Source: Mucisphaera calidilacus (GTDB taxonomy: Bacteria > Planctomycetota > Phycisphaerae > Phycisphaerales > Phycisphaeraceae). From it: 32,000 nt of DNA. The DNA is taken from the NCBI RefSeq assembly GCF_007748075.1, contig NZ_CP036280.1, forward strand, positions 1,260,001 to 1,292,000. The letters run 5' to 3'. Shown piece by piece: positions 1-32,000 of this stretch (its first letter is position 1; every line of letters begins with the position of its first letter). The position numbers and the translations under genes are program-made. The notes under the pieces were generated by a model. It worked only from the letters and a program-made list of their open reading frames with translations. It did no database searches and had not been told where the DNA came from.

Positions 1-690
1 GGGCAAGCCGGCGTGTCGCGCCAGCGAGACCAACTCCTCCGGTCGCTCGGACGAGGATGCAATGACCACCATCTCCAGGCAGCCCAGCCACGGCCAGGGC
101 CAGGCGAAAGAAGGCTCCTGCAGCAGGATGTGAGGCAGCGTGCCCTCGGTCCAGAGCGACTCAACCTGCGGCCGATGCCCGATCCCGGATTCGAGTATCA
201 GACGCGGACGCTCGGTCAGCGGGAGTGCTTCGATCTCGTGGCTGATGCCCACGCCCAGGGCCGCCGATTCCAGCAACGCGCTCGCGGGCTGATCAGTCAA
301 CAGGCCGATGAGCACCGCGGCGTCAGAGTCAGCCTCCGCTTCGAGCCAACGACGACGTGTCGCGGCTCGATCCACGCCGGCCATCTCCCGCTCCAGCGAA
401 ACAGACACGTCTTCCGCCGGCAGGAGTACGTGCCCCGAGTCGACGCGTGCCGTCGGCCACAGCCACTCGCCCCAGCCCAGCGACGTGTTCGACCAGACCA
501 CCAGCTGCTCGGGCTTGCGCCACCGGTCCGAAAGCTTGCGCAGCACCGGATATCCCAGCAGCCGTGAGCCGAGCGGGGGGCTGATCAGCCGTGTCGGTGT
601 GAAATCAGCCAGCTCCAGCAGCGTGCGTGTCGAGCGTCCGCCGACCACGATGGTCACGACGTCCGGGTCGAGGGCTGCCGCGGTCTTCAT
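1..690 (-). CDS. hypothetical protein, truncated by the window edge (C-terminus lies left of position 1); possibly glycosyltransferase-like, unsupported
   Basis: Absent from the ORF track because it runs off the window. Manual translation of the minus strand from ATG 690-688 gives MKTAAALDPDVVTIVVGGRSTRTLLELADFTPTRLISPPLGSRLLGYPVLRKLSDRWRKPEQLVVWSNTSLGWGEWLWP...EELVSLARHAGLP, with no stop down to position 1. Third codon positions are G/C-rich. It is co-oriented with its neighbours, 44 nt downstream of the lipoprotein stop. Confidence 0.5.
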   Translation of the reverse strand, partial: MKTAAALDPDVVTIVVGGRSTRTLLELADFTPTRLISPPLGSRLLGYPVLRKLSDRWRKPEQLVVWSNTSLGWGEWLWPTARVDSGHVLLPAEDVSVSLEREMAGVDRAATRRRWLEAEADSDAAVLIGLLTDQPASALLESAALGVGISHEIEALPLTERPRLILESGIGHRPQVESLWTEGTLPHILLQEPSFAWPWPWLGCLEMVVIASSSERPEELVSLARHAGLP

Positions 691-734
691 CCCCAGGACA
701 TCGAGGCAGCTCGGATCGACGGACAGGTGGATCC

Positions 735-1376
735 TCAACGCCGTGGCTCCGCTTCCCAGTGCTTGTAAAACAGCTTCGAGACCTTGAGGGCGATGTCCTC
801 GGCCATCTTCTGCGAGGCCAGTCTTGAGGTCGCCCGGCCGGCGCGGTCGTCGTGCATCGGCTTGAGCTTCACCTCCAGGCGGTGCGATCCCGATTCGGGA
901 TAGACGCGCTGTCCGCTCTCGACGTCCACCACGGTCACACTCACTGCCGCCTGAGGACGCAGCATCCCCGGGGCCATGTCGAGTTTGGCCGATTCGATCA
1001 CGACACAGACCACTTCCTTGGCGCCGAGTTCCCTGCCGATGACGTCGATCGGCGTCTTGGGGAAGACGTCCTCACGGCCCAGGCGGTCGGCCAGGGCACT
1101 CAGCCTCTGAGCCGGGATGAAGTCCTCGTCGATCCGCTTGTCGATGTTCTCGGTGATGTAGAAGCCGACCATCTCCGCGATCTGCGACGTGAGTCCCGCC
1201 GAGCCGAGTTGCTCGTCGGGGTCATCCACCATCACCAGCACCGGGAAGACCTTGAGCTTGTAGGCGGCGGGGATCCGCGGGGCACCGGTCACGGCGGCGG
1301 CGGTGTAGCCGAAGAACGCGCAGCCGGGGAGCAGAAGCGTGACGAGCAGCAGGACCACCAGGTTGGTGTGCCGCAT
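735..1376 (-). CDS. lipoprotein, member B of a tandem paralogous pair (function unknown)
   Basis: The internal Met of ORF 735..1994 gives MRHTNLVVLLLVTLLLPGC, a signal peptide plus lipobox (LLPGC). ATG 1376-1374 overlaps the TGA (1378-1376) of the upstream paralog by 1 nt. The 206 codons upstream of this Met overlap that paralog in another frame and are Arg/Gly/Pro junk. Confidence 0.8.
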   Translation of the reverse strand: MRHTNLVVLLLVTLLLPGCAFFGYTAAAVTGAPRIPAAYKLKVFPVLVMVDDPDEQLGSAGLTSQIAEMVGFYITENIDKRIDEDFIPAQRLSALADRLGREDVFPKTPIDVIGRELGAKEVVCVVIESAKLDMAPGMLRPQAAVSVTVVDVESGQRVYPESGSHRLEVKLKPMHDDRAGRATSRLASQKMAEDIALKVSKLFYKHWEAEPRR

Positions 1377-2011
1377 CACTTCCTCACCTCGTGTTTGCGG
1401 AAGAGGTTCGTGGCCTTCTGGGCGAACGCCTGAAGAAGACCGATCTCGACGGTCTGGCTGTCGGACTCGAGCACGCCGATCTGCGTCTCGGGCGGGTACT
1501 GGACCGAGACCACCGAGCTGAAGGCGGCGTTGTCCGGGTCTTCGGACTCGACCTCGATCACGCTGACGTCCGCGCTCACGACACCACGCCAGACGTGAGC
1601 GTTGCCCGGCTCGTGCAGCCGGTACTCGTACAGGCCCACCAGCACCAGGCGGTCGACCCCCAGCCCCTCGATCAGCTTCGAGGGCAGCAGGGTCTCCCAG
1701 TAGGGGTTGTCGTTCGTGAACGCGTCCACCGTCGCGGGATCGGCGAGCGTGACGTTCTCCAGGCCCGTGACCAGCGAGGCCCCGAGGCTCTGCGCGATCA
1801 GGCGGGACGCACCCGGGTGCTGGTAGAGGATCTGATCGTCGGCGGCGACCAGCACCGCCACGCGGCGCCCGTCGAGTCCGAGATAGGCCGCGTCGACCTC
1901 CTCCTTGTCCTCGTAGCCGAGAAACAGGTAAGAGAGAAAGTCGCAGCCGCCCAGCGACGGTATCAGGGCAGCGAGAACGAGCAGACAGAGCCACGATCGA
2001 GTTCGACGCAT
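1376..2011 (-). CDS. lipoprotein, member A of a tandem paralogous pair (function unknown)
   Basis: MRRTRSWLCLLVLAALIPSLGGC is a signal peptide plus lipobox (LGGC). It has the same length and layout as the downstream gene: GC.F..Y...AAY.L...V.VLV..DD near the N-terminus and a C-terminal K..NLFRKHE versus KLFYKHWE. Confidence 0.8.
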   Translation of the reverse strand: MRRTRSWLCLLVLAALIPSLGGCDFLSYLFLGYEDKEEVDAAYLGLDGRRVAVLVAADDQILYQHPGASRLIAQSLGASLVTGLENVTLADPATVDAFTNDNPYWETLLPSKLIEGLGVDRLVLVGLYEYRLHEPGNAHVWRGVVSADVSVIEVESEDPDNAAFSSVVSVQYPPETQIGVLESDSQTVEIGLLQAFAQKATNLFRKHEVRK

Positions 2012-2021
2012 CAGGTCGTCC

Positions 2022-2498
2022 TTAGGTCCAGGTCAGGAACTTCCAACCCCACGAGAACAGGGTAATCGCTATCAGTGCCAGCCATGTGGAGCGCTGTAGG
2101 AGCATACGGCCGGGTGCCATCGTCGCCCAGCCGAACAGGGCGACGCCCAGCTGCTGCCAGAAGACCACCGAGAGGCTGAGCATGATCAGCAGGCCGAGCG
2201 GCTGGGTCCAGAACGACGCGAGCAGTGATCCGTGCGCCGCCAGGCTCGCGGAGGTGGTGACGCCGCACGTCGGGCAGGGCAGGTCGTACTGCTCGACCCA
2301 TCCGCAGGGCTGACTCGCGAACTGCCCGTGCGTGCCGTAACCCCGCGCTTCCGGTTCCAGCTGGTAGAGCCCGATCATCACCGCCAGGCAGATCAATGCC
2401 ACCAGCACACCGGCCAGACGCTCGTGGGTCTTTGCCGAGGATGCGCTGCGTTGTCGCGGCCTGCTACGCTCTGATCGTCCTGACATGGGAACCATCAT
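2022..2498 (-). CDS. small polytopic membrane protein with CPxCG motif (DUF2752-like)
   Basis: Basic N-terminal tail, then a TM helix (LAGVLVALICLAVMIGLY), then LPCPTCGVTTS, then 2-3 further hydrophobic helices. This CPxCGxT(R/S) layout is what I remember for DUF2752. The start is uncertain (ATG at 2498, 2495 or 2486) because it collides with the divergent gene start at 2485. Confidence 0.6.
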   Translation of the reverse strand: MMVPMSGRSERSRPRQRSASSAKTHERLAGVLVALICLAVMIGLYQLEPEARGYGTHGQFASQPCGWVEQYDLPCPTCGVTTSASLAAHGSLLASFWTQPLGLLIMLSLSVVFWQQLGVALFGWATMAPGRMLLQRSTWLALIAITLFSWGWKFLTWT

Positions 2499-3216
2499 GC
2501 GTCGTACTCACGCATTTAACAAATGGAACCACCCCCATCGCTCCGCGCCGCACGCGTCGCCGGCGTGGTGGATCGTCAACGCGCTGACCGTCGGCATCCT
2601 GGTGATGCCCGTGACGGGCCTGATGCTCGGGCACGATCTCATCGTCTGGCTGCTGCTCGCCGCCTGCATCGACGCCGTCGATGGCCCGCTCGCCCGGGCC
2701 CTGGGTGTCGCCTCACGCTTCGGCCAGCGGTTTGAGCTGCTCATCGACCTGGTGGCGTTTGTGATGCTCCCGACGGTCGTGATCGCCCGGTCCGGCGACG
2801 TCTACACCCTCACGATGATCATTTTCTGCGTCGCGGGCTGCGCCCGCGCCTTTGCGCTGCTGACCCGAAACGACAAGTCGGTCAGCCTGACCAGCGACTT
2901 CTGGCGGCCGATCCCCGGTCGCATCCGCGGTCTGCCGTTTCCGGTCGCGGGGCTGCTCGTGGTCGCCGGTGCCCAGACGCCCTGGGGCAACATCGTCACG
3001 CCGACCGCCGCGCTCGCCATGGCGATCCCCCTGACCTATCCAAGACTGGGCTACCTCCGCGGCCGAGACCTGCTGCTGATGGTGGCCCTTGCCGCCGGCG
3101 CGTGGTGGTTGCTGCCAGCGAGCCGTCACCTTTCCTCGCTGTTGATCGGTCTTGCGTCCGGTTACGTGGGCACCCGGCTGCTTACTCGTCGAAGCCGCGA
3201 TCGACGAGGCTCTTGA
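2485..3216 (+). CDS. CDP-alcohol phosphatidyltransferase family protein
   Basis: DAVDGPLARALGVASRFGQRFELLIDLV fits the DG(x)2AR(x)8G(x)3D/E(x)3D signature (one Asp replaced by Glu). The protein is multi-pass hydrophobic. Its 3' end overlaps the convergent HPr gene by 35 nt. Confidence 0.7.
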   Translation: MGTIMRRTHAFNKWNHPHRSAPHASPAWWIVNALTVGILVMPVTGLMLGHDLIVWLLLAACIDAVDGPLARALGVASRFGQRFELLIDLVAFVMLPTVVIARSGDVYTLTMIIFCVAGCARAFALLTRNDKSVSLTSDFWRPIPGRIRGLPFPVAGLLVVAGAQTPWGNIVTPTAALAMAIPLTYPRLGYLRGRDLLLMVALAAGAWWLLPASRHLSSLLIGLASGYVGTRLLTRRSRDRRGS

Positions 3217-3514
3217 GCGCCTCGACGGCGGCCTGCGCGTCCGAGCCCTCCGCCACGATCCGCAGTTCGGTGCCCTGCGTCGCCGCCAGCATCATCAGCT
3301 GCATGATGCTCTTGGCGTCGACCTTCTGCTCTTTCTTGATCACGTGAATATCGGAGACGTACTGCGACGCCGTATCGACGAACGACATTGCCGGACGCGC
3401 GTGCATCCCGAGTCGGTTGCAGACCACGGCGACGGTCTCCGCGCGCGCGGCGTCGGTGTCGACGGGGTCGTCGTCGCCCGATGTCGAGCTGATGCTCGAT
3501 GATGACTGAGTCAT
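3182..3514 (-). CDS. ptsH: HPr/NPr-type phosphocarrier protein
   Basis: NRLGMHARPA carries the His15 active-site motif and KVDAKSIMQLMML the Ser46 region. There is an unusual Ser/Asp-rich N-terminal extension of about 20-25 aa (MTQSSSSISSTSGDDDPVDTD). Confidence 0.9.
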   Translation of the reverse strand: MTQSSSSISSTSGDDDPVDTDAARAETVAVVCNRLGMHARPAMSFVDTASQYVSDIHVIKKEQKVDAKSIMQLMMLAATQGTELRIVAEGSDAQAAVEALKSLVDRGFDE

Positions 3515-3550
3515 GTCACGCCCCAGTTGACGCCAGCCTGGAAGCCCGTC

Positions 3551-4030
3551 TTACCCGGGCAGTTGCTGAGCGTCGGCTTCTTCAATGAGTTCCTCGATCT
3601 CCTGTCGAGTCGAGGACTGACGCAGGAACTTGCGAAACTGATCGTTCTGGAGCTGAGAAAAGATGCTCTCCATGGCCTGGAGGTGCTCGTCGGGATGATC
3701 CTTGGGCGAGAGCAGGAGCACGATCGAGTAGACCGGCTGCTTGTCGAGTGCATTGAAGTCCACGCCCTGCTGGCTGACACCGATCGCCGCCGCCATCTTG
3801 TTGATCTTCTCGTGCTTGACGTGCGGGACCGCGACGCCCTTGCCGAACCCCGTCGAGCCGTGTTTCTCACGCTCGATGATCGAGTCGATGAGGTCCTGGG
3901 CCAGTGCGGGGTCTGCGATCGACTCGTCCTGCAGGACGGCTTCGATCAGTTCGCGGATGACGTCGTCACGCGTCGAGGAGGTGAGTTCGGGAATGATGGC
4001 GTGACTGGCGATAAATGCCTGTAGCTTCAT
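3551..4030 (-). CDS. ptsN: PTS EIIA-Ntr (nitrogen-regulatory IIA, fructose/mannitol-type EIIA fold)
   Basis: MKLQAFIASHAIIPELTSSTRDDVIRELIE...GFGKGVAVPHVKH carries the phosphorylatable His in the G-x-A-x-PH context. The start is set at the internal ATG 4030, because the 22 upstream codons of the ORF have no family counterpart. Confidence 0.85.
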   Translation of the reverse strand: MKLQAFIASHAIIPELTSSTRDDVIRELIEAVLQDESIADPALAQDLIDSIIEREKHGSTGFGKGVAVPHVKHEKINKMAAAIGVSQQGVDFNALDKQPVYSIVLLLSPKDHPDEHLQAMESIFSQLQNDQFRKFLRQSSTRQEIEELIEEADAQQLPG

Positions 4031-4111
4031 GAGCCTTCCTTCTGGAGCGTTGACCCTGATTGTAGGCGATGACGGCCCGGTCATGCCAGTGACCACGCCG
4101 CTGCCGGGGTC

Positions 4112-4411
4112 CTATCCCTTGTGACTGCGGACCTTTTCCTTGTAATCGTGTACCTGACGCGCCGCCTTGTCGGTCGCCAGATCGATGCACTTGTAGAGAT
4201 CGTCACCATCGTCCTCCGCCACGAAGTGCTCGTGATGATCGACGTGCACGATGATCTCCACCGCGTAACCCGTCGATTCTTCCTTTCCCAGGATGACCTC
4301 TGCCTTGCTGGCGCGATCATAGTACCGCGTGATCTTCTCCAGACGCTGCTCCGCGTAGTCGCGGATCGGTTCGGTCACGTCCAGGTGTTTGCCGGTCACG
4401 ATGATGTCCAT
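4112..4411 (-). CDS. hpf: ribosome hibernation promoting factor (short HPF/RaiA, sigma-54 modulation protein family)
   Basis: MDIIVTGKHLDVTEPIRDYAEQRLEKITRYYDR...LYKCIDLATDKAARQVHDYKEKV is a typical HPF. A strong SD (aaaGGAGGtcccATG) precedes the start. Confidence 0.9.
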   Translation of the reverse strand: MDIIVTGKHLDVTEPIRDYAEQRLEKITRYYDRASKAEVILGKEESTGYAVEIIVHVDHHEHFVAEDDGDDLYKCIDLATDKAARQVHDYKEKVRSHKG

Positions 4412-4444
4412 GGGACCTCCTTTGGCAGGATGGGGGAATCACGC

Positions 4445-4462
4445 GGGTTGCAGGGGCAACCC
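4445..4462 (-). terminator. stem-loop after the DUF502 gene (7-bp GC-rich stem GGGTTGC/GCAACCC, 4-nt loop), no U-tract
   Basis: Read directly: gggttgc-aggg-gcaaccc on the + strand, lying between the DUF502 stop (4471) and the hpf SD. Confidence 0.35.
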
Positions 4463-4470
4463 CAATCTCG

Positions 4471-5433
4471 CTATGAAGCATCTTTCGTCGATTCGGCCCC
4501 CGGACTTGCAGACGAATCGTCCTGCTGGATCGGCACGAGGCCTGAGTCAAAATCAAGCTTGTGCGACTCGATCACCTGCCCGGGCGGGATCAGCACGCCG
4601 CCACTCACCGCAAATTTCAGAGCCTCTTCAATCGTAATCGGCAGATCAACCGTTTCATTCCGCGGCACCGTAATGACGTAACCCGTGAAAGGCGTCGGCG
4701 AGCTGGGCACGAAGACCGTCAGGCACGCCATGCCCGCCTTGTCCTCGATGTCGCGCATGGTGTCGCCCGTCACCAGGCCGACCGACCACAGCCCCATGCG
4801 CGGGTACTGCACCGCCACCACGCGGTTGAAGTTGATCTTCCGCTGGTCCGGCTTGTCGCCGAAGAAAAAGTCGGTCACCTGCTTCACTGACGGGTAGACC
4901 CGGCTGATCAGCGGGATCGCCATCACAAAGTCCTCGGCCTGCTTGTAGATCGACCGGCCGATGTAGCTGCCGAGCACAATCCCGACGAAATAGATCAGCA
5001 CCGCCGCGAGGAACAGGCCTACGAGGTCCAGCACGGCCCAGTTGCCGATTGTGTACGAGTTCCAGATGCGCACCAGGGCCAGCCGCCGCGCGTCGAGCAT
5101 GATGTCCGGCTTGCCCATGACCCAGTTACGCCGCTCCTGCAGCTGCTGGGCCTTGCCGTAGGAGGCCCCTTGCCGGTCCCTTCGGGTGTCGTCGATCTTC
5201 GCCCATTCCTGCTCCAGCTCTGCGGGCAGGTCCGACGAGGCCTTGTCGATGTCCGTGTGCGTCGGTGCTGGGAAGTAGCTGAACCTGATCAGCGACTCAC
5301 GTACTCCCTGGTTCAGCGGCTCGGCGATGTAGTCGTTCACAAACCCGTAGGCGATAACGACGAGATACGTCGTCAGGACCGTGGGCAGAATGATCCCCAG
5401 GCCGCGGAAGAAAAATCGCTTGAAATTCGTCAT
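4471..5433 (-). CDS. DUF502 domain membrane protein
   Basis: Two N-terminal TM helices, then GLVTGDT...CLTVFVPSSPTPFTGYVITVPRNETVDLPITIEEALKFAVSGGV. The FVP(S/T)(S/T)PNPxxG core is characteristic of DUF502. The start is set at MTNFKRFFF (ATG 5433). Confidence 0.8.
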   Translation of the reverse strand: MTNFKRFFFRGLGIILPTVLTTYLVVIAYGFVNDYIAEPLNQGVRESLIRFSYFPAPTHTDIDKASSDLPAELEQEWAKIDDTRRDRQGASYGKAQQLQERRNWVMGKPDIMLDARRLALVRIWNSYTIGNWAVLDLVGLFLAAVLIYFVGIVLGSYIGRSIYKQAEDFVMAIPLISRVYPSVKQVTDFFFGDKPDQRKINFNRVVAVQYPRMGLWSVGLVTGDTMRDIEDKAGMACLTVFVPSSPTPFTGYVITVPRNETVDLPITIEEALKFAVSGGVLIPPGQVIESHKLDFDSGLVPIQQDDSSASPGAESTKDAS

Positions 5434-5524
5434 GGATCCTCTGGTTACGCCGAACCCGTCGGACGCTCCTTCACGCAGGAACCTCACCCTAGACCATCAG
5501 GACGAGAATCGCCAGCGACAGGTC

Positions 5525-6649
5525 TTACTCAACGATCGTCGTTGATGACACCCGATCATGCGCACGCGGAACCCGCCGACCCATGATCTCGAGGTAATCC
5601 ACCCCGCCCGCGACCCACACCTGATCGAGCCAGAGGGCTGCCGATGCGTCATCGTGCACCGTCGGCATGTCCGGCATCGGGTGAATCACGCCACGCACCA
5701 GGTCCAGTCCGTGCGCTGCAGCCAGTTCCGTGTCACGCCCCGATACCTGACTCTCCCCGCCGAGAAGCCACGCACGCTCGCCCGCTCGCAACAAACAGGC
5801 GTCGGCAATGCCATCCTCCACATTCAGAACCGGCCCCTCTGTGATCCGTGACAACTGCGTATCAATGAACCATGTTTCAGGGGTGGTATCGCCTGTCTTG
5901 GTTGATTGACCACCGAGCACCCAGACCCGCCCGTCGGCCATCGCCACCGCCCGGTGGTCGTCGAGTCGCATCGGCAGGCGGACCGACAGCAGCCGTGAGA
6001 TGCCCGTCGTCGTGTTGATCACTTCCACGCTGTCGACGTAGCCGCCCAGCACAACGACCTCGTCGCCCAGCACCACGGAGGCGTGGTCCCTACGCCGCTC
6101 GCGCAGCGAGATCACCCGCGTCACGCGCTCGCCCGTCGGATCAAGGATCGCCATCGTTTCGTGGCCGATGACCGCGACACGGCCGTCAATCAGTCGGTGC
6201 GCCGTCGGCGTCAGCATCGGCTCGGGCAGGGTTGCTCCCGAGATGACCCGGCCCAGCCGCAGATCGAGAATCTCTACCGAATCCAGCCCCCTTGGCCGAA
6301 CCGCCGAGCCGCTCTGGCCGCCCGCGACCAGCAAACGTCCATCGTCGAGTAGCGCCTGTGCATGCCCCGCCCTCGCGGTCTTGAGCTTGAGGTCAGAGAC
6401 CGACCACGTTTCGCCGTCAAACACCTGCACCCTGGCCGACGGTCCGCCCAGCGACGTGAACCCGCCCACGACGCAGAGCTTGTCATCAACGACAGAGGCA
6501 CGGGAGAGAACCACGCCGGTCCCAAGCGAAGGCTGTATCAGCCAGTCACCACCACCCGGCGGCGGGATCGAGGTCTTGCGTTCCTCCGGCGCGAATGCAC
6601 AGCCCGAGACGACCATCACCAGCAGCAGGGCGGTCAGCCTCGACAGCAT
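5525..6649 (-). CDS. Kelch-repeat beta-propeller lipoprotein
   Basis: MLSRLTALLLVMVVSGC is a signal peptide plus lipobox. About 6-7 blades follow, each with a hydrophobic-GG signature (VVGGF, LVAGGQ, VVLGGY, VWVLGGQ, AWLLGGE, VWVAGGV). ATG 6649-6647 overlaps the tyrS TGA (6651-6649) by 1 nt. Confidence 0.75.
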   Translation of the reverse strand: MLSRLTALLLVMVVSGCAFAPEERKTSIPPPGGGDWLIQPSLGTGVVLSRASVVDDKLCVVGGFTSLGGPSARVQVFDGETWSVSDLKLKTARAGHAQALLDDGRLLVAGGQSGSAVRPRGLDSVEILDLRLGRVISGATLPEPMLTPTAHRLIDGRVAVIGHETMAILDPTGERVTRVISLRERRRDHASVVLGDEVVVLGGYVDSVEVINTTTGISRLLSVRLPMRLDDHRAVAMADGRVWVLGGQSTKTGDTTPETWFIDTQLSRITEGPVLNVEDGIADACLLRAGERAWLLGGESQVSGRDTELAAAHGLDLVRGVIHPMPDMPTVHDDASAALWLDQVWVAGGVDYLEIMGRRVPRAHDRVSSTTIVE

Positions 6650-7902
6650 CACGCGGATCCCGACAGGTCAAAGCGGTAGAGTCGCTTCTTGCCCACGCGC
6701 AGCAGCAGGTAGCCGTTGGGCGCGTCATCGACGCCCACGGTGTGGTTGATGTCGGCGACCTTCGACTCACCCACACGCACGCCCCCGCCCTGGATGAGCT
6801 TCTTCGCCTCCCCGTTGGACTTGGCCATGCCGCTGCGGACCAGCAGATCGCGCACCAGACCCAGATCCCCGGTCTCGATGGTCTCGTGCGGGATGCTGTC
6901 GCCGGTTACGTCCTGGCTTGCGCCGAACGCCTTGCGCGAATCGGCCTGTGCCTGCTCCGCCGCCGCCTCGCCGTGGATGAGCTTCGTGACCTCGTAGGCC
7001 AGCACTTCCTTGGCGGCGTTCAGTTCCCTGCCCTCTGCCGTTTCCAGTTCCCGTACACGCTCCATCGGCAGGAACGTGAAGTAGCGCAGGTAAGGGCCGA
7101 CACCTGCATCCGGCGTGTTTCGCCAGAACTGATAGAACTCGTAGGGCGAGGTGCGTTCCGCGTCGAGCCAGACGTTGCCTTTCTCCGACTTGCCGAATTT
7201 CCCGCCGTCCGGCTTGGTGATCAGCGGCATCGTCAGGCCCGCGAGCTCGGCGTCGTGCAGCTTGCGCCCCAGCTCGACGCCCATCACGATGTTGCCCCAT
7301 TGATCCTGCCCGCCCATCTGCACCGTGCAGCCGTGCGTCCGGTTGAGGTGCGCGAAGTCGTACGCCTGCATGATCATGTAGCTGAACTCGAGGTAGCTGA
7401 TCCCCGACTCGCTGTCGATACGCCCCTTGACGCTCTCCATTGAAAGCATCCGGTTGACCGACACGCGGCTGCCGACATCACGCAGCAGCTCGATCCACGT
7501 CAGCGGCTCGAGCCAGTCGGCGTTGTTCACCAGCGTCGCCTCGTCGGGGCCATCGCCGAACGGGACCACACGCCCGATCTGGGCGGCGATCGCCTCGGCG
7601 TTCGCGTTGATCTGTTCGCGCGTGAGCATCTTCCGGGACTCGGTCTTGCCCGACGGATCGCCCACCAGGCCGGTCGCCCCGCCCACGAGCACGAGCGGCT
7701 TGTGCCCGCACCGGCTGAGCCACGCCAGCACCATGATCGGCACCAGGGATCCGACGTGCAGCGAGTCGGCCGTCGGGTCGAAGCCGATGTACGCCGTGAC
7801 CGGCTGTTCAAGACGCTTGCGGATCTCCGCGTCGGTCGACTGCGCCACCAGCCCTCGCTCGGACAGCACGTCGTACAGGTTCATCGCCACGGCCTGGGTC
7901 AT
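6649..7902 (-). CDS. tyrS: tyrosine--tRNA ligase (class I, with C-terminal S4 domain)
   Basis: GFDPTADSLHVGSL is the HIGH-type motif and KFGKSE the KMSKS-type motif. GDPSGK is present, and the C-terminal region GEAKKLIQGGGVRVGESKV is S4-like. The start is set at ATG 7902, preceded by AGGAG-7 nt. The 95 upstream codons of the ORF overlap the fmdB gene. Confidence 0.95.
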   Translation of the reverse strand: MTQAVAMNLYDVLSERGLVAQSTDAEIRKRLEQPVTAYIGFDPTADSLHVGSLVPIMVLAWLSRCGHKPLVLVGGATGLVGDPSGKTESRKMLTREQINANAEAIAAQIGRVVPFGDGPDEATLVNNADWLEPLTWIELLRDVGSRVSVNRMLSMESVKGRIDSESGISYLEFSYMIMQAYDFAHLNRTHGCTVQMGGQDQWGNIVMGVELGRKLHDAELAGLTMPLITKPDGGKFGKSEKGNVWLDAERTSPYEFYQFWRNTPDAGVGPYLRYFTFLPMERVRELETAEGRELNAAKEVLAYEVTKLIHGEAAAEQAQADSRKAFGASQDVTGDSIPHETIETGDLGLVRDLLVRSGMAKSNGEAKKLIQGGGVRVGESKVADINHTVGVDDAPNGYLLLRVGKKRLYRFDLSGSA

Positions 7903-7925
7903 GAGGTCACTCCTGAAGCCGGAGT

Positions 7926-8270
7926 TTACGACTTCGTCGACTTCTCTTTCGTCGGCTTCTTCTCGGTCTTCGCCGTTGAATCGGTCTTCTTCGATTCTGA
8001 CTTGCTGTCGCTCTTGCTCTCGGACTTGGTTTCGGTTTTCGCTTTGCCCGCCTCGTCCGCCGCCTTGGCGTCCTTCTTGTACCCCTCCGAGCGATAGTCG
8101 GTCTCGTAGAAGCCCGAGCCTTTGAAGATGACGCCCGCGCCGGTGCCGATCAGCCGCTGGAGCTTGAGCTTCCCGCACGATGGGCACTTCTTCAGCGGGT
8201 TCGCGGTGATGGACTGGAACTCTTCAAACTCGTGCCCGCAGGCCGCACACTGGTAGTCATACGTCGGCAT
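7926..8270 (-). CDS. FmdB-family zinc-ribbon protein with a long Lys/Ser/Glu/Thr-rich tail
   Basis: MPTYDYQCAACGHEFEEFQSITANPLKKCPSCG shows the CxxC...CxxC pattern typical of the FmdB family. The last roughly 55 aa are low complexity (KAKTETKSESKSDSKSESKKTDSTAKTEKKPTKEKSTKS). Confidence 0.8.
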   Translation of the reverse strand: MPTYDYQCAACGHEFEEFQSITANPLKKCPSCGKLKLQRLIGTGAGVIFKGSGFYETDYRSEGYKKDAKAADEAGKAKTETKSESKSDSKSESKKTDSTAKTEKKPTKEKSTKS

Positions 8271-8283
8271 CGCCGGTCTCCTG

Positions 8284-8303
8284 AAAATAGCGCCCCGGAC
8301 GCT
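8284..8303 (-). terminator. small hairpin plus U-run immediately after the grpE stop
   Basis: Minus-strand RNA reads AGCGUCCGGGGCGCU (6 bp including one G-U pair, 3-nt loop) followed by AUUUUC. The AGGAG SD of the fmdB-like gene comes next. Confidence 0.4.
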
Positions 8304-8879
8304 TTATGCACTCACACTCACCTGCGCACCGCGGATCGTCTTGCCGCAGGCCGCGTAGCCGGGCTGGTACTGCTCGACCACGTGGTTGCTTTCGTACGCG
8401 TCGCTCGGCGTGCGCATCATCGCCTCGTGACGGGACGGGTCGAACGGGTCGCCCGGCTGCGCCTCGATCCGCTCCACGCCCATCGACGCCAGGGCCTTCA
8501 TGAACTCGTCCCGTACCAGCCCGACACCCGCGAGGATGTCCGACGACGAGGTCGTCTCCGCGTCCATATTCAGGGCGCGATCGAAGGTGTCCATGATGCC
8601 CACCAGCTTGCGCACCATGTCGAGGATCGCCTGCTCACGGGTCGTCTCGAGGTTGTTCGCCGAACGACGGACGTAGTTCTGATAGTCCGCCGCGGTCCGC
8701 AGGTACTTCGCCTCCAGCTCGTCGCGCTCGGCACGCAGCTGATCGAGCTCGTCCATCGCGGGATCCGCTTCGCCTTCACCCGTGTCGTCCACGCCCTCTT
8801 CAAAGGAAAGCGTGTCGTCCACCATCGCCTCGTCCTCAGGCGAGGGCATCTCGTCTCGATTGATGTCCTGCTCACTCAT
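8304..8879 (-). CDS. grpE: nucleotide exchange factor GrpE
   Basis: Acidic N-terminus, then the coiled-coil ELEAKYLRTAADYQNYVRRS and LDMVRKLVGIMDTFDRAL, with a C-terminal beta domain GYAACGKTIRGAQVSV. Confidence 0.95.
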   Translation of the reverse strand: MSEQDINRDEMPSPEDEAMVDDTLSFEEGVDDTGEGEADPAMDELDQLRAERDELEAKYLRTAADYQNYVRRSANNLETTREQAILDMVRKLVGIMDTFDRALNMDAETTSSSDILAGVGLVRDEFMKALASMGVERIEAQPGDPFDPSRHEAMMRTPSDAYESNHVVEQYQPGYAACGKTIRGAQVSVSA

Positions 8880-8894
8880 AACACACTCCGTGGA

Positions 8895-10031
8895 TCATTC
8901 ACCGGTCGTGCCGATGTACTGCTTCATCCGGTCCCAGAACCCCTTGGACTCGGGCAGCACCTCGAGGTCTTCCGTCTCGGCGTAGTCGCGCAGCACCTTC
9001 TGCTGCTTGCTCGTCAGCTTCTTGGGCACCTCGATCATCAGCACCACGATCAGGTCGCCCACCGGACCGCTCCGCAGGTCAGGCAGACCCGCGCCGCGGA
9101 GGCGGAGCGTCTCGCCGTGCTGCGTGCCCGGCTTGATCGTCGCCTTGTGTTCCTGCCCCAGACCCGGCACCGTGATCTCTGCGCCCAGTGTCATCTGGGC
9201 GAAGCTGACCGGCATACGCAGGATCAGGTGATCGCCGTCACGCTCGAACATCGGGTGCTTGGCCACCCGCACGACCACGTGCAGGTCGCCCCGCGGCCCG
9301 CCCTGCGTGCCCGGCTCGCCCTCGCCCGGCACGCGGATCGCCTGGCCGTCGTGGATGCCGGGAGGGATCCGGACCGACAACACGCGGTGCTTGGGCTGAC
9401 GCCCCGACCCGGCGCACGTCTCGCAGGGGTCCGAGATCACCTGCCCCGATCCCTTGCAGGTCGGGCAGGTTGTCGCGATGCGGAACATCCCCCCGAACCC
9501 CTGTTGCTGAACCTGACCCGCGCCTCGGCAGGTCGGGCAGGTCGTGGGTTTCGAGCCCGCCTTCATCCCGGTGCCCGAGCACGTCTCGCAGATGTCCTGA
9601 CGCGTAAACTCGACTTCTCGCTCGGTCCCGTTGGCCACGTCCTCGAGCGTGATCTCGACCTCGGTCTCGAGGTCGTATCCACGCCGAGCACGGCTCCCGC
9701 CGCGACCGCGCCGCCCGCCCCCCATCTGGCCGCCGAAGATGTCCTCGAAGATCGAGAAGATGTCGTCGGCACGCATCGAGCTGAAGTCGTGGCCGCTGGT
9801 GCCCCGCAGGCCCGCGTGACCGTACTGGTCATAGCGTTGGCGTTTCTGCGGGTCCGACAACACCTCGTACGCCTCCGCCGCCTCCTTGAAACGGACCTCG
9901 GCCTCGGCGTCATCCGGGTTGCGGTCCGGGTGATACTTCATCGCCAGCTTGCGGTACGAACGCTTGATCGCGTCGGCATCCGCCGTCTTGTCGACGCCCA
10001 GCACGCTGTAGTAATCACGATCCGTCGGCAT
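8895..10031 (-). CDS. dnaJ: molecular chaperone DnaJ (type I, with zinc-finger domain)
   Basis: J domain [33 protein letters not shown], a G-rich linker, and four CxxCxGxG motifs ([32 protein letters not shown]). Confidence 0.95.
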
Positions 10032-10054
10032 CAGGACCTCGGCTTCGCTGGCTG

Positions 10055-10085
10055 TAAAAGGACCCAGGGCGATCCCTGGGTCCTC
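10055..10085 (-). terminator. rho-independent terminator after groEL (copy 1)
   Basis: Perfect 11-bp stem AGGACCCAGGG/CCCTGGGTCCT (10059-10069 and 10074-10084) with a 4-nt loop, followed on the minus strand by a UUU(U)A run. It lies 31 nt after the groEL stop and 24 nt before the dnaJ ATG. Confidence 0.75.
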
Positions 10086-10115
10086 AAATCATCTCGTCCG
10101 TTGATCGGGACCGGC

Positions 10116-11729
<1,614 letters not shown>

Positions 11730-11811
11730 CGTCAATCGTCCTATCCTCAACCGGTCGCGGCCGGCCGAATGCTGGTTTCAAACTTGCGCGAATCACGCTA
11801 CGCCGGGGCGA

Positions 11812-12141
11812 TCAGCCCTCGACCACACCCAGGAGTTCACTCTCACGCATGATCTTGTACTCGGTGCCCTCGAGTTCAACCTCGGTGCCGCCATACTTGC
11901 CGTAGAGGACCTTGTCGCCGACCTTCACGGCCAGCGGCTCACGCGTCCCGTCGTCCTTGAGCTTGCCCGCGCCGACGGCCAGCACGATGCCGGACACCGG
12001 CTTCTCCTTCGCCGACTCCGGCAGGAAGATGCCGCTCGCGGTCTTCTCTTCGGCGAGCACCGGCTCAACCAGCACGCGGTCATCGATCGGGGTCACCTTG
12101 GTCTTCAGCTTGCTCTTGGTTGCAGTTGCCATTGTTTTCAT
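11812..12141 (-). CDS. groES: co-chaperonin GroES
   Basis: PIDDRVLVEPVLAEEKTASGIFLPESAKEKPVSGIVLAVGAG...GDKVLYGKYGGTEV is a typical GroES. There is an N-terminal Lys/Thr extension of about 12 aa. The second ATG (12132) has the better SD spacing (GAGAGG-10 nt). Confidence 0.95.
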   Translation of the reverse strand: MKTMATATKSKLKTKVTPIDDRVLVEPVLAEEKTASGIFLPESAKEKPVSGIVLAVGAGKLKDDGTREPLAVKVGDKVLYGKYGGTEVELEGTEYKIMRESELLGVVEG

Positions 12142-12194
12142 GCCTCTCTGGAGGGTTGTTTGTTTCGGTTCACTCGTTCACACAGCAGGGCGGT

Positions 12195-13901
<1,707 letters not shown>

Positions 13902-13982
13902 GGTTATGTCGCTCTCCAGCTAAGCTAGGTGTGCTAATGGAACGTCGTGAACCGCAGACGCACGCTCACGACATTGATGCAC

Positions 13983-13999
13983 ATGCAACACGCAGGCCA
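13983..13999 (-). promoter_or_regulatory. sigma-54-type -24/-12 promoter candidate upstream of groEL (GGM copy)
   Basis: The minus strand reads TGGCCTGcgtgTTGCAT, against the consensus TGGCACG-N4-TTGCW. The GG and GC dinucleotides are at the exact canonical spacing. It sits in the 268-nt intergenic region, in the correct orientation, about 82 nt upstream of ATG 13901. Confidence 0.4.
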
Positions 14000-14035
14000 C
14001 AACGACCCGGATGGCCACAGCTTCTGTAAGTGCCT

Positions 14036-14056
14036 ATACGTCAATGCGTAACGTAT
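14036..14056. promoter_or_regulatory. inverted repeat ATACGT-N9-ACGTAT upstream of the sigma-54-like element (possible activator site)
   Basis: Read directly: 6-bp perfect arms with a 9-nt spacer, ending 36 nt upstream of the TGGCCT element in gene orientation. Confidence 0.25.
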
Positions 14057-14106
14057 TCGCACGATGCGCCTCACGACCCGGCCGACACGCTGTCATCCAC
14101 ACGCCA

Positions 14107-14123
14107 ACTGTCACACTGACAGT
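14107..14123 (-). terminator. hairpin downstream of hrpA (7-bp stem ACTGTCA/TGACAGT, 3-nt loop), no clear U-tract
   Basis: Read directly, about 47 nt after the hrpA stop (14170). Confidence 0.3.
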
Positions 14124-14169
14124 CCCCCGACTGCCCGCATGACAGCCCCGTCCCGACTCGCCTTCAATC

Positions 14170-17100
14170 TCATCCCCGGACCCGCGCCCACTGCTCGTCC
14201 AGCTTTCTCTCCGACACACTCACCGCCGTCCCCAATTCCTGCGCGAACAGCATCACCCGCCACTCCTCGAGCATCCAGCGCATGTGCTCCAACTGCGGGT
14301 CGGAAATCCCCGCCGCACGATGCTCCCCGGCACGCTTGGCATACCGGTTCCACCGCGACGCAAAGACCGCCATCTGCTTCCGGTCGCGAGAGGCCTCGCC
14401 GCGTTCGAGCTTCTCAACGCGCAGCTCGATCGCCCGCAGGTAACGCGGGAACTGCGCCAGCCACGCCCAAGGCGTCCGCGCCAAAAACCCGGGATAGATC
14501 AGGAACCCGATCTGTCCCGCAAGGTCTGACGCCACCTGCCGAGACCGTGAACGCACGCGCTCCGCCGCCCCCTGCGCCGCTCGCCACGTCGACAGGATCG
14601 CCTCCACCCGTGACAGCACGTCACTCGTCACCCCCTCGATCCGGTTCCAGCCACGATCGAGCTTCGCCTCATAAACCCCGCGGTGCCGTATCACCACGCC
14701 CTCGTCGAGATACGCCCGTTCCACGATCCGATCCATCATCGCTCGCTCAAGTGTCCGCGCATCCCCCAGCGGGGCGTAATCCAGGCGCAGGCCCTCCATC
14801 CGCAGGTCGTGCCGCAGCCGATGCCGCAGCCCGCTCTCGACCTGCAACCCGATCAGCCGCACCAGCCCGCGCATCGTCTCTCGGTTCGCCTGATCCGGGT
14901 CCTGCACCAGCCGAAGGGCCACGCCCTGTCCCTCGTCACGCAGGACCGGGAAGGCACGAAGGGTCATCCCCCCGCGACGCACCTCCACCGACTCCGGCAG
15001 GTCCTCGAAATCCCAACGCGTGATGCCCACCCGCGGCCAAGGCGAATCGCCATCCGGCAGGATCTCCGAGTCGAGATCCAGTCCGATCTTCCGACGCACC
15101 GCGCCGAGGTCACGCGAGACCATCAGCGAATGCCGCTCCGCGTCCAGCACCTCGATCGCCATCCGCAGGTGGTCATCCACGCGCACCATGTCGATCCACG
15201 CCGCCTCGACCGGCACCTCGGCGATCTCCGAGAACGCCCGCGCCGCCGACTCCGCAAGGCTGCCCATTCCAAACCGCATCATCCCCGCCGCCTTGCGTGC
15301 GACCTCCGGCGCCGGCACCAGCCGACGCCTGGCCTCCTTGGGCAGGTTGCGGATCACGCCCTCCAGTTTCTCAGGCAGCAGCCCTTGCACGAGCCAGTCC
15401 ACACGGTGCGCATCGAGCTGCCCCACCGCCTCACGCGGCACCTCGACCGTCACGCCGTCGCGTTCATCCCCCGGTTCGAGTCGATACACCAGCGGCAGCG
15501 TGATCTTCCCGAAATGGATCTCGTCCGGGAACGCCTCGGGCGTCACCCACGCCGCGTCCTCCTTGAGCACGTCTTTCCGGCTCATCCGCATCGCGTTCGC
15601 GTTCCGCGAGCGCTCGCGCTTGAGCCATTCCCTCAGCGTCACCACGTCGAACACGCCCGCCGGCAGGGTGCGGTCGTAGTAGTCGTAGATCGCCTCTCGC
15701 TCCGCCATCAGGCCCCGGCGGCGCAGCTTTGCCTCCAGCGACTCGATCTCGCCGATCAGAGCCCGGTTCGCTGCGTACGCCTCGTCCTCGAGATCGACAT
15801 CGCCGTCCACCAGCGCGTGCGCGATGAACAGACGCCGACTCGTCTTTGGATCGACACGCCCGTAACGCACCCGACGCTTGGGCACGACCGGCAACCCAAA
15901 CAGCGTGACCTTCTCCTCTGCCATCACCGTCCCCGCCGCACGATCCCAGAGCGGCTCACGGTAGCTCCGCTTGATGAGGTTCTCCGCGATCGGCTCGATC
16001 CACCCCGGGTCGATCTGCGCCACCGTCCGCGCGAACCGCCGACTCGTCTCCACACGCTCCGCCGCCATGATCCACTTGGGCTTGCGCCGCGCCAGACCCG
16101 AGCCCGGCCAGATCACCAGTTTCTGCTGGCCCGACCCGATGTACTCGCGCTCGTCCTTGAGGTAGGCGATACCGCTGAGCAGCCCGGTCAGCAGGGAACG
16201 GTGAATCGCGTCGAAGTCCTCACGCCGCGCTCGCGGCTTCAGCCCGCACTCGATCGCCACCTCGCGCAGTTGCCGGTGTACTTCCGTCCACTCCCGCATC
16301 CGTGTCGCCGACAGGAAGTTCTGCGCACACGCCTTGCGCAGCTGATTCCGCGACAGCTTCCCCTTGAGATCGTGATAGAAGTCCCACAATTCCAAGTAGG
16401 CCATGAAGTCGCTGCGTTCGTCGCTGAAACGCTCGTGGGCCGCATCGGCCTCGCCCTGCTGCTCGGCAGGTCGTTCACGCGGGTCCGCCACTTCCAGTGC
16501 CGACGCGATCACCAGCACCTCGCTCAGCACGTTTTCCGACTCTGCCGCCAGCACCATCCGCGCGACACGCGGATCAACCGGCATCCGCGCCAGCTGACGC
16601 CCGATCTTCGTGAGGGTGCCATGGTCATCGATCGCCCCCAGCTCATAGAGCGTCTTGCGCCCGTCATTGACGCGTGACGGCCGAGGCTGCTCCAGCAGAG
16701 GCAACCGCTCGAGCGCACCCAGCCCCAGCCCCATCGACCGCAGGATCACCGCCGCCAGGTTCGTCCGCAGCATCTCAGGCGGCGTGAATGCGTCACGCCC
16801 CGCGTAATCCTCCTCGTCATACAGCCGGATGCAGACGCCCGGCCCCACACGACCGCACCGCCCCTTGCGCTGATCCGCAGACGCCCGCGACACCGGCTCG
16901 ATCGGCAGCCGCTGCACCCGTGCACGCGATGAGAAACGACTCACACGCGCCAGGCCCGTGTCGACGACATACCGGATCCCCGGCACCGTGATCGACGACT
17001 CCGCCACGTTCGTCGCCACCACGATCCGACGGCCCGGATGACCACGGAACACACGGTTCTGTTCCGTGCCGGTCAGACGCGCATAAAGCGGCAGGATCTC

Positions 17101-18081
17101 CACTCGATTCGATCGTGCCTTCTCGTAACGCCCGCGCAACATTTTCGAGACCTCACGCACGTCGCGCTCGGTCGCCACGAACACGAGCACGTCACCCGGC
17201 CCCTCGTGAAAGACCTCGTCAACGGCATCGAGCAGCGCTCGCCCCGGATCACCCTCCGGATTCGACTCGGTCGGCTCGACAGGGCGGTAACGCAGGTCCA
17301 CCGGGTAGGTCCTGCCCGCCACCTCCACGATCGGCGCCGGCTCGCCCCGGTGCGAGAAATGCTCCGCAAACCGCTGCGGATCGATCGTCGCCGACGTAAT
17401 GATAAGACGCAGGTCGCTCCGCTTGCTCTGGATCCGACGGATCGCCGCCATCAGAAAGTCGATGTTCAGCGACCGCTCGTGCGCCTCATCGATGATCAGC
17501 GTGTCATAGGCCAGCAGCATCGGGTCGCCCTGCAACTCCGCCAGCAGAACACCGTCGGTCATGACCTTTACCGTCGCGTCGGGCGACGTGACGTCCGTGA
17601 AACGGATCTTGTAGCCAACGTTCTTGCCCAGCGGGGTGCCCAACTCCTCGGCCACCCGCGCCGCCACCGAACGCGCCGCGATCCGCCTCGGCTGAGTGTG
17701 ACCGATCAGCCCGCAGGCACCACGCCCCGCCTCCATCGCGATCTTCGGCAGCTGCGTCGACTTGCCCGAACCCGTTTCGCCGCACACCACCACCGTCGGG
17801 TGTTCCCGGATCAGTTCTGCGATCTCCGCACGACGTTCCGCGATGGGCAGGTCATCCGGGTAACTCACGGCGGGCCGTGACGACAGCCGGCGCTCGTACA
17901 ACGCTTGCGCCGCACGCAGCCCCTCTTCCAGCCGTACTAGATTTCGATCAAACGGCTTGCCGTCGCGCTCAGCCTTCCGACAACGCCCCAGCAGCCCGCG
18001 CAGCCGGGAGCGATCCACGGCCAGAACACGCTCCAGCCGGGTCTCGAACGCCTGCCAGTCTGTCAACGCACGCTCCGCCAT
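14170..18081 (-). CDS. hrpA: ATP-dependent RNA helicase HrpA (DEAH-box)
   Basis: GETGSGKSTQLPK is motif I, IIDEAHERS the DEAH motif, and TSAT, TNVAESSITVPG and QRKGRCGR follow. The size (1,303 aa) is typical of HrpA and includes the long C-terminal extension. Confidence 0.95.
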   Translation of the reverse strand: MAERALTDWQAFETRLERVLAVDRSRLRGLLGRCRKAERDGKPFDRNLVRLEEGLRAAQALYERRLSSRPAVSYPDDLPIAERRAEIAELIREHPTVVVCGETGSGKSTQLPKIAMEAGRGACGLIGHTQPRRIAARSVAARVAEELGTPLGKNVGYKIRFTDVTSPDATVKVMTDGVLLAELQGDPMLLAYDTLIIDEAHERSLNIDFLMAAIRRIQSKRSDLRLIITSATIDPQRFAEHFSHRGEPAPIVEVAGRTYPVDLRYRPVEPTESNPEGDPGRALLDAVDEVFHEGPGDVLVFVATERDVREVSKMLRGRYEKARSNRVEILPLYARLTGTEQNRVFRGHPGRRIVVATNVAESSITVPGIRYVVDTGLARVSRFSSRARVQRLPIEPVSRASADQRKGRCGRVGPGVCIRLYDEEDYAGRDAFTPPEMLRTNLAAVILRSMGLGLGALERLPLLEQPRPSRVNDGRKTLYELGAIDDHGTLTKIGRQLARMPVDPRVARMVLAAESENVLSEVLVIASALEVADPRERPAEQQGEADAAHERFSDERSDFMAYLELWDFYHDLKGKLSRNQLRKACAQNFLSATRMREWTEVHRQLREVAIECGLKPRARREDFDAIHRSLLTGLLSGIAYLKDEREYIGSGQQKLVIWPGSGLARRKPKWIMAAERVETSRRFARTVAQIDPGWIEPIAENLIKRSYREPLWDRAAGTVMAEEKVTLFGLPVVPKRRVRYGRVDPKTSRRLFIAHALVDGDVDLEDEAYAANRALIGEIESLEAKLRRRGLMAEREAIYDYYDRTLPAGVFDVVTLREWLKRERSRNANAMRMSRKDVLKEDAAWVTPEAFPDEIHFGKITLPLVYRLEPGDERDGVTVEVPREAVGQLDAHRVDWLVQGLLPEKLEGVIRNLPKEARRRLVPAPEVARKAAGMMRFGMGSLAESAARAFSEIAEVPVEAAWIDMVRVDDHLRMAIEVLDAERHSLMVSRDLGAVRRKIGLDLDSEILPDGDSPWPRVGITRWDFEDLPESVEVRRGGMTLRAFPVLRDEGQGVALRLVQDPDQANRETMRGLVRLIGLQVESGLRHRLRHDLRMEGLRLDYAPLGDARTLERAMMDRIVERAYLDEGVVIRHRGVYEAKLDRGWNRIEGVTSDVLSRVEAILSTWRAAQGAAERVRSRSRQVASDLAGQIGFLIYPGFLARTPWAWLAQFPRYLRAIELRVEKLERGEASRDRKQMAVFASRWNRYAKRAGEHRAAGISDPQLEHMRWMLEEWRVMLFAQELGTAVSVSERKLDEQWARVRG

Positions 18082-18119
18082 TGGCTACGAAGCATAGAAG
18101 ATCACGTCGCCGGTGTTCT

Positions 18120-21100
18120 TTACGCCGTCACCGTGACGCTGTCGTACACCACGAAGCGGCTGCGGTTGTCAACCTCCGCAAGCTCGGGTTCCGTCGCCAG
18201 TTCCAGCTCGAAGCGGTACTCGTCCACTTCAAGCGTGTTGGCCAGGTGCACGATATTCATCTCCAGCGGCACCGACTCGCCGGGACGCAGCCCATCGACG
18301 CTCGCACTCGGCAGCACCACAAGCTCGGTCTCGTCCGCCAGGTCGTTCACATTGACGGCGTACAGCTTGACGTTCACCAACTGGTTCACGCCCAGGCGAC
18401 TCGTGCCGACATTTCGCACGAACAGGTTCAACGAACCCATCGGCGTTTCGTCGCCCGCGGCCGATCGTGAGAAGTTCTGCGGGAACGAGGTGTTGCCCTC
18501 GGTGAAGATGATGTCGAGGTCCGTCTGACCATCCGACAGGATGGTCGCACTGTTGACCACGGTCGCCTTGTTGTTCGTGGCTGGGCTTGGCATGAAGTCG
18601 GCGTAGGGGGCACCGGTCGCTTCACCCTCGATCTCGGCCGTCACGAAAATCCGGTAGTTACCTGTCGGCATACCCGCCGGCAGCCGCACCGCCATGTTGG
18701 CGTTCTTGCTCTTGCCCGAGGCCAGCCGCGAGACATTCAGGACCTGCGAGGTCGATCCGTTGGTCAGCGGCAGGGTGAAGACGAACTCGGGATTACCGCC
18801 CCCGCCGATCAGGCCCGCCGTCGCCGTAAGTGTCACCTTTGCCCCCGTTGCCAGGTCCATGCCAAGGTTCGTCACCGTCACCGGCAGGCGCAGCACGGCG
18901 TTCGAACCCGCCGTCAGGTTGTTCGGGAGGTTCACCGTCCCGTTGGCCGTGGCGGCGAGGTCGATATAGCCATTAGCGCTGTCTGGCGAGAAGACCACCA
19001 GACGCACCGGCTCGCCGTCCTGATCGTTCGCCGACGTGTTGTTCTCGGTACTCTCTTCCGCCAGCGTCGTCACAGGCGTGACCGTCGCCTGCAACTCCCA
19101 GACCGTGTCCAAACCCATGCCCTCGGGACGATCGATACGCACCACCTTGCGAAGGGACTGCCCCGATCGAAGACCGCTGACGCTCACGTTCTCAAGCGTC
19201 GCCACCACACGATCTGAGGCTACCGAGTTCTCGTCCGCCGGGGTGAACACCACCGTGATATCCACACGCTGGCCACGCGGCAACGCCAGGTCGCCCAGGT
19301 TCGTGATCACCACATGCGCCGTCCCCTTGATGGGGTCGAAACGCCCGAGCGCCGCCGGCAGGTTGACGCGATCCAGACTCACGCCAAGGTCCACCGTCCC
19401 GTTGGTGATGTCGACCGAGCCCGCGCCGACGTCGCTGTTCGAAGCCAACGCGTCCGCCGCCGTGCTTCCCGGCGTGCCGTCCCACTCCTCCACGTCGCCC
19501 CGGTCCGGAGCTACCGCCTCGTCCACGACGACCACGATCTGATACGCGCCGCTCGCCAGCGGGTTGTCGCCGTCGGCGGGCGTCACGCCCGGAGGTACCA
19601 GGACGTTGAGCATCACACGCTTGCTCCGATCGGCGCCGAGATTGCCGATGTTCACGAGCGTCTCTTCTGTCAGCCGAACCGCTCGGGGCAGCAGCACGTC
19701 CGTCGTGTTGTCGCCCGCGCCGAACGGCCGCGCGTAGACCTTGAACGAAGCCATCGTGCCCCGGACAACCGTGTCCGTCCCGCTGTTCGTGACCGTCACG
19801 GGAACACGCAGCGTCTGCCCGGCATCGATCTCCGCGGGGAGCCGCGAGGTGTCGACCTCGACACCCAGGTCCACGCGTCGGTTCACCACCTCCATCGTGA
19901 AGTCGTCCGCGTCGTTCGCAGCGTCCTCATCCTCGATGTCCTCGAACGCCGTGATCGTCGCCGTGATGGTCCAGTCCTGCGACGCCACGTCGTAATCAGC
20001 CGGCAGGCCCTCCGGCAGATTCACACGCACGTTGATGTTCCTCGCGATCCCGGGCCTCAGGTTGCCCACACGCACATTCTCCGCCGTACCCAGAACCACC
20101 GTCGTCCCGTCCGGCGCCTCCGCCGTCAGCTCGAGCGACACGCGGCTCGAACGCAGCGTCGCCACGTTGCCCGTGTTCTCGATGCTCACGATCACCACGC
20201 CACGCAGCGCATCGGACGACAGCACGCTGGCCGGCAGCGTCTCACGGGCGATGTCCGCCTCGAGGTCCACAAAACCTCGCGTCCCGACCGTAAGTGTGTC
20301 GCCCGCACCGTCAGGCGACAACGCGATGTTGTTGTCCTCGCCGTCACCAGCCAGATTGGCCTCATCCACAAGGTTGTTCGCGTCGACCACCGCCACCAGA
20401 CGGTAGTCACCCGTGTCCATTCCGGCAGGCAGGAGCGCCGTCACCATCATCCGCCTGGTCTGGCCGCCACGCAGCCCCGTGATCGTCACCGGAACCGCCT
20501 CGCCGTTGTTGACCGTCAACAGCACGTCCTGGCTGTCATCCACCGCACCGACCGGCCGGGCGTACATCTGCACAAAGACCTGGCGACTCACCTGCACCTG
20601 GCTGCCCACCGGCTGCCGGAATGAGAAAGGCGTCAGCGTCCCCGTGCCCAGCTGCGTGATCTCCAGCGGCACACGGATCCGCGTACCGTCACCCGACGTC
20701 AGGCCGTCATAACGATCCAGCGAGAGGTTGCTGCCGAAGTCAATCCCCAGGTCCACCGTCGGCCCGGTGATCTCGACGGTGCCCGTCGACGCGTTCGCAT
20801 CAGGCCGACGCGCCACGTTATTCGACTCGTCCGCCTCGGCCACCACGTCCCCGCCGTCGATGAGCGCCACGACGTCATAACGCCCGACGCCCGCCGTGCC
20901 CGGGACCTGCAGGGCCACGTTGTTCAGGTCAAGGGTCCCGCCCGAGGCCAGACCGCTTACGTCCACGAACACCGTCTTGAGCACCACGTCGTTGAAGTCC
21001 GTCACCGCGTCCACGGGACGCAACGCGAACGTCACCGCGATCGGGTCCGTGCTGGGCGCCACCGACGTTGCGCCCGCGTTCGTCAGCTCAAGCGACACAC

Positions 21101-24100
21101 GCAGGTTGTGCGTCCTGCCCGCCAGCCAGCGCGTGTCCTCGCCCAGCGACGACATCGTCAACTCACCCGTCAGGTCCGGCGCCGGCGAGGTCGTCACGTC
21201 AAACGTTGTCGAGACCATCTGGCCGTAGGCGTCCGTCGCCGTGACCGTGATGCTCTCCGTCCCCACCGCCCCGTTGATGAAGTCCAGCACCAGCTCGCCG
21301 TCCGCGTTGATCGAGGCATCGACGACATCATCCCCCGCCTCGCTGAATGTGAAGGTGATGTCCTCACGCACCGAGTCGAACAGCACAAGATCACTCGGCA
21401 GGTCCACCGGGTCCGATTCCCGAATCTCACGCAACGGCGTGTTCGTAAAGGTCGTCTCGTTCGACAGGCCGAGATTCGCCGTCCCCAGGCCCATGATCGC
21501 GTCGATCACCTCCATGCCGCCTCGGATCACCTGACCGAACACCGTCGCGCCCGTCGCGTCAAGGCCCTCGCTGTTGTCCTCGGTGTTGATCGACCACATG
21601 CTCGAAGCGATCGCCGTCTCCAGGCTGGAGCCGAACCAGGTCACGGTCCCGCGTGTGTTCGAAAGGCTCGCCTCGCTCGCGATCACGCTGCTCGACGACA
21701 CCCTCCGGATCCGGTCGCTCGCCGGGTCGAGCACGTAGCCGCCCGCGAGCAGCGACGTCTGCGCATCGTTGTCGATCAGGTGCTGGAAGAAGCTGTTGTC
21801 ATAAGCGCCGCTGTCCGCGAACGCCGAGAACGCGTCAACCGTCAGCGGCGCGTCCCCGGTGCGCAGCTGCAGGATGAAGAAGTCCGTTCCGCCGATCGCG
21901 TGCGTCAGGTCCACCCGGTACAGGTCGTTGCCCTGATCGAACACGTCGAACAGGTTGATCACGTGGTCCTCGGTCGACGACGACGTCACCACGTCATCGA
22001 TGTCATTCACGATCTCCGGGCTGCCGACCGAGACGTACGCCTCCGCCGTGTTGTTGGTCTCGTCATCCTCGGTCGCGTCGCCCGGATCGCTCTGGGCCGG
22101 CGTGTCCGAATCGATGAACGCCACCACCGCGTACGCCCCCTCGGGGGTGTCCGCCGGCAGCGTCAGATCGAAGTCACGCGGGTCCGACGAATCCACCGCC
22201 CGGCCCGCGATCGGCACCACAAAACTGCCCAGGTCCACAATCGCCCCGCCCAGTTCAGGCCGCAGGCCGAACGTCACCGTCACGTCCGCCTGACCACCCG
22301 GCACGTCCAGGATCCCCACGAGGATGTCCAGCGTTACCCGGATGATCCCGCCCGCGCCCGCATCAAAGCCCGCCTCGGTACCCGGACGCAGCGTCAGGTC
22401 GCCCGTCAGGTCCGGGCCCGTCGCCACCGTGAACGAAGGCCCGATCAGCGTGTTGTCCGCCTCGTTCTCCTCCGTCAACGCATCACCCGAATCGATGAGC
22501 ACCAGCACGCGGTACGTCCCGGCAGTCAGGGTGTCAGGCCCGTCATCGTCGATGTCGTAGTTGATCACCAGCGGCGCCAGCGACGATCCCGCCGCCAGGC
22601 CGTCCAGCACGATCCCCGCCTCGGTGTGCAGCGTCACATCACCCGAATCGTCCATTGCGTCGATCGGCCGAGCGATCACAACCAGGTCGATCGTCGCGGC
22701 ACCGATGTCCAGCAGGTCGTTCCGCAGCAGCACCGTCAGCGACTGCCCGTTGCTCGCCTGCCCCTCAGCGATGTACTCGGGTGGCGTCGACGCATCGGTG
22801 ATCGAACCCGACAGGTTCGGGCCCGCCACCACACGCACGGCATCACCCGCCACCGTCAGCGGATCCCCCACGCCATCGATCGTCACCACCGCGATCACCG
22901 TGTAGGTCCCCACCGTCGTCCCCGCGTCAATCGTGACGTTCACAACCTCCGTCAGCGGCGTGCCCCTCACCAGGTCGCCGACGAGGTTGAACACACTCGA
23001 ACCGATCTCGATGTCGTCCTCGCCCGCCTGCCGCAGCACGATGCTGATCGACACCTCGGTGCCCGCCGCGATGTCCAGCCCGTTGTTGCTCAGTTCCACC
23101 GTCACCGCGGCGTTGGTCTCGGTCTGATCAACTCGCTCCGGCAGCGTCGAATCCGTGATGTCCGCCTCGGGTAAGGCAACCGTGGCCAGCGTCACGCCAG
23201 CCACCCGTGCCGTGTTATTGACCGGACTGCCCTCGAGCTGCTTGCTGTCGTCGTTGACGATCACCAGCAACTCGTAGGGCCCGTTCACCTGCCCGGCGGG
23301 GATGGTGTAGTTCACTGCCTGCTGCAGCGTTGCTCCCACATCCAGCGCCGAGAGGTCCAGGCCCGCGTTGTCCCCCTCCGCCACAAGAACCACGTCATTG
23401 CCGCCGCCGACCGGACGCAGCACGACCTGGTACTTCACATCCCCGTAGTTGGCCCCCAGAACGTCAAGGCCGGTGTTGGTCACCGTGAACGTGATCGCCC
23501 CCGAGTTACTCGAGCTGCTGTCGATGAACGAGCCATCCGAAAGGCCTGTCACGCCATCAACCGTGACGCCAAGATCACGCCCGTCGAGACCCGAGACGTC
23601 AAACAGAGCCTGCGAGTAGTAGAAGATCGCCGGGCCGCTCACCTCGTGATTGGCCAGATCAGGGTCGTCATCAACCACAAGCCCTGTATCCACAATCGCG
23701 ATCAAGCCATAGGGCGTCGGGTCCGTAGCCGCGGCAGGATCTGCCACGGGATTCAGGTCAATCAGTGTGACCGTGTCCGGCAGGGTCACGTCGATCACGA
23801 TGTCGACGGACTCACCCTCGGCCACGTCCGCCGAGAAGGTGTGGTCATGGCTCGTGAGCACGGCCGTGTTGAAGTTGTCATCCGGGCCATCGAGCAGCGC
23901 AGCACGCAGCAGGAAGTCGATCGTGATCGTTGTCCCCGAGTTGATCAGGTCGCCGTTGTTCGTCAGTCTCAGCGTGACCTGTCCCGTGAGTTCATTGCCA
24001 GCCACCCAGTTCGTCGGGAAGGTGTTCTCAACGATATCGCTCGTGAAGCGCGGCTCATCGACAGCCTCGTCCACGTCCAGCGTCACGCCGAACACAAACT

Positions 24101-26201
24101 CGTTGTTCGCCGGCTGGAAATCCTCCACCGCGTGATCATCGGCGTTCACAAACAGCGTCGCGACCAGGCTGTACGTCCCTGTCTCAAGGTCATCCGGGAA
24201 GGCAAGGTTGATCCCCGCGAATGACTGCTGCTCGAACGTGTCCAGATCATTGAGCGCAAACGTCGTCTGCTGGAGTTGAACATCCGTCCCGCCTCCCGCC
24301 GGCCGCAATGCGAACTGCACGTCCACGTCCTGGCCCTCGATCGACGCCAGCAGGTTGCGGATCGTCAGGCTGATCTGACGCGTTTCGGCCGTTCCGGCCG
24401 TCAGCGCCGCCGTCGACGAAAGCCCGTCGACCTCGATCGACAGATCCCGTGGCTCCAGCACCGACACCAGCACCGTCGAGGTGATCGCGGCGTTGTTCTC
24501 ATCCGCCCCCGCGTCCTCATTGAGGTTGCCATCCGGGTCGATCTCCGCCAGCAACTGGTACGCGCCCACCGGCAGGATGGCCGGCAGCGTGATGTCGATG
24601 TCGAACGTGCCCGAATCACCCGTGTACAGATCGATCAGGTCGATGGTCGTGTCCGTCAGCAGGATGTCCGCGCTGTCGTCCTCCGCGCCCACCGATCGCA
24701 GCGAGAGGCGCACGTCCACCGTCGTCGTGCCCAGCAGCGATTCACCCAGGTTCTGCACGCTCAGCGTCGCCGTGCCCGACGCACTCGCCGTCTGGCCGTA
24801 ATATGAAACCTGGTTGTCCAGCGACGACGTCACGCCTATGGCACGCAGGTCCGTCTCCGCGTCCGCGATCGTCACCACCTCGCCCGTCACGACCTCGTTG
24901 TCATACTCAGCCCGCTCCTCAAGGTCGTCGTTCGTGTCGATCGACACGATGAGGTCGTAGCTCTCCAGCGTCAGCCCCGCGGGCACCGTGACGTTCACGC
25001 CGGCGGGCGTCCAGTCCTCGCCCACCCCAAGCCCTCCGGGCTGAACCACAAACGTTCCCGTGCCGATCGTGATGTCCGATGAGCTATCCAGCGCGTCCGA
25101 GGGACGCAGCAGGTAGGACGCGAAGAACGATGACCCCGCCGCCAGCGCCGCGTTGCCCGTGTTCGTGAACGTCGTGCTGATCAGGCCCGCCGTCGCAGCG
25201 GTCGAACCCGTCTCGATCACCGCCGGGATATTGCTCGTGATCGCCGCGGACAGGTCCGGGGCGTTGTCACGCGTCGTCTGGACCGTGAACTCATCCTCAA
25301 CGACGCTGCCGTCGATGTACGTGGCCCGGATCACGATCGTCGAGGTCCCCGTCGCGCCGGGTGTGAACTCGAGCTGGAGCTGGCCATCCACGATCGCCGC
25401 CGTCACCACGCCCGCATCCGAGTTACTCACGATCTCAAACGTATCCAGCAGACTGTCGATCGACGAAAACACCACAAGGTTCTCATCGTCCAGCAGCGGG
25501 TCGGCATCAGGGTCGCGAACGGGCGTATCGCTGAACGCGCCATTCGACGACGTGAAATCCTCGGTCTGCAACGCCGCGATCGCGTCCACCACGTCCATGC
25601 CGTCGTCCAGCACCTCGCCGAAGGCCGTAAACCCGCCGTTCTGGTTGTCGAGGTTCTGGCTGTTGTCGCCCAGGTTGAAGAACCACTGATTTGTCGCTGA
25701 GTTCGGATCCCCGCCAAGCTTCGCCATCGCGATGGTGCCGCGCGTGTTCGAGATACCCGGCTCGTTGGTGACGGGATCGAAATCCGTGATCTCGCTGATC
25801 GTGCTGTCGACCGGGTCCACCGTAAAGCCGCCGCCCTGAACGATGAAGTCCTCGACCGACCGATGAATCACCGTTCCGTCCCACAAGTCCTGATCGGCGT
25901 ACTGCCGGAAGTTTGCTGCCGTCAGAGGCGTCTCATCCTCGAACAGCCGCACGTCGAAGAAGTCGTCCGCCGTGCCGAGCGAGTCGGACAGCGTGAACCG
26001 ATAGACGTCGGTGTCACTGAACACTTCAAACAGATCGATCGTCTGCTCTGTCCGGTTCGGAAAGACGATGTCTTCGATCGCGTTCTCCACCACCGCGCTC
26101 AGCAGCACACGGTCCTCAAGCGTCTCCAGACGAGCCACCGGCTCAGCAACCTCGTCAGCACCACGCTCGAAAGAACGACCGATCATCCGGATCAAACTCA
26201 T
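18120..26201 (-). CDS. giant (about 2,693 aa) extracellular-type protein: leader, then [cyclophilin PPIase + Ig-like] + about 8 CARDB-like repeats, then [degenerate cyclophilin + Ig-like] + about 7 CARDB-like repeats
   Basis: Single uninterrupted ORF. The track starts it at GTG 26231; I prefer ATG 26201 (MSLIRMIGRSFERG...LETLEDRVLLSA). The cyclophilin signature is VIHRSVEDFIVQGGGF / NTRGTIAMAKLGGDPNSATNQWFFN / FGEVLDDGMDVVDAI. The repeats share DL...(V/L)x(V/L)xNxG...LxxG...GxYxLxAxxD...ExxxxNN, which is the CARDB pattern. Confidence 0.9.
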   Translation of the reverse strand: MSLIRMIGRSFERGADEVAEPVARLETLEDRVLLSAVVENAIEDIVFPNRTEQTIDLFEVFSDTDVYRFTLSDSLGTADDFFDVRLFEDETPLTAANFRQYADQDLWDGTVIHRSVEDFIVQGGGFTVDPVDSTISEITDFDPVTNEPGISNTRGTIAMAKLGGDPNSATNQWFFNLGDNSQNLDNQNGGFTAFGEVLDDGMDVVDAIAALQTEDFTSSNGAFSDTPVRDPDADPLLDDENLVVFSSIDSLLDTFEIVSNSDAGVVTAAIVDGQLQLEFTPGATGTSTIVIRATYIDGSVVEDEFTVQTTRDNAPDLSAAITSNIPAVIETGSTAATAGLISTTFTNTGNAALAAGSSFFASYLLRPSDALDSSSDITIGTGTFVVQPGGLGVGEDWTPAGVNVTVPAGLTLESYDLIVSIDTNDDLEERAEYDNEVVTGEVVTIADAETDLRAIGVTSSLDNQVSYYGQTASASGTATLSVQNLGESLLGTTTVDVRLSLRSVGAEDDSADILLTDTTIDLIDLYTGDSGTFDIDITLPAILPVGAYQLLAEIDPDGNLNEDAGADENNAAITSTVLVSVLEPRDLSIEVDGLSSTAALTAGTAETRQISLTIRNLLASIEGQDVDVQFALRPAGGGTDVQLQQTTFALNDLDTFEQQSFAGINLAFPDDLETGTYSLVATLFVNADDHAVEDFQPANNEFVFGVTLDVDEAVDEPRFTSDIVENTFPTNWVAGNELTGQVTLRLTNNGDLINSGTTITIDFLLRAALLDGPDDNFNTAVLTSHDHTFSADVAEGESVDIVIDVTLPDTVTLIDLNPVADPAAATDPTPYGLIAIVDTGLVVDDDPDLANHEVSGPAIFYYSQALFDVSGLDGRDLGVTVDGVTGLSDGSFIDSSSSNSGAITFTVTNTGLDVLGANYGDVKYQVVLRPVGGGNDVVLVAEGDNAGLDLSALDVGATLQQAVNYTIPAGQVNGPYELLVIVNDDSKQLEGSPVNNTARVAGVTLATVALPEADITDSTLPERVDQTETNAAVTVELSNNGLDIAAGTEVSISIVLRQAGEDDIEIGSSVFNLVGDLVRGTPLTEVVNVTIDAGTTVGTYTVIAVVTIDGVGDPLTVAGDAVRVVAGPNLSGSITDASTPPEYIAEGQASNGQSLTVLLRNDLLDIGAATIDLVVIARPIDAMDDSGDVTLHTEAGIVLDGLAAGSSLAPLVINYDIDDDGPDTLTAGTYRVLVLIDSGDALTEENEADNTLIGPSFTVATGPDLTGDLTLRPGTEAGFDAGAGGIIRVTLDILVGILDVPGGQADVTVTFGLRPELGGAIVDLGSFVVPIAGRAVDSSDPRDFDLTLPADTPEGAYAVVAFIDSDTPAQSDPGDATEDDETNNTAEAYVSVGSPEIVNDIDDVVTSSSTEDHVINLFDVFDQGNDLYRVDLTHAIGGTDFFILQLRTGDAPLTVDAFSAFADSGAYDNSFFQHLIDNDAQTSLLAGGYVLDPASDRIRRVSSSSVIASEASLSNTRGTVTWFGSSLETAIASSMWSINTEDNSEGLDATGATVFGQVIRGGMEVIDAIMGLGTANLGLSNETTFTNTPLREIRESDPVDLPSDLVLFDSVREDITFTFSEAGDDVVDASINADGELVLDFINGAVGTESITVTATDAYGQMVSTTFDVTTSPAPDLTGELTMSSLGEDTRWLAGRTHNLRVSLELTNAGATSVAPSTDPIAVTFALRPVDAVTDFNDVVLKTVFVDVSGLASGGTLDLNNVALQVPGTAGVGRYDVVALIDGGDVVAEADESNNVARRPDANASTGTVEITGPTVDLGIDFGSNLSLDRYDGLTSGDGTRIRVPLEITQLGTGTLTPFSFRQPVGSQVQVSRQVFVQMYARPVGAVDDSQDVLLTVNNGEAVPVTITGLRGGQTRRMMVTALLPAGMDTGDYRLVAVVDANNLVDEANLAGDGEDNNIALSPDGAGDTLTVGTRGFVDLEADIARETLPASVLSSDALRGVVIVSIENTGNVATLRSSRVSLELTAEAPDGTTVVLGTAENVRVGNLRPGIARNINVRVNLPEGLPADYDVASQDWTITATITAFEDIEDEDAANDADDFTMEVVNRRVDLGVEVDTSRLPAEIDAGQTLRVPVTVTNSGTDTVVRGTMASFKVYARPFGAGDNTTDVLLPRAVRLTEETLVNIGNLGADRSKRVMLNVLVPPGVTPADGDNPLASGAYQIVVVVDEAVAPDRGDVEEWDGTPGSTAADALASNSDVGAGSVDITNGTVDLGVSLDRVNLPAALGRFDPIKGTAHVVITNLGDLALPRGQRVDITVVFTPADENSVASDRVVATLENVSVSGLRSGQSLRKVVRIDRPEGMGLDTVWELQATVTPVTTLAEESTENNTSANDQDGEPVRLVVFSPDSANGYIDLAATANGTVNLPNNLTAGSNAVLRLPVTVTNLGMDLATGAKVTLTATAGLIGGGGNPEFVFTLPLTNGSTSQVLNVSRLASGKSKNANMAVRLPAGMPTGNYRIFVTAEIEGEATGAPYADFMPSPATNNKATVVNSATILSDGQTDLDIIFTEGNTSFPQNFSRSAAGDETPMGSLNLFVRNVGTSRLGVNQLVNVKLYAVNVNDLADETELVVLPSASVDGLRPGESVPLEMNIVHLANTLEVDEYRFELELATEPELAEVDNRSRFVVYDSVTVTA
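18123..21178 (-). repeat. coding array 2: about 7 divergent CARDB-like modules (about 125-165 aa each)
   Basis: Modules were delimited by eye at recurring (P/V)DL(T/G/E/A/D) starts and ...E(x)NN(x) ends, for example EADESNNVA, GEDNNIAL, ESTENNTSA, PATNNKAT. Confidence 0.7.
21179..22013 (-). other. second cyclophilin-like domain (catalytic residues substituted) plus Ig-like domain
   Basis: FFQHLIDNDAQTSLLAGGYVL / NTRGTVTWFGSS / SSMWSINT / FGQVIRGGMEVIDAI, followed by VDASINADGELVLDFINGAVGTESITVTATDAYGQMVSTTFDVTT. It is collinear with the first module. Confidence 0.7.
22014..25256 (-). repeat. coding array 1: about 8 divergent CARDB-like modules
   Basis: Same recurring signature, with ends such as AEYDNEVV, GADENNAAI, QPANNEFV, SPVNNTAR, ENEADNTL, DDETNNTA. 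Confidence 0.7.
25257..26093 (-). other. first cyclophilin-type PPIase domain (catalytic signature intact) plus Ig-like domain
   Basis: ANFRQYADQDLWDGTVIHRSVEDFIVQGGGF...NTRGTIAMAKLGGDPNSATNQWFFNLGDN...GGFTAFGEVLDDGMDVVDAIAAL, then VTAAIVDGQLQLEFTPGATGTSTIVIRATYIDGSVVEDEFTVQTT. Confidence 0.8.
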
Positions 26202-26312
26202 GACAACGACCTGCCTATAAAAAGGAAACACAACTCAGCGTCGATCACCAAGTGTCGCCGCTGATATGCACCATCGCAAGGCGGATTTCGACAAACCCGC
26301 CCGTCTCGCTTA

Positions 26313-26336
26313 CGCCGCCGGCACACGCCGGCCGCG
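26313..26336 (-). terminator. GC-rich hairpin (GCCGGC-GUGU-GCCGGC core, extended to about 9 bp with one mismatch) after the coiled-coil gene, no U-tract
   Basis: Read directly, 23 nt after the TAG at 26361-26359. It could separate the GTPase module transcript from the giant gene. Confidence 0.35.
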
Positions 26337-26358
26337 TTCTGGTTCCCCGTCGGATTCT

Positions 26359-27426
26359 CTATTCAACCACAACCGGCGCCGTTTCATCCGACACCGATGA
26401 CTTTTCTTCTTCAATCGCGACAGAAACCGTTTCACCCGCCACAGCCTCAGAAACCTCGGTCTCGCCAGCCGTCTCGGCCGCCGGCTCGGTCTCGGGGACA
26501 ACATCCGTGCCCGTGGCCATCTCATCGGAGTCAGCATCGGCAGCAGGGGGGGCCACGGCCTCTGTTTCGGGAGCCGTCGCGGCAGATTCTTCAGGCTGAG
26601 CCTCCGCTTCAGCGGGCAGAACCAACGCCGCCCCCGCGGCAGGCTCATCGTTCAGCGGCTGCTCCTCAACGATCGGCACCGCCGGCATGACACCGCCCAT
26701 CGGCTCGGGCGCACCGCCCGGCGATCCTGCCGGCAGCGTCCGCAGCACCGCGTAAGCCGCCACGCCCACCGCCGCCAGCGCCACCAAAAGGCTGGCCACC
26801 GCGATCAGCGTCATCTGGCGACGCCCCTTGTCGTACAGATCGCGGACCTGACTGTCCGCTCGCTTGGTCCGCTCGGCCAGGGTCCGCAGCATCAGCGTGC
26901 TCGCCTGGCTCGTCTCGTCCAGCTTCCCGAGCGTCGAGCCCAGGCCGCCCAGGCGATCTGAGAGCACGGCATCCGTCCGCTCACGCACCGACAACGCCTT
27001 GGCGATCTGATCCAGCCCCGTCTGCTCGTTGTCGAACGCCGTCGTCAGACGCTCGAGCGTTCCGTTGAGGATCGCGCGGTCCTCGGCGTGCGCCGTGATC
27101 TGCTTCTGCAGCAACGCCGCCATCTTCTGCTGCGTCTCCGCAACATGACGCAGCTGCGCCACCGCCTCGGGCATCTCGCGGACCGCCTCCAGGAGTCGCT
27201 CCGAACGATCAGCCTGATCACGGGTGTGCGTCTTCACCGACGCCATCACCTCAAGAACCTGCTCGTAACCCTCTTCGAGCCGCGCTAATGTGCCCTCACG
27301 CTGGGGCCGACCCGTCGCGACCGGCAATCCTCCCACAGTCTCGGTCTCCTCCGCCGCGTTCCGGTTGCGGCGCCAATCAAACAGTCGAAAAAAACGCTCA
27401 GAGAGCTTCATGGCCATCGTGGACAT
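26359..27426 (-). CDS. coiled-coil single-pass membrane protein with an acidic Glu/Ala/Pro/Thr-rich C-terminal tail
   Basis: The start is set at ATG 27426 (MSTMAMKLSERFF), preceded by AGGAG-7 nt. About 190 aa of heptad-like helix follow (LEEGYEQVLEVMASV..., QQKMAALLQKQITAHAEDRAILNGTLERL...), then one TM helix (MTLIAVASLLVALAAVGVAAYAVL), then about 115 aa of acidic low-complexity tail with ETE-type repeats. Confidence 0.75.
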   Translation of the reverse strand: MSTMAMKLSERFFRLFDWRRNRNAAEETETVGGLPVATGRPQREGTLARLEEGYEQVLEVMASVKTHTRDQADRSERLLEAVREMPEAVAQLRHVAETQQKMAALLQKQITAHAEDRAILNGTLERLTTAFDNEQTGLDQIAKALSVRERTDAVLSDRLGGLGSTLGKLDETSQASTLMLRTLAERTKRADSQVRDLYDKGRRQMTLIAVASLLVALAAVGVAAYAVLRTLPAGSPGGAPEPMGGVMPAVPIVEEQPLNDEPAAGAALVLPAEAEAQPEESAATAPETEAVAPPAADADSDEMATGTDVVPETEPAAETAGETEVSEAVAGETVSVAIEEEKSSVSDETAPVVVE

Positions 27427-27453
27427 CCAGGGACTCCTTAACAACACACGATA

Positions 27454-27507
27454 GAGACTCGCCCTATCTATGCCAGCCGATCCGTCGGCCGACTCATTCC
27501 GAGTCTC
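27454..27507 (-). promoter_or_regulatory. nested stem-loop in the GTPase to coiled-coil intergenic spacer
   Basis: The outer 8-bp inverted repeat is GAGACTCG (27454-27461) / CGAGTCTC (27500-27507). The inner hairpin is GCCGA-tccg-TCGGC (27476-27489), overlapping the palindrome TCGGCCGA (27485-27492). Confidence 0.35.
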
Positions 27508-27585
27508 CGTCATTATCGGTCCAGATGGCCGCAATGTCGAAGATTTCCCCATACCACCGAACCCCCAAAAACGACCTCAAACAAC

Positions 27586-32000: not shown

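Follow-up and report, generated by a model that had tools for sequence, protein, structure and literature searches.

A giant Mucisphaera calidilacus protein with two cyclophilin-type heads and CARDB-like arrays: a candidate exported fiber

The window analyzed here, a stretch of 32,000 nucleotides from the marine planctomycete Mucisphaera calidilacus, holds a gene whose product combines prolyl isomerase domains with long arrays of repeats, and it raises the question of what a cyclophilin would do in such a protein and how its two similar halves came about. Read from its first GTG to the stop, the gene comprises 2,703 codons (18120..26231, minus strand), while the annotated CDS begins at the ATG at 26199-26201 and encodes 2,693 amino acids (281.5 kDa, pI 4.05, no Cys). 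That these positions form a single ORF, as the initial annotation had it without stating the strand, was confirmed, its translation being 100% identical to the 2,693-aa "peptidylprolyl isomerase" annotated for this organism in the database. GC3 is 0.85 for the whole ORF, similar to that of the HrpA and GroEL genes; the long antisense ORFs inside the gene show the mirrored pattern (GC1 0.86-0.88) and translate into Arg-rich junk. The protein is rich in Asp, Thr and Val, and the earlier description of a Pro/Asp/Thr-rich fiber was thus wrong with regard to Pro, which accounts for 4.4% of residues.

Behind a leader come a cyclophilin, a small Ig-like piece and eight CARDB-like units (aa 47-1403, 4.07 kb), then a cyclophilin-like domain, a second Ig-like piece and seven units (aa 1404-2703, 3.90 kb). 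This is the layout that had been read from the letters alone, with about eight and about seven repeats in supermodules of about 4.0 and 3.9 kb, and profile searches bore it out: both families scored above their cut-offs, Pfam Pro_isomerase twice (approximately aa 47-262 at 112 bits and aa 1404-1622 at 50 bits, cut-off 21.7) and Pfam CARDB at 64.5 bits over the protein in its entirety (cut-off 22.7), and an HMM built for the unit found exactly 15 full-length copies, 8 + 7.

The two cyclophilin heads and their Ig-like flanks

Cyclophilin 1 (aa 76-261; 25449..26006, minus strand, as are all features below) is PpiA/PpiB-like, based on its Pfam score of 112 bits, a PDB match at E 1e-22, and AF2 modeling combined with Foldseek. 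The model superimposes on E. coli PpiA/PpiB and other free-standing bacterial cyclophilins (1J2A, 2NUL, 3T1U) with a TM of 0.83-0.88 and an rmsd of about 2.2 Å, and, at about 30% sequence identity, a residue census found the catalytic Arg, Phe and Gln and the pocket residues kept. The free-standing enzymes, however, are soluble proteins of 160-190 aa, whereas here the domain lies within a 281-kDa repeat protein, is flanked by an N-terminal extension and an Ig-like piece, and occurs in two copies, the second of which is catalytically degenerate. Cyclophilin 1 is also the most conserved module of the protein, with 62-67% identity among orthologs, whereas the units range from 25 to 65% and the full-length proteins from 37 to 47%. 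Among 179 cyclophilin domains of giant homologs, the equivalents of the Arg, Phe and Gln persist in 144, 144 and 155, respectively.

The second domain (aa 1438-1621; 21369..21920; Pfam 50 bits, PDB E 1e-7) is 39-50% identical to its orthologs, and at the positions of human CypA it carries the replacements R55 to H, F60 to T, Q63 to L, A101 to F, Q111 to M and F113 to S. It is degenerate in this protein and in two of its orthologs (P0002 and P0004), and nearly intact in the third (P0003). Having lost its catalytic residues, cyclophilin 2 probably persists as a remnant with a structural or binding role.

The "Ig-like domain" previously assigned to each half is indeed present twice, but only as a piece of about 60 aa, and no Pfam Ig-like match above cut-off was found in the protein. 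Piece 1 (aa 262-324; 25260..25448), for which Pfam gave no match above cut-off, has five strands predicted by AF2 and is equivalent to roughly the last 55% of a Big_9-type domain; piece 2 (aa 1622-1683; 21183..21368) is 45% identical to it and matches Big_9 at E 1e-3, below cut-off, over HMM positions 46-89 of 89. Likewise, when an alignment of Ig pieces from 30 cassettes was compared with Big_9 by hhalign, only positions 37-89 were covered (E 3.5e-5). The missing portion could be supplied by the segment ahead of each cyclophilin. N-extension 1 (aa 47-75; 26007..26093) is predicted to form two beta-strands (aa 55-57 and 62-66; AF2 pLDDT ~82-85 for the extension, ~85 for the strands, whole-head pTM 0.80), and N-extension 2 (aa 1404-1437; 21921..22022) is its paralog. 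Extension and Ig piece tend to occur together (odds ratio 66, p 3e-20), also around cassettes located internally in proteins, and splicing the two together yielded full-length Big_9/He_PIG matches in all three homologs so treated, exceeding controls with the Ig piece alone or with shuffled or reversed sequence by 3-12 bits. The spliced sequences of this protein itself gave no gain in score, nor did the extension add any in controls with a custom Big_9 HMM and hhalign. N-extension 1 probably supplies the N-terminal portion of a split Ig domain of Big_9 type, and the cyclophilin would probably bud from this domain, in analogy to RTX adhesins, where split Ig domains carry budding ligand-binding domains (PMC12077191).

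Leader, arrays and a proposed function

The leader motif LETLEDRVLLSAV (aa 34-46; 26094..26132) follows a basic stretch and is of the LExRxLL or 'Planc_extracel' type, although the HMM matches fall short of both curated cut-offs (LEPR-XLL 15.7 vs 17; Planc_extracel 11.3 vs 25.5). The first 60 residues contain no Sec-type hydrophobic core, the longest hydrophobic run being 3 residues; this leader is of the planctomycete LExRxLL type and not a Sec signal peptide. Among 120 homologs, 47 have the LExRxLL pattern near the N terminus, within 120 aa of the start, and it is absent from the remainder of the 217,000 aa. An LExRxLLSA motif after a basic stretch also characterizes the planctomycete LEPR-XLL or 'Planctomycete extracellular' proteins (NF012209, PF07595), giant and repetitive proteins of the same phylum, for which the scores of this protein fall just short of those cut-offs; the role of the motif itself is uncharacterized. 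Verrucomicrobial cassette proteins carry classical Sec signal peptides where planctomycetal ones have the LExRxL leader, and because of these relatives we infer that the protein is probably exported by way of a leader that would comprise the basic stretch and LETLEDRVLLSA. The pI of 4.05, the lack of Cys and the beta-sandwich arrays are features typical of extracellular proteins; no recognizable anchor or C-terminal secretion signal (RTX repeats, LPXTG) was found in the protein.

Array A (22023..25259) consists of units beginning at aa 325 (A1), 459 (A2), 595 (A3), 726 (A4), 885 (A5), 1022 (A6), 1138 (A7) and 1273 (A8, ending at 1403). Array B consists of B1 (aa 1684-1824; 20760..21182) and B2-B7 (aa 1825-2703; 18123..20759). 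Smith-Waterman scores between units go as high as 153, whereas shuffled sequences give 34 ± 6 and never more than 58. Unit A7, modeled at pLDDT 93.9, finds as its top PDB match the CARDB domain of Pyrococcus furiosus PF1109 (3IDU, 2KL6; PF07705) with E 1e-5 and TM 0.50-0.59. That domain, however, has about 100 aa, compared to 116-163 aa for the units here, and no more than 5 of the 15 are recognized individually by Pfam CARDB (E <= 0.01).

Taken at about even odds (probability roughly 0.5), our reading is that of an exported adhesin- or matrix-type fiber that displays its intact cyclophilin head on CARDB rods. The N-extension and Ig piece would together make up a single, split Ig domain of Big_9 type with the cyclophilin budding from its side, the rods would act as extenders that keep the heads off the cell or inside dense extracellular matrix, and cyclophilin 1 would bind and/or isomerize Xaa-Pro motifs of partner proteins and would in that case be the functional module of the fiber. 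M. calidilacus does make such a dense matrix outside its cells (PMC8882080). The ligand and the activity, like export, are deduced, the head being likened to the ligand-binding domains of RTX adhesins such as AhLap, FrhA and MpIBP (PMC12077191, PMC10865825). These, too, are acidic proteins with a long rod of beta-sandwich extenders, and they are probably, like this one, dependent on Ca2+. Their functional module lies outside the repeats and has both of its ends in a small Ig-like domain, as would be the case here. The differences are nevertheless considerable, as RTX nonapeptides are missing from this protein and its neighbors include no recognized type I secretion genes, its module lies near the N terminus, its extenders are of CARDB type and all distinct, with no near-identical repeats, and the literature searched reports no cyclophilin displayed by an RTX adhesin.

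Prolyl isomerases at the bacterial surface are otherwise familiar as small proteins, among them Legionella Mip, pneumococcal SlrA and Bacillus PrsA, which serve in folding or in host or matrix binding. They are lipoproteins or dimers of small size, some belonging to the FKBP or parvulin type, and to our knowledge none sits in a repeat fiber; what would be shared is an extracytoplasmic prolyl isomerase working at the cell surface.

Of the two functional ideas in the initial annotation, the one we still prefer is that of a foldase or proline-peptide binder displayed at the surface. The other, a foldase acting in cis, in which each cyclophilin would speed the folding of its own downstream array after unfolded export and no external ligand would be needed, retains some appeal but is doubtful. 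Every cyclophilin does stand ahead of an array, and many units have conserved prolines (consensus '[LA]RP' and 'P.G.Y'). Prolyl isomerization is often the limiting step when Ig-like domains fold. Of about 159 homologous domains that could be aligned, 144 retain the catalytic Arg, and mutants of CypA R55 indicate that this Arg matters more to catalysis than to binding. The idea is weakened, however, because cyclophilin 2 has no catalytic residues in 3 of the 4 orthologs and yet its array has seven well-conserved units in all four, and because the cassette is found in array-free proteins of 286-500 aa and next to unrelated repeats (Big_9, cadherin-like, I-set, He_PIG, fn3, Calx-beta); nor, at 4.4% Pro, is the protein proline-rich.

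Origin of the two halves

The two heads are clear paralogs judging by their sequences, and an internal duplication of the head is supported: aa 50-584 and aa 1409-1972 align in BLAST with 31% identity (E 1.6e-43), and the nearest non-orthologous relatives of the cyclophilin 2 cassettes are the cyclophilin 1 cassettes of the same ortholog group. It had been suggested that the entire supermodule of cyclophilin, Ig and about eight CARDB units arose by one ancient tandem duplication followed by divergence only. The head part of this proposal stands, but its extension to the arrays is unlikely, even though the domain order appears twice at similar sizes (4.07 and 3.90 kb), a single BLAST segment spans cyclophilin, Ig piece and the first two units, and A2 is the best cross-array match of B2. 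Unit by unit, in fact, profiles built from the ortholog groups of all 15 units yield no significant diagonal (363 vs 333 ± 29 at random, P = 0.15; P = 0.14 when restricted to units 3-7). B1 falls among the A-type units and matches A7 best rather than A1, while B2/B4/B6 form one subfamily and B3/B5/B7 another, and array B is therefore B1 plus a two-unit block in triplicate (B2B3, B4B5, B6B7). Array A has internal pairs of its own (A3 with A5, A4 with A6) and ranges from 8 to 10 units across orthologs, whereas array B has seven in all four. On these unit relationships, array B is not a diverged copy of array A.

Orthologs, neighborhood and the cassette family

Three positional orthologs, 37-47% identical over the whole protein, were found, and all four proteins, this one included, carry both heads. 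The gene lies on one strand with adjacent HrpA, GroEL-GroES-GroEL, DnaJ and GrpE genes in an order conserved in three genomes, and this, together with the absence of a canonical signal peptide, might suggest an intracellular or periplasmic chaperone-like giant PPIase tied functionally to these neighbors. We consider this very improbable. The synteny is explained by shared ancestry, since the chaperone genes serve housekeeping functions and are 81-91% identical between these genomes; the gene itself diverges fastest in the block (37-38% identity vs 48-91% for its neighbors), which, like the pI of 4, the absence of Cys and the CARDB arrays, is a surface-protein trait, and homologous cassettes have Sec signal peptides.

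The repeats are visible in the protein and, as was also noted initially, not as near-identical DNA, the longest direct repeat being 42 nt at <=81% identity and tandem repeats being trivial only. An assembly chimera, repeat collapse or pseudogene, a worry that stems solely from the size and repetitiveness of the gene and for which no support was found, has a negligible chance of being correct, because the three positional orthologs (2,697-2,893 aa) come from independent assemblies, correspond unit by unit, position by position, and have the same neighbors in the two of three where this was seen, and NZ_CP036280.1 (3,486,541 bp) agrees with the published genome, for which plasmids are not reported, the frame is unbroken, GC3 is even at 0.82-0.87, and no DNA repeat exceeds 42 nt.

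The initial annotation called the layout unusual, and our literature searches did find no characterized cyclophilin within a repeat protein and no published study of exported cyclophilin-plus-Ig modules; in sequence databases, however, the combination is frequent. The cassette of N-extension, cyclophilin and Ig piece is common in Planctomycetota, Verrucomicrobiota and Cyanobacteriota, in host proteins of 286-3,348 aa that contain up to five copies each. The M. calidilacus protein is one member of this widespread class of probably exported cyclophilin-plus-Ig modules.

The giant protein, its repeats and its genomic setting

The giant gene (18120..26231, minus strand) is an uninterrupted ORF of 2,703 codons counted from the first GTG, and the product starting at the ATG at 26201 matches the NCBI entry "peptidylprolyl isomerase [Mucisphaera calidilacus]" at 100% identity across 2,693 aa. 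Within a window whose G+C content is 64–67%, the codon-position G+C of this gene (0.65/0.44/0.85) is uniform along its length and follows the same pattern seen in the neighbouring HrpA and GroEL genes. The encoded protein has a mass of 281.5 kDa and a pI of 4.05, lacks cysteine altogether, and contains 10.9% Val, 10.2% Asp and 10.1% Thr; because Pro accounts for only 4.4% of the residues, the proline-rich fibre envisaged in the initial annotation had to be abandoned. Long ORFs on the plus strand, antisense to real genes (8232..11852, 12120..13928, 14683..16677, 19314..20624 and 21108..23174; up to 1,206 aa), show the mirror pattern, with a GC1 of 0.84–0.88, and those that were translated are Arg/Leu/His-rich and have no Pfam matches; they are spurious and stem from the high G+C. 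Scanning the window for Rfam families and tRNAs gave no match, and promoter and terminator scans gave results at chance level.

The two cyclophilins proposed from the sequence were both recovered by Pfam Pro_isomerase (PF00160; cut-off 21.7 bits), one at residues ~47–262 (Cyp1, 112 bits) and the other at residues ~1404–1622 (Cyp2, 50 bits). Each lies within what we call a head, that is an N-extension, the cyclophilin and an Ig-like piece, a trio that we also refer to as the cassette. The Ig-like domain of the initial annotation is indeed there, but as a piece of just ~60 aa with no Pfam match above the cut-off in the window protein. The CARDB repeats were likewise found by Pfam (PF07705), with 64.5 bits for the entire protein against a cut-off of 22.7, and five of the 15 single units reached E <= 0.01. 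Unit boundaries were placed by eye on the recurring pattern xDL...N.G...LRP...P.G.Y...D....E..E.NN before a unit HMM was built, which gives exactly 15 full-length copies, eight behind head 1 (array A, units A1–A8) and seven behind head 2 (array B, units B1–B7), as had been estimated. Smith-Waterman scores between units are as high as 153, whereas shuffled sequences gave 34 +/- 6 and never more than 58. The expected sizes of the two supermodules also held, at 4.07 and 3.90 kb, and so did the view that the repeats are recognisable at the protein level only, as the longest DNA repeat is 42 nt and identity is never above 81%; repeat collapse is hence of no concern. Pfam also labelled aa 907–1004 as DUF4832 (40 bits against a cut-off of 29.2), yet no stretch was individually significant, the score is a sum of weak beta-sandwich matches, and the label is probably spurious; DUF4832 is present in the precomputed annotation of P0001–P0003 (the window protein and two of its orthologues) as well.

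An AlphaFold2 model of unit A7, computed on an alignment of 47 unit sequences, predicts one domain of eight strands (pLDDT 93.9), which in the PDB is matched best by the Pyrococcus PF1109 CARDB domain (3idu/2kl6; E 1e-5, with a modest TM of 0.50–0.59), and next by fibronectin-like domains of GH3 glycosidases. Because 3idu is a di-metal entry, one could guess by analogy that the conserved acidic and Asn-Asn ends of the units bind metal.

Three full-length orthologues were found: P0002 (47% identity, 2,697 aa, 8+7 units), P0003 from a Phycisphaeraceae MAG (37%, 2,893 aa, 10+7 units), and P0004 from a Mucisphaera species (38%, 2,851 aa, 9+7 units). All carry two heads. In the unit-by-unit comparison, the best match of every window-protein unit in each orthologue is its positional equivalent, with the one exception of A1 against P0003, where the best match is one of the recently duplicated extra units of the latter; hence the units are old, and each has been conserved individually. 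The gene order is also common to the genomes of the window protein, P0003 and P0004, with all genes on one strand. In each of the three genomes, the genes upstream of the giant one are a DUF2868 gene (29009..30454 in the window, minus strand), a DUF3482 GTPase gene (27586..29034, minus strand) that overlaps it by 26 nt, and a gene for a coiled-coil protein of 397 aa (26359..27552, minus strand; about 365–397 aa across the genomes) that has a single transmembrane segment and an acidic tail. Downstream are HrpA and then a chaperone cluster (8304..13901) encoding, in order and on the minus strand, GroEL (12195..13901), GroES (11812..12141), a second GroEL (10116..11750), DnaJ (8895..10031) and GrpE (8304..8879). 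Taken together, the orthologues and the shared neighbourhood exclude an assembly chimera or a pseudogene. A functional tie to the chaperone genes was considered and rejected, because the neighbours are 48–91% identical between genomes against 37–38% for the giant protein, so that relatedness accounts for the synteny and, within the block, the giant gene evolves fastest. Such fast divergence is typical of surface proteins. Further along the window, the product of a gene at 30734..31951 (plus strand), 405 aa in length, has a Sec signal peptide of the classical kind, MLKQVIGMTALAAIAAPAMA, along with a dockerin type I domain (Pfam E 2e-8); by eye, and without HMM confirmation, its C terminus, PAPEPAVAGILGLGALGLIRRR, is similar to a PEP-CTERM sorting signal.

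Two unequal cyclophilins and the history of heads and arrays

The two cyclophilins differ in their catalytic pockets, one being intact and the other degenerate. Cyp1 most resembles bacterial PpiA/PpiB (E 1e-22, ~30% identity) and keeps all of the residues found at human CypA R55, F60, Q63, A101, Q111 and F113 (R, F, Q, A, Q, F). It is also the most conserved module of the protein, with 62–67% identity to the orthologues. The AlphaFold2 model of head 1 (aa 36–325, on an alignment of 30 cassette sequences; pLDDT 89.3, pTM 0.80) predicts an eight-stranded Cyp1 barrel, which Foldseek aligned to 1J2A, 2NUL and 3T1U, E. coli PpiA/B included, with a TM of 0.83–0.88. At the same six positions Cyp2 carries H, T, L, F, M and S, and judging from these residues it is most likely a pseudo-enzyme of the cyclophilin fold family. 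Cyp2 is comparably degenerate in P0002 and P0004, whereas that of P0003 keeps R, Q, A, Q and F, which argues that the decay was lineage-specific and later than the duplication. A structure in which a cyclophilin accompanies a beta-rich fibre protein has been solved, namely PDB 8xck, a cryo-EM structure of the phage lambda central tail fibre in its closed state, which contains E. coli PpiA chains.

The initial annotation had proposed that the supermodule was duplicated as a whole, and this proved right for the heads, whereas the arrays did not follow. The two heads align over aa 50–584 and aa 1409–1972 with 31% identity (E 1.6e-43), and, orthologues aside, the Cyp2 cassettes of all four proteins are most closely related to the Cyp1 cassettes of their own orthologue group, which, taken together, indicates an intragenic duplication of the head before these lineages split. 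For the arrays, all 15 units were compared by hhalign using profiles made of the four orthologous copies of each unit. The sum of scores along the A_i–B_i diagonal was 363, and random assignments gave 333 +/- 29 (P = 0.15; units 3–7 alone, P = 0.14). B1 groups with A-type units (A7, score 118; A3, score 105), while B2, B4 and B6 form one subfamily (scores 93–118) and B3, B5 and B7 another (B3–B5, 109; B5–B7, 72), so that array B reads as B1 plus a two-unit block in three copies. Internal pairing is also seen in array A (A3 with A5, A4 with A6), whose number of units differs among species, with three recent tandem copies in P0003. These copies, units 6–8 (aa ~978–1352), are an adjacent trio far more alike than other units are, and mark a recent tandem expansion of array A specific to that lineage, with 10 units there against 8 in the window protein. 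The duplication model is thus right for the heads, and the arrays behind them expanded largely by themselves. Internal duplication in itself is ordinary repeat-protein evolution.

The cassette beyond the window protein

All 120 long homologues retrieved by our first search combine PF00160 with varied repeats, namely Big_9, cadherin-like, I-set, He_PIG, fn3, Calx-beta and CARDB. Nearly every cyclophilin of these proteins is followed by the ~60-aa Ig piece, and 43 of the 120 contain two to five cyclophilins. Two homologues, P0005 and P0008, carry five cyclophilin + Ig cassettes each, at a regular spacing of ~360–470 aa. Repetition of the cassette inside one protein is thus a recurrent theme, and is not peculiar to the window gene. 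When one genome per GTDB species was scanned, at least 575 related stretches were found, with full-cassette matches in Planctomycetota, Verrucomicrobiota and Cyanobacteriota, and core-only matches in Proteobacteria; matches in the phage database were ordinary cyclophilin cores only. An exhaustive search of 1.84 billion cluster representatives returned 1,427 proteins at E <= 1e-30 and, among the best 149 non-self clusters at 50% identity, 86 align across N-extension, cyclophilin and Ig piece, in proteins ranging from 286 to 3,348 aa. The N-extension and the Ig piece co-occur strongly (odds ratio 66, p 3e-20) and also border cassettes located deep inside proteins, which assigns the N-extension to the module rather than to a leader.

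These data point to a recurrent module in which the cyclophilin is flanked by an Ig-like domain and probably nested in it. More specifically, we lean towards a cyclophilin inserted in a split Ig domain of the Big_9 type (PF17963). The Ig piece aligns solely to positions ~37–89 of Big_9-type domains, and the model predicts five strands in it and two more in the N-extension, at a pLDDT of ~85. Furthermore, in three homologues the N-extension spliced to the Ig piece gave full-length He_PIG or Big_9 matches, two of which passed the Pfam cut-off (25.1 and 37.6 bits against 23.6) and were 3–12 bits over controls with the Ig piece only, a shuffled extension or a reversed extension. In the window protein, splicing brought no gain, with head 2 scoring 18.9 bits against Big_9 over the full length and head 1 giving no match. 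A home-made Big_9 HMM applied to 175 automatically spliced cassettes yielded a median gain from the N-extension of ~0 bits, and no gain was seen with hhalign against Big_9 either (27.6 bits with the N-extension, 27.4 with the Ig piece only, 28.9 with the reversed N-extension). Because these two tests do not support homology between the N-extension and the first strands of Big_9, the split-domain reading has to draw on the other evidence. A nested cyclophilin would match the principle documented for giant adhesins, in which ligand-binding domains bud from split Ig-like domains (PMC12077191).

With regard to localisation, the N terminus of the window protein, MSLIRMIGRSFERGADEVAEPVARLETLEDRVLLSA, contains an LExRxLL pattern, and no Sec-type hydrophobic core was found there. 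The two related families scored below their cut-offs (LEPR-XLL NF012209, 15.7 against 17; Planc_extracel PF07595, 11.3 against 25.5). The pattern occurs within the first 120 aa in 47 of the 120 homologues and is absent from the rest of the 217,000 aa. Verrucomicrobial cassette proteins start with classical signal peptides, and their planctomycetal counterparts have a basic stretch and LExRxL in the same place, which points, if indirectly, to an extracytoplasmic family in which the planctomycete motif would replace the export signal. Cyanobacterial cassette proteins (loci L013, L015, L045 and L082; 457–646 aa) have the cassette right at the start, without an N-terminal signal, and share a C-terminal ending (...L.GV....L...DF.F-like / ...L.L.(G/N)V.....(L/I)T..DF(V/.)) that may be a type I secretion signal. 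RTX adhesins of the LapA / MpIBP / FrhA type have C-terminal nonapeptide repeats and adjacent type I secretion genes; the window protein contains no GGxGxD motif anywhere, and Pfam scans of the neighbouring ORFs within the window recognised no type I secretion components. In addition, the extender repeats of many RTX adhesins are near-identical, whereas the units described here are not homogenised. Gram-positive sortase-anchored or S-layer proteins carry LPXTG or SLH; the window protein lacks an LPXTG motif, and its Pfam scan gave neither SLH nor any other anchor family.

Possible roles of the cyclophilin modules

Prolyl isomerases are among the few ATP-independent folding catalysts, and are therefore suited to the space outside the cell. 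The bacterial surface PPIases known to us are small lipoproteins. The window protein is probably exported, its CARDB units would act as rod-like extenders, and the cyclophilin could well serve, on a fibre of the matrix or adhesin type, as the displayed module that binds or isomerises. The main rival to a displayed module is a foldase acting on its own arrays, which we consider unlikely, as a degenerate Cyp2 precedes a conserved array, stand-alone cassette proteins exist, and the cassette partners with varied types of repeats.

Taking the displayed module one step further, the cassette could stand for a widespread but so far undescribed family, namely cyclophilins of the split-domain kind that are exported and work outside the cell as a tethered ATP-independent prolyl isomerase or as a receptor for proline motifs, and the window protein, bearing an active copy at its CARDB fibre tip and a pseudo-enzyme copy half-way along, might organise or fold the matrix of M. 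calidilacus; to this tentative reading as a whole we assign a probability of roughly 30%. Strain Pan265 (class Phycisphaerae, Planctomycetota) has been described as growing as a viscous colloid within a dense extracellular matrix (PMC8882080).

That the window protein is in the databases under a generic enzyme name, and that giant repeat proteins have budding functional modules, is already known. In the literature that we searched (planctomycete giants, cyclophilin with CARDB, LEPR-XLL, and PPIase with cadherin), no cyclophilin module of this cassette type was found, and a cyclophilin as the budding module, in a cassette common to three phyla, does not appear to have been reported within the searchable literature. 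The module is conserved, its catalytic residues kept, in very many proteins of these phyla, whose sizes run from ~300 aa for stand-alone forms to over 3,000 aa for fibres. Within the single M. calidilacus molecule, an intact head can be compared with a degenerate one, in a strain that is cultivable and shows a striking matrix phenotype, and this pair of heads makes the role of a cyclophilin on a bacterial surface fibre directly testable.
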